NCBI GenBank assembly: GCA_963770095.1
Contig: CAVYOO010000003.1
Span: 594,382 to 658,381, forward strand
DNA from: an uncultured Acidimicrobiia bacterium
Lineage (GTDB): Bacteria; Actinomycetota; Acidimicrobiia; IMCC26256; JAENVU01
Reading direction: 5' to 3'
DNA length: 64,000 nt
The notes beneath the pieces were generated by a model. That model saw nothing but the letters and a program-made list of their open reading frames with translations, had not been told where the DNA came from and ran no database searches. The position numbers and the translations under genes are program-made. Below, piece after piece: positions 1 through 64,000 of the stretch (position 1 is the stretch's first letter; each line of letters opens with the position of its first letter).

Positions 1-980
1 TGTGCGAACAAAGCACGCACGAGCAGCAGTGCCACCGCGATCTCACCGGTGGGGGCGAACGCCGCGGCCGCGAGCAGCAGGTTGGCGGGGATGTGGGTGA
101 AGACCATTGTGCGGATGAGCCCGAAGCGCGCGGCGAGGCGGGGGGCCAAGAGCTGGGAGCACGCACCGAGCAGCCCCGCGGCGAAGAAGACCGTCCCGGT
201 CTGCCCCGCGGAGAGGTCGAAGCGAAGGTGCAGCCACAGCACCAGGAGCGACGTGACGACGAGCCCACTGCCGGCGGAGTCGAGGCTGAACAGACCGGAG
301 AGCTCCAGGACCGTTCTCCGCGACGAGTGGAGCACCCGCCGCGCCCGAGCTGGAGAAGCCAGGTCGAGGGTCTCGCGGTCGCGGTGCAGCCGGACGTAGA
401 TGGCGAAGATGACGACTCCGCACCCGGCGTAGAGGAGGAACGCGGTGCGCTGGGTCGTGGTGACGTCCCAGCCGAACTGGTGCGCGATCGCCTCGGGCGC
501 GACGGAGACCAATGCACCGATCGCACCTGCGACGATGGCGGCAAGGTTGTAGACCGCGAAGAGGTGCGCACGGCGCGGCGTCTCGACGTGGCCGGCGACG
601 AGCGCCTGCTCGGTCGGCAGGAACACGCTGACGTCGCCGGCCGACGGGTTGAGCGTGCCCACGACGGCGACGAGAAGCAGCGGCCAGAACCACGTGACGG
701 TCGCGAAGCCCAAACCGGTTGCGGTCATGAGCGTGGCGGCCGCCAGCAGGAGCGTGCGCAGTGGGAACCGGTGGGACGTCAAGCCGAATCCCAGCGTCAG
801 GGCAGCCGAGCCGATCAGTGTCCCGGTGACGATGGCGCCGATCTCAACCGGCGCGAATCCAAGCCCGGTCAGGTACTGCGCGAGGAGCACGCTCACGAAC
901 CCGTCGGCGAACCCACGGATCGTCCGGCCCACGATGATCCTCGGGACGTCGGGGGAGCGAGATCCGAGACCACGTCGCAT
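1..980 (-). CDS. MFS-type transporter; ATG at 978-980, C-terminus runs off window start
   Basis: Manual reverse-complement translation from 980 gives MRRGLGSRSP... followed by successive hydrophobic helices (LLAQYLTGLGFAPVEIGAIVTG..., FFAAGLLGACSQLLAPRLAARFG). No stop before position 1. Not in the ORF track because it is open-ended. Confidence 0.5.
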   Translation of the reverse strand, partial: MRRGLGSRSPDVPRIIVGRTIRGFADGFVSVLLAQYLTGLGFAPVEIGAIVTGTLIGSAALTLGFGLTSHRFPLRTLLLAAATLMTATGLGFATVTWFWPLLLVAVVGTLNPSAGDVSVFLPTEQALVAGHVETPRRAHLFAVYNLAAIVAGAIGALVSVAPEAIAHQFGWDVTTTQRTAFLLYAGCGVVIFAIYVRLHRDRETLDLASPARARRVLHSSRRTVLELSGLFSLDSAGSGLVVTSLLVLWLHLRFDLSAGQTGTVFFAAGLLGACSQLLAPRLAARFGLIRTMVFTHIPANLLLAAAAFAPTGEIAVALLLVRALFA

Positions 981-1002
981 GCAGGTGCCGCTCAGGGTTC
1001 GA

Positions 1003-1902
1003 CTACGACCGTGTGGCGGCTCGCAGATCGGGAGCGTCACACACGTTGGCCAGGCACGGTACGCCCAGCATCGACTGCCATGCTCGCAGCGTCGCCGCCG
1101 CACCGGCACCCGCCACTGACTGGCCACCCGGTCGGGCCGTCGGTGTGATCCAGAGGTTCGGGACGGGTGTGTCCTCGTCGTACCAGACGAACACAGCCAC
1201 CTTGCCGGCCCGGTACGCGGAGCTGTCGAGCACCGGTTGGATGTGCGCATGGGCCCAGGCGTCCACGGTGTGGTCCCCGCAGTCGTGGCCGTCGTTGCAC
1301 TCGGTCGGGGTGACGAACGCGAAGGCCGGGAGCTTCTCGGGGTCCAGATCGGTCAATGGACGAACCTGGCGGTCGCAGAACTTTCGATCGATCGGCGCCC
1401 AGAGATACATCGCCGGCACGTGGCGGACGGCGTTGCCCTCCGCGCTGCAGGGTTCGGTCGCGCCCTCGACGAAGTTCACCGCGCTCCGGCCGGATTGGCG
1501 GACCTGGCGGAAGATGCTGTCGGCGCGCGTGCTGCACTGTCGAGACGGCGAGCAGTCGTTCCCCGTCCCGGGTTGTCGCGCGCCGGTGATCTGCCCGACG
1601 TACTGCGTCAAGCTGTTCTGGGTCGGGTCGGTCTCGGTCCAGCGCCGGAACCAGCTGCACTGCTTCCCGAGCTCGTGGAGGTACGGCATCGCAGGGCCGA
1701 AACCGGCGCCGACGTCACGCCACGTCCGGTTTTCGAAGCTGAACACGATGACCGAGGTGTAACACGGCGGGGCCGGACGTCCGGCCCCGCACGACCCGGA
1801 CGACGGCCCGGGCGACGGCCCGGACGAGGTACCGCTGCTGCCGCAGGCCGTGGCGAACAGGACAATCGCCGCGCCCGTGGCGATTGCGGTGCGGATTCTC
1901 AT
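1003..1902 (-). CDS. Secreted lipoprotein of the phosphoesterase (PLC/AcpA-like) family
   Basis: Signal peptide plus lipobox (VLFATACGSS). Motifs NRTWRD and TPTECNDGHDCGD resemble the phosphoesterase family. High-GC3 frame. Confidence 0.55.
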   Translation of the reverse strand: MRIRTAIATGAAIVLFATACGSSGTSSGPSPGPSSGSCGAGRPAPPCYTSVIVFSFENRTWRDVGAGFGPAMPYLHELGKQCSWFRRWTETDPTQNSLTQYVGQITGARQPGTGNDCSPSRQCSTRADSIFRQVRQSGRSAVNFVEGATEPCSAEGNAVRHVPAMYLWAPIDRKFCDRQVRPLTDLDPEKLPAFAFVTPTECNDGHDCGDHTVDAWAHAHIQPVLDSSAYRAGKVAVFVWYDEDTPVPNLWITPTARPGGQSVAGAGAAATLRAWQSMLGVPCLANVCDAPDLRAATRS

Positions 1903-2038
1903 CGGCGGCTCATGCTCGAGGGCCCATCGTTGGAGAGTAGAGCCCCTCCCCGGGTTGGACAGATCGAGGCGACAGACTTTGCCGATCCTTTACCGCTGCC
2001 GGAGCGAACGCTTCCGCACGGACGCGTAGGTTCGACCG

Positions 2039-3208
2039 GTGATGCTCCCGCGGCCGACCGTGCCGCTGAGGACTGCGCTCCTCGCCACGTTCGGCACGCT
2101 CGTCGTCGCGGCCCTCTTGGAAGCCGCGGTCTACGCACCCGGTGGCCACACGGCACTGAGCGACATTCCCGGGCGGTTCATCGCGTGGAACGTGCATCCT
2201 TCGTTGCTGCCGTACCGCGGCCGACCAATTGAGTACCCGGTCGTCATCGGCTACCTCGAGTGGCTGACGGGATGGCTCGGTCGCAGCGCGGGCTCGTTCT
2301 TCGTCGCGAACGGGGTCATCAGCGCGGTGCTGGCGCTGCTCATCACGGCGATGCTGCGTGAGCGTGGCGGTGACCGGATCTGGCGTTGGGCGCTCGGGAT
2401 CCCGCTCGCGCTGTATGCCTTTCACAACTGGGATCTCGTGGCGATGGCGCCGGCGGTTGCGGGGCTCATCGCGTTCGACCGGGGCAAGGACCGCGCGAGT
2501 GGGGTGCTGTTCGCGGTCGGCGCATCGGCGAAGGTGTTCCCCGGCTTGTTCCTGCCCCCGCTCGCGGTGCTGCGCTGGCGAGCCGGCGATCACCGCGGCA
2601 CGCTCCGCTTCGTGGGCGCGTTCGTCCTCACGACGGCAGTCCTGAACGGCCCGGTGGCGATCTGGAACTGGGCATCGTGGATCTACCCGGTGTCGTTCCA
2701 GGGCGGCCGGTCGGCGACGTGGGGCAGCCTCTGGCATTCCCTGCTGGCCACCCCATTCGTGAGTCCCTTGATCGGGAGCCACACGGACGGCGTCACCGAC
2801 GTACTGGCCGCGACCGCGCTCGCCGGCGGGCTGGTCCTCATCTCCGTGTTTGCCGTACGGCGTCACCTCGGTGCGATGGCCGTAGGCGCGGCGGTCGTCG
2901 GTGTGTTTCTCCTCTCGAACAAGGTGTACTCGCCGAACTACGACCTCTGGATCGTGCCGTTCTTCGTGGTGCTGCCCATCGCGCGACGCGTCTGGGTGGG
3001 GTTCGCCGCGAGCACGCTGGCGATCTTCGTCCTCGTCTACGGGCACTTCCACATCGGCTGGTCGACCGGCGTCGTCGATGCGCTGTTGCCGCCCTTGGTC
3101 TTGATCCGCGCGGTCACGATCGTCGCGGTCGTCCTGACCGCCCTGAAGGTCGGTGCGATCAGCGACGGTGCGCTGCGGTCGCCGTTGCGTACGCGTTCGC
3201 CGGATTGA
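2039..3208 (+). CDS. Polytopic membrane protein, DUF2029/GT87-like glycosyltransferase candidate
   Basis: 389 aa with about 10 TM helices and an aromatic/Pro-rich N-terminal loop, typical of actinobacterial polyprenol-dependent mannosyltransferase-like proteins. Divergent from the phosphoesterase gene. Confidence 0.5.
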   Translation: MMLPRPTVPLRTALLATFGTLVVAALLEAAVYAPGGHTALSDIPGRFIAWNVHPSLLPYRGRPIEYPVVIGYLEWLTGWLGRSAGSFFVANGVISAVLALLITAMLRERGGDRIWRWALGIPLALYAFHNWDLVAMAPAVAGLIAFDRGKDRASGVLFAVGASAKVFPGLFLPPLAVLRWRAGDHRGTLRFVGAFVLTTAVLNGPVAIWNWASWIYPVSFQGGRSATWGSLWHSLLATPFVSPLIGSHTDGVTDVLAATALAGGLVLISVFAVRRHLGAMAVGAAVVGVFLLSNKVYSPNYDLWIVPFFVVLPIARRVWVGFAASTLAIFVLVYGHFHIGWSTGVVDALLPPLVLIRAVTIVAVVLTALKVGAISDGALRSPLRTRSPD

Positions 3209-3251
3209 TTCGACCGAGGCGCATCAGACCTGGACGGAAACGCGGTCGGGG

Positions 3252-3977
3252 TCAGCGGTCGAGCCGCTCGAGCAGCGGGGCCCTCCACTCCTCGGCCAGG
3301 GCCGCGTGCCCGGCGACGGTGCGGACGAGCTCGGGCTCGACCAGGTGACGGTCGCTCATCGCCAGATGCGCGGCTTCGACGGTCACGCCGGCCGGATCCT
3401 CCGAGATGACGTCGATCGGACCTGCCGCCGGAACCTCGCCGGGTTCGAGGACCCGCAGGTACCAGCCGGTGCGACCGGTCGACCGCATCCTTGACTGGAT
3501 GTCCGAGCGGGCGCGGTGGAGCGCCAGCTTGAAGCACGGCCAGCGCGGCTGGCATACCTGGAGCACCGCGGTACCCCACGACCAGATGTCGCCGACGCGG
3601 ACGTCGCGTTCGAGCGCGCCGATGGTGCTCAGATTCTCGCCGAACGGTGCCGGCCCGAGCGCTTCACCCAGCTCCTCGCTCCATGGACCGAGATGCTCGG
3701 AGGGATACGCGTACACGGCCTTGTCCGCGCCGCCGTGCACGGTCAGGTCCGCCTGCCCGTCACCGGTGAGGTTGATCGCCGAGAGCCACAGCGCGGCGGA
3801 CGACGGCACGGGTTGCTTCCGGATCCCACTCCACACGTTCTCGTCCCGGGTGGTGGCGAGGATCGTCGGAGTTCCCACGTTGACTGCGGCGAGCTCGATC
3901 ACGCGACCCGAGGGTAACGGCGAATCACGCTCCGGGCGTCGGTCTGGATACTCTGCAGGACACTGCACGCCACGCAT
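3252..3977 (-). CDS. MOSC domain protein (YiiM-like)
   Basis: GENLSTIGALERDVRVGDIWSWGTAVLQVCQPRWPCFKLA is a classic MOSC beta-barrel signature. Exact start uncertain. Confidence 0.65.
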   Translation of the reverse strand: MRGVQCPAEYPDRRPERDSPLPSGRVIELAAVNVGTPTILATTRDENVWSGIRKQPVPSSAALWLSAINLTGDGQADLTVHGGADKAVYAYPSEHLGPWSEELGEALGPAPFGENLSTIGALERDVRVGDIWSWGTAVLQVCQPRWPCFKLALHRARSDIQSRMRSTGRTGWYLRVLEPGEVPAAGPIDVISEDPAGVTVEAAHLAMSDRHLVEPELVRTVAGHAALAEEWRAPLLERLDR

Positions 3978-3993
3978 CCAGGAGCGAACCACC

Positions 3994-5124
3994 ATGCGCA
4001 CGCCAATCTGCGATCAGCTCGGCATCGAGTTCCCGATCTTCGCCTTCACCCACTGCCGGGACGTCGTCGTCGCAGTGAGCAAGGCCGGCGGCTTCGGTGT
4101 GCTCGGCGCGGTTGGGTTCAGCCCCGAGCAGCTCGAGATCGAGCTCAACTGGATCGACGAGCACATCGGTGACCGCCCCTACGGCGTCGACATCGTGATC
4201 CCGAACAAGTACGAGGGCATGGACGCGGACATGTCGACGGAGGACCTTACGAAGATGCTCCAGGAGATGGTGCCGCAGGCCCACCTGGACTTCGCCCGGA
4301 AGCTGCTGAACGACCACGGCGTCCCGACGCCCGAAGGTGAGGACAACTCGCTGAAGCTGTTGGGCTGGACCGAGGCGACCGCGACTCCACAGGTCGAGAT
4401 CGCGCTGGCGCACCCGAAGATGATGCTGATCGCCAACGCGCTCGGCACCCCGCCCGCGGACATGATCGATCACATCCATGCGGAAGGGCGCCAGGTTGCC
4501 GCGCTGTGCGGATCGCCGTACCAGGCGCGCAAGCACGCGGACGCCGGCGTGGACATCATCATCGCCCAGGGCGGCGAAGGCGGTGGCCACTGCGGTGAGG
4601 TCGGTTCGATCGTGTTGTGGCCGCAAGTTGTCAAGGAGGTCGCGCCGGTACCCGTGCTCGCCGCGGGCGGCATCGGCAATGGTGCGCAGATCGCCGCCGC
4701 GCTGGCGTTGGGCTGCCAGGGGGCGTGGTCCGGTTCGCAGTGGTTGATGGTCGAGGAGTCCGAGAACACACCCGTGCAGCAGGACACCTACGTGAATGCG
4801 TCGTCGCGCGACACGGTCCGGAGCCGCTCCTTCACGGGGAAGCCGTGCCGCATGCTGCGCAACGACTGGACCGAGGCGTGGGAGGCCGCCGGAAACCCCG
4901 AACCGCTCGGGATGCCGCTGCAGTACATGGTGTCGGGCATGGCGGTGTCCGCCACCCACCGATACCCCGACCAGTCGGTGGACGTTGCGTTCAACCCGGT
5001 CGGCCAGGTCGTCGGTCAGTTCGAGAGGGTCGAGAAGACCGCCGCCGTCGTCCAGCGTTGGGTGGAGGAATACCTCGACGCAGTCGAGCACCTGAACTCG
5101 CTCAACGCCGCTGCCGGCGTCTAG
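3994..5124 (+). CDS. Nitronate monooxygenase (2-nitropropane dioxygenase, NMO family)
   Basis: ATG at 3994 preceded by GGAGCG. Motifs FPIFAFTHCRDVVVAVSKAGGFGVLG, IIAQGGEGGGHCG and LAAGGIGNGAQIAAALALG match the FMN TIM-barrel NMO family. 377 aa, intact. Confidence 0.8.
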   Translation: MRTPICDQLGIEFPIFAFTHCRDVVVAVSKAGGFGVLGAVGFSPEQLEIELNWIDEHIGDRPYGVDIVIPNKYEGMDADMSTEDLTKMLQEMVPQAHLDFARKLLNDHGVPTPEGEDNSLKLLGWTEATATPQVEIALAHPKMMLIANALGTPPADMIDHIHAEGRQVAALCGSPYQARKHADAGVDIIIAQGGEGGGHCGEVGSIVLWPQVVKEVAPVPVLAAGGIGNGAQIAAALALGCQGAWSGSQWLMVEESENTPVQQDTYVNASSRDTVRSRSFTGKPCRMLRNDWTEAWEAAGNPEPLGMPLQYMVSGMAVSATHRYPDQSVDVAFNPVGQVVGQFERVEKTAAVVQRWVEEYLDAVEHLNSLNAAAGV

Positions 5125-5194
5125 TCACCCGGCACGAACGCTCACATCGTCAGCTCGCCGCCGTGGCGGAGCCACGTCAACACCTCGCGACGGG

Positions 5195-6550
5195 TCAGGG
5201 GCCCTCGCCGCGCCACGGCGTGAGGACGCCGTCGCGGGCCAGTGCCTGTGCCGCGGGCCGTGCCGCGGTCAATGGGTCGGTGCTGAGGCCGCAGTAGGTC
5301 GCGGCCGGGTCGAGGCCGAGCAGCCGGGCCGCATTGAGGCCGAAGACCTTCTGCTTGAGCGAGGGCGTCAGCGCGGGGTACCCGTACTGCTCCTGCAGCT
5401 CGGGTGAGATCTCGAACGCCCGGAACGCCATGATCTGCGGCTGCGGCGATCCGTACCAGATTGCATCGGTGCCCCAGAGCACCCGGTCTTCGCCGACCCG
5501 GGTCAACAGCTTCCCGAGCACGTGCGCAGCTTCGTCGGGGTGGCTGAGCACCTCGCGCCACGTCGTCCCGAGCTCGCACCAGACATTCGCGTTCGGCGGG
5601 ATCTCGTGCCGATCGAGGGCAGCCAGCAATGAGCTCGTTCCCCGGCCGGCCCGTGCCGGATCGTACGGACCTTCGCTGAGCTCGCGTTCGTAAGCCGAGT
5701 GGTACACGACGAACTGCATCGCCGGGAACAGCTTGGCTGCGGCGACCAGATCGTCCGGGCCGTTCCGGGCGAGGTCGAATCCCTGGAGTGGCAGACCCTT
5801 GTGCGCGCACACGATGCGGCCGCCGAGACTCTGAATGCGTTCGATCACCGGCAGGCCGATCATCGGATCTACCAGTGAGTACCCGCGACCTCCGGGCCCC
5901 CATGCGGTGTACGCCTTGAAGGAAGCGGGACGGCCGGTCTCGACCTGGGCGGTGACGGTGTCGAGCGCGGCTTCGATGGGCCCGAAGTTCGGTGCGAGCA
6001 CGATCTGCGGGAGCACCCGGGGCGCGCTCCCCGTGGCGAGCGACGCGGCGAACTGGGCGGTCCCGAGGTTCTCTGCGTAGGGCACCGGCACGTCGCCCGG
6101 GCCCGAGTTCGGAACGTCGGTCAGCATGGAGACGGTGGTGTCGCTGGCCAGGAACAGATCGTGGACGTAGTGCGCACGATCGAGGCACTCGAGCGGATCC
6201 GCGGCATCGCAGCCGGCCGGGACGAGCCGCAGGATCATCTCCTCCATTGCGGGCGCGGCTCGACGCCACGGGCCGTCCGGCATCACGTGATGCGTGTGGA
6301 CGTCCACGATGAGCTCTCCGGTCCCACCGAGCGCGGCGGCGCACGCCGGAGCATCATTCGGGTCGGGCACCACGAAGTGGCCACCCGAGGTGGTGGTGGT
6401 CCCGACGCGACGCGCGGCCTTCCCGCCGCTGCCGGAGCAGGCATTGAGCACGCCCAGCGTGAGCGCGACGCCGCCCGCCGACTGCAGGAAGCTCCGGCGC
6501 GACACTCCGGTGCGGCGAGCGATCTCGTCGGCCCGGCGCAGGACCTGGGC
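5195..6550 (-). CDS. Tat-secreted amidohydrolase-family (amidohydrolase 2) metal-dependent hydrolase
   Basis: Twin-arginine motif SRRSFLQSAGGVALTLG. HTHHV metal-ligand motif and amidohydrolase-2-like C-terminal region (GTDAIWYGSPQ). Start approximate. Confidence 0.6.
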   Translation of the reverse strand, partial: AQVLRRADEIARRTGVSRRSFLQSAGGVALTLGVLNACSGSGGKAARRVGTTTTSGGHFVVPDPNDAPACAAALGGTGELIVDVHTHHVMPDGPWRRAAPAMEEMILRLVPAGCDAADPLECLDRAHYVHDLFLASDTTVSMLTDVPNSGPGDVPVPYAENLGTAQFAASLATGSAPRVLPQIVLAPNFGPIEAALDTVTAQVETGRPASFKAYTAWGPGGRGYSLVDPMIGLPVIERIQSLGGRIVCAHKGLPLQGFDLARNGPDDLVAAAKLFPAMQFVVYHSAYERELSEGPYDPARAGRGTSSLLAALDRHEIPPNANVWCELGTTWREVLSHPDEAAHVLGKLLTRVGEDRVLWGTDAIWYGSPQPQIMAFRAFEISPELQEQYGYPALTPSLKQKVFGLNAARLLGLDPAATYCGLSTDPLTAARPAAQALARDGVLTPWRGEGP

Positions 6551-6765
6551 CACGATGAAGCGGTCCCGGGCGGTCGGCGGGCGAGGGACGAACTCGCCGT
6601 TGCTGACCTCACCGGGCAGGATCGGCAGTGTGAGTTCCTGCTCATCGAGCTCTCGGCGCCGACGCGCGGACCACACCACGCCAACGGTACCCCGCACGCA
6701 CCGTTCGGGTTCCCGGCGGGATCGTGGAACCAGAACGGCCGGCGCGGGGTAGCACGGGTACTGGG

Positions 6766-7326
6766 ATGATCCCTACCGACAACGACCTGGTCGGCCGCGC
6801 GCAGGCCGGCGACATCGAGGCGCTCTGCGAGCTCGTGGAGCGCCACCGGGTGGTCGCGCTCCGCGTCGGCTACGCGATCGTCGGCCCCGAGGCGGAGGAC
6901 GTGGTCCAGGAGGCGTTCGTGCGGGCCGCGAGGAACATTGACCGATTTCGAGGCGAGTCACCGTTCCGGCCGTGGCTGTTGACGATCGTGGCGAACGAGG
7001 CACGCAACCGTCGCCGATCGGCGTCACGACGAAATGCACTGCAGCTGCGCATCGCGCATCGGGACGTCGCGGATGAGGTCGGGAGCGGCGACACCAGATC
7101 GAGCGAGGAGATCGCGATGGCCAATGAACGACGGCAATGGCTGCTCCATGCGGTTGCCGGATTACCCGACCGGGACCGTGAGGTGATCGCGCTGCGCTAC
7201 TTCGCCGATCTCTCGGAAGCCGAGACCGCGACGGCACTGGCCGTCCCGGTCGGAACGATCAAGTCGCGGCTGTCCCGCGCGCTGGTGAGGCTCCGCGCAT
7301 CCCTCGGTGTGGCGGTGGTCTCGTGA
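6766..7326 (+). CDS. ECF (sigma-70 family) RNA polymerase sigma factor
   Basis: Region 2 (DVVQEAFVRAARNIDRFRGESPFRPWLLTIVANEARN) and region 4 (LPDRDREVIALRYFADLSEAETATALAVPVGTIKSRLSRA). Confidence 0.85.
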   Translation: MIPTDNDLVGRAQAGDIEALCELVERHRVVALRVGYAIVGPEAEDVVQEAFVRAARNIDRFRGESPFRPWLLTIVANEARNRRRSASRRNALQLRIAHRDVADEVGSGDTRSSEEIAMANERRQWLLHAVAGLPDRDREVIALRYFADLSEAETATALAVPVGTIKSRLSRALVRLRASLGVAVVS

Positions 7327-8082
7327 TCGACGTCGAACAGGACCTGCGCGAGCTGGGCGAGCACCTGGATGTTCCAGCGGGCGAAACGATCATTCCGCGT
7401 CTCCCGCGCGTCCCTTACCGCGCCGGGCTCGGGTACGGCCGCGAGATCGCGCCGGCTTCGCCGCCCGCTCGTCACCGTCGTGGCGTCCGTCGCCGCGGTG
7501 GTGCTCGTCGCGGTCGCGATCCCACCCAGCCGGGATGCGGTCCTCGACGCGTTGGGAGTCGGCTCGGGATCGAACGGAAGCGGTGCCACGGAGCACTCGG
7601 CGGTCCGTCGTCCTCACCCGGCTCCCCCGCCGACCACCGTCCCGCTTCCCGCAGTGCTCTCGCTCGATCTCGCGTCCGCGCGAGCGGCGGTCGGGTTCCC
7701 CATCGGTGTCCCAGGTCCGGCGGGGGTGGTCCCCACCAAGGTCGTGATCGACCGTCGCGTTCCGGGCGGTCTGGTCGTGCTCGAGTACCCGGCGTTCAAC
7801 GTCGTCGAAGTGGCGTCGCCTCCGAACGCCGCGGCCGACCTCGCCCCGACGATCGCCGCGGAGCGCGACGTGCGGATCATGTCGGTGCGGGGCCGCCCTG
7901 CGCTCTGGATCACCGGCACCCACCAGGAGATCCCGTACCTCGATCGCGATGGCATCCTCCGTCGGGGAGTCACGCGCGCGACGGGTCACGTGCTCCTGTG
8001 GGAGGAGAACGGTGTGACCTATCGGGTCGAAGGCTTCGACAACGAGGCGTCGGCGAGAGCGATGGCCACCTCGATCAGCTAG
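7323..8082 (+). CDS. Putative anti-sigma factor (single TM, extracytoplasmic domain); frame switch at about 7380-7450
   Basis: GTG at 7323 overlaps the sigma stop (GTGA coupling). N-terminal 30 codons in frame 0, then a TM helix (LVTVVASVAAVVLVAVAI) and a 200-aa domain in the +1 frame (ORF 7369..8082). Either a frameshift or an internal start at 7369. Confidence 0.5.
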
Positions 8083-8288
8083 TACGACACCGGCCCCGGA
8101 CGGTCATTGGATCAGGGAGGTTCCCATCTCCGCGATCAGCCACCCGGGCCGCGCTCGGGCTCGCTCAGGTCGGGTCACGCGATCAGCGTGGCAGATGGGA
8201 CTCGAGGACGCGCGGAAACAACACGCGAGACGACGCTCGGAGGATGCGCGAAGGTGGGGGGCCGAAAAGGCCGTGACGGAGGGCGTCC

Positions 8289-8849
8289 GTGTTCGACATC
8301 GACGATCTGCTCAGCCGGCTCCAGGAGGCCCGGGCCGAATCCGAGCCCCGGCTCGCGGTGCGCGCGGTGCTCGAACGGGCGCTGAAGGACCCGGCGGCAG
8401 TCGCCGACCAGCTCCGCCCCCGGGAGGGTGGCATCACGATCTTGCACCACGAGCCGGAGCTCACCGTGCTCCATCTGGTGTGGGCACCCGGCATGCATCT
8501 CTACCCCCATGACCATCGGATGTGGGCCGCGATCGGGATCTATGCCGGCGAGGAGGACAACTCGTTCTACCGCCGGGCCGTCCCCGGCGCGGGCGAGCTG
8601 GTTGAGGCTGGTGGGAAGGCAATCGTCGCCGGTGACGTTCTCGTGCTCGGCGACGACGTGATCCACGCGGTCGCGAACCCAGGTGACCGGCTCACCGGTG
8701 CGGTGCACGTCTACGGCGGCGACTTCGTACGCCAGCCGCGCAGCCAGTGGGGGCCCGGACCGCTCGAAGAACGACCGTACGACATGGACGACCTGCGCCG
8801 GCGCTTCTCGGACGCCAACGACGCGTGGCGGGCGTCGTCAGCGCGCTGA
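8289..8849 (+). CDS. Cupin-fold metal-binding protein (COG5553-like double-stranded beta-helix)
   Basis: GTG start with GGAGGG 6 nt upstream. His-cluster PHDHRMWAAIGIYAGEE and VYGGDF typical of cupin metal sites. Confidence 0.55.
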   Translation: MFDIDDLLSRLQEARAESEPRLAVRAVLERALKDPAAVADQLRPREGGITILHHEPELTVLHLVWAPGMHLYPHDHRMWAAIGIYAGEEDNSFYRRAVPGAGELVEAGGKAIVAGDVLVLGDDVIHAVANPGDRLTGAVHVYGGDFVRQPRSQWGPGPLEERPYDMDDLRRRFSDANDAWRASSAR

Positions 8850-8895
8850 TCGCCGAGCAGGGGCTGCCGACCTGACCCGCGGGTAGGTTCTTGGG

Positions 8896-9201
8896 ATGAG
8901 TTCGCCCGGCTCGATTCGCCACGACGCGGGTCGTGCTCGCTACGAATTCGTCGTCGACGGTGAAGCGGTTGGTGTGGCCGACTACCGGCCGGGTGTCGAC
9001 CACGTCGTCATGCACCACACCTTCACGTCCCCTGAGCACCGCGGTCAGGGAATTGCCGCGCAGCTCGTCGCCGGCGCACTCGACGACCTTCGTGAACGCG
9101 GGCTTCGTGTCGATCCCACCTGTTGGTTCGTGGCCGAGTTCATCGACGATCACCCGGCGTACGCGGATCTTCTCGTGGAGCCGCCACCGCCACTCGATTG
9201 A
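8896..9201 (+). CDS. Small GNAT-like N-acetyltransferase (Acetyltransf_CG-type)
   Basis: 101 aa. RYEFVVDGEAVGVADYR...HTFTSPEHRGQGIAAQLVAGALDDLRERGLRVDPTCWFV matches the single-domain YjdJ-like GNAT fold. Confidence 0.7.
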   Translation: MSSPGSIRHDAGRARYEFVVDGEAVGVADYRPGVDHVVMHHTFTSPEHRGQGIAAQLVAGALDDLRERGLRVDPTCWFVAEFIDDHPAYADLLVEPPPPLD

Positions 9202-9346
9202 CCCGCAGCGGGGCGGATCCACGAGTGTCGTTACTCGCGGGTAATGAACGAGCGCGAGACACGGACGAAACATTTGCGAGGTTCGATGTAACCGTGCCGA
9301 GCCCGGCGAGTCGAATCCCTCGGTAGCCCCCGAAGAAGGTTCGCAG

Positions 9347-9619
9347 TTGAACACCATTTCGATCCAAGGCGAACGGATGCACGTTCCCGAACGTCTCGTC
9401 GTCGCCCCGTCCGCCGGCGTGTTCCTCCTGCTCCCACCCGAGGCGACCTCGACGGAGGGTGATCTGGTCGCGCCGGGCCAGTCGATCGGGATCATCGACG
9501 GTCCGGGGACGTCGACCCAGGTGCGCAGCCCGTTCGCGGGATTCCTGATGGGCATGCTCGCCGAACCGGGTCAGCGACTCCGCGCCGGAGAGCCGGTCGC
9601 CTGGTTGCGCAGCGCGTGA
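9347..9619 (+). CDS. Small biotin/lipoyl-attachment-like hybrid domain protein (no AMKM lysine)
   Basis: GDLVAPGQSIGIIDGPGTSTQVRSPFAGFLMGMLAEPGQRLRAGEPVAWL has the barrel-hybrid pattern of BCCP/lipoyl domains but no biotinyl-lysine motif. Stop overlaps the next gene start (GTGA). Confidence 0.4.
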   Translation: MNTISIQGERMHVPERLVVAPSAGVFLLLPPEATSTEGDLVAPGQSIGIIDGPGTSTQVRSPFAGFLMGMLAEPGQRLRAGEPVAWLRSA

Positions 9620-11006
9620 ACCCGCGCCTCGCCGGCTCCATGACGCCGATCATGGATCGCCGGAGCGAGTCTGCCGCGGCGCGCATCGTCGAGTGGGCCG
9701 GTAGCCCGATCGTGGAGCTGCGCGTAGAAGGTGGGAAGCACCATGGCGCGGTGGGCGCAGCCGGTGCCGAGACGATGGAGCGGGCGATCCGCCTGGCCAC
9801 CGAGCTCGGGATGCCGTTCGTCGCCCGGCTCGACACGACCGGCGCCGACGTCGGCGAAGGCGTCAGCTCGCTGCACGGCTGGGGCCGGTGCGCACGCGCG
9901 CTGGTAGACGCTTCGGGCGTCGTCCCGACGATCATCATCGTGACGGGCGCCTGCGTCTCGGGACCGGCGCTCTGCCTCGGGCTCGTCGACCACGTGATCA
10001 TGACGACCGCCGCCTTCGCGTACGTCAGCGGTCCTGAAGCGGTGGCTGAGCTCACTGGCGTCACGCTCGATCGCTTCGAGCTCGGCGGCGCCGCGATGCA
10101 CTGCCGCGACAGTCGGGGTCGCGTCGCTCGTCGTCGAGGACGAACCCGCGGCAGATGACGCGCTCGCGGTCCTGCTGGCGTACCTCCCACCCAACCACGT
10201 TGAAGACGCCCCGTCGTGGTACTGCGACGATCCGGTCGATCGCGATTGTGAGGAGGCCGCCGGCGCCGTCCCGGGCTCACCGACCGCGTCGTATGACGTT
10301 CGGACGGTGGTGCGCGACGTCGTCGATGCCGGCTCGCTGCTCGAGCTGCGTCCACTCCATGCGCCGAACATCGTCGTTGGGCTCGCGCACCTCGACGGGC
10401 GGTCCGTCGGCGTCGTCGCCAACCAGCCGTTCTCGCGAGCGGGTGCCCTGGACATCTCGGCATCGCAGAAGGCAGCGCGGTTCGTGCAGTGGTGTGACGC
10501 GTTCAACCTTCCCGTCGTCACCTTCGTCGACACTCCCGGTTTCGAGCCGGGGAAGGACCTCGAGTGGCGGGGGATGATCCGCCACGGGGCGCAGCTCGTG
10601 CACTCGTACGCCGCGGCAACGGTGCCGCGGTTGTGCGTGGTGTTGCGCAAGGCGTACGGCGGCGCGTACATCGTCATGGACTCGAAGCAGCTAGGGAACG
10701 ACTACTGCCTCGCGTGGCCGGGAGCCCAGATCGCGGTGATGGGAGGGTCCGGCGCAGTGCAGGTCCTGCACGGCAAAGCGCTTGCCGCGATCGACGACCC
10801 CGAGACGCGTCGCCGCGGAGCACGAGCGCCTGCTGACGGAGTACGACGAACGCTTCAACCACCCGTATGCCGCGGCCGAGCGTGGGTACGTCGACGAGGT
10901 GATCGACCCCCTCGATACCCGCCGCGCGCTCTCGGGCGCACTCGATCACTTCTCGCGCAGGCGCGAAGGTGCCCCCAGACGCCGGCACTCGAATTCGCCG
11001 CTCTGA
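9616..11006 (+). CDS. Acyl-CoA carboxylase carboxyltransferase (PccB/AccD-like); two apparent frameshifts at about 10114 and 10810
   Basis: N-domain (LDTTGADVGEGVSSLHGWG...GACVSGPA...GGAAMH) in frame 1. After CGGGG (10114-10118) it continues in frame 2 (SGVASLVVEDEP...VVANQP...KAARFVQWCDAFNLPVVTFVDTPGFEPG...RKAYGGAYIVMDSK). The C-terminal end (AEHERLLTEYDERFNHPYAAAERGYVDEVIDP) is in frame 0. Confidence 0.75.
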
Positions 11007-11447
11007 TCAGTCCGCCGGCTTCATGCGTTCGAGCATGGCTGCCATCTGCCGGTGAACGAGGTTGACGGCCTGCAGCGGGCGGATCATCACGCGGAACTCG
11101 ACGATGCGTCCCTCGTCGTTGCACCGGATGATGTCGACACCGTTGACGTACTTGCCTTCGACAGTGGTCTCGAACTCGAGCACGGCGGTGTCCCCGGCGA
11201 GCACCTGCTTCGTGTACCGGAACCCACCGCCCGGCTTCTCGTCGCCGCCGGCCGGCGCGATCGTTGCATCGCCCGGCAACGTCTGGCCGGCGGCTTCCAG
11301 GTACAGCTTCGTGATCGCCTTGCCCGCCTGCGGCGTGTAGACGATCGGCGAGAAGAACACGACGTCCTCGTCGAGGAGCTCGTCGAGCCCGCCCGGCAGC
11401 TTGCCGCGCAGGTGGGCGTGCCACTTCTCGATCACGTGCTCGATCAT
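11007..11447 (-). CDS. NTF2-like/SnoaL-like small protein
   Basis: ATG at 11445-11447 with strong RBS GGAAGGAGAA upstream. 146 aa starting MIEHVIEKWHAHLRG; alpha+beta cone pattern. Confidence 0.6.
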   Translation of the reverse strand: MIEHVIEKWHAHLRGKLPGGLDELLDEDVVFFSPIVYTPQAGKAITKLYLEAAGQTLPGDATIAPAGGDEKPGGGFRYTKQVLAGDTAVLEFETTVEGKYVNGVDIIRCNDEGRIVEFRVMIRPLQAVNLVHRQMAAMLERMKPAD

Positions 11448-11734
11448 CGGGTTCTCCTTCCTCGCGCGCCGAACGTAGTCGCGCCGAGCCGCCCAGGTGG
11501 CGACGTTCGGTGGTCGCCTGGGGTGTCGGTGATCGACGGTCGGCGGACGGGCAACGACAAGTTCCGGATCAAGATCTGGAAGACGCCCACCGGTGAGGTG
11601 CTCTCTACGACAATCAGGCGGGGGCGGACGACACGGCCGACGCCGTGACGAATGTGTCCTGCGGATCGATCGTGATCCACAACGCGTAGGCCGGGCAGTC
11701 CGGGGGAGGCGGTGACCTGCCACACTCGTTCGTC

Positions 11735-12640
11735 ATGATCAACGACGACATCGTCTCCACCCGGGCCCACGCTCTGGGCGCGGTGCTCGAGCCGGTTGCG
11801 GGGCAGGTGTACTTCTCACCCGAGTGCCACCGTGCGTACGAGGCGCTCGGGTTCGGACCGAGTCCCGCCGAGGTGGCTGGGGTGGCCATGCCCGACGGGC
11901 CCGCGTACTTCTGCAGTCGCGGTTCCGTCCTGGGGCAGGTCCCGGGCGAGGTTGTCGCCGCGGCGTTCGGTGTCTTCAACCCCGCGATCGTCGTGCCGCT
12001 CGTCGCCGACGGTTGGGCGCTCGTCAGCGCGAGCGAGATCGGTGTCGCCCGGACCGCGGGCGCCGTCGGCCAGCTCCGACGGATTCTCGGCGCCGGCCCC
12101 ATCGGACTGGACCGGGGGACCGAGCTGCTGGCGCGGGCCAACGACCGTCTGCGACCTGAGGGCCGGCCACTCTACGCGGGCCTGCTGGCGCTGGGCCTTC
12201 CCGACGATCCGCTCGGAGACATGTGGCGACTCGCCGATCGGCTGCGCGAGTTTCGCGGTGATGCGCACATCGTCGCGTGGAGCTCCGCGGGATTTGACGC
12301 CACCGAGATCGGGCTGCTGACAGAGCTGTACTGGGGTCTGCCGTTGCGAACCTACGTGCGGACGCGCGCGTGGAGCGACACGGATCTCGACGAGGCGGAG
12401 GCGAGGCTCGTCGAGCGCGGGTTGGTTGCTGACGGCGCCTTCACCCCCGAAGGTCGCACCGCGCGTGAACGGGTCGAATCGGTGACCGACGAGCTGTGCC
12501 GCCCGATCATCGAAGGTCTCGGCGACCACTTCGACGAGCTCGTGGCGATCGTCGGCCCGTGGAGCGAGCGCGTCAAGGCGGCGGGCGGCTATCCCCGATC
12601 GGGCCCGCACGACCTCGCCGGGCTGTCCCGCGATTCCTGA
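11735..12640 (+). CDS. Hypothetical protein
   Basis: 301-aa ORF with consistent high GC3. No family recognised by eye. Confidence 0.5.
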   Translation: MINDDIVSTRAHALGAVLEPVAGQVYFSPECHRAYEALGFGPSPAEVAGVAMPDGPAYFCSRGSVLGQVPGEVVAAAFGVFNPAIVVPLVADGWALVSASEIGVARTAGAVGQLRRILGAGPIGLDRGTELLARANDRLRPEGRPLYAGLLALGLPDDPLGDMWRLADRLREFRGDAHIVAWSSAGFDATEIGLLTELYWGLPLRTYVRTRAWSDTDLDEAEARLVERGLVADGAFTPEGRTARERVESVTDELCRPIIEGLGDHFDELVAIVGPWSERVKAAGGYPRSGPHDLAGLSRDS

Positions 12641-12652
12641 CCCGGGGGGCGG

Positions 12653-13282
12653 TTACCGCAGCGCGGCGCGGACCTGGCTCCGCCACGGTTCGGGGCAACC
12701 CCAGTAGGTGATGCCACCGGCCGCCGTCTCGGCGGGGTACAGCACCCACGCGACACAGTCCGCCACCTTCTCGGAGTCGTCCCATGCGCTCCCCGCGCGC
12801 ACCACGGGTGCGCCGGCGACCGCGGCGGTGAGCGCGGCGGCTCGTACCGTCTTGATGTGCACACTGTGGGCGAGCTCGTGCACGGTGACGTAGGTCAATC
12901 GTGCCGGGCTGGCGAACGCCGTCTGGCCGATCCACACGTCGTTCGGCGCCGGGTTGTACCCGCCCGCGTGGCAACAGGTGTCGAGCGGGTTGTAGCCGTA
13001 GTGGACGGTTGCACCGCCTTCGGACAACAACCGCGGCAACGTCGGGAGCAGCGCGTCGAGCTGGGCGTTCCCGGTGGCGTAGGCCACGGCCGCCAACACC
13101 TGTGCCGGCGGAGCAGTCGTGGTGGTCGTGCTGGGCGTACTGGACGTGCTGGTGCTCGTTCGCAGCTGCGACTGGTCGGGCGGCGCCGATCGCGCGGCGT
13201 CCGCGCGATACCCGCAGCCGGCGAGCGCGGCGACGGCGATCCCGGCGGCGAGCCAGCGAGCCGATCGAGGGAGCGGGCGCAC
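12653..13282 (-). CDS. Lipoprotein with Ser/Thr-rich linker and HExxH-containing domain (putative secreted metallopeptidase-like)
   Basis: Lipobox AALAGCG. Low-complexity STSTSSTPSTTTTTAPP linker. HELAH motif in the C-terminal domain. Confidence 0.5.
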   Translation of the reverse strand: MRPLPRSARWLAAGIAVAALAGCGYRADAARSAPPDQSQLRTSTSTSSTPSTTTTTAPPAQVLAAVAYATGNAQLDALLPTLPRLLSEGGATVHYGYNPLDTCCHAGGYNPAPNDVWIGQTAFASPARLTYVTVHELAHSVHIKTVRAAALTAAVAGAPVVRAGSAWDDSEKVADCVAWVLYPAETAAGGITYWGCPEPWRSQVRAALR

Positions 13283-13568
13283 GGATACCTCGGTTGCGAG
13301 TCAGTGAGCACAGGCCCCATCGAGCTGGGGCCGGTTTCGCACTGGCTTCCCGCAGGCTCATGCGACCAGTTGGATCGCCTGCGGATCAACGCCTCCCTGA
13401 GGTGTGACCTGTTCCCTCCAGTGTGCGCCAATTGCCACAAAACGGCCATAGGGCGCTGGACCTGGATCTCACACGGATCGGACCCGGGTCAGCCGCGGCG
13501 CCGCCCGGCGTTCGAGAACGGAGATTCCGGGCGTAGGGTCGCGAGGTGCAGCGGATCAGGGGTCGTCG

Positions 13569-14024
13569 GTGCGGGCTCGTGAAATGACGAAGTCTGCAGA
13601 CCGGTGGCCGTTCGGCTCCAGTGACGGCGGGCCGGCGAGTCGGCCGGGCGTGGTCGAGATGGAAGGCGTGCTCGTCGCCATCTTCGAGAACGACGCGGCG
13701 GGGGACCACGCCCTCTCGGCGCTCCGGGAGCAGGGCATCGACGAGCAGAACCTGCGGTTCTACACGAGTGCGCAGATCCTCGTGTACGAGGAGCACTTCC
13801 AGAGCGACCGCACGCTCTCCGGTCGGCTCATCGGCGGCTTCGTCGACGATGCGGACTCGATGGCGCAGTACGTCGAGTTCGGTCGCGAAGGACGCTCGGC
13901 CGTGTGGGCGCTGGTGCCGATCCGCGAAGATGCCAACCGGGTCGTCCGCAAGCTCGCCGACGAGAAGACGCTCTTCATCTGGTACCACGGACAGGATCAG
14001 GTCGAGACGATCCCGATGGCATGA
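13569..14024 (+). CDS. Hypothetical protein
   Basis: High-GC3 ORF. True start may be the internal MEGVLVAIFEND. Confidence 0.45.
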   Translation: MRAREMTKSADRWPFGSSDGGPASRPGVVEMEGVLVAIFENDAAGDHALSALREQGIDEQNLRFYTSAQILVYEEHFQSDRTLSGRLIGGFVDDADSMAQYVEFGREGRSAVWALVPIREDANRVVRKLADEKTLFIWYHGQDQVETIPMA

Positions 14025-14055
14025 CGCGGCTCGAGGCGGGCACGCGCCGGTCGGC

Positions 14056-14541
14056 TCAGCGCAGCGCCGCGTCGAGTCCCTGGGCCGCGCCGTGGAACGC
14101 GGTACCGATGAGGTCGCGTGCACCCGCGAACAGCTCCGCGGTCTCGCGGAGCGGCTCGAATGCGAACGTCCACCGCAATGTCGAGCTGTTGCCGGCCGGT
14201 TCGATCACCCAGTCCTCCAGCAACACGGCGAACAGGGGAGCCGAGGTCTCATCGACCCGGTAGGCCCAGCGGCGCGGTTCGTCCCAGGCGAGGATCGTCT
14301 CCCGGTACTTCACCCCACCGGTGCGCACCCATCGGCGCGTCCCGATCCCCGGCGTGGCGTCGCCCTCGTATTCGCCTTCATCGAGACCAGGGAACCAGCT
14401 CCACGTGGACGGATCCGCGCTGATCGCCGCGAACACCGCGACCGGAGGAGCGGCGAGCGGTGCGTGGTACTCGTACTTCTGCGCCGCGGTGTCGAGGAAC
14501 TCGAGCCCGACCGGGCGCAGCCGGGTCGTCGCTTCGGTCAT
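14056..14541 (-). CDS. SRPBCC (polyketide cyclase/dehydrase-like) family protein
   Basis: 161 aa. WSWFPGLDEG...RRWVRTGGVKYRETILAWDEPRRWAYRVDETS matches Polyketide_cyc2-like ligand-binding fold. Confidence 0.65.
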   Translation of the reverse strand: MTEATTRLRPVGLEFLDTAAQKYEYHAPLAAPPVAVFAAISADPSTWSWFPGLDEGEYEGDATPGIGTRRWVRTGGVKYRETILAWDEPRRWAYRVDETSAPLFAVLLEDWVIEPAGNSSTLRWTFAFEPLRETAELFAGARDLIGTAFHGAAQGLDAALR

Positions 14542-14747
14542 CGCCGGAGTCTGTCACCCGCGAGCCCACCGAGGTGTGGGGCAGACTCTCACCGGCTCGC
14601 CGCCGCCGAGCATCACGTTGCGGCGAGGAGCCACGAACGTCATCGCCGGGTGAAGCATCAAGGAGCCCGGAGCCAGGCCGGGATGAACATGATCGGCGAC
14701 CACGAGGGCAACGACCCCTTCCTCGGTACGGTCGCGCCGCCCGGTCC

Positions 14748-15044
14748 ATGACGCCCGGGCCCGGCACGGACGACGTGGTGCGCCGGCGGCTCGTGATCGA
14801 GGGCCGGGTCCAGGGCGTGGGCTACCGGGTGGCGTGCGCCCACCAGGCCCGCGCGGCCGGGCTCGCGGGCACCGTCCGGAACCTGCTCGGCGGCGGAGTC
14901 GAAGCAGTCTTCGAGGGCCCGCCGGCGAAGGTCGACGCGCTCATTGGCTGGTGCCGGCGTGGGCCGAGCCATGCCGAAGTCCGCCGCGTCCGGGTCTCCG
15001 AGGTGGTTCCCACCGGAGCGACCGACTTCCGGATCGAGGGCTGA
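14748..15044 (+). CDS. acyP: Acylphosphatase
   Basis: [42 protein letters not shown] is the canonical acylphosphatase signature. 98 aa. Confidence 0.8.
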
Positions 15045-15097
15045 GGCGCGCGGCCCGGAGCGGGAAGCGGAGCTGCCGTGCGAGGGTTGCACCTCCC

Positions 15098-16111
15098 ATG
15101 GTGCCTCTTTCCGTGCTCGACCTGGCCACGGTGACCCGCGGCTCGACACCGGCGCGGGCCCTGGCCGAGACGACCAAGCTCGCCGCGGTCGCCGAGGGGC
15201 TCGGCTATCAACGCCTCTGGGTCGCCGAGCATCACGGCATGCCCACGGTCGCGAGCTCCGCGCCCGCGGTGCTCATCGCGCACCTCGCGAATGCCACCGA
15301 GACCATCCGGGTGGGCTCCGGTGGTGTCATGTTGCCGAACCACGCGCCCCTCGTCATCGCCGAGCAGTTCGGGACGCTCGAGGCGCTCCATCCCGGCCGT
15401 ATCGACCTCGGGCTCGGACGCGCGCCCGGCACCGACCCGGTCACGGCCCGAGCGCTGCGGCGTTCGCCGGACCTCAGCGCCGACAGCTTTCCGGACGACG
15501 TCGTCGAGCTCATCCGGTACCTGATGGAGATCGACGGTCCGGCCGGTCACCCCGCCGCGGTCCCCGGCCACGGCTATCTCCCCGAGGTGTGGCTGCTCGG
15601 ATCGTCGGTGTTCAGTGCCGAGCTCGCCGGGATGCTCGGGCTGCCGTTCTCGTTCGCCTACCACTTCAGCCCGAAGTTCGTCGACGCTGCGTTCGAGCGG
15701 TACCGCTCGTCCTTCCGGCCTTCGTTCGTGCTGGCGCAGCCGCGCGCCATGGTGGCGGTGTCCGTGCTGTCCGCGCCGGACGCCGACGAGGCGCGGTGGC
15801 TCGCAGGTCCGTCCACGCTCGCGATGCTGCAGCTGCGCAGCGGCAAGCTCGGTCCGTTGCCGACGCCCGAGGAGGCCGAGGCGTACGAGTACTCACCGGC
15901 CGAAGCCGCCGTGGTCGCGGAGACGACGGCGACCCACCTCGTGGGGGACCCGGAATCCGTGCACGGAGGGTTGGTCGAGCTGCAGCGTCGGACGGACGCG
16001 GACGAGATCATGCTGTCGACGCGGGCGCACTCGTTCGCGGCGCGAGCGCGCTCACTCGAGCTCATCGCCGAGCGTTGGGCCTCGGAGCCGGCGCCGGCAC
16101 GTACGGCCTGA
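15098..16111 (+). CDS. LLM-class flavin-dependent oxidoreductase (luciferase-like monooxygenase)
   Basis: [12 protein letters not shown]...[15 protein letters not shown]...[36 protein letters not shown] is typical TIM-barrel LLM. Intact. Confidence 0.8.
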
Positions 16112-16207
16112 CCCCCGGCCCGTACGACGCTGTACGATTCATACCGAGGCGAGCAGATCATCCCACTGGGTGACATTTGTGGGCGCAGGCTGCATGAGGA
16201 CGGACCG

Positions 16208-16624
16208 GTGCGGAACGGGCAGAAGCGGCGACTCGCGCGGGTGCTCGCGGGAGTGGTTTCGAAGCGGGATCTCGGTCGCGCCGAGATCGCGCCGGCCAGC
16301 ATTGCGGTGGCGACGTCACCGCAAGCGGGGCCGCGCCTCCCCGACGGTGATTACGTGCTCGCACTGGTTGATTCGGTGCTGTATCTCGCCCGTTGCGGCG
16401 GCGATGGCCGCCCGGCGGCCGGTGCACCGAGTGGCCCACGCCACGCGCGGCTGCGGTTGGCGGAGGTCCAGATGGCCATGGCGTTCGGCGGGCCGCCCTT
16501 CCACTCGACCCTGCACTTCGAGCACCCGGCGGTCGGACGCCTGGTCGTCTCGCTCCCCGAGATCCGCTTCGCGACCCTCACCGAGGCCGCCGTGCAACGG
16601 GCGCGCGCCGGCGGGGCCTGGTAG
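16208..16624 (+). CDS. Hypothetical protein (weak call)
   Basis: 138-aa ORF with moderately high GC3. No recognisable motif. Confidence 0.3.
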   Translation: MRNGQKRRLARVLAGVVSKRDLGRAEIAPASIAVATSPQAGPRLPDGDYVLALVDSVLYLARCGGDGRPAAGAPSGPRHARLRLAEVQMAMAFGGPPFHSTLHFEHPAVGRLVVSLPEIRFATLTEAAVQRARAGGAW

Positions 16625-16686
16625 CCGCAAGCCGGCTCGGCCCGGGCGTTCCCAGGTGCGGAGGGTGCACGGCCTAGATTGAGGGC

Positions 16687-18168
16687 TTGCGGTGGATCGT
16701 GTCGTTCGCCCTCTTTCTCGCCGTGGGCGCGACCTGGGCTCTGGCGTCGCCGATCTACTCGGGACCCGACGAGCCGTCACACGTCATCCATGCCGCGGCG
16801 ATCCCGCGTGGTGATCTCATCGGGACCTCCCGCAAGGGTGAGCCCAACGTGTACGTCACCGCGCCGCGCGTGTATCGCGAGGGCCCGGACTGCTTTGCGT
16901 TCCATCCCCAGATCCCGGCGAACTGCTTCCACCTGGCGGACGCGCTGTCCGGCAACGGCTCGCTCCCCACGTACACCGCTCGCTACCTCCCGCCCTACTC
17001 CGCATACATCGGGTTCGGGAGCTACTGGGTCCCGCCGGGCTCGGGCCAGATCTATCTCATGCGTCTCCTGGGTGCGGCGTTGGTAGCTGCGTTGCTCGCG
17101 TCGGCGGTGTCGACGGTGACCGCGGTGGGAACGCTCGGTTTCTCGTTGGGGTTCCTCTTCGCGCTGACGCCGATGGCGTTGTACTTCAGCGGGATCGTGA
17201 ATCCGAGCACCCCGGAGATCGCAGCGGGCATCGCGTTGTGGACCCATGGAATCGCGCTCAGCGATACGGGCGTCGGGGACGATCCGCGCGTGCTGCGAAG
17301 ATTCGGGATCGCGGCATGCGTCCTCGCGGTGACGCGTCCGCTCTCACCGCTGTGGCTGCTGCTCACGGTGATCATTCTCGTGTTCGTCGCGGGCCGCCCC
17401 CGCGTCGAGTCGCTGATCAAGCGCCGCGCGGTGCAGGCCTGGGCCGCCGCGGCCATCGGTCTCACGATGGTGCAGGTCGCCTGGTCCGCGTGGGCCAAGC
17501 CGCTCAGCGAAGGCAACACGGCTCAGAAGGGCCTCGACCGGCCGATCAGCTTCATCTTCGAGCAGAGCATCGGGAAGCTCTACTGGTCCAACACCCGCGA
17601 GATGATCGGCATGTTCGGCTGGCTCGACACGGTGACCCCGATGGCGACCACGATCTTCTGGCTCGTCGCGGTGGGCGCGCTGGTCCTCTTCGCAGTCACC
17701 GCGGGGAATCGTCGCGTCGCCTGGACAGTGGGAGTGACGCTCGCACTCACCTACGTCGTGCCCGTAGCGATCGAGACGGCTCGGGCGAGCGCAAACAACC
17801 TGGTGTGGCACGGCAGGTACACGTTGCCGTTCGCCGTCGGGATACCGCTGCTCGCGGGCTACACGCTGCGCGAGCTCGTCGGCACGAAGCTCGCGATCAA
17901 GCGGTTCGCGTGGTGGCTGGTGGTCGCGTTCGTGGTGGCGCAGATGCTCGCGTTCAACCAGGCACTGCGCCGGTACACGTCCGGGGTCAACGGGCCGTTC
18001 TGGTTCTGGACCTCTGACACCTTCTGGTCACCTCCGGTCCCGTCGTGGATCCTGGTCTTCGGCTACCTCGCGCTCATGATCGGGATCGTCGCGTCGGTCA
18101 TCCGGATACCGATGGCGCCGCGCACGACCGCGGCACCAGTTGGTGCGCAAGACTCCCCGCTCAACTGA
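16687..18168 (+). CDS. DUF2142-family polytopic membrane protein (predicted glycosyltransferase-like)
   Basis: Signal/TM then YSGPDEPSHVIHAAAI (the PDE..H motif characteristic of DUF2142), followed by more than 10 TM helices. Confidence 0.7.
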   Translation: MRWIVSFALFLAVGATWALASPIYSGPDEPSHVIHAAAIPRGDLIGTSRKGEPNVYVTAPRVYREGPDCFAFHPQIPANCFHLADALSGNGSLPTYTARYLPPYSAYIGFGSYWVPPGSGQIYLMRLLGAALVAALLASAVSTVTAVGTLGFSLGFLFALTPMALYFSGIVNPSTPEIAAGIALWTHGIALSDTGVGDDPRVLRRFGIAACVLAVTRPLSPLWLLLTVIILVFVAGRPRVESLIKRRAVQAWAAAAIGLTMVQVAWSAWAKPLSEGNTAQKGLDRPISFIFEQSIGKLYWSNTREMIGMFGWLDTVTPMATTIFWLVAVGALVLFAVTAGNRRVAWTVGVTLALTYVVPVAIETARASANNLVWHGRYTLPFAVGIPLLAGYTLRELVGTKLAIKRFAWWLVVAFVVAQMLAFNQALRRYTSGVNGPFWFWTSDTFWSPPVPSWILVFGYLALMIGIVASVIRIPMAPRTTAAPVGAQDSPLN

Positions 18169-19856
18169 ACTACCGGGAGCTCCGAGCGTGTCGACACGGT
18201 CAAGGCGAGGGTTGCGCGCGGTGTTGCACTACCGCGACTACCGCTTTCTTGTCGCGGCGTCTTCGGTATCGCAGACCGGGGACTGGCTGTACAACGTCGC
18301 GCTGCTCGTCTGGGTCTACGGGGCCACCGGATCGGCGGGCTGGGTCGCATTCGTCACGGTCGCGCGGACTCGTTCCGTACGTGGTGGTGGGTCCATTCGG
18401 CGGCCTGGTCGCGGATCGCTACGACCGGCGCACGATCCTCATCGTCTCCGATGTCTCACGCGCGGTGCTCATGTTCGTGCTCGCGATCGTGACGGCGCTC
18501 GACGGACCAGTCGGCATCGCCGCCGCGGCCGCCTTCCTCACGACTGCCCTCGGGACTGCCTATCGACCTGCAGTGGTCGCGATGCTCCCCGAGATGGTGG
18601 ACGAGCGTGACCTCGCGAGTGCGAATGCGGCCGAGAGCATCGTCGAGAACCTGTCGGTGGTTCTCGGTCCCGCGATCGGCGCCGGTCTGCTCGTCATCGG
18701 AACGACCACCTTCTCGTTCGCACTCAACGGCGTGACGTTCCTCGCGTCCGCGGCCCTCGCGGGGGCTCTGCAGATCCGCAGCCGCGGAGGCGCCCGGCTG
18801 CACGAAGAGGGAAAGAGCTTCTGGTCCGGCCACGTGGTCCACGGATTTCGTGAGCTCGGCCAGACCGCCGATGCACGGGTGCTCGGCGGGTTCATGCTCG
18901 GCACGTCGTTCATCTACGGCATCCAGTCGGTCGTCCTGGTGCTGGTCGCCGGCGAGCAGCTCCAAGCCGGGGTCGACGGCGTCGGGATCTTCTATGCCGC
19001 GCTGGGAGTCGGCGGCGTTGTCGGCGCCGCATTCGTCGGCCGTCTCGCCCGCTCGGCCCGACTCGGCGCAGTCCTCTACGGCGCGTTGCTCGTCGCGTCG
19101 GTACCGATGGCCGCGCTGGCCATCACGAGCTCCGGTGGCCCCGCCTTCACGCTGGTGGTGATGTCGGGCATGGGCATCGTGGTCCTCGACGTGCTCGCGC
19201 TGACCCAGCTTCAGCGCGCGGTTTCGGTCGACGTTCTCGGGCGCGTCTGGGGCGCGCTCGACGCACTGACAGTTGCCGCGATCATCGTGGGATCGCTCGT
19301 CGTGTCACCCGTCATCGACGCGCTGGGCGCCGACTCCGCGTTCATCGTGCTCGCGCTCGCAGTTCCAGCACTCGGGTTGCTCGGCGTCGGTGGGCTGCTG
19401 AGGGCGGATCGTGAATCCGTGGAGCTCCTCGACCGCATTGGGCCGGCGGTGGAGGTCTTCGAGCAGGTGCCGGTGCTCGAGGATGCCGACCGCGCCGTGA
19501 TCGAACGACTTGCGTCGGCCGCGGTCGTCCAGCCCGTGCCGATCGGAACAGACGTCGTCGTACAGGGGGAACCGTCCGAGCACTTCTACATCGTGGAGTC
19601 CGGGCGCCTCGACGTGCTCGTCCAGAGCGACGGCGGTGTACCGGAGCAGGTCAACGTGCTCGGGGCCGGGGACTGGTTCGGCGAGCTCGGGCTTCTGCAC
19701 GACCTGCCCCGGGCCGCGACTGTGCGCGCCCGTTGGCCGTCGCAGGTCTGGCGCATCGACGGGACCGAGCTCCTCGACGCGGTCAACGGCGCGCCGACGC
19801 TGGCCGCGACGCTGCTCGAAGGCATCGCGGGCCGCATCGGTTCCGGCGACCGCTGA
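18140..19856 (+). CDS. MFS transporter fused to C-terminal cyclic-nucleotide-binding domain; frameshift at about 18371
   Basis: N-terminus (YRDYRFLVAASSVSQTGDWLYNVALLVWVYGATGSAGWVAFVTVAR) in one frame, continuing after a 1-bp shift as LVPYVVVGPFGGLVADRYDRRTILIV (EntS-like MFS). C-terminal GTDVVVQGEPSEHFYIVESGRLDVL...GAGDWFGELGLLHDLPRAATVRA is a cNMP-binding fold. Confidence 0.7.
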
Positions 19857-19904
19857 CCCGGCCGGCCAACCCGCGCTGTCGTGACGCTCTGCAACGATGG
19901 GAAG

Positions 19905-20348
19905 ATGACGACGCCGATCACACCCAGGCACTACAGCGCCGAGACCGCCGCCGCGATCGCCGGATCCGACAGTCAGCTGACCGGGTTGCCTGCATATCTG
20001 GGCATCCGTACGGTCGAGGTCGGGCCCGCCCGCATGGTCGCGGAGCTCGACGTTCGTCCCGAGCTGCTCAATCCCTTCGGCACCGCGCATGGAGGTGTGG
20101 TGGCCGGGTTGGTGGATCACGTGCTCGGGTCGGTGCTCTACCCGGTGATCGACCGCGGTCAGTGGGCAGCCACGACGGAGTTCAAGCTCAACCTGGTCGC
20201 GACGGTGCGCACCGGTGTCTTGCGCGCCGAGGCGACGATCGTCGCGATGAGCAGGCGGACCGCAGTGGTGCACGTCGAGGTGACCAACGACGGCAAGCTC
20301 GCCTGCATGGCGCAAGGCACCGTGCTCATCCCCGAGGCGCCCAGCTAG
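19905..20348 (+). CDS. PaaI-family hotdog-fold thioesterase
   Basis: NPFGTAHGGVVAGLVDHVLGSVLYP...TTEFKLNLVATVRTGVLRAEATIVAMSRRTAVVHVEVTNDGKLACMAQGTVLI matches TIGR00369-like signature. Confidence 0.8.
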   Translation: MTTPITPRHYSAETAAAIAGSDSQLTGLPAYLGIRTVEVGPARMVAELDVRPELLNPFGTAHGGVVAGLVDHVLGSVLYPVIDRGQWAATTEFKLNLVATVRTGVLRAEATIVAMSRRTAVVHVEVTNDGKLACMAQGTVLIPEAPS

Positions 20349-20413
20349 TCCCCGTGCGGCTCGGCGTCGGGTCCGCCGAGCCGTCGGGAGGCGTCTCTCA
20401 CGCATCTCCGTGA

Positions 20414-21184
20414 GTGCACACCTCCTCGACACACGACACCGGGGCCCGGGTGCGTGCCCGTGAGAGGATCAGCCGCATGACCGGAGCAGCGTCGGGCGCG
20501 CGGATTCGCGACGCTCTGGTCGCGGCATGTCACCCGGAACCCATGGCGGATGCGTCTGTCGGGACGATGACCGTCACGGGGTTCCTCGCGCCGTGGTACC
20601 GGTCCGACGCCGTTCCGCTGGATCTCGGTGTGACTCCGGCGATCGGGGTCGAGCCAACCACGATCGACGTCGACCGTTTGGTTGTGCGCCTCTTCGAGCA
20701 AGAAGGGCAGTCGCTCGTGCGGCTGGCGCGGATCTTCGTTGACGACCGGAACGCCGCCGAGGATCTGGTGCAGGAGGCGTTCATCCGCCTCGCCCGCTCT
20801 GCGCACCGGATCAAGGACGAGGCCAAGGCGGCGCCGTACCTGCGGTCGATCGTCCTCAACCTCGCTCGTGACAACAATCGCCGGGGGTTGGTCTCGCTCC
20901 GCCATCACCTCCCCACGGACGAGCGTCGGGCGTCGACCGAGGACGAGATCGAGCTGCGCGAAGACCAGCAGCAGGTGATCGACGCGTTGCGCGAGCTGTC
21001 GTATCGGCAGCGCAACGCGCTGGTGCTTCGCTACTACGAAGAAATGGGAATCGACGACATCGCGGCGGCGATGGGGATATCCCGCAACTCGGTGAAGACG
21101 CATCTCAAGCGCGGACTTGCCGCGCTCGAGGCGCGGCTCGGCGAAGCGAACGAGCTCGTCGGCGAATCGGAGGTCACGACGTGA
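20414..21184 (+). CDS. ECF sigma factor (extended N-terminus; start uncertain)
   Basis: Region 2 (LVQEAFIRLARSAHRIKDEAKAAPYLRSIVLNLARD) and region 4 (LSYRQRNALVLRYYEEMGIDDIAAAMGISRNSVKTHLKRG). Confidence 0.8.
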   Translation: MHTSSTHDTGARVRARERISRMTGAASGARIRDALVAACHPEPMADASVGTMTVTGFLAPWYRSDAVPLDLGVTPAIGVEPTTIDVDRLVVRLFEQEGQSLVRLARIFVDDRNAAEDLVQEAFIRLARSAHRIKDEAKAAPYLRSIVLNLARDNNRRGLVSLRHHLPTDERRASTEDEIELREDQQQVIDALRELSYRQRNALVLRYYEEMGIDDIAAAMGISRNSVKTHLKRGLAALEARLGEANELVGESEVTT

Positions 21185-21810
21185 CTGCCGTCGAGCAGCG
21201 CCTGCGTGACGCGCTCATCGACGAAGCGGACGCGCTCGACGAGAGCGAGGACCTCTTCGCGCGTGTCGCGCTGAGCATCGGGGACGACCGGCAGCTGCGC
21301 CGCCAGCGACGTCGTCGCGTCGCGGTCATCGGCTGTCTCGTCGGGGCGATCATCGCTGTCGTACTTGCGACTACGGAACGAACGAAGGGAGAGATCGTCA
21401 TGGACTGGTGGGTCTTGGAGCTGATCTGGTTTGCCGGGATGGTGTTCCTGGCGTTGTGGCTCGGACCGTTCATCCGGCGGTTCGGCAAGAGCTATGCGGC
21501 TGACGTCTTCCGCGCGAATCCGCGGACGGGCAAGAGCTTCATCGTGCTGATGGACGTGGCGTACTACCTGATCTTCTTCGCATTCATCCTCTTCACGGTG
21601 CGGTTCGAACCCGACGTCGGCTGGGGTGAGACCGTGAACGCGAACCAGCTGCAGGCGGTCACGGTTCGGCTCGGCGGGATCCTGCTGATCGTCGGGGTGC
21701 TGCACGGGCTCAATGTGTTGATGCTGCCGATCATCGGGCGGATACTCACGCTGAACCGCCGCCTGGACGAGGACACCCCACCACCCGCGGCGCGAGCGCG
21801 CCAGGACTGA
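21181..21810 (+). CDS. Membrane protein, putative cognate anti-sigma factor
   Basis: GTG overlaps the sigma stop (GTGA). Short cytoplasmic N-terminus then 4 TM helices. Confidence 0.5.
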   Translation: MTAVEQRLRDALIDEADALDESEDLFARVALSIGDDRQLRRQRRRRVAVIGCLVGAIIAVVLATTERTKGEIVMDWWVLELIWFAGMVFLALWLGPFIRRFGKSYAADVFRANPRTGKSFIVLMDVAYYLIFFAFILFTVRFEPDVGWGETVNANQLQAVTVRLGGILLIVGVLHGLNVLMLPIIGRILTLNRRLDEDTPPPAARARQD

Positions 21811-21819
21811 GCGGGTCCA

Positions 21820-23059
21820 ATGCTCCTCGTGCTCCTGCCACTCGGCGCGGCGCTCGTCGTGATCTCCGTCCTCGGGCTGGCCGGGTTCGGGCCGCTCACC
21901 GCTGAGCGTCGCGCGCAGCGAGATGGCGGACTGCGTGCGATCGGTCCTGCGGTCGGGCTGCTCGCGGGGATCGGGGTCATCGCGTTGACCATCGTCGCGA
22001 CCGTCGGGTTGGCCGGGGTTGACGGTCTTGACGATCGTGAAAGTGATGAGCGCGCCGATCAAAGCGAGGTGAAGCCCACCACCACGACGACCGTGTCGAT
22101 CACGACGGGTGCATCGAGATTCACGCGCCAAATCCCGGCCCTCGGACCGGAGATCACCATCGAGGCGGACCGAGGGCGGTCTTTCCCCCATTCCTACGAC
22201 GTCGCCGACCGCCTCGAACCCGCCACCGTGTTACAGATCACGGCGCGGGGATTCGATTCGTTCGGACGGGCGATCGTCGAACAGTGCGGAAGGGTGGGCG
22301 CCGCCAACGCATGCTTCAACCCGCTGCCGGTCCAGCTCGACGCCGACGGCGTCGCTCGGTTCCAATACTTGATCACCGCCGAGTTTGTATTCGGTCGTTC
22401 ACCGCGAGGTGCATGCCGCGCCGCCGCGTCGCCATGCACCGTTGTCGTGCGCGCGGTGACGGGACCTGCTCGCGGCGAGGTCCAGACAATCTTCGGCGAC
22501 GAGATCCCGCCTCCCGGCCAAATCAGGGTCACTCCAGCCACGGAGCTCTCCCTCGAGGGTGGACCGGTGACCGTCGATGTCCGCGACTATCCGCCGGGAG
22601 CCCCGTGTGACCGCGATGCTCTGCGCGGCGCCGCATGCCTCCGGCCCGGGCTGCGGCGCGCCGGGCCCGATGGCTCCGCTCGTCGTCGGTCGCGATGGTC
22701 GGGGGAGCACCGAGCTCGTCATCAGCCCGGGTCCGGTCGGCAGCCGAGGCCTGCCGTGCGCGCGGGGTGACGATTGCGGGGTGACGGTCGTCTCCGACGA
22801 CGTGTTCGCCCGTGCTCCCGTGGTGCCGATCTCGTTCGCCGCGCCGCCCGGGGCCGACTACGACCCCGCGCGGCTGGTGCTGGGGCTCGCCATCGCGACG
22901 ATCCTCTCAGGCATCGGCGCGTGGTTGATCCTGCGCACGGACTGGTCGGCGGTCGGCGAGGCCGCGGCGCCCGAGATCGACGACGCAGAGTTCGCAGACC
23001 TGGACGCGATCGTCGCCGCACTGCCACCGGAAGAAGACGAGCTCGTCAGCGCGAAGTAG
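21820..23059 (+). CDS. Membrane-anchored cell-surface protein with Thr-rich linker and Cys-containing repeats; frameshift at about 22615
   Basis: N-terminal TMs, TTTTVSITTG linker, repeated C..C modules. Reading continues in the +1 frame (ORF 22577..23059) ending with a TM plus acidic tail. Confidence 0.45.
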
Positions 23060-23174
23060 CCGAGACGGATTCCGGGCCGGCCCGTCGTCTGAACCGAGGT
23101 TTCGCGCCGGCATGTCACCCGGGTGGGCCGGCGCGGCGTCTGTTGGTTGACGAGCCACGACGGGGAGACGAGCC

Positions 23175-24128
23175 ATGGCCGAGAACGTCATCGAGATCGA
23201 GGGGCTGCGAAAGGAGTACCGGCGCCGACGTGAGAACACCGTCGCGGTGGCTGGGCTGGATCTCGCGGTGCCCGCAGGCGGCGTCTTCGGATTCCTCGGG
23301 CCGAACGGGTCGGGCAAGACGACAACGATCCGATGTCTCCTGGGTCTGGTCCGGCCGACCAAGGGATCGCTGCGCCTCCTCGGGCGGACGGTGCCGGGCG
23401 GGCTGGCCGAGTCGCTCCGGGAAGTTGGTGCGATCGTCGAGTCACCGGCGCTGTTCCCCTCGATGAGTGGCCGCGACAACCTCGCCCTGCTCGGCGCAAT
23501 CGATCGCATCGGCACGAAGCGGGTCGACGAGGTGCTCGAGACGGTCGGGCTCACAGAACGCGCGAGCGACCCGGCCGGGAAGTACTCACTCGGCATGCGT
23601 CAACGGTTGGCTCTCGCCGCGGCGCTGCTGAAGGACCCCGCGTTGCTGATCCTCGACGAGCCGGCGAACGGTCTCGATCCGGCCGGCATGCGCAGCGTGC
23701 GCGAGCTACTTCGTACCCTTGCCGACGAGGGGCGAACGGTCTTCGTGTCGAGTCACCTGCTCGCCGAGATCCAGCAGACCTGCGACCGGGTCGCGATCCT
23801 CAGCCGGGGTCGATGCGTCGCTCGGGGCACGGTGGCCGAGGTGAGCGCGGCCGCGGGGCACGGCGAGGCGATGCTCGTCACCGTCGACGACCCGACGAGC
23901 GCGCTCGTAGTTCTCGGTCGTGCCGGCATCGCCGCCGAACCAAGGGACGGACGGCTCCGGGTCGCGCTGGGGGCCTCGGACGCGGCACGAATCAGCAGGA
24001 CGCTGGGTGAGCGTGGCTTCTGGGTGTCCGATCTACGCCCCGACGAACACAACCTGGAGGACGTCTTCCTCGAGGTGACGACTGATCTCGGCCGGCGTGC
24101 CGATGAGCTCGAGGAGGTCGAGCGATGA
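23175..24128 (+). CDS. ABC transporter ATP-binding protein (ABC-2/DrrA-like)
   Basis: Walker A GPNGSGKTT, signature LSLGMRQRL, Walker B LLILDEP, H-loop. Intact 317 aa. Confidence 0.9.
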   Translation: MAENVIEIEGLRKEYRRRRENTVAVAGLDLAVPAGGVFGFLGPNGSGKTTTIRCLLGLVRPTKGSLRLLGRTVPGGLAESLREVGAIVESPALFPSMSGRDNLALLGAIDRIGTKRVDEVLETVGLTERASDPAGKYSLGMRQRLALAAALLKDPALLILDEPANGLDPAGMRSVRELLRTLADEGRTVFVSSHLLAEIQQTCDRVAILSRGRCVARGTVAEVSAAAGHGEAMLVTVDDPTSALVVLGRAGIAAEPRDGRLRVALGASDAARISRTLGERGFWVSDLRPDEHNLEDVFLEVTTDLGRRADELEEVER

Positions 24129-24937
24129 ACCTGTTGTTGGTCGAGATGCGTCGGGCGCTGCATCGCCGTGTGCTCCGTGTGATGGTGGCGCTCGCGCTGT
24201 TCTGGTGCGCGTTCGCCGGGGTCGTCGCGTTCCTGAGCTCGAGCGGCAAGACCCTCGCTGAGCTGCACCGGCGCGGTGCCACCCATCCCGCAGTGCTCAC
24301 CGACTGGTGGGCGCCGGGTCAGGACAGCGCCGTGCTCACCGCGGCGATCTTCCTGATGCTCGGTGGCTTTTTCACCGGCGCGGCCGTGGCCGGAGCGGAG
24401 TGGCGTGCCGGCACCGTGACAACGGTGCTGACGTGGGAGCCGCGCCGGGTCCGTCTGAACCTGACCCGCACTGCCGCCGGGCTGATCCTTGCGTTCATCA
24501 TCGCGACATTCCTCCAGGTCATGTTCCTCGCGTCGTTCCTTCCCGCCGTGCTCGCGAACGGCTCGACCTCGGGCGCGGGCAGCGACTGGTGGATCTCGTT
24601 GGGACTCGCCATCGCCCGGACGTCGCTACTCACCGCGATCGTGTCGGTGCTCGGAGTCGCGCTCGCGACGCTCGGCCGCAACACCGCGTTCGCGCTGGAG
24701 TCGTATTCGCGTGGATCGCGGTGATCGAAGGCGTGATTCGCAGCCAATGGCCCGGGTTGGCCCAGTACCTCTGGGTCGAGAACCTCGTAACCACCGAGGA
24801 GTGGGACCAGATGCGCAACGTCGAGTTCACCCGTGGCCCGCTGCTCGCGCTCGACAACCCTGGTGCTCTACACCGGAGTGCTCGTCGTCGTCGCGACGGT
24901 CGTCTTCCGTCGCCGAGATGTCGCCGGAAGCTCGTAG
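24125..24937 (+). CDS. ABC-2 family permease; two apparent frameshifts at about 24700 and 24860
   Basis: Start overlaps the ATPase stop. 6-TM ABC-2 topology. Protein continues across three frames (...LATLGRNTAFAL / GVVFAWIAVIEGVIRSQWPGLAQYLWVENL / LVLYTGVLVVVATVVFRRRD*). Confidence 0.65.
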
Positions 24938-25005
24938 GGCTTCCCGGGAAGAAATTCCGTAGATGGGAGTGATCCAAGACTGGGTCCGGCAACGAACCGA
25001 AGGTC

Positions 25006-26601
25006 ATGGGGAGGGCCGGGGCGGCGAGTTGGTACGACTACGTCGTCGTGGGCGCGGGTTCGGCGGGGTGCGTGCTCGCGCACCGGTTGAGTGCCGATCC
25101 GGGCGTCACCGTGCTGCTGCTCGAAGCCGGGCCACCGGACAAGAAGACCGAGATCGGTATCCCGGCTGCGTTCCCCAAGCTGTTCAAGACCGAGTTCGAC
25201 TGGAACTACACGACGACGCCACAACCGGCACTCGCCGGTCGGTCGCTCTACTGGCCGCGTGGCCGGACGCTCGGCGGTTCGTCGTCGATCAACGCGCAGA
25301 TGTACGTGCGTGGGAACCCGGCGGACTACGACGGGTGGGCTGCGGCGGGCAACGAGGGTTGGTCGTGGTCCGAGGTGTTGCCGGCATTCCGGCGCTCGGA
25401 GTGCAACTCTCGGGGATCCGACGAGTTCCACGGGGGCGAAGGCCTGCTCCCGGTCGAAGACCTCCGCGATCCGAGCCCCCTGACGCGTGCCTTCCTCCGA
25501 GCGGCGGAGCAGGCCGGGATCACGCCGAACGCGGACCTGAACGGCGAGCACCAGGACGGCGTCTCGTTCAGCCAGGTCACGCAGCGAAGAGGAAAGCGAT
25601 CGAGCACTGCAAGCGCGTTTCTCGCGCCGGCGCGTCGGCGTAAGAACCTCACCGTCCGCACGGACGCGTCGGTGCTGCGCATCGTCTTCGACCGCCGGCG
25701 GGCCGCAGGCGTCGAGCTCCGGGGCGGGTTCGGGACGGAAACCGTCGAGGCGGACCAGGTGATCCTCTGTGCCGGGGCGATCAACTCGCCTCAGCTGTTG
25801 ATGGTCTCCGGGATCGGACCCCGCGCCGACCTCGAGCCGCACGGCATCCCGGTCGTGCACGATCTCCCAGCAGTCGGCCGGCACCTTCAGGATCACCTGT
25901 CGGTCCCCGTCATCGCCACGATTCGCGGTGCCGACTCGCTGCTCGCGGCAGAGCGGCCGGTCGAGCTGGTGCGCTACCTGCTGGCTCGTCGGGGGATGCT
26001 CACGTCGAACGTCGGTGAGGCCATGGCGTTCGTGCGTTCGTCGCCCGGCGTCCCGGCGCCCGACCTCCAACTGATCTTCGCGCCGGTCGAGTTCATCGAG
26101 CACGGGCTCCGGCCGCCTCCGGGGCATGGCGTCACCTGTGGCGTCGTCCTGCTCCAGCCCGAGAGCGAGGGGGAGATCTCGTTGGCGTCCGCCGATCCGC
26201 TCGCGCCGGCGCGGATCGAGCCGCGGTACCTCTCGGACCCGGGCGGCCGGGACCTCGAAGTGCTCGTCGCCGGCATCCGGCTCGCCCGGGAGATCCTGGG
26301 CGCGCCGGCGCTGGCCGTCGCGGTCGACGGAGAGATGTGGCCCGGTGCCGATGCGGAGACGGACCATGACCTCGCCGACTTCGCGCGGCAGCGCGCCGAG
26401 ACGCTGTACCACCCGGTCGGGACCTGCCGGATGGGTGTCGACCCGGCTGCAACGGTCGTGGACCCGGCGCTGCGGGTTCACGGGATCGACGGGCTCCGGG
26501 TGGTCGATGCGTCCGTCATGCCGAGGATCGTGCGGGGCAACACCAACGCTCCGACCATCATGATCGCGGAGCAAGCCGCGGAGCGCCTGAACGCGCGATG
26601 A
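25006..26601 (+). CDS. GMC-family FAD oxidoreductase (choline dehydrogenase-like)
   Basis: YDYVVVGAGSAGCVLAHRLS Rossmann motif, GGSSSINAQMY, and C-terminal HPVGTCRMG...VVDASVMP active-site region. Intact 531 aa. Confidence 0.9.
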   Translation: MGRAGAASWYDYVVVGAGSAGCVLAHRLSADPGVTVLLLEAGPPDKKTEIGIPAAFPKLFKTEFDWNYTTTPQPALAGRSLYWPRGRTLGGSSSINAQMYVRGNPADYDGWAAAGNEGWSWSEVLPAFRRSECNSRGSDEFHGGEGLLPVEDLRDPSPLTRAFLRAAEQAGITPNADLNGEHQDGVSFSQVTQRRGKRSSTASAFLAPARRRKNLTVRTDASVLRIVFDRRRAAGVELRGGFGTETVEADQVILCAGAINSPQLLMVSGIGPRADLEPHGIPVVHDLPAVGRHLQDHLSVPVIATIRGADSLLAAERPVELVRYLLARRGMLTSNVGEAMAFVRSSPGVPAPDLQLIFAPVEFIEHGLRPPPGHGVTCGVVLLQPESEGEISLASADPLAPARIEPRYLSDPGGRDLEVLVAGIRLAREILGAPALAVAVDGEMWPGADAETDHDLADFARQRAETLYHPVGTCRMGVDPAATVVDPALRVHGIDGLRVVDASVMPRIVRGNTNAPTIMIAEQAAERLNAR

Positions 26602-26673
26602 TCCGGTGGGGCCCGCACCCGCGAACTGGAAGTGCGGGAAGGATGCTGACCGCGCCTGCAGGGGGGTGCCCGG

Positions 26674-27249
26674 GTGGCGATGGAGATGCCGACCGTCGGG
26701 TGGGAGCGCCGGACGCGCGAGCGGCTGATCTCCGGCGACGAAGCCGCACTCGGAGACTGCTACGACCAGTTCTCCGCGTTCGTCTACGGCCTCGTGCTGC
26801 GCGTCCTGCGGGACGCCAAGGCCGCGGAGGACATCACCCAGGATGTCTTCCTCAGCCTCTGGGAGTGCCCGGATCGCTTCGATCCGGGGAAAGGCGCGCT
26901 CCGTACCTGGCTCGGCACGCTCGCACACCGCCGCGCGGTGGATCACGTACGCCGCGAGGAAGCGCGCCGCCGCCGCGACGAAGCGGGGGCCGGCCGGATC
27001 GCGTCGATCCCCGACGTGGAGGAGATGGCGCTGGCGTTGATGACGTCCGAGCGGGTGCGCGAGGCGCTCGAGGGGCTATCGCCCGAGCAACGCGAGGCGA
27101 TTCACCTCGCGTACTTCGACGGTAAGACGTACCGGGAAGTCGCGGTCTGCATGGGCATACCGGAGGGCACCGCGAAATCCCGGCTCCGGCTCGCCTTGCG
27201 GCGGGTCGCGAGCACACTCGAGTCAGAGGATCTGCGCCAATGGCCATGA
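26674..27249 (+). CDS. ECF sigma factor
   Basis: DITQDVFLSLWECPDRFDPGKGALRTWLGTLAHRRAVDHVR (region 2) and LSPEQREAIHLAYFDGKTYREVAVCMGIPEGTAKSRLRLALRR (region 4). Confidence 0.85.
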   Translation: MAMEMPTVGWERRTRERLISGDEAALGDCYDQFSAFVYGLVLRVLRDAKAAEDITQDVFLSLWECPDRFDPGKGALRTWLGTLAHRRAVDHVRREEARRRRDEAGAGRIASIPDVEEMALALMTSERVREALEGLSPEQREAIHLAYFDGKTYREVAVCMGIPEGTAKSRLRLALRRVASTLESEDLRQWP

Positions 27250-27278
27250 CCAGTTCTCGCGGTGGCGCCGGTGGCGGT

Positions 27279-27776
27279 TCAGCGTTCGGGAGGTCCGAGG
27301 ACGAACTCGAGTCGCTGCCAGTCCTGGATGCCGCACGAGTTCGTGCGCTCCACCTTCACATCCACCGGATTGCCGCGGATCACCCCCTTGATCGTGGCGT
27401 GCTGCGGTCCGCCGAACACCTCCGCGCACGCCACATCCACGTCCGCATCGTCAACCCCGACCTGTTCGAACACCGCCGCCTGGGCGTCAACCGCGAAGCA
27501 CACGTCAACCGCGGTCGCTGCGAACATTCCCGTGCCGGTTGACTGGTCCCCGTCACAATCGAGAGTGCCGGAGATGTTCACCTCGGTCGCCCCGCTCTCC
27601 GGGATCGGACCCGGTTCGGAATCGGGGTCCGGCGCGACCGAGCCGCGGCCCAGCGTCGCGACCCCCTCGATCTCGAGGTGCGTCCCCGAGCGGGTCGGCC
27701 CGCTCGAATCCGATCCACACGCGCCGAGCACCAGGACCAGGAGGACTGTGAGGCCGGCACCCCATCGAATCGGCAC
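27279..27776 (-). CDS. Small secreted lipoprotein (unknown function)
   Basis: GTG with GGAGG upstream. Signal plus lipobox LVLGACGSD. 4 Cys in the mature part. Confidence 0.45.
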   Translation of the reverse strand: MPIRWGAGLTVLLVLVLGACGSDSSGPTRSGTHLEIEGVATLGRGSVAPDPDSEPGPIPESGATEVNISGTLDCDGDQSTGTGMFAATAVDVCFAVDAQAAVFEQVGVDDADVDVACAEVFGGPQHATIKGVIRGNPVDVKVERTNSCGIQDWQRLEFVLGPPER

Positions 27777-27802
27777 GCCTCCATGGTGCCTGACCGGGGC
27801 GG

Positions 27803-28591
27803 TCAGTGGGTGGTCATGCCCCCGTCGATGACGAGGACCTGACCGGTCATGAAGCTCGACGCGTCGCTCGCGAGGTAGAGGGCGCCGTCCGCGAGCTCCT
27901 CGGGGGTGCCCATGCGCTTGATCAGGGCGGCGTCCGTCATCCGTTGCTGGGTCGCTTCGTCGTTGTTGCGGACCATGTCCGTGTCGGTCGTTCCCGGTGC
28001 CAGCGCATTGACGCGGATGCCCGCGGCGGCGAATTCGGCGGCCATGGCCCGGGTCATCGTGAGCATCGCGGACTTGGCCGCGCAGTACATGGAGACGTAC
28101 GTGCCGTGAGTGAAGGCGCCCGCGCTGATCACGTTGACGACCGCGGCGTGATCGCTCGCCAGGAGGTGGGGAAGCGCGTACTGAAAGAGGAACAGCGGAC
28201 CGCGCAGGTTCACCGCGTGCGACTTCTCCCAGGCCTCGGGCGTGATCGAGCCGATCGGGAGGCCGAGTGCGTTGGCGGCGTTGTTCACGACGATGTCGAC
28301 GCCACCGAGCTGGTCGACGGTGGCGGCAACGAGCGCTTCGAGCTGGCCGAGGTCGCCCGCGTGGGTCGGGACGGCGATCGCCCGCCCACCGCTGGCCTCG
28401 ATCTCGCCGGCAACCTGCGCGCACGCATCGGCCTTGCGGCTCGCGATGACGACGGCCGCACCGGCCGCGGCATAGGTCTGCGCGATGGCCCGGCCGATGC
28501 CACGGCTCCCGCCGGTGATGATGGCGACCCGACCGGTCAGGTCGTAGCGCGCCTGGAGCTCCTGTCGGGTCCGCATCGCCATGTTGCGCAC
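27803..28591 (-). CDS. SDR-family oxidoreductase
   Basis: TGGSRGIGRAIA (TGxxxGIG), NNAA, YCAAKSA (YxxxK). Intact. Confidence 0.9.
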   Translation of the reverse strand: MRNMAMRTRQELQARYDLTGRVAIITGGSRGIGRAIAQTYAAAGAAVVIASRKADACAQVAGEIEASGGRAIAVPTHAGDLGQLEALVAATVDQLGGVDIVVNNAANALGLPIGSITPEAWEKSHAVNLRGPLFLFQYALPHLLASDHAAVVNVISAGAFTHGTYVSMYCAAKSAMLTMTRAMAAEFAAAGIRVNALAPGTTDTDMVRNNDEATQQRMTDAALIKRMGTPEELADGALYLASDASSFMTGQVLVIDGGMTTH

Positions 28592-28620
28592 GTTACCCGC
28601 CTGCTTGAATCATCCCCTGA

Positions 28621-28922
28621 GCGAAGTGGGGACACCACGCGGGTTGTGGGGCGCGACGAGCGGAGCGTGGCCCGAGCGGCCCGGTCCGAAGGACCGTGAG
28701 CGGGAACGGTGAGCGAAGTGGGGACACGACGCGGGTTGTGGGGCGCGAAGAGCGGAGCGTGGCCCGAGCGGCCCGGTCCGAAGGAAGTTGAGCGGGAACG
28801 GTGAGCGAAGTGGGGACACGACGCGGGTTGTGGGGCGCGAAGAGCGGAGCGTGGCCCGAGCGGCCCGGTCCGAAGGACGGTGAGCGGGAACGGTGAGCGA
28901 AGTGGTGACACCACGCGGGTTG
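28621..28922. repeat. Tandem direct repeat, 92-bp unit x about 3.3 (copies at 28621-28712, 28713-28804, 28805-28896, partial 28897-28922)
   Basis: Direct read: unit GCGAAGTGGGGACAC(C/G)ACGCGGGTTGTGGGGCGCGA(C/A)GAGCGGAGCGTGGCCCGAGCGGCCCGGTCCGAAGGA...GAGCGGGAACGGTGA. A few substitutions between copies. Confidence 0.85.
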
Positions 28923-30108
28923 AAGATCTCCGGCGATCGGGCCCGGCGCATCGCGCTCGGGGGCGCAGGGTTTCGCGGCCTCGCGCCCGAGCGGCAAGGT
29001 CGATCGGCGCCACGTGCGCAAGGTGCTGTCGAACGTCGGCCTGATCCAGATCGACTCGGTGAATGTCGTCGTGCGCTCGCAGGAGCTGCCGCTGTTCGCT
29101 CGGCTCGGGCCGCATCGTCGGGACCTGCTCGGCGGCATGGTCGCGGACGGCGAGCTGTTCGAGTACTGGGGTCACGAGGCGTCGTTGCTCCCCATCGAGG
29201 TGTTCCCGCTCATGCGGTGGCGCATGGACGCGGCGGGGGCCAAGGCCGCGGGTTGGAGCGGGCTCGTCCGCCTGGCTACGGAACGGCCCGACTACGTCGA
29301 AGCGGTGTTCGCCGAAGTGCGGGAGCGTGGGTTGATGGCCGCCTCCGAGCTCGACGACCCCGGCGCGAAGTCGGGGCCCTGGTGGGGCTGGCGGCACGGG
29401 AAGCAGGCCCTCGAGTACCTGTTCTGGTCCGGGCGCCTCTCCGCCCGCCGCCGTAGCAGCTTCGAGCGGGTCTACGACCTGACGGAGCGGCTGATCCCGC
29501 CGGCCTGGTTCGGCGCGCCGGTGCCGACCCCGGAGCACGCGCACAAGGACCTGCTGGTTCGCGCGGCGCGGGCGCACGGCATCGGGACCGCGCGTGACCT
29601 GGCCGACTACTACCGGCTCAACGTCCCGTACGCTCGTCCCCTGTTGGAGGAGCTCGTCGCGGAGGAACGGCTGCTCCCGGCGCGCGTCGAGGGCTGGAGC
29701 CAGCCGGCCTTCGTCCATCCCGAGGCCCGCACCCCGCGCCGGATCGAAGCGCGCGCGCTGCTCTCACCGTTCGACTCCCTGATCTGGGAACGGTCGCGTA
29801 CCGAGCGCCTCTTCGACTTTCGCTACCGGCTGGAGATCTACACGCCGAAGCCGAAGCGGGTTTACGGCTACTACGTGCTGCCGTTCCTGCTCGGTGACGC
29901 GCTCGTCGCCCGGGTGGACGTCAAGGCCGAGCGGTCCGACCGGGTGTTGCGCGTGCGCGGTGCATTCGCCGAGCCGGGCCACGACGCGGCGACGATCGCG
30001 GGACCCCTCGCCGAGGAGCTCGCGCTGCTCGGAGGGTGGCTCGGACTCGATCGCGTCGTCGTCGACAACCACGGCGATCTCGCTCCCGCGCTCCGCCGCG
30101 CCACCTAG
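28893..30108 (+). CDS. Winged-helix YcaQ/AlkZ-like (DUF1006) DNA glycosylase; frameshift in GGGGG run 28959-28963
   Basis: GTG at 28893 lies inside the last repeat copy. MSEVVTPRGLKISGDRARRIAL in frame 0, then after the G5 run GAQGFAASRPSGKVDRRHVRKVLSNVGLIQIDSVNVVVRSQELPLFARLGPH (family N-terminal consensus). Rest of the 364-aa ORF intact. Confidence 0.7.
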
Positions 30109-30123
30109 CGCCGCACCACTGGT

Positions 30124-30169
30124 TTCGGGGCGGATCACCGTCGCCAGGGCAACGGTGAAACGCCCCGAA
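30124..30169. terminator. Stem-loop between convergent genes (9-bp outer stem TTCGGGGCG/CGCCCCGAA with nested 6-bp stem CACCGT/ACGGTG)
   Basis: Seen in sequence between the glycosylase stop (30108) and the VIT1 stop (30181). Confidence 0.45.
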
Positions 30170-30180
30170 TCGAGCTGTGG

Positions 30181-30879
30181 TCAGACCGCGGTGCCGACCA
30201 GCGCTCCGATCACCGCGGTGGCCGCCATCGCGAGGCCGCCGCCGATCGTGATCCGCAGCGCGGCCCGAAGCGGTGGCGCCCCACCCAGGCGGGCACCGAC
30301 GGTTCCGAGAACCGCGAGGAGCACGAGCGTGATCAGCGCGATCACCTCGATGCGCGCGCCGGACGGCGCGACCAGCGCGGCGAGCAGTGCGAGCAGCGAC
30401 CCGACTGCGAAGCTCGATGCCGATACCGCGGCCGCCTGCACCGGCCGAGCCATCGCGTTCGGGTGGATGCCGAGCTCGTCACGCACGTGGCTGCCGATGG
30501 GATCGGCCGCCATCAACGAGTCGGCGACCGCGGCGGCGAGCTCACGATCGAGGCCCCGATCCTCGTAGATCTGGGTGAGCTCCTCCAGCTCGTGCTCCGG
30601 GAAGTGGGCGAGCTCCCGGGTCTCGCGGGCGATGTCGGCCAGCTCGGTGTCGCGCTGCGAGCTCACAGACCCGAACTCGCCGGCCGCCATGGACATCGCG
30701 CCCGCGACGAGCGCGGCGATCCCGGCGACGAGCATCTGGGATCGATCGGCGTTCGCGGCGACCACGCCGATGACGAGGCTCGCAGTCGAGACGATTCCGT
30801 CCTGCGCGCCGAGGACGGCGGCCCGAAGCCAACCGATCCGCTCACCGCGATGCGTCTCACGATGGGTCCGAATGGGCAT
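30181..30879 (-). CDS. VIT1/CCC1-family Fe/Mn transporter
   Basis: WLRAAVLGAQDGIVSTASLVIGV...MSMAAGEFGSVSSQRD plus C-terminal TM bundle. Start at MPIRTHRE. Confidence 0.8.
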   Translation of the reverse strand: MPIRTHRETHRGERIGWLRAAVLGAQDGIVSTASLVIGVVAANADRSQMLVAGIAALVAGAMSMAAGEFGSVSSQRDTELADIARETRELAHFPEHELEELTQIYEDRGLDRELAAAVADSLMAADPIGSHVRDELGIHPNAMARPVQAAAVSASSFAVGSLLALLAALVAPSGARIEVIALITLVLLAVLGTVGARLGGAPPLRAALRITIGGGLAMAATAVIGALVGTAV

Positions 30880-30976
30880 CCCACCAGCATGGCGCGAGTC
30901 GGCGGCAAAGTCCGGTGCGGAGATAGCGCAACCATGCCCATACTGTGCAGGAACGCCCATCGAGAGGAGCAGGTCC

Positions 30977-33075
30977 ATGGGCATCGTCGGAACCGTCATC
31001 GTGGTGGCGTTGATCGTCCTGGTCGTCGTGTGGGTCTACAAGTCGATCCACCTGATCGGGCCGACGGAGGTCGGGCTGGTCAACAAGCGGTTCGCCTTCC
31101 GCAAGCTGCCCGCGGACAACCCGATCGCCTTCCATCACGAGGCCGGGTTCCAGGCCGCGTTGTTGATGCCGGGCCTGCGGATCAAGCTCTGGCCGATCTT
31201 CGCGGTGCAGAAGCACCCGTGGGTGCAGGTGCCGGCCGGCGAGATCGGGGTCGTCATCGCGCAGGTCGGGGACGAGCTGCCGATCGGCGCGAAGAGCGGT
31301 GTGTACCAGGAGGTCTTCGGGAACTTCTCGAACCTCGGCCAGTTCATCGAGCTCGGCGGCCAGAAGGGGGTCCAGCGCCCGGTGCTTCCTCCGGGGACGT
31401 TGATGCCGGTCCACCCGGTCGCGTTCCTGGTCCTGACGCCGCAAGCCGTGTACGGGTTGCCCGTCTCACCCGACCTGGTCAGCGCGAGCAAGGCATCGGG
31501 CGGAGTGCTCAGCCCGGCGTCGTTCGGCCTCGCCCCCGAGCAGCTGCGCGTCGTGGTGATCGCGCCGCAGGGTCCGCTCGACACGGTCGGCATCGTGACC
31601 GTGCTCGAAGGTGAGCCGTTGAGCTCCGGTGACATCGCCAGCCGCCTGGGCGGCTACGCGGACATCGCGGAGATGGAGTCGGTTGCGGACACGCCCACGT
31701 CAGAGACCGACGCGATGGTCATCGAGATCCTGCTCGGCTCGAAGAACGTCCTGCACAACAACTACCAGGACTTCCAGGCGTTCATGGAGCACGGCGGGAA
31801 GATCGGCCTGCAACACGACCCGCTGCTTTATGGCGCCTACCTGCTCAACCCGTTCCTCGTGCAGGTCGAGATGGTTCCGATGCTCGTCGTGAACCAGGGC
31901 GAGGTCGCGGTCATCAAGGCCTTCGTGGGTCTGCCGACCCTCGACACCTCGGGCACGGAGTTCAAGTTCGGCTCGATCGTGCGTCCGGGACATCGCGGCA
32001 TCTGGCAGGAGCCGCTGCGCACCGGGAAGTACCCGATCAACCCGCGCTGTTACGCCGCCGAGATCGTGCCGACGTCGATCCTGACGCTCAACTGGTCCAA
32101 GGAGACGAGCGCGTCGCACAACCTCGACGCCCAGCTGGCACCGATCGACGCGAAGAGCCGCGAGGGATTCGTCTTCTTGATCGAGCTGCAGGTGCAGATC
32201 CACGTGCCGGACACCAAGGCGCCGAAGGTGATCTCGATGGTCGGGACCATGCTCAACCTCGTGAACGAGGTGCTGCAGTCCGCCGTCGGCAACCACTTCC
32301 GCAACACGCTGCAGGACCAGCCTGCGGTCACGTTCATCGAGACCCGCATGCAGGTGCAGGTCTCGGCGCTCGAACACGTCACCGAGTATCTGCAGCTCTA
32401 CGACGTGGAGACCAAGGGCGTGTACATCCAGAACGTGCACTTCCCCCAGGAGCTCGTCGAGGTGCTCACCAAGCGCGAGATCGCCAACCAGGAGAAGGCG
32501 ACGTACGAGGAGATGCAGCGTGCGCAGACCTCGCGGATCGAGATGGAGAAGGCCAAGGGCACCGCAGACATGCAAGGGCAGCTCGCGTCGGCCCAGGTGA
32601 ACGTGGAAATCGAGCAGAACCGCGCGAACGCGCGCCAGGCGGAGGCGCAGGGCGAGGCGGCCTACGTCGAGCTGACCGGAAAGGCCGAGGCGACCCGGGT
32701 GGAGGCGATCGGTCTCGCGAACGCCACCGCCACCGAGGCGCTCGGGGTCGCGCCGCGACCGGGTTCGAAGCCCAGAAGGAGGCACTGGGCGAGACCGCGA
32801 CCGCGTTGGTGGCGGTGGCGAACGCGGTGTCGGAAGGTCACATCACGGTCGTGCCCGAAGTGCTCGTCACCGGTGGAGGCGGCAGCATCGAAGGCCTCGC
32901 GGCCACGCTCATGCGCACATTCGGTGGCAAGGGGACGGGGAACGGCAAGGATCCCGCGATCGCGCCGGCTCAGGCGACGGTGGATGCACCCCCGCCGGAC
33001 GCCGAGATCGCGGACGTCGACATGAACGCAGCTGACGTCACCAACAGTGAGCCGATTCCGCCGCCCGCGCCGTAG
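30977..33075 (+). CDS. Flotillin-like SPFH/band-7 protein (YqiK/FloT-type); frameshift at about 32745
   Basis: ATG with GAGAGGAGCAGG RBS. N-terminal TM (IVGTVIVVALIVLVVVWV), SPFH domain, long Ala/Glu/Gln coiled coil (EMEKAKGTADMQGQLASAQVNVEIEQNRANARQAEAQGEAAY). C-terminus continues in another frame (ORF 32806..33075). Confidence 0.75.
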
Positions 33076-33086
33076 CCGAACCTGCG

Positions 33087-33593
33087 ATGGACGCGACCGC
33101 GACGGAGCTGAGCGAGGTCCCTTCCGGTCCCGAACGGGAGCGGTGGGTGCCGCTCCTCGAGCTGGCGGACGAAGCTGAACCACTGCGCGGGTATCTGCAG
33201 GACGGGACTCTCTACGGGCTCGCCGCGCCCGACGGTGCACCGCGTGCCGCGATCCTCGTCGTCGAGAAATCGCCGGGGGTCGCCGAGCTGCGCGCCGTCG
33301 CAGTGGCCGAGGCGGCACAGGGCCAGGGCGTCGGGACCCTGATGGTGCACGCGACGTTGTTCGTGCTGGGCCAGCGCGGTGTGCGGAGGGCAGTCGTCGG
33401 CACGGCGAGCTCGGGCGTTCGTCAGATCGCGTTCTACCAGCGATGTGGCTTCCGGCTGTCGCACATCGAGCGCGACTACTTCTCGCCCGAGACGGGCTAC
33501 CCGGACGAGCTCACCGAGAATGGGATCCCGATCCGGGACATGGTGTGGATGGACCGCGCGGTGGGGCCGGTGTCACTGAGCGGCGAGCGCTAG
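33087..33593 (+). CDS. GNAT-family N-acetyltransferase
   Basis: AVAVAEAAQGQGVGTLMV...FYQRCGF is the acetyl-CoA binding motif A/B. Confidence 0.85.
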   Translation: MDATATELSEVPSGPERERWVPLLELADEAEPLRGYLQDGTLYGLAAPDGAPRAAILVVEKSPGVAELRAVAVAEAAQGQGVGTLMVHATLFVLGQRGVRRAVVGTASSGVRQIAFYQRCGFRLSHIERDYFSPETGYPDELTENGIPIRDMVWMDRAVGPVSLSGER

Positions 33594-33878
33594 CCGAACC
33601 AGGATCTGGTACGCCGACGGTGTGTCGCCGGCGCGCAGCCCGCGGATCGCCAGCTCCTCGCCCTCGACGGTGACGATCCCGATCCGTCCGGCGCGCACAC
33701 CGGACTTGTGCGTGATGCGCGCGAGGTCGCCAATCGGGATGACGCGAGTTCCCCTGCTGTCGACGATCACGAGCCGGTTCGTGAACGCGGAGACGAGCGC
33801 AGCGCGACCGTTGACCTTGACCGAGTTGAGGATGAGCGCGGCCTCGTCGTCCACGCCCGCACCGTATCCGCGTGTCAT
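33573..33878 (-). CDS. Small hypothetical protein (PH-like beta-rich), convergent and overlapping the GNAT 3' end by 21 bp
   Basis: Manual check shows about 88% GC3 in this minus-strand frame. NSVKVNGRAALVSAFTNRLVIVDSRGTRVIPIGDLARITHKSGVRAGRIGIVTVEGEELAIRGL. Confidence 0.45.
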   Translation of the reverse strand: MTRGYGAGVDDEAALILNSVKVNGRAALVSAFTNRLVIVDSRGTRVIPIGDLARITHKSGVRAGRIGIVTVEGEELAIRGLRAGDTPSAYQILVRLALAAQ

Positions 33879-35142
33879 ATGGTGAGCCCGTGCGCGCATT
33901 GATCTTCGGGGTCCAGCCCGATCCGCAGCCCAAGCCCGACACCGACAACCGGCTGCTCCGGGCCCTGGCCCGAACCCCCGTGAAGCTCGTCGAGATGGAC
34001 GACCCGGGGTTCCTTCGTCCGGACTGGGTGGTCACGAAGCCTCGGCTCACCGGCATCTGCGGTTCGGAGTCCAAGCAGATCTTCTTCGACTACGCGAGCT
34101 TCACCTCGAAGGACCGCGGCTCGGGCGACAACCAGGACAACCCGATGAAGAACTTTGTCTCGTTCCCCCACGTGATGGGCCACGAGGTTGTGGCGGACGT
34201 CGTCGCGATCGGGCCGGAGGCCGAAGGGCTCGAAGTCGGTGACCGGGTCGTGCTGAATCCGTGGCTCACCTGCGCGCCGCGTGGGGTCGAGCCGCGCTGC
34301 CCGGCGTGCGTCGCCGGCGACCTGAGCCAGTGCTGGTCGTTCGCGAAGGGGGACCTGGCGCCCGGGATCCACACCGGGATGTGCAAGGACGTGCCCGGCG
34401 GGTTCGGCGAGCTGATGCCGGCCCACGACTCGATGCTGTTCAAGGTGCCGGATTCGATCACGGACGAGCAGGCGGTCTTCGCGGATCCGTTCGCAGTGTC
34501 GCTCCACGGGATCACGCGGCATCCGCCACAACCCGGAAGCAAAGTGCTCGTCTACGGTGCCGGGGCGCTCGGCACGTCCGCGATCGCGATCCTGCGCGCG
34601 CTCTATCCCGACGTCGAGGTCATGGCGGTCGCCCGGTTCGACGCGCAGCGCCGGCTGGCGGAGGAGCTCGGCGCGATCACCGCCGCGCCCGAGCCGCGGG
34701 ACGCGCTGATCGAGACCATCGCGGCCTGGTCGGGTGGCGTGCTCCAACCGGCGGACGGTCTGCCGATGGCCTTCCCCGGCGGGATCGACGTGGTGTACGA
34801 CACGATCGGCGCCGCGGAGACGCTCGAGGTCGGGGCGCGGGTGCTGCGGCGCGCGGGACGCTGGTGAAGCTCGGCATGCACGGCCCGGCCCGGTGGGAGG
34901 ACACGCCGGTGTACTTCAAGGAGATCACGTTCACCGGATCCAACGCGTTCGGGTTCGAGGAGGTGGACGGCGTACGCCGGCACGGCATCGCGCACTACCT
35001 GGACCTGGTCGCTCACGACCGCATCGACCTCACACCGATGCTCACCCACACGTTCCGGCTCGACGAGTGGCGCGCCGCGTTCACCGCGCTCGCGACCCAG
35101 GACGAGAGCGGCGCGATCAAGGTCGCCATCGACCAGCGCTGA
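33872..35142 (+). CDS. Zn-dependent alcohol dehydrogenase (MDR family); frameshift in G-run at about 34851
   Basis: GICGSE, GHEVVADVVAIG, C..C..C..C structural-Zn loop, GAGALG Rossmann. C-terminal 90 aa in +1 frame (TLVKLGMHGPARWED...KVAIDQR*). Confidence 0.75.
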
Positions 35143-35223
35143 CCCCACCCCCCGTTTTGGCGCCACTTGGATTGGGACGTCCCCGCAGAAATGGCGCCAA
35201 AATCCGGGGAGGGGGGAGGGCGG

Positions 35224-36783
35224 CTAGTTGATCTGCTTGTCCCGGCCTTGCCAGTAGTCCTGGCGGAGCTTGAACTTCTGGAGCTTGCCGGTAGCGGTGC
35301 GGGCGAGCGCGTCGCGCCACTCGATGGAGGTCGGGCACTTGTAGTGCGACATGCGTTGGCGGCAGAACTCGATGAGCTCGGGCTCGGTCACCTCGTGGTC
35401 CGGCCGCAGCACGACCAGCGCCTTGACCGTCTCACCCCACCGCTCGTCGGGAACCCCGATCACCGCCGCCTCCGCGACGGCGGGGTGCTGGAAGAGACAG
35501 TCCTCCACCTCGATCGAGCTGACGTTCTCTCCGCCCGAGATGATCACGTCCTTCTTGCGGTCGGAGATGACGACGTACGCGCCGTCGAGGTCGCCGCCGT
35601 CACCGGTGTGGAACCAACCGTCGACCAGGGCCTTCGCGTTCTCCTCGGGTTGTTCCCAGTAGCCCTCGAAGACATGGTTCGATCGGGCCAGGAGCTCGCC
35701 CTCATCGTCGACGCGCATGCGGACGCCGATCGCGGGAACCCCGGCGCGGGACAGGCGGCGGGCCCGTTCGGCATCGTCGAGCTTGTCGTACTCGAGCGGC
35801 GCCCGGTTGACGGTGAGCAGCGGGGACGTCTCGGTGAGCCCGTAGATCTGCATGAACTCCCAGCCGAGCTCGGCCTCGACCCGTTCGATGACCTTCGACG
35901 GTGGCGGCGCGCCCGCGACGACGATGCGCACCTGGTCCCGGCCCGGTACGGGCGCCCCGCGTTCGTGGCGAGCGGCGCCGGCGTCGAGCGTCATCGCCAC
36001 GACCGCCGGCGCGCCGGCCAGGAACGTCACTCCTTCGCTCCCAACACGTTCGAGGATGTCGTCGCCGTCGATCTTGCGAATGACGACGTGGCGCGCCCCC
36101 ATGCCCGTCAACGCGAACGGAAGGCCCCAGCCGTTGCAGTGGAACATCGGGAGTGTGTGCAGGTAGACGTCGCGATCGTTGACACCCATGTGCCATCCGA
36201 AGGTGGCCGCGTTCAGCCAGATGTTGCGGTGCGTCAGCTGCACGCCCTTGGGTCGCGCCGTCGTCCCCGACGTGTAGTTGATGGTCGCCGTGGCGTGCTC
36301 GTCGTCACTCGTGAGTCGGGGAACACCCGCACGCCCGAAGAGCTCACCGTCGCTTGCCGTGCCCAGGACGAATCGATGTTGCACCGGGATGTCCGCAACC
36401 AGGTCCGCGTACTCCGGATCGACGAGGAGCACGGACGTGCCCGAGTGCTCGATGATGTACGCGACCTCGTCGCGGTTGAGCCGGAAGTTGATCGGGACCA
36501 GCACCCGTCCGAACGCGGGAACACCGAACAGCGCCACGAGGAATCGGGCCGAGTTGGGCGACATGATCGCCACCCGTTCTCCGGCGCCGATTCCGAGCTC
36601 GTCGAGGGTGACGGCGAGGCTCCGCGCCATCGCGGCGAGCTCCCGGTAGGTGATGCGTCCGAGACCGCCGCCCGGCGGATCCGATTCGTCGACGACGGCC
36701 TCGCGATCCGGGAACACGGTTTCGGCCCGTTCGAGGAAGTCGGTCACGGTCAACGGCACTTCCACAGCGGTTCCCCCTTGCAC
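35224..36783 (-). CDS. AMP-dependent synthetase/ligase (fatty-acyl-CoA ligase)
   Basis: YTSGTTARPKGV (AMP-binding box), YGLTE, GWFHTGDGGDLD, C-terminal GKLQKFKLR. Intact 519 aa. Confidence 0.9.
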   Translation of the reverse strand: MQGGTAVEVPLTVTDFLERAETVFPDREAVVDESDPPGGGLGRITYRELAAMARSLAVTLDELGIGAGERVAIMSPNSARFLVALFGVPAFGRVLVPINFRLNRDEVAYIIEHSGTSVLLVDPEYADLVADIPVQHRFVLGTASDGELFGRAGVPRLTSDDEHATATINYTSGTTARPKGVQLTHRNIWLNAATFGWHMGVNDRDVYLHTLPMFHCNGWGLPFALTGMGARHVVIRKIDGDDILERVGSEGVTFLAGAPAVVAMTLDAGAARHERGAPVPGRDQVRIVVAGAPPPSKVIERVEAELGWEFMQIYGLTETSPLLTVNRAPLEYDKLDDAERARRLSRAGVPAIGVRMRVDDEGELLARSNHVFEGYWEQPEENAKALVDGWFHTGDGGDLDGAYVVISDRKKDVIISGGENVSSIEVEDCLFQHPAVAEAAVIGVPDERWGETVKALVVLRPDHEVTEPELIEFCRQRMSHYKCPTSIEWRDALARTATGKLQKFKLRQDYWQGRDKQIN

Positions 36784-36899
36784 GCGCCCGACCGGTGCGG
36801 GCGGCCCGAGCGTAACGGCCGCGCTCCGTCCCCGTCCGGCCCGATATGCACGTTTCGTGAAGGGCTACCCTGAGGCTCACGGCGGCAACGGGGGGAACG

Positions 36900-39242
36900 A
36901 TGCGGCGGATCGAACGGGCGCGCGGCCGGTGCGGAGTCGTCGCGATCGCCACGGTGATCGCGCTGATCGCGTCGGGTTGCGGGTTCCTGGTGGTGGGCAA
37001 CGCCCGGCCCGGCCAGCCCGGTGACCCCCTGATCGTCACGATCCCCGCCAACGGGACCCAGCTCACTTCGGTGGCCCAGGTGCCGGTCGTCATCGACCTG
37101 CCGAAGGTCCAGCCCGCGTCCGTCAGGGTCACCCTCATGACGGGAAGCCAGTTCGGTCACGACATCGACGTCACGAGCCGCTTCACCGTCGCGGGGCGGA
37201 CCGCGACTGCGACGTTCGGTGCGGCCGACATCGCGGCCGGACTCAGCCGCCTGGCGGTCAGCGCGATCCCCGACTCGGGTGGCGAACGGATCACCCGTGA
37301 CTCGGTGTGGTCCTACGAACCGGCGATCGACGTCTCCGCGGCAGACCACTGTGAGTTCCTGGGCCAGAGCCGGTGCCAACTCCCGTTCCCCAGCAACTGG
37401 TTCACGGTCGCGGACCCGTCGGCGCCCACCGGCCGGCGCGTCCACTTCGGCGCCGCGACCTGGACCCCGGTGGAGGGTTCCGCGCCGCCGATCGACCCGA
37501 CCGAGTACAACCGCAACGACGGCTTCTCGCCGGGCGCGGCGATCGTGCTGCTCGTGCCGGATGTCGACCTGCTGAAGAGTGGTGCGGCTCCGATCACCGA
37601 CATCGCGCGGTCGCTCGATCCCGGCCAGCCGATCGTCCTGCTCGACGCGACGACCGGTGAGCGTTGGCCGTTCTTCTCCGAGCTCGACGCGAACGCGACG
37701 AGCGACGCGTCCCGGACTCTCATCATCCGGCCGGCCCGCAACTTCCCGTCGGGGCACCGCATCGTGGTCGGGCTCAGCAATCTCAAGCGCGCGAACGGGA
37801 GCATCATCCCGGCGAGCCGCGCCTTCGAGGTGTACCGCGACCTGATCCCCACATTCATCCCCCGGGTCGAGCAGCGGCGGGCGTCGATGAACGACACGAT
37901 CCACGCGCTCGAGGGCGCGGGCGTCGATCGCCACGGGCTCTACCTCGCCTGGGACTTCACGGTCGCGTCGGACGAGAACATCACCGCTCGTTCGCTGCAC
38001 ATCAGAGACGACGCGTTCGCCTCGTTGCAGGGCGGCGCACCGTCGTTCACGGTCACGACCGTCCAGGACGACGTGAGCCCGACGATCTGGCGTCGGGTCA
38101 GCGGGACCTACGCGGTGCCCCAGTACCTGACCGGCGACGGAGGGCCCGGGACGCGGTTCAACTACGCGCCCGGAGCCGGCAAGGACGCACTGCCGGTACG
38201 CAACGGCACCTACAACGCTTCGTTCATCTGCAACATCCCGCGTGCGACGACAACGAACGGAGCCGACCCCGTCACTCCCGGGCGCGCGATTGTCTACGGG
38301 CACGGCCTGCTGGGCAGCAGCACCGAGGTCAACTCCTTCGGCACCCAGGCGAACGAGTTCAATGCGGTCATGTGCGCGACTCCCTGGATCGGGATGTCGA
38401 GCGAGGACGTGGCGAACGTCGCCGGGATTCTCCTGGACCTCAACGGCTTCCCGACGCTGGCGGACCGGCTGCAGCAGAGCTTCCTGAACATGCAGTTCCT
38501 GGCCCGGGTGATGAAGGATCCGAACGGCTTCGTGACCAACGCCGCGTTCCGGGCCGGCGCACCGTCGAAGCCGGTCATCAAGACCGGCGAGGCCTTCTTC
38601 AACGGCAACAGCCAGGGCGGCATCCTCGGCGGCGCGGTGACCGCGCTCTCCAAGGAATGGACCCGCGCGGTCCTCGGTGTTCCCGCGATGAACTACTCGA
38701 CGCTGTTGATGCGCAGCGTCGACTGGGACGAGTTCAGTGCGATCATGAAGCAGGCGTATCCCGACGAGGTGGACCAGCTCGTCGGCCTCTCGCTGATCCA
38801 GATGCTCTGGGACCGCGGCGAGAACGACGGCTATGCGTCGCGGATGACGTCGAACCCGCTGCCCGGTTCTCCCGCGCACGAGATCATGCTGCTCGAGGCG
38901 TTCGGCGACCACCAGGTGGCCAACGTCGCGACGGAGGTGCAGGCCCGCAGCGTTCCGGGGATGCACGTGTGGCAGCCCGCGCTCGCGCCGGGGCGGAGCA
39001 CGGATGTGTCGCCGATGTGGGGAATCCCCGCGGTGCCGTCCACGCCGTTCTCCGGCAGCGTGCTCGTCGACTGGGATTACGGCACGCCGGCACCGCCGAT
39101 CACGAACACACCTAACCGCGCCGGCGATGATCCGCACGGCGCGGGCGGATCGAACCCGTTGCTGCTGCAACAGGTGAACGCGTTCCTGCGCACCAACGGC
39201 ACCTTCGTCGACGTCTGCAACAACGGCCCCTGCCAAGGCTGA
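36900..39242 (+). CDS. Large secreted lipoprotein with C-terminal alpha/beta-hydrolase-like (lipase/esterase-type) domain
   Basis: Lipobox LIASGCG. 780 aa intact. GHGLLGSS oxyanion-like and GNSQGG (GxSxG) nucleophile elbow, late GDHQVAN His. The N-terminal 400 aa is unrecognised. Confidence 0.7.
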   Translation: MRRIERARGRCGVVAIATVIALIASGCGFLVVGNARPGQPGDPLIVTIPANGTQLTSVAQVPVVIDLPKVQPASVRVTLMTGSQFGHDIDVTSRFTVAGRTATATFGAADIAAGLSRLAVSAIPDSGGERITRDSVWSYEPAIDVSAADHCEFLGQSRCQLPFPSNWFTVADPSAPTGRRVHFGAATWTPVEGSAPPIDPTEYNRNDGFSPGAAIVLLVPDVDLLKSGAAPITDIARSLDPGQPIVLLDATTGERWPFFSELDANATSDASRTLIIRPARNFPSGHRIVVGLSNLKRANGSIIPASRAFEVYRDLIPTFIPRVEQRRASMNDTIHALEGAGVDRHGLYLAWDFTVASDENITARSLHIRDDAFASLQGGAPSFTVTTVQDDVSPTIWRRVSGTYAVPQYLTGDGGPGTRFNYAPGAGKDALPVRNGTYNASFICNIPRATTTNGADPVTPGRAIVYGHGLLGSSTEVNSFGTQANEFNAVMCATPWIGMSSEDVANVAGILLDLNGFPTLADRLQQSFLNMQFLARVMKDPNGFVTNAAFRAGAPSKPVIKTGEAFFNGNSQGGILGGAVTALSKEWTRAVLGVPAMNYSTLLMRSVDWDEFSAIMKQAYPDEVDQLVGLSLIQMLWDRGENDGYASRMTSNPLPGSPAHEIMLLEAFGDHQVANVATEVQARSVPGMHVWQPALAPGRSTDVSPMWGIPAVPSTPFSGSVLVDWDYGTPAPPITNTPNRAGDDPHGAGGSNPLLLQQVNAFLRTNGTFVDVCNNGPCQG

Positions 39243-39250
39243 CCCGACCG

Positions 39251-39316
39251 CCCCACTCGTTTCGGGGAGCAAATCGGTCGCTATAGCGACCTGTGCGCTC
39301 CCCGAAACGAGTGGGG
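39251..39316. terminator. Long stem-loop: perfect 20-bp inverted repeat (CCCCACTCGTTTCGGGGAGC / GCTCCCCGAAACGAGTGGGG) enclosing a 16-bp palindrome GGTCGCTATAGCGACC
   Basis: Seen in sequence immediately after the lipoprotein stop (39242) and overlapping the nominal start of the next ORF. Confidence 0.5.
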
Positions 39317-39328
39317 TACGGTCCGGGC

Positions 39329-40171
39329 GTGCCGGTGCGCCATCTCCCGCCGACCGCGACGGTCGATGAAGTGAGCGAGGTCCTCCACGCGGACGGCTGT
39401 GTCGTGATCGACCAGCTGGCCGAACCAGCGCGGCTCGACCGGCTCGAGTCCGAGCTCGCGCCGTTCATGGCCAACACGCCGTACGGCGACGACTTCAGCG
39501 GTCACCAGACCCGGCGCACCGGCGGACTGGTCGCCCGCGCGCCGGCGTCGCACGAGCTGATCATGCACCCGACCGTCACGGGGGCCGTCGGCTCGGTGCT
39601 CGGACACGCGACCGCGTTCCAGCTCCACCTGACCCAGGTGATCAGCATCGAGCCGGGCCAGGCGGCGCAGTACATCCATCGGGACCAGTGGGCGTTCGAC
39701 TTCTTCGAGTTCCCGGCCGGCTACGAGGTCACGTGCAACACGATCTGGGCGATGAGCGACTTCACCGCGGAGAACGGCGGAACCCGGCTCATTCCCGGCA
39801 GCCACCGCTTCGACGACAAGCTGAAGTTCACCGAGGACGACACCGAAGCGGCCGAGATGACCAAGGGTTCGGTGCTCATCTACACCGGGGCGCTCTACCA
39901 CGGGGGCGGGCCGAACACCACGGACGCGGCGCGCAATGGCGTGAACATCACGTACTGCGTCGGCTGGCTGCGCCAGGAGGAGAACCAGTACCTCTCCGTA
40001 CCTGCCGAAGTCGCCCGCGATCTTCCGGATGACCTCCTGCGCATGATCGGCTACGCGCCCGGCGCGTACGCGCTCGGCTACGTCGACGATCTCCGGGATC
40101 CGATCGCGGTGCTCCGCGGCGGTGGGCCCGAGTCGAGCTTCGGGCCCGCAGGTGTCACCCCCCGCCCGTAG
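39329..40171 (+). CDS. Phytanoyl-CoA dioxygenase (PhyH) family Fe(II)/2-oxoglutarate oxygenase
   Basis: HRDQ...TRLIPGSHRF...YHGGGPN pattern (HxD...H facial triad plus R). Start uncertain; GTGs at 39293, 39329 and 39335. Confidence 0.7.
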   Translation: MPVRHLPPTATVDEVSEVLHADGCVVIDQLAEPARLDRLESELAPFMANTPYGDDFSGHQTRRTGGLVARAPASHELIMHPTVTGAVGSVLGHATAFQLHLTQVISIEPGQAAQYIHRDQWAFDFFEFPAGYEVTCNTIWAMSDFTAENGGTRLIPGSHRFDDKLKFTEDDTEAAEMTKGSVLIYTGALYHGGGPNTTDAARNGVNITYCVGWLRQEENQYLSVPAEVARDLPDDLLRMIGYAPGAYALGYVDDLRDPIAVLRGGGPESSFGPAGVTPRP

Positions 40172-40175
40172 CGAG

Positions 40176-40928
40176 ATGCGCGACTGGGGTTTGGTTGCGC
40201 CCTCGGAGCTGGCGCGGATCGTCGTGGTGTCTCCACACCTGGACGACGCGGTGCTCGGTTGCGGGCGCCTGCTGGCCGTCCACCCGAACGCGACCGTCGT
40301 CACCGTCTACGCGGGCGCACCGTCGCCGTACCCCGACCCGCCGACGCACTGGGACACGCTCTCGGGGTTCGGGTCGGGTGACGACGTGCTGGCCCGGCGC
40401 CGCCGCGAGGACGAGAGTGCACTCGCCGAGCTGGGCGCGACACCGGTCTGGCTGGACTTCGTCGAGCACCAGTACCTCGACCGGACGGACTGGGTAGGAG
40501 CGGACGAGACCGTGGACGCTCTCGAAGCCGCGGTGCGCGACGCCGCGCCGACGGCCGTCTTCATGCCGTTCGGGCTCGCGAACCCCGACCACACCGCGAC
40601 CCACGATGCGGCCCGGGCGGTGCGGGAGCGCTTCGAGGATCCCGCGTGGTTCTGCTACCAGGACATGGGCTACCAGCACATCCCCGGCCTGCTCGCGTGG
40701 CGGGTCTCGCAGCTGTTCCGGGCGGAGATCTGGCCCACCCCGGTTGCCCCGACGGTCGATCACGGCGCCGAGCGCAAGTCTTGCGCGCTCGCGCACTACG
40801 CGTCGCAGCTGCGCGCGCTCGAAACCGACTGGCAGCTCGGGCCGAAGCTCGAGGCGCCGGCCCCCGAGCAGTTCTGGCGGCTCGCGCCACCACCCCCCGG
40901 ATGGGAGGGCCTGACGCGGGCGGGGTAA
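40176..40928 (+). CDS. PIG-L/LmbE-family N-acetylglucosaminyl deacetylase
   Basis: IVVVSPHLDDAVLGCG (PHxDD), HPDH-like NPDHTATH motif. Confidence 0.75.
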   Translation: MRDWGLVAPSELARIVVVSPHLDDAVLGCGRLLAVHPNATVVTVYAGAPSPYPDPPTHWDTLSGFGSGDDVLARRRREDESALAELGATPVWLDFVEHQYLDRTDWVGADETVDALEAAVRDAAPTAVFMPFGLANPDHTATHDAARAVRERFEDPAWFCYQDMGYQHIPGLLAWRVSQLFRAEIWPTPVAPTVDHGAERKSCALAHYASQLRALETDWQLGPKLEAPAPEQFWRLAPPPPGWEGLTRAG

Positions 40929-40972
40929 CCGCCTACTCTCTGCACAGGTCGTGCAAACCGGGGGGAACACGA

Positions 40973-42328
40973 ATGACAGTGCAGGGGATGTCCGGCTCCG
41001 ACGTCGGGCGCCGCAGTCCGCGGCCGACGAGCGTCGGCACGGTGCTTCGCTGGGTGGTCGCGGCACTGATGCTCGGATCGGGCGCGATCCACTTCGCCAT
41101 GATGGGCGAGCACGCCGGCGTCTCGTGGACGCACGGACTGTTCTTCGCCACTGCGGGCTGGTTGCAGCTCGGGCTGGCGGCGATGATCGGCTTCCGTCCG
41201 ACGAAGCCGGTCATCACCCTCGGTGTCGTGCTCAACGTCGCGCTGCTCACGGTGTGGGTGCTCACGCGCACCGTCGGCATCGCGATCGGTGGTGACGGCA
41301 CCCCCGAGGCATGGGGAAACGTCGACGGGCTGTGCGCGGCCTTCGAAGGGCTCGCCATCGTCGCCAGCGCGGGATTGCTGAGCACGAACATCAGCCGCCG
41401 TCCGCTCAGTGCCGGTGTCGGGTTCGCGGGTGTCGGCGTGCTCCTCGTGGCCGTCGCGGTGCTTACGAGCGTCATCTTCAGCCCCGCAGCCGTGACGGTC
41501 AGCGCGAGTGGGATCAGTGCGGACGGTCACGACCACGGCACCGGGGGCGAGACTGCGGCCGGCGAACACGTCCACTCGGCACCGATCGGCCCCGCGGGGC
41601 TGATCGATACCGGCAACGGGTTCATCGTCACCGGCGCGCTGACCGGCGACTCACCGTGCGAGCGTTCCGGCCCACCGGCGTCGGCCGGCCAGACCGGCAA
41701 GGACGCCGAGGGCCACGACCATCGTGGTCCGTTCAAGCAGACACCCTTGACCCAAGAGGAGACGGTGGCGCTCGAGGCCCAGCAGGCCCAGGCCCGCGCG
41801 GTGGCGCTCAAGTACCCGACGGTGGCTTCCGCCGAGGCGGCCGGGTATCGCAGGTCAACCGTGTACGTGCCGTGCATCGGCGCGCACTACACCAACGTGG
41901 GGCTGGTCGCCCGGTTCGATCCGGGCGCCCCGTCGGAGCTGCTCTTCGACGGCACGACCCCGGACGCGAAGATCGTGGGCCTCAGCTATCTGTTGGTCCA
42001 CGTCGGACCACCTGAGGGCTTCGCGGGGCCGAACGACCGCTGGCACCAGCACAACCTGAACGGCGGCCTCTGCATGAAGGGCGGCGAGGTCATCGGGGCC
42101 GAGTCGACGAGCAAGAAGGAGTGCGAGGCCCGGGGTGGAGCGAAGGCTGCGCTCGACAACATCTGGATGGTCCACGACTGGATCGTTCCCGGTTGGGAGT
42201 GCGGGTGGGGCGTCTTCGCCGGCGAGTGCCCCGAGCTCGGTGGTCGTACCGGCGGCACTGCTTGGGACACGCCCGATCCGCGACTGGCCGGGCAGGTCTC
42301 GGTTCAGGGCGAGGCCGCCGGCAAGTAG
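40973..42328 (+). CDS. Membrane protein: 4-TM N-terminal domain plus His-rich linker plus Cys/Trp-rich extracytoplasmic C-terminal domain (unknown)
   Basis: ATG with GGGGGGAA upstream. TM helices, GHDHGTGGETAAGEHVHS and EGHDHRGP His clusters. C-terminal HQHNLNGGLCMKGG...CEARGG...WECGWGVFAGEC. Confidence 0.55.
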   Translation: MTVQGMSGSDVGRRSPRPTSVGTVLRWVVAALMLGSGAIHFAMMGEHAGVSWTHGLFFATAGWLQLGLAAMIGFRPTKPVITLGVVLNVALLTVWVLTRTVGIAIGGDGTPEAWGNVDGLCAAFEGLAIVASAGLLSTNISRRPLSAGVGFAGVGVLLVAVAVLTSVIFSPAAVTVSASGISADGHDHGTGGETAAGEHVHSAPIGPAGLIDTGNGFIVTGALTGDSPCERSGPPASAGQTGKDAEGHDHRGPFKQTPLTQEETVALEAQQAQARAVALKYPTVASAEAAGYRRSTVYVPCIGAHYTNVGLVARFDPGAPSELLFDGTTPDAKIVGLSYLLVHVGPPEGFAGPNDRWHQHNLNGGLCMKGGEVIGAESTSKKECEARGGAKAALDNIWMVHDWIVPGWECGWGVFAGECPELGGRTGGTAWDTPDPRLAGQVSVQGEAAGK

Positions 42329-42343
42329 CGAACGGGTGCGCCG

Positions 42344-43082
42344 CTACGGCGCGCCCGACCAGAGTCGTTCGAGGACCGCGGCCGAGTCCTGCCGCGCGCG
42401 CCCACGGCCACCAATGGCCGCAGTCGTCGAAGACGACGAGCTCGGCGCCGATCCGGCGAGCGAGTCGCTCGCCGAACTCCGGGGTCACGAACGGATCGTC
42501 GCGGCCCCACAGCACCGCCGCGGGTCGCTCGGGCATCGCCGCAACCGCGTCCTCCCACTCGTCGCCGACGGTGACGGCCGAGCGGTAGAGCTCGAGGATG
42601 CAGTCGGCCATCGTCCGGTCGAGATGCGCCGCCTGCTCCGTGGCGAGATCAGCCGGCGCGCCGGCGGCGGTCATGCCGGCCGCGAGATCCGCCGCCGGGA
42701 GCTCCAGCATCCCCGCGACGACCTCCTCACCGACCTCGGGCGTCTGCCAGGCCTGGGCCATCGCGTGCCACTCGTACGCGCGGTCGACCGGTCCGCTCCC
42801 GCAGGCGAGGGTGCGGATCAGCTCGGGTTGGGTCGACGCGACCCGCTGGACCAGCAGCGCACCCCAGTCGTGGCCGACCAGATCGACGGGCGTGCCAATG
42901 GCGCGCAGCCGGTCGACGATCCACGCCGCATAGTCCTCCTTGGTCGCACCCCATCCGTCGGGAGGCGGAGTCCCGAAGCCGGGCAGCTCGAGGGCGATGA
43001 CGTCCTGGCGCTGCAGGTGCGCCCGCAACGGTGCCCACATCGAAGCGGTGTCGGGTACGCCGTGGACGAGGACTGCGGGCAT
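42344..43082 (-). CDS. Alpha/beta hydrolase; frameshift near 42375 (true C-terminus ...DSAAVLERLWSGAP*)
   Basis: HGVPDTASMW...LVGHDWGALL nucleophile region, DDCGHWWPW His. Listed ORF runs on to 42090 because the frame is lost. Confidence 0.6.
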
Positions 43083-43088
43083 CGCGAT

Positions 43089-43802
43089 CTACGCGATCGG
43101 GGACCACGTCGACGTGCGAAGCAGGCGGCTCTCCCAGTCGTCACGCACGTTGAGGGCGTCGTGCATCCAGGTTCCGGGGGCGCGGTGCTCGGCAGGGATC
43201 TCGCTGGTGAGCAGGCCGAGGATTCCGGCCGGCTTCGTGACCCGCTGCCAGAGGATGACCTCCCGTCGCCGCGCGCTCGTACCCCACGCGGGCGTGAGCA
43301 CCGCTTCGAGCTCGAGCAGCGACCGTCCACCGTGACGCCCGTCGGCGAGGCTCGGCGCGTAGTTGTCGCGAGCGGCCTCGAGGTACTCCTCCATCTTCCC
43401 GGCGTGGGGCCAGGCGGTGTCCTCCATGAAGAGGGTGGGGTCGTGCTCGTCACCGCCGGTCGGAACGTTCTCGAGGTCGACAGCCTGGAGCGGTGACCAT
43501 TCCACCGGCATCAAGATCTTGCTCGTCACGTCGTGGCGCATCGTGTCGACCTTGGTCATCCACTCTCGCAGGTCGCCCCGGCGCGTCCGCTCGGCGAGAC
43601 GTTCCCAGGCCGCGCCGTCGGTGATCGCGGTGAGGGTGATCATGTTGTACGCCCGCCCGGTGCCGTGAGCGTGCCTCGCGAAGTACAGCAGCCGCGTGTC
43701 GGCGGTCTGCGCGAGCGTCGGCATCCACACTTCGCGGTACGCACGCTCGAACGCGTCCTCGTGCAGCCCCATCACGCGGTGAATCTCGTGCACGAACAAC
43801 AT
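43089..43802 (-). CDS. Hypothetical protein (NIPSNAP/dimeric alpha-beta-barrel-like)
   Basis: 237 aa, high GC3, intact. Confidence 0.5.
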   Translation of the reverse strand: MLFVHEIHRVMGLHEDAFERAYREVWMPTLAQTADTRLLYFARHAHGTGRAYNMITLTAITDGAAWERLAERTRRGDLREWMTKVDTMRHDVTSKILMPVEWSPLQAVDLENVPTGGDEHDPTLFMEDTAWPHAGKMEEYLEAARDNYAPSLADGRHGGRSLLELEAVLTPAWGTSARRREVILWQRVTKPAGILGLLTSEIPAEHRAPGTWMHDALNVRDDWESRLLRTSTWSPIA

Positions 43803-43954
43803 GGTCGGGATTTTGCCAGACCGGCGATCGACGTGCCTCGCCGACGGTCGCTACGATGCGCGAGACGGTCTGATGAATGCGGCATTACTCCATTTCGGCG
43901 GCGTTGCGACCGGCAGGGCACGCTGGGCCGGGGCAGTGGACGAAGGGACGGGAC

Positions 43955-45001
43955 ATGCTGGTTGCCGCGCTGCGGGACCTGCAATGGCGCAGGCGCAGGT
44001 TTCTGATCGCGGTGCTCGGAACCGCGCTCGTCTTCTCGATGACGTTGGTGTTGGCCGGGCTCTCCGCTGCATTCGTCAACGAGGTCGACCGGACCATTGG
44101 GACCACCGGTGCGGATGATTGGGCGATCGCCGAAGGCGCGACCGGCCCGTTCAACTCGTCGGCCGTTCTTCCGGTGGGGACGCTCGCCACCGCGCGTCGC
44201 CTTCCCGGGGTGCAAGGCGCGGATCCGTTCGTCGCCATCGGCGCCACGATCCCGGGCGACACTCCGAAGCACGTGACGATGATCGGTGCGGTCCCCGGCG
44301 GCGTCGGCAGTCCCAAGGTCGACGACGGCCACGCGCCGCGTGAACCCGGGGAGGTCGCCGTCGGGAGCCGGCTGGGCAAGGACATCGGCGACACGGTGCA
44401 GATCGGCACCAAGCAGCTGAAGGTCGTCGGCGTCGTTGACGGGTCGGGGCTCTACGGCGGCATGCCCAACGTGTTCCTCACCCTGAAGGACGTGCAGGCC
44501 CTGACCTTTGGCGGCGCGCCGCTCTTCACTTCGATCGCCCTCCGCGGAACCCCGCGGGGTGAGATCTCGGGCGCACGGATCGTCACGATCAGCGACACGA
44601 AGCAAGATCTGCTGCAGTCGCTCGGCGCCGGTCGCCAGACGATCAACTTCGTGGGCGTCCTCCTTGCCATCGTGGCGGCGTGCATCGTCGGCTCGGTGAT
44701 CTACCTGTCCGCGCTGGAGCGGGTACGGGACTTCGCGGTCTTCAAGGCGACGGGAACCGGCACTCCGGCCTTGCTCGGTGGCTTGGCGGTGCAGGCCATG
44801 ATCGTGTCGCTCGTCGCGGCGGTGATCGGCGCCCTCCTCGCGTTGTTGCTGGCGCCGAGGTTCCCCATGCCCGCGGAGATACCCGCCGTCGCGTTCGCGG
44901 TGCTGCCGATCGTGGCGGTTGTCGTCGGCGCGCTGGCCAGCCTCGCCGGGTTGCGCCGAGCTATCACGGTCAGTCCCACGCTCGCGTTCGGCGGTGCGTG
45001 A
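43955..45001 (+). CDS. ABC transporter permease, FtsX/MacB-like
   Basis: N-terminal TM, large periplasmic domain, C-terminal 3-TM FtsX module (INFVGVLLAIVAACIVGSVIYLSALERVRDFAVFKATG). Confidence 0.8.
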   Translation: MLVAALRDLQWRRRRFLIAVLGTALVFSMTLVLAGLSAAFVNEVDRTIGTTGADDWAIAEGATGPFNSSAVLPVGTLATARRLPGVQGADPFVAIGATIPGDTPKHVTMIGAVPGGVGSPKVDDGHAPREPGEVAVGSRLGKDIGDTVQIGTKQLKVVGVVDGSGLYGGMPNVFLTLKDVQALTFGGAPLFTSIALRGTPRGEISGARIVTISDTKQDLLQSLGAGRQTINFVGVLLAIVAACIVGSVIYLSALERVRDFAVFKATGTGTPALLGGLAVQAMIVSLVAAVIGALLALLLAPRFPMPAEIPAVAFAVLPIVAVVVGALASLAGLRRAITVSPTLAFGGA

Positions 45002-45996
45002 TGCCCGAGCTCGAGATCAGCGATCTCGTCGTCGAGTACTCGACTGGCGGCTACGCGGTGCGCCCGATCGACGGGCTGTCCGTGCGATGCGAACCCGGCG
45101 AGCTCGTGTTGCTCCTGGGGCCGAGCGGGTGTGGCAAGACCACCTTGCTGTCCTGCCTCGGGGGGATCCTCACGCCGACCGAAGGCCGGATCTCGTTCGG
45201 TGAAGTGACCGTCACCGGTCTTGAGGGCGCGCAGCTCACGGAGTACCGACGCAACACGGTGGGCATCGTGTTCCAGGCGTTCAACCTCGTCCCGAGCCTC
45301 ACGGCGCTGGAGAACGTCGAGGTGCCGCTGCGGGCCGCGAAGATCCCGCGTGCGCAGCGCCGGGCGCACGCGACGGCGCTGCTCGAGCAGGTTGGCCTGG
45401 GCGAGCGGATGCAGCACCGACCCGGTGACATGTCCGGGGGTCAGCAGCAACGGGTGGCGATCGCGCGTGCGCTCGCGCTCGACCCGCCATTGCTCCTCGC
45501 CGACGAACCCACCGCGCACCTCGACTACATCGCGGTGGAGGAGATCCTGCGCCTCCTCCGGGATCTGGCGTCGGGTGAGCGAGTCGTCGTGATCTCCACC
45601 CATGACCAGCGCATGCTGCCCCTGGCCGATCGTGTCGTCGAGCTCGTCCCGCAGTTCGGCCAGGCCGAGGGGGGCGAACCGGAGGTCGTCGAGCTGGCGG
45701 CCGGCGAGGAGCTCTTCGCCCAGGGCTCCTTCGGCGAGCTGATCTACATGCTCGAGGCGGGTGAGATCGAGATCCTGCGTCGGCTCGAGGACGGCCGGTG
45801 GGAATCTCGGGCGACGCTCGGCGCCGGTCGCTACTTCGGCGAGATCGGCCCGTTGTTCGGCATGCCCCGTTCCGCGAGCGCACGCGCGAAGACCGCGGCT
45901 CGGGTTACCGGATACTCGGTCCGGGACTTCCGCCAGCGCATCGGTCCGCAGGGGATGGGAGACCTGCTCTCCCAAGCGGGTGACTCACCCGCGTAG
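45001..45996 (+). CDS. ABC ATP-binding protein (MacB/LolD-type) fused to C-terminal cyclic-nucleotide-binding-like domain
   Basis: Overlaps the permease stop (TGATG). GPSGCGKTT, MSGGQQQRVAIARAL, LLLADEPT. C-terminal GEELFAQGSFGELIYMLEAGEIEIL...RYFGEIGPLFGMPRSASARA resembles a cNMP-binding fold. Confidence 0.8.
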   Translation: MPELEISDLVVEYSTGGYAVRPIDGLSVRCEPGELVLLLGPSGCGKTTLLSCLGGILTPTEGRISFGEVTVTGLEGAQLTEYRRNTVGIVFQAFNLVPSLTALENVEVPLRAAKIPRAQRRAHATALLEQVGLGERMQHRPGDMSGGQQQRVAIARALALDPPLLLADEPTAHLDYIAVEEILRLLRDLASGERVVVISTHDQRMLPLADRVVELVPQFGQAEGGEPEVVELAAGEELFAQGSFGELIYMLEAGEIEILRRLEDGRWESRATLGAGRYFGEIGPLFGMPRSASARAKTAARVTGYSVRDFRQRIGPQGMGDLLSQAGDSPA

Positions 45997-46008
45997 TTGG
46001 AGCGCGGA

Positions 46009-47139
46009 CTACAGGCGTTCGACGAGCCAGTCGATCGCCTGCGTCAATGTCGCGACGTCTTCGGGCTCGATCGCGGGGAAGGTGCCGATCCGGAGCTGGT
46101 TGCGACCCAGCTTGCGGTACGGCTCGGTGTCGAGGATGCCGTTGTCGCGCAACGCCTGCGCCAGCGCCTTGGCATCGACTGCCTCGTCGAAGTCGATCGT
46201 CGCGGTCACATGGCTGCGCTCGTCGGGCTTCTCGACGAACGGCGTGGCGAAGGAGCTGGCCTCGGCCCAGCCGTAGAGGGTCTCTGCGCTCCGATCGCAC
46301 CGGGACGCGCACCACTCGAGGCCGCCATTGCCGAGCATCCAGTCGATCTGGTGCGCGAGGAGGAAGAGGGTGGCCAGCGCGGGTGTGTTGTAGGTCTGGT
46401 CGAGGCGGGACTGCTCGAGCGCGATCCCGAGGTCCAGACTCGGCGGGACCCACCGACCCGTCGCGGTGATCCGCTCGATGCGAGCGATTGCGGCGGGGGA
46501 GCAGGCCGCGAGCCACAACCCACCGTCACTGCCGAAGCACTTCTGCGGCGCGAAGTAGTAGACGTCGGCCTGCGTGGCGTCGAAGCGGAGACCACCGGCG
46601 CCGGACGTCGCGTCGACCAGCACCAGCTGATCCGCGGTCATGTCTTCGGGCCGGCGGACGTCGAGCATCACGCCCGTCGACGTCTCGTTCTGCGGGAAGC
46701 AGTACGCGTCGACGACATCCGACGCCACGGGCAGTGGGTGGGTGCTCGGCGGGCTTTCGATCACTTCGGGGTCGTCGAGGTGCGGCGCGTTTCGCGTGAC
46801 TGCGGCGAACTTGGAGGAGAACTCGCCGAACACGAGGTGTTGACTGCGTCGCTCGATGAGACCGAGCGCCGCGGAGTCCCAGAATGCCGTCGTGCCCCCG
46901 TTGCCGAGCAGGACCTCGTAGCCGTCGGGCAGCTGGAAGAGGTCCTGGATCCCGTCGCGCACCCGGGCCACGACCGAACGGACCGCCGGGCGCCGGTGCG
47001 AGGTTCCCATGTAGTCGGGTGCGGCCTCGACGAGCGCGGCGACGGCGGCGGCCCGGACCTTCGAGGGGCCGGACCCGAACCGGCCGTCGGCGGGGCGGAG
47101 ATCGGCGGGGAGCACGAGTGCTGGGGGTGTGGGCGTCAC
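46009..47139 (-). CDS. serC: Phosphoserine aminotransferase (actinobacterial type)
   Basis: RFGSGPSKV...YYFAPQKCFGSDGGLWL (PLP lysine region), ...TPFVE. 376 aa intact. Confidence 0.85.
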   Translation of the reverse strand: MTPTPPALVLPADLRPADGRFGSGPSKVRAAAVAALVEAAPDYMGTSHRRPAVRSVVARVRDGIQDLFQLPDGYEVLLGNGGTTAFWDSAALGLIERRSQHLVFGEFSSKFAAVTRNAPHLDDPEVIESPPSTHPLPVASDVVDAYCFPQNETSTGVMLDVRRPEDMTADQLVLVDATSGAGGLRFDATQADVYYFAPQKCFGSDGGLWLAACSPAAIARIERITATGRWVPPSLDLGIALEQSRLDQTYNTPALATLFLLAHQIDWMLGNGGLEWCASRCDRSAETLYGWAEASSFATPFVEKPDERSHVTATIDFDEAVDAKALAQALRDNGILDTEPYRKLGRNQLRIGTFPAIEPEDVATLTQAIDWLVERL

Positions 47140-47148
47140 CCGGCGAGC

Positions 47149-47817
47149 CTATTCGGTGAGGTCCTCACCATCTCCGGTTGTTTCCTCGTACCACCGGGGC
47201 CGGTGCGTCCGGGCCCATCGGGCGCTGATCGTCCCGCGCCACATCGCCCGCAGCGCCTCACCGTCCGCGAACGCGAACCAGATGTGGCCGAGCACCGCGA
47301 TCCAGATGAAGAAGGCGAACCAGTCGTGGACGAACGTCGCGCCGGTCCGCACGTCGATGGGGAACGGATCGAACCAGTGCATGATCGAACCGGTCGCGAC
47401 CATGACCAGCGCAGCCGCGACGACGAACGCCGCGTTCAGCTTCTGACCGGCGTTGAACTTGCCCAGCCGGACCTGCTTGTCGCGGCCCATCGTGACGAAC
47501 CACCGCTTGTCGTCCTTGCTCCAACGGTTGATGCGGCTGAAGTCCCGTCGCAGCGCCCGTCCCCAACGCGGGGCGAAGGCGACGAGGAACGCGACCGGGA
47601 TCGCGAGCCCGCAGTAGACGTGGATGAAGCGGACGATCTCGCGGTTGCCGAACAGGACGGACAGCTGGCCGATGTAGAGGATCGAGCCGGTCAGCATCAC
47701 CATGCCGAACAGGGCTGCGTTCACCCAGTGCGCGATGCGCTCGACCCGGTCGAAGCGAAGGATCGGGGTCTCGGGCGGGAGGCCGCCGGCGTCAGGTGGC
47801 TTGGTCGTCGCGACCAT
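47149..47817 (-). CDS. Cytochrome b-type membrane subunit (bacterial cytochrome b561/Ni-hydrogenase b-like)
   Basis: FDRVERIAHWVNAALFGMVMLTGSILY...RFIHVYCGLAIP...AGQKLNAAFV...FVHDWFAFFIWIAVLGHIW: 4 TM with conserved His. Confidence 0.7.
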   Translation of the reverse strand: MVATTKPPDAGGLPPETPILRFDRVERIAHWVNAALFGMVMLTGSILYIGQLSVLFGNREIVRFIHVYCGLAIPVAFLVAFAPRWGRALRRDFSRINRWSKDDKRWFVTMGRDKQVRLGKFNAGQKLNAAFVVAAALVMVATGSIMHWFDPFPIDVRTGATFVHDWFAFFIWIAVLGHIWFAFADGEALRAMWRGTISARWARTHRPRWYEETTGDGEDLTE

Positions 47818-48490
47818 TCGACCTCCCGACCCATGCGTCGACGTCGTAGCCGTAGTGCTGCCAGTACCCCGGGAAGACCTCGGCGGTCACCTCGATCGTG
47901 TCGAGCCACTTGATCGACTTGTAGCCGTACATCGGCGCGACGTAGAGGCGCGCCGGACCTCCGTGCTCGGCGGAGATGTCGTCGCCCTCGAGCTTGTACG
48001 CGACGATCACATCCTTCCGGCGCGCCTGGCTCATCGTGAGGCTCTCGGTGTACGCGCCGTCGAAGCTCTTGAACCGGATCGCCTTGCCTTCGGGCTTCAC
48101 GCCGGCGCGGTCGAGGAGGTCGCTCAGCAGGACCCCCTTCCACTTGACGTCGTGCACCCGCCAGCCGGTGACGCACTGGAAGTCCCGGGTCAGCCGGGTG
48201 GGCGGGAGGGCGGTCAGCTCGTCGTAGGTCAGGGTGTACGGCTGGTCGACGAGCCCCTCGACCCTGAGCTTGTACTCGGCCTTGCTCCGGTCGGGCAGGT
48301 CGCCGGTGACCGTGTAGATCCGGAACCGGCCGATCGGGAGGAAGGCCGACAGGCCGGTGCCGTCCTTCGCGACGAGGGGCGCCACCGCGTTCTCGAGCCA
48401 GTCCTGGGCCTTGGCGCCCCAGAGCACCCCCGCGGCGCCCACGCCGAGCACCCCGAGAAACACCCGGCGCCCGATCGGCGTGCCATCCAT
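47792..48490 (-). CDS. Tat-secreted molybdopterin-dependent oxidoreductase (sulfite-oxidase fold, MsrP/YedY-like)
   Basis: Tat motif GRRVFLGVLGVGAAG. FQCVTGWRVHDVKWKGV and AEHGGPARLYVAPMYGYKSIKWL are hallmark Mo-domain motifs. Confidence 0.8.
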   Translation of the reverse strand: MDGTPIGRRVFLGVLGVGAAGVLWGAKAQDWLENAVAPLVAKDGTGLSAFLPIGRFRIYTVTGDLPDRSKAEYKLRVEGLVDQPYTLTYDELTALPPTRLTRDFQCVTGWRVHDVKWKGVLLSDLLDRAGVKPEGKAIRFKSFDGAYTESLTMSQARRKDVIVAYKLEGDDISAEHGGPARLYVAPMYGYKSIKWLDTIEVTAEVFPGYWQHYGYDVDAWVGRSNGRDDQAT

Positions 48491-48581
48491 GCCCGCCAGC
48501 GTAGGACCCCTCCCCGCCACCGCACCGTCGCCGCGGCGAGTGTTTCGCACTTCGAAAGATCCTCTTCCCGGCTGGTTGGGG

Positions 48582-49971
48582 TCAGGCGAGGGCGAGGATC
48601 TCGGCGAAGCCTTCGTCGAGGCAGCGCAGGAAGGTGTCGGAGTCGGGGACGGCCACCGAGTCGACGTTCACCCCGATGCAGCAGGTACCGGCGTTCGACA
48701 GCAGCGTGACGTTGATCGCGGCGCCGGCGAGTGGGGCAAACGCGTACATGCGTTCGAGTGCGGCGCCGGCCGAGAAGATCTCGAACGGCGCGCCCGGCAC
48801 GTTGCTCGTGATGAAGTCCGCGCCTTTCAACATTGATCCGAACACCGCGGTCGTGATGGTCGTGGGGAGCTGGTTGAGGATGCCGGCGAGTGCGTCCGTC
48901 AGCTGGACCGCCGGCTCGGCTCGGACCTCCCGAGTGAGCTTGCCGACCGCGACGATCCGATCGCTCGGGTCCTTGATCGTGAGCGGGACCAGGAAGCGGG
49001 CCGGCGTGAAGTGGTTGCCGCCGAGCGCAGCCCCGTTCTCCCGCAGGTTGATGGGCATCACCATGCGCAGGTCGTCGATGCTCGCGCCATGGAACTCGTG
49101 GTACCGCTGCATCCCGCCGAGCACCGCCGCGACGAACGCATCGTTCAACGACCCGCCGACCGTCTTCGCCGAAGCCTTGAGACCGTCGAGCGGGACATCG
49201 AGGGTGCCGAGCTGCCCGCAGGGTGCGCGAGCGCATGATCGGCGAGTGGGGGTCGGTAGCCGGCGCGAGGAACCGCACGATCGAACCCGCGGCACGCAGC
49301 GCTTCATGCAGGACACTGGCGGGATCGTTCATGACCGCACGCGCCACCTCGACCGAGTCGATCACCGTCCGGCGCACGATGCCGAGCGTGCGCCGCTGCC
49401 GGTGCCCGATCGCACCGAGCACGAGGTCCATCGGCGTGAAGATCCGGACGGCCTCGACCCGGTCGAGCGCGGCGGCCGGTTCGGGGTCGCGCTCGAAGTC
49501 GAACAGCATCAGGAGGAGCTTCATCCCGCCGACGCCGTCGGTCATCGAGTGGTGGACCTTCAGGATCATCGCCGACTTCCCGCCTTCGAGACCCTCCACG
49601 ATCGTGTACTCCCAGAGCGGTCGGGCGCGATCGAAGCCGGCCATCGCCGACGTTCGGGCCAGGTCCAGCACCGCGTCGAGGGTGGGTTCGCACGCCTTGA
49701 CCCGGCGCAGGTGGTAGCGGAGATCGAAGTTCGCGTCGCCGGACCACCGCGGCGGACCCATACGCAGCAACGGCGTTGCGACGCGCTGGCGCAGGCGCGG
49801 GATCAACCACGTCCCCCGTTCGATCTTGTCGACGAGCCGGTCCCAGTCGGGAGGCTGGTCGAGCAACAGCACGGTGACGATCGTCGAACGAAGGAGTGGA
49901 TCCTTCTCGATGTTCCACATCAGCGCGTCGGAGTCACTCATGTGAGTCTCGAAGCGCTCCGCTCCCGTCAT
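48582..49971 (-). CDS. Wax-ester synthase/diacylglycerol acyltransferase (WS/DGAT); frameshift at about 49215
   Basis: N-terminus with HHSMTDGVGG (HHxxxDG active site) in one frame. C-terminal 240 aa (...NDAFVAAVLGG...LTREVR...NVPG...) in the other (ORF 48582..49316). Combined length about 463 aa. Confidence 0.75.
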
Positions 49972-50738
49972 TGTTGATCACGCCCGCGTTCGACGATGCC
50001 CTCGCGCCGCCGTTCGATCTCGGACGGGTCGATGCGCCAGGCGCGGAAGTACTCCTGCTCCTGGTCGATGGCCGTCCCGACCGTGACCTTCGTGTTCGCG
50101 TCGTAGAGCTGCTTGAGGTTCCGCACTGCCGCTTGGTCGTTCCCGACGATGTCCGCAGCGAGGTTGCGCGCGGCAGGGAGAAGATCGTCGTGCGCGACGA
50201 CGTGGTTCACGAGCCCGCGCGCGAACGCCTCGTGCGCACCCATGAAGTTGCCACTGAGGCTCATCTCTTTCGCCTTGCGCACGCCGACGACCTGGGGGAG
50301 GAACACGCTCATCCCACCCGCCGGCATCACGCCGACGCGAGCGTGCGTGTCCGCGAACGCGGCCCGGTCGGACGCGATCAGGAAGTCGCACGCCAGTGCG
50401 AGCTCGAAGCCACCGGTGACGCACGGTCCGTTGATCGCGCCGATCACCGGCTTCGTCATCTTCCAGAGCGCGGCGAACGGTGAGATCGCCGCGTCGTCCG
50501 CCCCGCCGACGAGGTTGGAGGCATCCTTCCCGAGCTCGCGGAGATCCAGGCCTGCGCAGAAGGCCGGATCGGAACCGGTCAAGATCACCACGTCGACTCC
50601 GGGATCCGCATCGGCGGCCGACAGCGCCGCTCCGGCCTCACGCTGCAAGGCGACGCTCAATGCGTTGCGAGCTTCCGGCCGGTTCAGCGCGACGGTGCGA
50701 ACCCGGTCCTTCGTGTCGACCAGCACGAGCTCTGCCAT
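49968..50738 (-). CDS. Enoyl-CoA hydratase/isomerase (crotonase family)
   Basis: LNRPEARNAL...FCAGLDL...AINGPCVTGGFELALACD. Intact. Confidence 0.9.
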   Translation of the reverse strand: MAELVLVDTKDRVRTVALNRPEARNALSVALQREAGAALSAADADPGVDVVILTGSDPAFCAGLDLRELGKDASNLVGGADDAAISPFAALWKMTKPVIGAINGPCVTGGFELALACDFLIASDRAAFADTHARVGVMPAGGMSVFLPQVVGVRKAKEMSLSGNFMGAHEAFARGLVNHVVAHDDLLPAARNLAADIVGNDQAAVRNLKQLYDANTKVTVGTAIDQEQEYFRAWRIDPSEIERRREGIVERGRDQQ

Positions 50739-50753
50739 ACCCGACGGTAACGC

Positions 50754-51467
50754 TTATTCGATTCCGAACACCACGGTCACGTCCACGGTGAGCTCCTGGC
50801 TCCCGGCTTCGATCGGCACCTGCGAGGCCGCGACGTCGGCGGAGAAGAGCCGCTGAGCCCCCATCACGGAGGACCCCGGCCTCCGCTCGGTGATCTTCTC
50901 GACTTCACCGAGCCGGACGTCGGCGGCCCGGGCGAGCTGGCGGGCCTGCGCCCGCGCCCGTTTCACGGCGTCCGCACGGGCCGCGGCGACGAGCTTGCCG
51001 GTGTCCTCGATCGACAGGACGACGCCCTGTACCCGGATGTCGTCACCGGCTTGTGCGGCGGCGGCGTCGACCACGGACCCGGCGTTGGCCACATCGTGCA
51101 CCTTCGCGGTCACCAGGTTGGACACCGAGTAGCCGTCGACGTGCCCCTGACGGTCGAAGGTGGGGTTCAACGACAGCTGCGTGGTCTGGACGTCCTTCGG
51201 CGCGACCCCCGACGCCTTCAGGGCTGCGATGACCTTGGTGGACCGATCCGAGTTCTGCGCGAGCGCGGCCTGAGCGGACGCGGCGCGGCTCTCGACTCCG
51301 AGCGTGACGGTGAGCGTGTCGGGGATGCCTTCGACCTTCCCGGTTGCCGTGCCGGTGATCGTGCGGTTCACCTCGTCCGATGACGCCGACGCGCTCGGCG
51401 CGGCGCAACCGCCGAGCACACATGCTGCGGCAACGATCCCGATGATCAAGCTGCGTCCGTGGGTCAT
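50754..51467 (-). CDS. SIMPL/DUF541-domain lipoprotein
   Basis: Lipobox VLGGCA. TLTVTLGVESRA...SLNPTFDRQGHVDGYSVSN pattern of the SIMPL family. Confidence 0.7.
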   Translation of the reverse strand: MTHGRSLIIGIVAAACVLGGCAAPSASASSDEVNRTITGTATGKVEGIPDTLTVTLGVESRAASAQAALAQNSDRSTKVIAALKASGVAPKDVQTTQLSLNPTFDRQGHVDGYSVSNLVTAKVHDVANAGSVVDAAAAQAGDDIRVQGVVLSIEDTGKLVAAARADAVKRARAQARQLARAADVRLGEVEKITERRPGSSVMGAQRLFSADVAASQVPIEAGSQELTVDVTVVFGIE

Positions 51468-51580
51468 GTTCGTCTCCCTCTCGACGGACTCCCGTGACCG
51501 GGAGCGACGGTTGGACGTCGGCGGCGCGCTGGTAGGTTCCCGGACCGTGACGATTCCTCCGGGCGCGCGGCGACGGCTAC

Positions 51581-52444
51581 GTGGTCACGAACGGCATCCG
51601 GATGTACTTCGTCGAGCAGGGAACCGGACCGCTGGTGCTGCTGTGTCACGGGTTCCCGGAGCTCTGGTACTCGTGGCGCTTCCAGCTCCAGCCGCTCGCG
51701 GACGCGGGGTTCCACGTCGTCGCCGTGGACATGCCCGGGTACGGTCGCTCCGACAAGCCCGACGTGCACTACGACATGGAATGGGTCAACGTGTGCTCGC
51801 CGGTGTGATCACCGGGTTGGGTCACGAGCGTGCGGTCCTCGCCGGCCACGACTGGGGCGGTCTTCTGGTCTGGCCGTTCGCGCGGCGCCATCCCGAGCTG
51901 ACGGCCGGGGTGATCGGGGTCAACACACCGGATCTTCCACGAACGCCCATCCCGTTCGTCGAGATGCTGCGCAACATCTTCCCGGACGAGCCGCCGTACA
52001 TCGTGCAGTTCCAGGAGCCCGGGGTGGCCGAGTGGGTGCTGTCGTGGGGTCGCGGCGCGATCGACTTCCTCGAGCTGATGCTGCGCGGGCTCGTCACGGT
52101 GAACAAGGACGCGTTCCCGGACGACGTGCTCGCGGTGTACGCCGACGCGCTCAGCCCCCGCGGCCGCGTTCACGCCGCCCCTCGAGTACTACCGGAACCT
52201 CGATCGCTCTTGGCACCTGACCGCGGATCTGGCCGACCTCACGATCGACGTCCCCTGCCTGATGATCAGCGCGGAGAACGACCCGGTCACGACGCCGGCA
52301 ATGGCGGAGGGCATGGAGGCCCGGGTGCCCGATCTCGAGAAGGTCGTCATCCCCAATTGCGGCCACTTCACCCAACAGGAGCGGCCTGCGGAGACCACGT
52401 CGGCCATGCTCGGCTACCTCCGCCGGCTCGATCCCTGGCCGTGA
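51581..52444 (+). CDS. Alpha/beta hydrolase (epoxide hydrolase/haloalkane dehalogenase-like); two frameshifts at about 51785 and about 52190
   Basis: LLCHGFPELWYSWRFQ (HGxP plus W), then AVLAGHDWGGLLVW (nucleophile Asp), then ...LEYYRNLDRSW...VIPNCGHFTQQERP (His) spread over three frames. Confidence 0.7.
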
Positions 52445-52500
52445 CCGGTCCGACCGGTTCTTGCCCGTAGGTCCGGATCTGTTCCAAAGTTGTCGCCGGC

Positions 52501-53127
52501 ATGCAATCGACACCGTCCGACTCCGGCCCAGCAGGGGCGGGTACGGACCCTTGGCTCGACCCGCGCCGTGACTTCAGCGGTGAAACCTCGGGCGACACCG
52601 TCCTCGAGCCGAGCGAGCATCCTGGTACCCCGACGGTCGTCCTGCGGGCGCGTCTCCTATGGCGCCTTTCCGTGCTCGGGCTCCCGATCCTCGGCGCGGC
52701 GGTGGTCGCGTCCGGGCGCTGGTCCGGCATCGCCCTGCTCGCCGTCGCCGTCCCGTTCGCGCCGGCGCTCTGGATCCGCATCGAGCTGGGCGAGGCGTCG
52801 ATCCGGCGCCGCGACTGGCGCGGGCGGAAGTCCACGGTGACATTCGACTCCGTGGACGCGCTGCGCTTGCGGCGCGTTCCGTTCGCGGCGTTGAGCTGGT
52901 TGCCGCGCGGCTATCGACTGGGGCGATTTTGGTCCGTGCCACTCACGCTCCGGTTGCAGCACGGGGAGAACGTGTCCTTCGAGATGCGCTGCGTATGGTG
53001 GGACGGGTGGCGGAACGTCGCTCGCTACGTTGCCGCCCGGCCCGGCATCGATCTCGACGCACGGACTCGTGGACGGCTCGGGCGCTACGTGGGCCCGATC
53101 GCGTTCGCGTCGGCCGACCAGCCGTAG
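52501..53127 (+). CDS. Hypothetical membrane protein (PH-like)
   Basis: Two TM helices (LSVLGLPILGAAVVASG/WSGIALLAVAVPFAPALW) then a soluble domain. High GC3. Confidence 0.4.
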   Translation: MQSTPSDSGPAGAGTDPWLDPRRDFSGETSGDTVLEPSEHPGTPTVVLRARLLWRLSVLGLPILGAAVVASGRWSGIALLAVAVPFAPALWIRIELGEASIRRRDWRGRKSTVTFDSVDALRLRRVPFAALSWLPRGYRLGRFWSVPLTLRLQHGENVSFEMRCVWWDGWRNVARYVAARPGIDLDARTRGRLGRYVGPIAFASADQP

Positions 53128-54154
53128 ACGCGGACCGGCGTGTCCCACAGGACGGTCGCGGCGTCGGCTTCGGTGAGCCCGTGCTCGGCCGATTCGCGCA
53201 GGAAGCTGGTGACGGCCTCAGGGTAGAGCGCGTCCGGATGCGGGAAGTCGGACGCCCACATGACGTGGTCCGCGCCGACCTGGGTGACGACCCACGCCGC
53301 GAGCGGGTCGTCGGGGTCCGTGCAGATCGCGCACTGCCGCTCGAAGTACTCCGACGGCGCCAGGCTCAGGTCGCGGGTCTCTGAATCGGCCATCCATTCG
53401 GCGTGGCTGTCGAGGCGGGACAACCAGTAAGGGAGCCAGCCGGTGCCCGACTCGAGGAACGCGACGAGAAGCGACGGGTGGCGTTCGAGCGCACCCAGCA
53501 GCAGCAGGCTCCCCATCGCGGCCATCTGCTCCATCGGATGGCTCATGGCGTGGCGCAACGCGAAGGTCTCGGACCGGTCGCGGCCGATGGTGGGGCCTCG
53601 CACGCCGAGACCCTCGTGCACGGACAACGTGAGCTCGCGCGCCTCGAGCACGTCGTAGAGCGGGTCGTACTCCCGTTCGCCGAGGTCGCGGCCGTAGAGC
53701 GGATTGGGCCGCACCATCACACCCGGTAGTCCCAAGCCGGCTGCGTGCTCGGCCTCGCGCGCCGCGAGCCCGGGATCGACGGTGGGGACGAGCGCCATGC
53801 CCGTCATCCGTGTCGTGTCAGTCGCGCAGTACTCGGCGATCCACTCGTTGTACGCGTGCGGCACGCGCCGGCCGACGCTTCGGCGGACAGCGACGGGAGG
53901 AACGGAACGAACAACCCGATGGAGGGGTAGAGCACCACCGCGTCGATGCCCTCCCGATCCATGCAGCGGAGGTACTCCCGGGCGGAGCAGCCGTCGGCGA
54001 GGAAGTCGGCGAGGACCGCGGGATCGCCGCACGGGATCATCGGCGTCGTCGGGGGCAGGTCGATGACGTTCAGGCCCGCCCCGATGGCGCCGAAGAGTCC
54101 GGGCGGCTCGATGACGTGTGCGTCCGCATCGAGGATCCGCAGCCCGTCGCGCAT
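53085..54154 (-). CDS. Amidohydrolase-2 family (TIM-barrel metal-dependent hydrolase/decarboxylase); frameshift at about 53885
   Basis: N-terminus LRILDADAHVIEPP (HxH metal site) in one frame. Remainder (AYNEWIAEYCA...SVHEG...ASDFPHPD) in ORF 53085..54032. Confidence 0.7.
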
Positions 54155-54161
54155 CGCCGGC

Positions 54162-54932
54162 TCAGGCTCTCCGGGCCGCGAGCCCGCCGTCGAGCGGGAT
54201 GGTGGTCCCGCTGATGTACGCCGAGTCGTCCGTGGCCAGGAACATGATCGTCTCGACCACGTCCACCTCGGTGCCGAGCCGACCCATCGGCGTGCGCGAC
54301 GCGACCATCTGCTTGATCGACTCGGGGTCCGGCGCCTTCGAGACCATCTCGAGGAACAGCCCCGTCTCGCACGCGCTGGGCGAGACCACGTTGACCCGCA
54401 CGCCGTCGGCCGCGTGCTCGATGGCGGCCTGCTTGGCCAGGTTCACCAGCGCACCCTTCGAAGCGCAGTACGCCGCGTAGCCGGGTGAGCCGATCGCACC
54501 GAGGATCGAACCGAGCAGGATCACCGAGCCGCCACCCGTGCCCACGATCGGCGGGAGCCCGTGCTTCATGCACAGGAACGGACCCTTGAGGTTCACGTCG
54601 AGGACCTGTCGCCACGCGGCGTCGGTCGTGTCGATCACGGACGCGCGGGTCTCGACCGCGGCACTGCAGACGAGCACGTCGAGCCGGCCGTGCTGCTCCA
54701 CGATCGCCTCGAACATCGCGGCAACCTCACCCTCATGGGTGACGTCGACCGTGCTCGGTTCGGCATCCCCACCCGCGTCGGCGATGGCGATCGCGACGCG
54801 TCGGGCTTCGTCCTCGTCGATGTCCGCCACGATCACCGTGGCGGACTCGCTCGCGAGCCGCTGGGCGGCCGCGGCGCCGAGCCCGGATCCACCACCGGTG
54901 ACGACCGCGACCTTGCCGGCGAGACGTCTCAT
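54162..54932 (-). CDS. SDR-family oxidoreductase
   Basis: VVTGGGSGLGAA, CSAAV, YCASKGA. ATG overlaps the stop of the upstream SDR (ATGA). Confidence 0.85.
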   Translation of the reverse strand: MRRLAGKVAVVTGGGSGLGAAAAQRLASESATVIVADIDEDEARRVAIAIADAGGDAEPSTVDVTHEGEVAAMFEAIVEQHGRLDVLVCSAAVETRASVIDTTDAAWRQVLDVNLKGPFLCMKHGLPPIVGTGGGSVILLGSILGAIGSPGYAAYCASKGALVNLAKQAAIEHAADGVRVNVVSPSACETGLFLEMVSKAPDPESIKQMVASRTPMGRLGTEVDVVETIMFLATDDSAYISGTTIPLDGGLAARRA

Positions 54933-55693
54933 CGCAGTGCCGCCAGCCCACCGTCCGCGGGGATGACCGCGCCGGTCGTGTACGCGGAGAGGTCCGATGC
55001 CAGAAACAGCGCGATGCCGGCGACGTCCTCCGCGGTGCCGAGCCGGTGCAGGGGGATCGTCTGCTCGAGATCGGGCAGGAAGTTCACCGGCATCGTCTCG
55101 GCGACCTTCCGGAATCGTGGCGTGTCGATCGAGCCGGGCGCGATGACGTTCGCCCGCACCGCGGGCCCGTACTCCGTGGCGATCTGGCGCATGAGCGCGA
55201 CCAGCCCCGCCTTCGCCGGGCCGTACGCCGCGTAGCCCTCGGACCCGATCAGGCCGAGCACCGACGCCGTGCTGATGATGCTGGCGTTCCCGGTCTCGAT
55301 GAGGTGGGGGAGCGCGGCGCGACACGCCCAGAACACGGCGTCGAGGTTCGTCGCCATCGTGAGATCCCAGTCGTCCTCGCTCGTGTCGACGAGGCGGCCC
55401 GACATCTGGACCGCCGCGTTGTTGTAGAGGATGTCGAGCCGCCCGAAGTGGTTGATCGCCATCTGGACCATCGCGTCGCAGTCCATTCGCTGGGAGATGT
55501 CGGCGTGCACCCCGATGCCGCTGCTCCCGGCCGCGTCCACCCGCGCGATGGTCTCGCCCGCGCCGTCGTCGTCGAGATCGGCGACCACGACTCGCGCGCC
55601 CTGATACGCGAAGAGAACGGACGCGGCGCGGCCCTGACCCGACGCGCCCCCCGTGATCAGCGCGACCCGTCCATCCAACAGTCCCCCGGACAC
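54929..55693 (-). CDS. SDR-family oxidoreductase
   Basis: LITGGASGQGRA, NNAAV, YGPAKAG. Confidence 0.85.
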   Translation of the reverse strand: MSGGLLDGRVALITGGASGQGRAASVLFAYQGARVVVADLDDDGAGETIARVDAAGSSGIGVHADISQRMDCDAMVQMAINHFGRLDILYNNAAVQMSGRLVDTSEDDWDLTMATNLDAVFWACRAALPHLIETGNASIISTASVLGLIGSEGYAAYGPAKAGLVALMRQIATEYGPAVRANVIAPGSIDTPRFRKVAETMPVNFLPDLEQTIPLHRLGTAEDVAGIALFLASDLSAYTTGAVIPADGGLAALR

Positions 55694-55731
55694 GGCCCGA
55701 CAGTACGCCGGTCGCCGTAGGCTGCGCGCTC

Positions 55732-56517
55732 ATGTCGATTCCCGAGAGCGTCTACCTCCCCGATGGCGACGGGTTCTTCGCGACCGACCTCGCTCGGGGC
55801 CCGTGGGATCCGGACGCCCAGCACGGCGGCGCACCAGCCGCGTTGTTGGCGCGGGCGATCGAGCGCCACGACCCCGGCCCGCCGATGCACATCGCCCGGC
55901 TGACGATCGAGCTGCTCCGCCCGGTGCCGCTCGGGCGCATCGACGTCGTGACCCGCACCATCCGGCCGGGCAAGAAGGTGCAGCTGATCGAGTCGACGTT
56001 GCTCGCGAGCGGAACCGAGGTCGCGCGCGCCACGGGTCTCCGGATCCGGGTGAAGGAGCTCGACCTCCCCGTCGAGACCCTGGTCACGGATCAGCTCCCG
56101 ATGGGTTCGACCGTGGAGAGGTTCGCGTTCGAGCGCGTCGGGCCGGTGATGTTCGGCGCTGCGATGGAGTTCCGGCCCGCGCGCGGGCGCATCGACGACC
56201 TGGGGAGCGCGGCCATCTGGTTCCGGCTCCGCGCGCCCATGGTCGCCGGGGAGGAGAACTCGCCGCTCGTGCGCGTCGCGGCCGCCGCGGACTTCGGCAA
56301 CGGCGTGAGCTCGGTGGTGAGCTGGAACTCGGGCTGGATGTTCATCAATCCCGACCTCACGATCACGCTCAGCCGCTACCCGACCGGCGAGTGGGTCGGG
56401 CTCGACGCCGTCACCTACCCGTCCGACGACGGAGTCGGGTTCGCCGAGTCGGCGCTGTACGACGAGGACGGGCGCATCGGCCGCTCGGTCCAGAGCCTGC
56501 TCTTCGACACGATGTAG
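55732..56517 (+). CDS. Acyl-CoA thioesterase (TesB-like double hotdog)
   Basis: ARGPWDPDAQHGGAPAALLARAIE...MHIARLTIELLRPVP and second half WFRLRAP...PDLTITLSRYPTGEWVGL. Confidence 0.75.
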   Translation: MSIPESVYLPDGDGFFATDLARGPWDPDAQHGGAPAALLARAIERHDPGPPMHIARLTIELLRPVPLGRIDVVTRTIRPGKKVQLIESTLLASGTEVARATGLRIRVKELDLPVETLVTDQLPMGSTVERFAFERVGPVMFGAAMEFRPARGRIDDLGSAAIWFRLRAPMVAGEENSPLVRVAAAADFGNGVSSVVSWNSGWMFINPDLTITLSRYPTGEWVGLDAVTYPSDDGVGFAESALYDEDGRIGRSVQSLLFDTM

Positions 56518-56534
56518 CCCTGCCTCCCGCGCGG

Positions 56535-57757
56535 TCATGTGAGCTCGGTTCGGTCGGGGCGGATGACGCGGAGGTCGCGGCCGTCGAACTCGACGATCCA
56601 GTCGGGTTGGTGGATGACGTGGTGGTGGTGGTCGCAGAACAGGATGAGGTGGTCGAGGTCGGTGGGCCCGCCGTGGTGCCATGGGGTGGTGTGATGGGCT
56701 TCGCACCAGCCGGGTGGTCGGTCACAGCCGGGGAATCGGCAGCCCTGGTCGCGGGCGATGATCGCTCGCCGTTGGGCGGGGGTCGGGGTGCGCCGACTCC
56801 GACCCACATTCAGGGGTCGGGAATCGGGGCCGGTGACGACCCGGCTGATCGAGCTGTCACAGAGGAGCCGGTCGATGGCGTGGGGGTGGATGGGGCCGGT
56901 GAACTGGCCGTCGAGGCGCCCGAGCCGGCCTTGGGTGAGGGTGGCCCAGTCGATGACGACAGTGACCTGGGTTTGGGGTCGTTGCTGGTCGTGGAGGTGC
57001 GCGAGCGCGACGTCCGAGATCCGTACGAGGGCGTCGGCGTAGCGCTGTGCCGTGGTGCGCGGGTCGTCGACCCTCGGTGGGTCGACGTAGGCGTGGAGGG
57101 CGGTGACGACTTTCTCGGCGCCGAGGTCGGAGAGGTCTCGGCGGAGAGCACGACGCGCCCGGCGAAGGTCTTCGAGACGTGCAGGCCGTCGCGGTCGCCG
57201 GGTGCGGTCCCATCGGCGGTGGCGAGGTTCCGGAAATGCGCCGCCGCGCGGCGCAACGACCGCAGGTCGCCGCGGCGGGCGAGGGTGAGGAGCTCGGGTT
57301 CGCAGGCGACGAGGGTGTCGTCGTGACCCGCGACTTGGGCGGCGACGATGGTGCGGGTCGCGCCGGTGGAGATCTCCCCGGCCCGCCACGCCCGTCCCGT
57401 CTCGGCGAGCAGCTCGCAGACCTCACCACATTCGATCGCGGCTTTCGCGTCGCCTTCACGCATCCCGGCCCGGTGCCGTAGCCACGACGCGGTCGACGCC
57501 GCCCCATCGGTCGAACCCACCCCCCGGACATGAGCGGCATGGGCCAGGCGAGCGAACACCGCCTCCTGACGGTCCATCTCCCTGCGCAACGCGATCAACT
57601 CCGCCGCGAGCCCACCATCCGACAACTCGACCGGATCAACCTCGCGCGAGGTCGTCCACGACGCCGCGCAACCGGTCGACCGGACGCGCCACCGGGTACG
57701 AAACACCAACCGACACCGTTCACTCCCCACAGCTCGAACCCGTGACGCGGACTGCAC
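56535..57757 (-). mobile_element. DUF222 ('13E12-repeat') HNH endonuclease gene; frameshift at about 57150. Selfish/mobile-type gene
   Basis: N-terminal DUF222 region (LSDGGLAAELIALRREMDRQEAVFARLAHAA...RDGLHVSKTF) in ORF 56810..57757. C-terminal part with HNH motif (CRFPGCDRPPGWCEAHHTTPWHHGGPTDLDHLILFCDHHHHVIH) in ORF 56535..57389. Start approximate. Confidence 0.65.
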
Positions 57758-57846
57758 CGCGGGCCGTGCGACGGGGGAAGCGTCGGGAAGGTCCCATCAC
57801 CCTACACGAACATACGTTCGCATTTCAAGCGGACCCGAGAAACACG

Positions 57847-57885
57847 TTGACTCCGCTAATCCGGATATTTATTATCCGGATAATG
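57847..57885 (+). promoter_or_regulatory. Sigma-A-type promoter (-35 TTGACT 57847-52, 17-nt spacer, -10 TATTAT 57870-75) overlapped by palindromic operator ATCCGGATA-N5-TATCCGGAT; leaderless ATG at 57883
   Basis: AT-rich island in a GC-rich background. Perfect -35. Inverted repeat spans -10, predicted TSS and start codon. Confidence 0.5.
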
Positions 57886-58371
57886 AAGCTCTCCGAAGGG
57901 GTCGAGTGGGGACTCCACTGCGGGGTCCTGCTGGGGTTCCTGGGGCCGGAGGCGTCGCTGCCGACCGCTCGCCTGGCCGAGTACCACGGGGTCCCGGCCG
58001 CCTACCTGGCCAAGCACCTCCAGGCCATGAGCCGGGCCGGGCTGCTGGCGTCGGTGCCGGGCCCCAAGGGCGGGTACCGGCTGGCCCGGCCGGCGGCGGA
58101 CATCAATGTGCTCGAGGTCGTCGAAGCGATCGACGGCCGGGAATCGGCGTTCCGGTGTGCGGAGATCCGTCGCCGGGGGCCCGCCGCCCGTCCGGCGCGT
58201 GAGTACCGCGTGCCGTGCGCGATCCACACCGTGATGAACCGGGCCGACGAGGCGTGGCGCGACGAGCTCGGAGCGGTGTCGCTCGCGGACCTCATGCAAG
58301 AAGTTGTTGCCGGCGCGTCACCCAAGGGCCTGGAACAAGGCGTCAGTTGGATGCAGGAGGTATTGGGATGA
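57883..58371 (+). CDS. Rrf2-family transcriptional regulator (no Cys cluster; non-Fe-S type)
   Basis: MKLSEGVEWGLHCGVLLG...LPTARLAEYHGVPAAYLAKHLQAMSRAGLLASVPGPKGGYRLARPAADINVLEVVEAIDG is a wHTH Rrf2 signature. Confidence 0.85.
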   Translation: MKLSEGVEWGLHCGVLLGFLGPEASLPTARLAEYHGVPAAYLAKHLQAMSRAGLLASVPGPKGGYRLARPAADINVLEVVEAIDGRESAFRCAEIRRRGPAARPAREYRVPCAIHTVMNRADEAWRDELGAVSLADLMQEVVAGASPKGLEQGVSWMQEVLG

Positions 58372-59298
58372 AGGTGTTCGTGACGGGCGCGACCGGAGTC
58401 GTGGGGACCCCGACCGTGGCGAAGCTCGTGGAGGCCGGCCACGAAGTGCGCGACGATCGCGCGCCGGGAGGAGGCCGCGCAGAGGTTGAAGGCGGCCGGC
58501 GCCGAGCCCGTGACCGTCGATCTCTTCGACGCCGCCGGGATCAGCGCAGCCGTCGCGGGGACGGACGCCATCGCGCATCTCGCGACCAACGTGCCCCCGT
58601 TCCCGCAGCTGGTGCGTACCAAGGCCTGGGCGACGCACAACCGGATCCGGACCGAGGGCACCCGCAACCTGGTCGACGCGGCGCGCGCGAACGGCATTGG
58701 CCGCATCCTGAAGGAGTCGATCACGTTCGTCTACGCCGACGGTGGGGACGCGTGGCTCGACGAGACCGCGCCGATCATCGCCCAGCTCGGGCTGATGGCG
58801 CCGACGATCGACGGGGAGAAGATCGCCCTCGAGCTCGGCGAAGACGGTGGCGCGGCGGTCGTGCTCCGCTTCGGGCTCTTCTACGGCGGCGCCAACCGCG
58901 GCACCGACGAGATGCTCCGGCTCGCGCGCTGGCGCGCGTCGATGGTGGCGGGCAAGGGCAGCTCGTTCATGAGCTCGATCCACGCCGAGGATGTCGCGAC
59001 CGCGGTCGTGGCCGCGTTGGACGCGCCCACCGGGATCTACAACGTCTGCGACGACGAGCCCCTCACCCGCCGCGACGCGCTCGACGCGTTCTCCGCCGCG
59101 TTCGACGTCGGTCGGTTGCGCACGAACCCGACCTGGATCATGAAGCTGTTGGCCGGTCCGGCCGCGGCATCGCTCATCGCGTCGCAGCGGGTCTCGAACC
59201 GGAAGTTCCGCGACGCGACCGGGTGGTCACCGATGTATCCGAGCCTGCGCGAAGGCTGGAAGGCCGAACGCACGAAACGGGAGCTGAACCATGCGTGA
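58368..59298 (+). CDS. NAD(P)-binding NmrA-like/atypical SDR epimerase-dehydratase family protein; frameshift at about 58447
   Basis: ATG overlaps the Rrf2 stop (ATGA). MKVFVTGATGVVGTPTVAKLVEAGHEV then +1 frame ARREEAAQRLKAAGAEPVTVDLFD... (ORF 58486..59298). Confidence 0.7.
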
Positions 59299-59725
59299 GA
59301 CGGTGTTACGAATCGGACTGGCGGTCCTCGCGGTTCCCGCATTGATCATCGGGGTCTGGGCGGCGTTCGCCCCGCGCTCGTTCTTCGACGACTTCCCCGG
59401 CCTCGGCCGCGTGTGGGTCGCGCCGGACGGCCTCTACAACCAACATCTGGTTCGTGACGTCGGCGAGCTCAACCTCGCCCTCGTCGTCGTGACCACGGTG
59501 GCGTTGGTGACGCTCGCACCGATGCTCGTGCGAGCCGTCCTGGCGGGCTGGATCGTCTACTCGGTGCCCCACCTCGTGTACCACCTGCGCAACATGGAGC
59601 CGTTCGCGACCGACGACCAGGTGTCGATCGCGGCGAGCCTCGCGCTCGTGCCGATCCTCGCGATCGTCCTGTTCGTCATCGAGGTCCGAGCCCCCCAGGA
59701 GGCGACGGTCGAGCCGGTGACATGA
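59291..59725 (+). CDS. Small 4-TM membrane protein (unknown)
   Basis: 144 aa, four hydrophobic helices, intact. Confidence 0.5.
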   Translation: MRETVLRIGLAVLAVPALIIGVWAAFAPRSFFDDFPGLGRVWVAPDGLYNQHLVRDVGELNLALVVVTTVALVTLAPMLVRAVLAGWIVYSVPHLVYHLRNMEPFATDDQVSIAASLALVPILAIVLFVIEVRAPQEATVEPVT

Positions 59726-60494
59726 TGCGCCCATCACGGTCGACCGCCCGCTCTTCACGTTCGAACACGCCGGCCTCGTCGGAGCCGACGGTCGGGACCG
59801 GTTGGTCGATGTCACCGGGGAGGTCGCGCCCGATGGCGTGACCGTCGTCGTCGGTCCGTCCGGCGCCGGGAAGTCGAGCCTGCTGCGGCTTTGCAACCGA
59901 CTCGAGGTCGCGGACCGGGGTTCGGTGCGCTTCCGTGGTGAGGATGTCGCAGGCATGGACCCCCTCGCGTTACGCCGCCGCGTCGGGATGGTCTTCCAGA
60001 CGCCGACCCCGTTTGCCGGGACCGTGTTCGAGAACCTCCGCGTCGCGCGTCGCGATCTGGACCCGGCGGCGGCGGAGCAGGCGCTCGAACGGGTCGAGCT
60101 CGACGCCTCGTTCCTCCCCCGACCGGCGTCCGAGCTGTCGGGCGGTGAGGCGCAGCGCATGTGCCTCGCGCGGACCCTCGTGACCGGCCCCGAGGTCCTG
60201 CTCATGGACGAGCCGACGTCCTCGGTCGACCCGCAGGCGACCGTCGCGCTCGAACAGCTGGCGCGGCAGCTCCTCGACCACGGAGTCGTCTGCATCTGGG
60301 TGACCCACGACCTCGCGCAGATGCGCCGCCTCGCCGATCAGGTCCTCGTCGTGCTCGACGGCTCGATCGCGCAGGCCGGCCCACTCGCCGACCTCGATCG
60401 GGACGCATCACCGGCGGTCGCTCAGTTCCTCCTCGGCGCGGACGATCCTGCGCCCGGCGAGCGAGCTCACGGAGACCCGGGGGAACATGGCTGA
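59722..60494 (+). CDS. ABC transporter ATP-binding protein, FetA/YbbL-like; likely frameshift at the extreme 5' end
   Basis: GPSGAGKSSLLR, LSGGEAQRMCLARTL, LLMDEPTSSVD. Coding frame (DAPITVDRPLFTFEHAGLV...) opens just after the ATG at 59722 but out of frame with it. TTG at 59802 is the first in-frame start. Confidence 0.75.
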
Positions 60495-61265
60495 CATCGG
60501 CTGGAGCGGGCTGGCGATCTCGCTGGTGCTCGTCGGGATCGCGATCGGACTCTCGATGTGGCGCGGGCTCGGCCTCGAGCGGAGCATCGCGTGGGCAACC
60601 GTGCGCGCGCTCGTGCAGCTGCTCGCGGTGGGCCTCGCGCTGCAGGTGCTGCTGCGGCCCGAGACGTCCCTCGGGTGGTCGGTGCTGTGGGTGCTCGGAA
60701 TGATCGTGTTCGCCGCCGAGACCGTCCGCCGCCGCGCCGCGAGGTGCCGCAGGTGTTCCCTCTCGCGCTGGCCGCGTTCGGCGCCGCGGCGGTCGTCGTG
60801 CTCGGGGTCCTGTTCGGCTTCGGAGTGTTCGAGCTCGACGCGCGGACGCTCATCCCACTTGCGGGTCTGATGATCGGGAACTCGATGACCGCGACGGTGC
60901 TCGTCGCGCGCCGGCTCGTGGAGGAGCTGCGCGACAAGCGGGCCGAGGTCGAGGCCCGGCTCGCGCTCGGTCAGCCGTCCGTCGACGCGGCCGCTCCGTA
61001 CGTCCGCAACGCGCTGCGGACCGCGCTCGTGCCCCAGATCGAGACGACGAAGGCGGTCGGCCTGATCTTCCTGCCGGGGGCGATGACCGGCCTGATCCTC
61101 GCCGGGGTCGACCCGCTGGAAGCGGTGCAGGTGCAGGCCGCGGTGATGTTCGTGGTGCTCGCGTCCGCGGCGACGACCACCGCGGTGGTTGCCCTCGGGG
61201 TCCGCCGGCGGCTGTTCACGGCGGATCACCGGTTGGTCCGGCTGGAGCGGACCGCCGAGCGCTGA
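60487..61265 (+). CDS. ABC permease FetB/YbbM-like (UPF0014); frameshift at about 60745
   Basis: MADIGWSGLAISLVLVGIAIGLS...AAETVRR then +1 frame ...VFPLALAAFGAAAVVVLGV...MIGNSMTAT...PGAMTGLILAGVDPLEAVQVQAAVMFVVLA. Confidence 0.7.
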
Positions 61266-61286
61266 GCCCGGCTCCGGACGTGGTGG

Positions 61287-61373
61287 CTAGCGCCGGCCCA
61301 CGTTGGGGCGCTTGCCGTGGTTGGCCTTGTTGCGGCGGGCCCGCAGCTTGCGCTTCTTCGTCTTCTTGCTCAC
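61287..61373 (-). CDS. Tiny (28-aa) highly basic protein, bS22-like composition (candidate ribosome-associated small protein)
   Basis: GTG at 61373 with GGAGGAG 7 nt upstream. Product VSKKTKKRKLRARRNKANHGKRPNVGRR. Listed ORF 61287..61559 is longer but only this part has an RBS. Confidence 0.4.
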   Translation of the reverse strand: MSKKTKKRKLRARRNKANHGKRPNVGRR

Positions 61374-61433
61374 GGTTCTGGCTCCTCCACGGCGAAGCGG
61401 GTCAGCGTAGTCCAGGGTCCTAGAGTCACTCCC

Positions 61434-62456
61434 ATGGAACACCTCGGGCTCGTGGGGCTCGCCGACTCGGGGCACGCCCGGCTCTTCTCCGCCCTGACCG
61501 GTCTCGACGCGGCCACCTCCTCGGACAAGGTGCTCGGCGTCGTCCAGCTGCCGGATCACCGCCTGGACCAGCTCGCGGCGATGTCGGAGTCCAAGAACGT
61601 GGTCCCGGCGACCTTCGAGATCATGTACATCCCGGGCCTCTCCACCGAGCCCGGCAAGGGGCTCGGGAGCCGCCTCCTGGGCCAGCTCCGGGACTGCGAC
61701 GCCGTCCTCTTCGTGCTCCGCGCCACCGACGGCAACGACCCGGCCTCGGACCTCGAGACCCTGGAGTACGAGCTCGTCCTGGCCGACCTCGCGTCGGTCG
61801 AGCAGCGGTTGGGCAAGCAGCAGCGCCTCTACAAGGGGGACAAGACCCTCGGTCCGGAGATCAAGGCGCTCGAGCGGGCGATCGAGGTCCTCGGCGACGG
61901 CACGCCGGTCTACCGCTCGGACCTCACCGCCGACGAGCGCGCGCTGCTCGGGCCCGTCTTCCTCCTGACCAACAAGCCGGTGCTGCCCGTCGTGAACATC
62001 GGGGTCGAGCAGCTCGAGGAAGCGGACGCGATCGCGAAGCCGCTCGGCGACGACGCGCTGTCGGTCTGCCTCGAGCTCGAAGGCGACCCGGACGTCGTCG
62101 CCGCGGAAGGTGCTGATCGCGCCGAGCTGCTCGCGGACCTCGGCGTCCCCGAGAGCGTCGTCCCGCGGCTCGCCGCGCGGCGTACCAGCTGCTCGGGTTG
62201 CGCACCTTCCTCACGACGGGGGACAAGGAGAGCCGCGGCGTGGGGATTCCGCGCCGGTGCACGCGCGCCGGAGTGCGCGGGCGTCATCCACTCGGACCTG
62301 GAGCGGGGGTTCATCCGCGCCGAGGTCATCCGCTGGGACGAGCTGCTGGAGCTCGGTTCGTGGGCGAAGGCCAAGGAGGCGCACAAGCTGCGGGTGGAGG
62401 GCAAGGAGTACGTCGTTGCCGACGGTGACGTGCTCGAGATCCGATTCAACGTGTGA
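61434..62456 (+). CDS. ychF: Redox-regulated ATPase YchF (Obg-family GTPase); two frameshifts at about 62180 and about 62240
   Basis: MEHLGLVGLADSGHARLFSALTG (G1), ...FLLTNKPV..., C-terminal TGS domain APECAGVIHSDLERGFIRAEV...VVADGDVLEIRFNV. Middle segment YQLLGLRTFLTTGDKESR lies in another frame. Confidence 0.85.
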   Translation: MEHLGLVGLADSGHARLFSALTGLDAATSSDKVLGVVQLPDHRLDQLAAMSESKNVVPATFEIMYIPGLSTEPGKGLGSRLLGQLRDCDAVLFVLRATDGNDPASDLETLEYELVLADLASVEQRLGKQQRLYKGDKTLGPEIKALERAIEVLGDGTPVYRSDLTADERALLGPVFLLTNKPVLPVVNIGVEQLEEADAIAKPLGDDALSVCLELEGDPDVVAAEGADRAELLADLGVPESVVPRLAARRTSCSGCAPSSRRGTRRAAAWGFRAGARAPECAGVIHSDLERGFIRAEVIRWDELLELGSWAKAKEAHKLRVEGKEYVVADGDVLEIRFNV

Positions 62457-62465
62457 CCGTGGATC

Positions 62466-62808
62466 GTGAGGTTGCCGGACGTGTGGCTCGTACGTGACGG
62501 TGAGGTGCTCGCAACCGCGGAGTCGCGCGCGCACCCGGCGGGAGCGTTCACGCGGGCTGCTCGGTCGCGACGGGTTCGAAGGCGCGCTCCTGTTCCGCAA
62601 GTGCCGCCAGGTGCACACGATCGGGATGCGCTTCGCGATCGACGTCGCGTTCTGCGATGCCGACGGAACGGTGATCCGCACCTCGTGCCTGCGCCCCTGG
62701 CGCCTCTCGCCACTCGTCTGGCGATCGAAGCTGGTCATCGAAGCCGAAGCCGGCGCCTTCGAACGCTGGAACCTCCGCCCCGGCGACCGCATCGAGATCA
62801 AAGAGTGA
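62466..62808 (+). CDS. DUF192 family protein; frameshift in G-run at about 62545
   Basis: MRLPDVWLVRDGEVLATAESRAHPAG then +1 frame RGLLGRDGFEGALLF...HTIGMRFAIDVAFCDADGTVIRT...LVIEAEAGAFERWNLRPGDRIEI. Confidence 0.7.
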
Positions 62809-62827
62809 CCCCCACCCACCCCCGTCT

Positions 62828-62862
62828 GTTGCATTCGGTTCCTCTGGGGAACCGAATGCAAC
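62828..62862. terminator. Perfect 15-bp stem/5-nt loop hairpin GTTGCATTCGGTTCC-tctgg-GGAACCGAATGCAAC
   Basis: Seen in sequence 20 nt after the DUF192 stop, upstream of rsmI. Confidence 0.5.
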
Positions 62863-62883
62863 CAACGACGGGCTCCGACCGTG

Positions 62884-63719
62884 ATGCTCGTGGTGATCGG
62901 GACTCCGATCGGGAATCTGGGGGACCTGTCGCCGCGGGCAATCGACGCGTTGCGGGACGCGGACGTGATCGCGTGCTGAGGACACGCGGCGGACGCGGAA
63001 GCTGCTGTCGCACACGGGGATCTCGGCCGAAGGGCGGCTGCGCGCGGTGCACGCGCACAACGAGGCGCAGGCGGCGGAGCGGATCGTCGACGAGGTGCGC
63101 AGCGGGTTGACCGTGGTCTACGCGACCGACGCGGGGATGCCGGGCGTCAGCGACCCGGGCGCGCGCATCGTGCTCGCGTGCCGGACCGCGGGGCTCGCCG
63201 GTGCAGGTCATCCCGGGGCCGAGTGCCGCGCTCGCCGCGCTCGCGCTGTCCGGGTTCCCGGCCGACCAGTTCGTGTTCGAAGGGTTCCTCCCACGCAAGG
63301 GGAAGGAACGAAGGGAACGGATCGCAAACATCAAAGGTGAAGCGCGCACTGTCGTCATCTTCGAAGCGCCGAACCGGGTTGCCGCGACGCTCACCGACCT
63401 GGCCGCGGTCTGCGACGGCGAACGACTCGTCTGCGTCGCGCGCGAGATCACCAAGCTCCACGAAGAGGTGTTCCACGGCCCGCTCGAGACCGCGGCGGCA
63501 ATCGCGCACGCCGGTGAGCCACGAGGCGAGCACGTCATCGTCCTCAACGGGCAGCCCGCGGACATCACGCCCGCGACCGAGGAAGCGCTCGACGACGCGG
63601 TGCGCGCCGCGCTCGACCGCGGTCTCTCGGCCAAGGACGCGGCGGCGGAAGTCGCCGCGAGCCTCGGCGTGCCGAAGCGCCGGGCCTACGAGCTGGCGGT
63701 CACGCTCCGGAAGCGGTGA
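62884..63719 (+). CDS. rsmI: 16S rRNA (cytidine1402-2'-O)-methyltransferase RsmI; two frameshifts at about 62978 and about 63200
   Basis: MLVVIGTPIGNLGDLSPRAIDALRDADVIAC | EDTRRTRKLLSHTGI...LTVVYATDAGMPGVSDPGARIV | ...QVIPGPSAALAALALSGFPADQFVFEGFLPRKGKERRERI...VIFEAPNRV in three frames. Confidence 0.8.
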
Positions 63720-63957
63720 GCTTCGCCACGCAGGGCTCGCACACCATGTGGTGCTCGAACTCGCGCAGCTCGACCGTCGGCGCAGTCGCCCGGCAGAACA
63801 CGCACCGCTGGGCGACCTTCTCGAGCACGATCCGCCCGTCGTCGTCGACCGCGATGTCGACGAGGTCGCCCTCGTTGATCTCGAGGTCCTTGCGCAGCTC
63901 GGCCGGCAGCACGACCCGACCGAGCCGATCGACCTTCCGAGACACACCCGAGCTCAC
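63700..63957 (-). CDS. AbrB/SpoVT-type swapped-hairpin DNA-binding domain fused to C-terminal CxxC...CxxC zinc ribbon
   Basis: VDRLGRVVLPAELRKDLEINEGDLVDIAVDDDGRIVLEKV (AbrB-N fold) then CVFC...CEPC. Confidence 0.55.
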   Translation of the reverse strand: MSSGVSRKVDRLGRVVLPAELRKDLEINEGDLVDIAVDDDGRIVLEKVAQRCVFCRATAPTVELREFEHHMVCEPCVAKLTASGA

Positions 63958-64000
63958 GAAGAACAGCCTTTCCGAAGATCTCCCTCGGCCGATCGGGTCG

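What the first reader, a model, noticed from the sequence alone, without database searches (positions are those of the whole stretch)
61287..61373. Unannotatable-by-length 28-codon ORF with textbook RBS encoding an extremely basic peptide
Minus strand: GGAGGAG-N7-GTG AGC AAG AAG ACG AAG AAG CGC AAG CTG CGG GCC CGC CGC AAC AAG GCC AAC CAC GGC AAG CGC CCC AACGTG GGC CGG CGC TAG gives VSKKTKKRKLRARRNKANHGKRPNVGRR (about 50% Lys/Arg). Composition and size are like the actinobacterial ribosomal protein bS22 family and other ribosome-bound micro-proteins. It sits divergently from ychF, a ribosome-associated ATPase. Most ORF callers, this track included, would mis-size or miss it: the track reports a 90-aa ORF with an implausible N-terminus.
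Basis: partly seen in the sequence, partly recalled or inferred. Interest (0 to 1): 0.5.

Follow-up and report, generated by a model that had tools for sequence, protein, structure and literature searches.

The report
Ribosomal micro-protein bL37 gene

Summary
The ORF is there exactly as described: minus strand 61373..61287, GTG start, TAG stop, product MSKKTKKRKLRARRNKANHGKRPNVGRR, 14 of 28 residues Lys/Arg. GGAGGAG lies 8 nt upstream, not 7. It is not bS22. The only curated family it hits is NCBIfam NF047428, "50S ribosomal protein bL37" (E 4.6e-7; 29.9 bits, cutoff 30). The bS22 model NF047430 does not match. Among solved structures, every match below E = 0.1 is a bL37 chain (Cutibacterium acnes, Mycobacterium smegmatis, M. 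tuberculosis), sharing ANHGKRPN. The same 27-29-aa peptide occurs in more than 100 Acidimicrobiia genomes and metagenome contigs. Sequence upstream of the M/V start is unrelated between hits, so the 90-aa ORF is a caller artefact. Codon analysis shows purifying selection (pN/pS 0.28; third positions vary about three times more than first and second). RefSeq already names an 86%-identical ortholog bL37. Minor extras: a class-specific, selected C-terminal xGR[RG] tail, and an SD-led GTG start in this clade where 70 of 80 loci look (near-)leaderless. A ychF-like gene lies upstream and divergent in 42 of 80 loci, and here it has a degenerate nucleotide-binding site. Verdict: real gene, already known kind, low interest.

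The parts
61287..61373 (-). bL37 coding sequence: 28 codons plus TAG, GTG start; product MSKKTKKRKLRARRNKANHGKRPNVGRR
   Evidence: sequence; NF047428 bL37, E 4.6e-7; bL37 chains are the only PDB matches below E = 0.1; conserved in >100 Acidimicrobiia sequences; pN/pS 0.28.
61382..61388 (-). Shine-Dalgarno sequence GGAGGAG, 8 nt upstream of the GTG
   Evidence: An SD-like motif at the same place in the relatives L001, L002, L004, L006, L008, L011, L013, L015 and L021. Function inferred.
61404..61409 (-). Putative -10 promoter hexamer TACGCT (TANNNT type), 30 nt upstream of the GTG; implies a 5' leader of about 24 nt
   Evidence: Inferred. TANNNT lies 23-38 nt upstream in 8 other SD-bearing loci, and 7-10 nt upstream of the ATG in 70 of 80 loci (0.33 expected by chance). 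The conserved 'DY' in mis-called N-termini is this DNA element read as protein. The E. coli-consensus scan found no promoter.
61421..61426 (+). Putative -10 hexamer TAGAGT of the divergent ychF-like gene, 7 nt before its ATG (leaderless-type)
   Evidence: sequence. TANNNT lies 6-10 nt before the ychF start in 37 of 42 loci. Inferred.
61434..62456 (+). Divergent neighbour: YchF-like gene with degenerate G1/G2/G3 motifs and a locally shifted frame (about 62174-62237). Context, not part of bL37.
   Evidence: YchF-GTPase_C 99 bits; MMR_HSR1 15.3, below 21.9; TIGR00092 206 bits, cutoff 279.2; alignments; synteny in 42 of 80 loci.

Best explanation
The ORF encodes the Acidimicrobiia ortholog of ribosomal protein bL37, a roughly 24-aa, extremely basic protein of the 50S subunit. 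[quoted passage not shown] It sits buried in a 23S rRNA pocket formed by H39, H40, the H41/H42 junction, H72 and H89, under the tip of 5S rRNA and next to the peptidyl-transferase centre, where it is thought to stabilise H89. By homology the window's peptide does the same. Residues 1-16 (MSKKTKKRKLRARRNK) would form the basic helix and residues 17-24 (ANHGKRPN) the conserved loop. A class-specific four-residue tail (VGRR) probably adds further rRNA-backbone contacts. In this genome the gene looks like a monocistronic unit: a TANNNT-type -10 element (TACGCT, 61409-61404), a leader of about 24 nt with a strong SD, and a GTG start. It lies back to back with the leaderless-type promoter of a ychF-like gene. 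Shown: existence, conservation, purifying selection and family assignment. Inferred: location on the ribosome, role of the tail, promoter and leader.
For: NCBIfam gives a single hit, NF047428 ribo_Myco_bL37 (equivalog), at E 4.6e-7 and 29.9 bits, aligned over 1-24 of the peptide and 1-23 of 24 profile positions. Orthologs 89% and 86% identical score 31.6 and 34.5 bits, above the cutoff of 30. phmmer against the PDB finds bL37 chains only: 8crx_V C. acnes E 0.0055, 5o60_3 M. smegmatis 0.016, 7kgb_v M. tuberculosis 0.019, all sharing ANHGKRPN. A profile of 15 Acidimicrobiia peptides improves 8crx_V to E 9.8e-5. There are 132 database homologs with an invariant core and unrelated upstream sequence. 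Two are named by NCBI as '50S ribosomal protein bL37' (WP_419923509.1 and MGQ0825561.1). 119 tblastn-confirmed stretches were found in GTDB species genomes, and nearly all of the 80 kept are labelled Acidimicrobiia or its orders and families. Over 65 distinct CDS, entropy at codon positions 1/2/3 is 0.33/0.27/0.89 bits and pN/pS is 0.28. Ser2 is kept through AGY<->TCN switches, Gly26 uses all four codons, and Arg27 is invariant. The structural role comes from PMC5876184, PMC10085706 and PMC10618245.
Against: The score is 0.1 bit under NCBIfam's curated cutoff. No Acidimicrobiia ribosome structure or ribosome proteomics was found in the PDB or literature searches run here, so physical residence on the 50S subunit is by homology only. 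The peptide is four residues longer than every structurally characterised bL37. Identity to M. smegmatis bL37 outside the ANHGKRPN loop is low: 3 of 14 compared positions, counted by hand from the alignment. Very short, compositionally biased sequences give weak statistics against the PDB (E 1e-2 to 1e-4).
Confidence: 0.93

Rival explanations
1. It is a bS22-family protein (30S subunit, AURKAIP1/COX24-like) or a second bS22 copy.
For: Only the general resemblance in size and Lys/Arg content.
Against: The NCBIfam bS22 model NF047430 scores M. smegmatis bS22 at 62.6 bits but gives no match to this peptide at E <= 10. tblastn of bS22 onto this ORF gives E 2.9, which is noise. No bS22 chain appears among the PDB matches.
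Confidence: 0.01
2. It is a chance ORF in GC-rich DNA, or the real product is the 90-aa ORF 61287..61559.
For: Arg-rich spurious ORFs are common in DNA of 69% G+C. One other basic short ORF with an SD exists in the window (+32520).
Against: The peptide is conserved from the M/V start to the stop in more than 100 genomes, while the sequence upstream of it is unrelated or reads only as a conserved DNA promoter element. Codon-position pattern and pN/pS of 0.28 also argue against chance. The 90-aa ORF overlaps the ychF-like start on the other strand and is not on record as a called gene.
Confidence: 0.01
3. Its main role is outside the ribosome, for example as a cationic antimicrobial peptide. This was suggested for C. 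acnes bL37, which inhibits Gram-positive cocci in disk assays.
For: PMC10085706 reports growth inhibition of S. epidermidis and S. aureus by synthetic C. acnes bL37.
Against: There is no signal peptide, export gene or immunity gene nearby. The neighbours are a ychF-like gene, a FetA/FetB-type ABC pair, DUF192 and rsmI. Near-invariance across a whole bacterial class is typical of a structural ribosomal component, not of a bacteriocin. The cited activity was measured with added synthetic peptide.
Confidence: 0.04
4. It is a regulatory upstream or leader peptide controlling a downstream gene.
For: Short ORF with a strong SD.
Against: Nothing lies downstream on the same strand. 21 nt after its stop codon, the convergent UPF0014/FetB-like gene ends (TGA 61263-61265). 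Neighbours downstream differ between loci (ABC pair only in L003, L006 and L019), while the peptide sequence itself is conserved.
Confidence: 0.01

Closest known systems
bL37 of Mycobacterium smegmatis / M. tuberculosis (UniProt A0QTP4; PDB 5O60 chain 3, 7KGB chain v)
   Same: Very basic micro-protein with the identical C-terminal loop motif KANHGKRPN, an N-terminal Lys/Arg-rich segment of the same length, and the same phylum (Actinomycetota). It is the founding member of NF047428, which the peptide hits at E 4.6e-7.
   Different: 24 aa against 28 aa (extra VGRR tail). The N-terminal half is only loosely similar (MAKRGRKKRDRKHSK against MSKKTKKRKLRARRNK). Residence on the ribosome is shown by cryo-EM only for the mycobacterial protein.
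bL37 of Cutibacterium acnes (PDB 8CRX chain V)
   Same: Best structural-database match (E 0.0055 with the single sequence, 9.8e-5 with the profile). About 79% identity over the 19 aligned positions, counted by hand. Contacts H39, H40, H72, H89 and the 5S rRNA tip (PMC10085706).
   Different: 24 aa, with one extra Gly before ANHGKRPN and no C-terminal tail.
RefSeq WP_419923509.1, '50S ribosomal protein bL37' of Candidatus Poriferisodalis sp. (Acidimicrobiia), and MGQ0825561.1
   Same: Same class, same length (28-29 aa), same tail type (xGR[GR]), 86-93% identity. Already annotated as bL37.
   Different: A few substitutions: K4R, K6N, V25C and R28G in WP_419923509.1, which lift it to 34.5 bits, above the NCBIfam cutoff. 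The window's sequence stays at 29.9.
bS22 (NF047430; M. smegmatis, C. acnes, Flavobacterium, Borrelia)
   Same: Actinobacterial ribosomal micro-protein of about 30 aa with more than 50% Lys/Arg, and routinely missed by annotation.
   Different: Different subunit (30S; h27/h44/h45 pocket) and no sequence similarity.
N-terminal extension of uL30 in Borreliella burgdorferi; Planctomycete bL37 (NF047429)
   Same: The uL30 extension occupies the same rRNA pocket as bL37 (PMC10618245). NF047429 is a second curated bL37 family.
   Different: The uL30 extension is part of a larger protein. NF047429 gives at best 12.5 bits, to one of the relatives tested, and no match to the window peptide.

Membership tests
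50S ribosomal protein bL37 (NCBIfam NF047428) | Whole-protein score at or above the curated cutoff (30 bits) of the equivalog model | tested here: inconclusive
   29.9 bits, E 4.6e-7, 0.1 bit short. Orthologs 89% and 86% identical score 31.6 and 34.5; other Acidimicrobiia variants score 18.3-29.7. The class straddles a cutoff trained on 24-aa Mycobacteriales-type sequences.
50S ribosomal protein bL37 (NCBIfam NF047428) | Conserved C-terminal loop motif (K)ANHGKRPN | tested here: met
   Residues 16-24 are KANHGKRPN, identical to the M. smegmatis and M. tuberculosis chains; C. acnes shares ANHGKRPN. N18, H19, G20, K21 and P23 are invariant in 15 representative relatives and in 65 distinct CDS.
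50S ribosomal protein bL37 (NCBIfam NF047428) | Micro-protein of about 24 aa with a strongly basic N-terminal segment of about 13-16 residues | tested here: met
   28 aa, with 10 Lys/Arg in residues 1-16. Four residues longer at the C-terminus than the solved members.
50S ribosomal protein bL37 (NCBIfam NF047428) | Restricted to high-G+C Actinomycetota | tested here: met
   Window G+C is 69.4%. Nearly all of the 80 related loci are labelled Acidimicrobiia, Acidimicrobiales, Ilumatobacteraceae, Microthrix, Poriferisodalis or Actinomycetota. PMC5876184 states that bL37 occurs only in high-G+C actinobacteria.
50S ribosomal protein bL37 (NCBIfam NF047428) | Physically bound in the 23S rRNA pocket H39/H40/H41-42/H72/H89 under the 5S rRNA tip | not testable with these tools
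   Needs cryo-EM or mass spectrometry of Acidimicrobiia ribosomes. No Acidimicrobiia ribosome chain appeared among the PDB matches.
30S ribosomal protein bS22 (NCBIfam NF047430) | Match to the bS22 equivalog model / AURKAIP1-COX24-like sequence | tested here: not met
   No match at E <= 10. The positive control, M. smegmatis bS22, scores 62.6 bits.
Redox-regulated ATPase YchF (TIGR00092), the neighbouring gene | Score above the curated cutoff, with intact G1 (GxxxxGKS/T), G2 and G3 (DxxG) motifs | tested here: not met
   206.2 bits against a cutoff of 279.2. Walker A reads GLADSGHA (Lys->His, Ser->Ala), the G2 segment is deleted and the G3 Asp is lost. The C-terminal YchF domain is intact (99 bits).

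The most novel reading that the evidence does not exclude
The Acidimicrobiia form of bL37 could be a distinct structural variant. Its conserved xGR[RG] C-terminal tail, selected at the protein level, may reach rRNA elements that the 24-aa mycobacterial protein does not touch. One clade, including this genome, has moved the gene from a (near-)leaderless ATG mRNA to an SD-led GTG mRNA, which could change how bL37 dosage is set. Its recurrent back-to-back pairing with ychF would then be a co-regulated ribosome-associated module. Here ychF has lost its nucleotide-binding motifs, and it is deleted outright in the close relative L001.
Probability: 0.2. Interest if true: 0.3.

Novelty: already known. 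Interest (0 to 1): 0.15.

Why it matters
It matters mainly for annotation. bL37 is a constitutive ribosomal protein next to the peptidyl-transferase centre in Actinomycetota. It is still missed, mis-sized or labelled 'hypothetical' in most Acidimicrobiia assemblies, because the class-specific sequence straddles the curated HMM cutoff (18-35 bits, cutoff 30). Recognising it corrects the 90-aa artefact ORF here. It also shows that a retrained or lower-threshold bL37 model would recover the gene across this class. It does not open a new biological question.

Tried and rejected
- **Direct homolog search:** I repeated it with the peptide padded by its 17 upstream in-frame codons.
- **Exact look-up of the 90-aa ORF:** not on record, so the source contig was not identified.
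- **Pfam:** no hit for the peptide or for database homologs that carry a precomputed PF26427.1 tag. The local Pfam copy appears not to hold that model, so I could not retrieve its name.
- **E. coli-consensus promoter scan of 61150-61550:** nothing found. One terminator-like site on the wrong strand inside the ORF was judged to be chance. I used TANNNT-type analysis across loci instead.
- **Rfam at gathering threshold:** nothing at or near the locus. There are no tRNAs in the window.
- **bS22 search of the window by tblastn:** only Arg-rich noise, best E 0.022.
- **First synteny run:** used a ychF start off by one base and was discarded (redone).
- **Structure prediction:** not attempted. The peptide is below the 30-aa minimum, and it would only fold in the context of rRNA.

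Full report
**Observation**

The minus strand of the window carries a GTG at 61373-61371 and, 28 codons later, a TAG at 61289-61287. The product is (M)SKKTKKRKLRARRNKANHGKRPNVGRR, with 7 Lys and 7 Arg in 28 residues. GGAGGAG lies at 61388-61382.

The mechanical ORF list extends the frame to a GTG at 61559, giving 90 aa. There is no in-frame ATG/GTG/TTG between 61559 and 61373. The extension runs antisense over the start of the divergent ychF-like gene (ATG 61434). The description is therefore accurate. Composition plus an SD would not prove a gene by itself, because one other basic short ORF with an SD exists in the window at +32520.

**Identity**

Scanning the peptide against NCBIfam gives one hit: NF047428 'ribo_Myco_bL37', an equivalog model for 50S ribosomal protein bL37. 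The E-value is 4.6e-7 and the score 29.9 bits against a curated cutoff of 30. Residues 1-24 align to profile positions 1-23 of 24.

The bS22 model NF047430 exists in the same library and scores M. smegmatis bS22 at 62.6 bits. It gives no match to the window's peptide at E <= 10.

Against all PDB chain sequences, the single-sequence search matches bL37 chains only:
- 8crx_V, Cutibacterium acnes, E 0.0055
- 5o60_3, M. smegmatis, E 0.016
- 7kgb_v, M. tuberculosis, E 0.019

All share ANHGKRPN. A profile of 15 relatives raises the C. acnes match to E 9.8e-5; its only non-bL37 match is a phospholipase A2 chain at E 0.84. Pfam gave nothing. The local copy seems to lack PF26427, the family tag precomputed on many database homologs.

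**Conservation**

The protein database refuses queries under 40 aa, so I padded the peptide with its upstream in-frame codons. That search returned 132 clusters. Every one contains the core [M/V]SKKTKKRKLRARRNKANHGKRPN[VA]GRR or a close variant. Whatever precedes the M/V is unrelated between hits. This is the signature of mis-called starts on a 27-29-aa gene.

NCBI names two of the hits '50S ribosomal protein bL37': WP_419923509.1 from Candidatus Poriferisodalis sp., and MGQ0825561.1. The sequence identical to the window's is on record only at JGI as 'hypothetical protein', on 8 contigs.

A scan of one genome per GTDB species with an alignment of 15 variants (A1) gave 119 tblastn-confirmed stretches. 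Nearly all of the 80 kept are labelled Acidimicrobiia, Acidimicrobiales, Ilumatobacteraceae, Microthrix, Poriferisodalis or unclassified Actinomycetota. The window has 69.4% G+C and is closest to two uncultured Acidimicrobiia MAGs, L002 and L001, at 77-78% nucleotide identity over 3.5-4.5 kb.

**Selection**

I analysed 65 distinct 28-codon coding sequences:
- Mean entropy at codon positions 1, 2 and 3 is 0.33, 0.27 and 0.89 bits.
- Pooled pN/pS is 0.28.
- Ser2 is kept through AGY<->TCN switches, and Arg codons alternate between CGN and AGR.
- In the C-terminal tail, Gly26 uses all four codons and Arg27 is invariant.

The gene is therefore under protein-level purifying selection. This includes the three or four residues that extend it beyond the 24-aa bL37 of Mycobacterium and Cutibacterium.

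**Likely mechanism**

This part follows from established structures, not from tests run here. bL37 was discovered in M. smegmatis ribosome cryo-EM maps as a 24-aa protein (A0QTP4). [quoted passage not shown] It is enclosed by H39, H40, the H41/H42 junction, H72 and H89, next to the peptidyl-transferase centre, and was reported only in high-G+C actinobacteria (PMC5876184).

In C. acnes it also contacts the tip of 5S rRNA, and it is proposed to tie these helices together (PMC10085706). In Borreliella an N-terminal extension of uL30 fills the same pocket (PMC10618245).

By homology, the window's residues 1-16 would form the basic helix and residues 17-24 the conserved loop. The VGRR tail would be an extra basic appendage, probably making additional backbone contacts. 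That last point is inference only.

**Expression anatomy (inferred from comparative sequence)**

In 70 of 80 loci (79 fetched loci with a recognisable ORF plus the window), a TANNNT hexamer ends 7-10 nt upstream of an ATG start (0.33 loci expected by chance), and nearly all of these lack an SD-like motif. This is the arrangement of leaderless or nearly leaderless actinobacterial mRNAs.

Ten loci instead carry an SD-like motif 5-17 nt upstream, and in nine of them the hexamer lies 23-38 nt upstream. L002 has the SD but no hexamer within 45 nt. These loci are the window, L001, L002, L004, L006, L008, L011, L013, L015 and L021. All the GTG starts fall in this group. In the window the elements are TACGCT at 61409-61404, GGAGGAG at 61388-61382 and GTG at 61373.

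The conserved 'LDYADPLRRG'-like stretch in several mis-called N-termini is this DNA element read as protein. An E. coli-consensus scan found no promoter, as expected for this phylum.

**Surroundings**

Upstream and divergent lies a YchF-like gene (61434-62456, plus strand). Its own TAGAGT hexamer sits 7 nt before the ATG. A ychF homolog lies upstream on the opposite strand in 42 of 80 loci, or 38 of the 66 loci with at least 3 kb of upstream flank. It is directly adjacent (under 200 nt) in 16.

Downstream, 21 nt after the bL37 stop, a convergent UPF0014/FetB-type permease gene ends, preceded by its ABC ATPase gene. That pair is present only in L003, L006 and L019. It is absent from the closest relatives L001, L002 and L004.

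**Verdict**

The finding is a true gene and a good catch by eye. It is a member of an already described and already curated family, and orthologs from the same class are already named in RefSeq.

The practical value is for annotation. Acidimicrobiia bL37 sequences score 18-35 bits against a cutoff of 30, so most go unnamed.

**Side observations**

These are listed separately. They are a degenerate YchF clade, numerous frame breaks in the window, and a c-di-GMP-II riboswitch hit.

Noticed in passing
window 61434-62456 (+); also L003, L016, L017, L024, L042, L019: The YchF-like neighbour belongs to a clade in which all nucleotide-binding motifs are degenerate. Walker A reads GLxDSGHA (Lys->His, Ser->Ala), the G2 'FxTT' segment is deleted and the G3 Asp is lost, while the C-terminal YchF domain stays well conserved. 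It occupies the same syntenic slot where L010 and L022 have canonical motifs. It scores below the TIGR00092 cutoff (206-246 bits against 279.2; canonical L010 scores 346.6). This may be a pseudo-ATPase YchF.
   Followed up: partly
window ~62174 and ~62237; L002 2532-3885; L001 3874-3905: The window's ychF has a 1-nt deletion and, 63 nt later, a 1-nt insertion relative to 8 homologs. This scrambles 21 codons of the most conserved YchF segment (LLGLRTFLTTGDKESRAW is readable in the other frame). L002 has an extra base at almost the same CG-rich spot plus another frame break. L001 lacks ychF altogether, and there bL37 abuts the DUF192 gene. This is either gene decay in this lineage or indel errors.
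   Followed up: partly
window 62881-63719 (rsmI), 60487-61265 (UPF0014/FetB-like), 58215-59345 (epimerase): Several other genes are split across reading frames. rsmI matches TP_methylase profile positions 1-31, 62-111 and 112-211 in three different frames, whereas L002's rsmI is an intact 278-aa ORF. The window probably comes from an indel-prone (long-read) assembly. The bL37 ORF itself is intact, with a peptide identical to L001, L002 and L004.
   Followed up: partly
L001-L080, upstream of the bL37 and ychF starts: A TANNNT hexamer lies 7-10 nt before the bL37 start codon in 70 of 80 loci, and 6-10 nt before the ychF start in 37 of 42 loci. This suggests that leaderless or near-leaderless mRNAs are the norm for these genes in Acidimicrobiia. 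The window's clade has switched bL37 to an SD-led GTG start.
   Followed up: partly
window 13321-13405 (-): Rfam hit to the c-di-GMP-II-GAG riboswitch aptamer (RF03169): 43.6 bits against a gathering score of 40, full-length match.
   Followed up: no
protein cluster of the exact peptide (P0129): The 90%-identity cluster holding the exact 28-aa sequence also lists a 749-aa NCBI member. This is presumably a grossly over-extended or fused gene call. Not examined.
   Followed up: no
L005, L015, L043, L053, L064: A few loci with the Acidimicrobiia-type bL37 come from MAGs labelled Bifidobacterium or Bifidobacteriaceae, and L059 is labelled Acidobacteria. These look like mislabelled bins rather than true hosts. 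Not checked.
   Followed up: no
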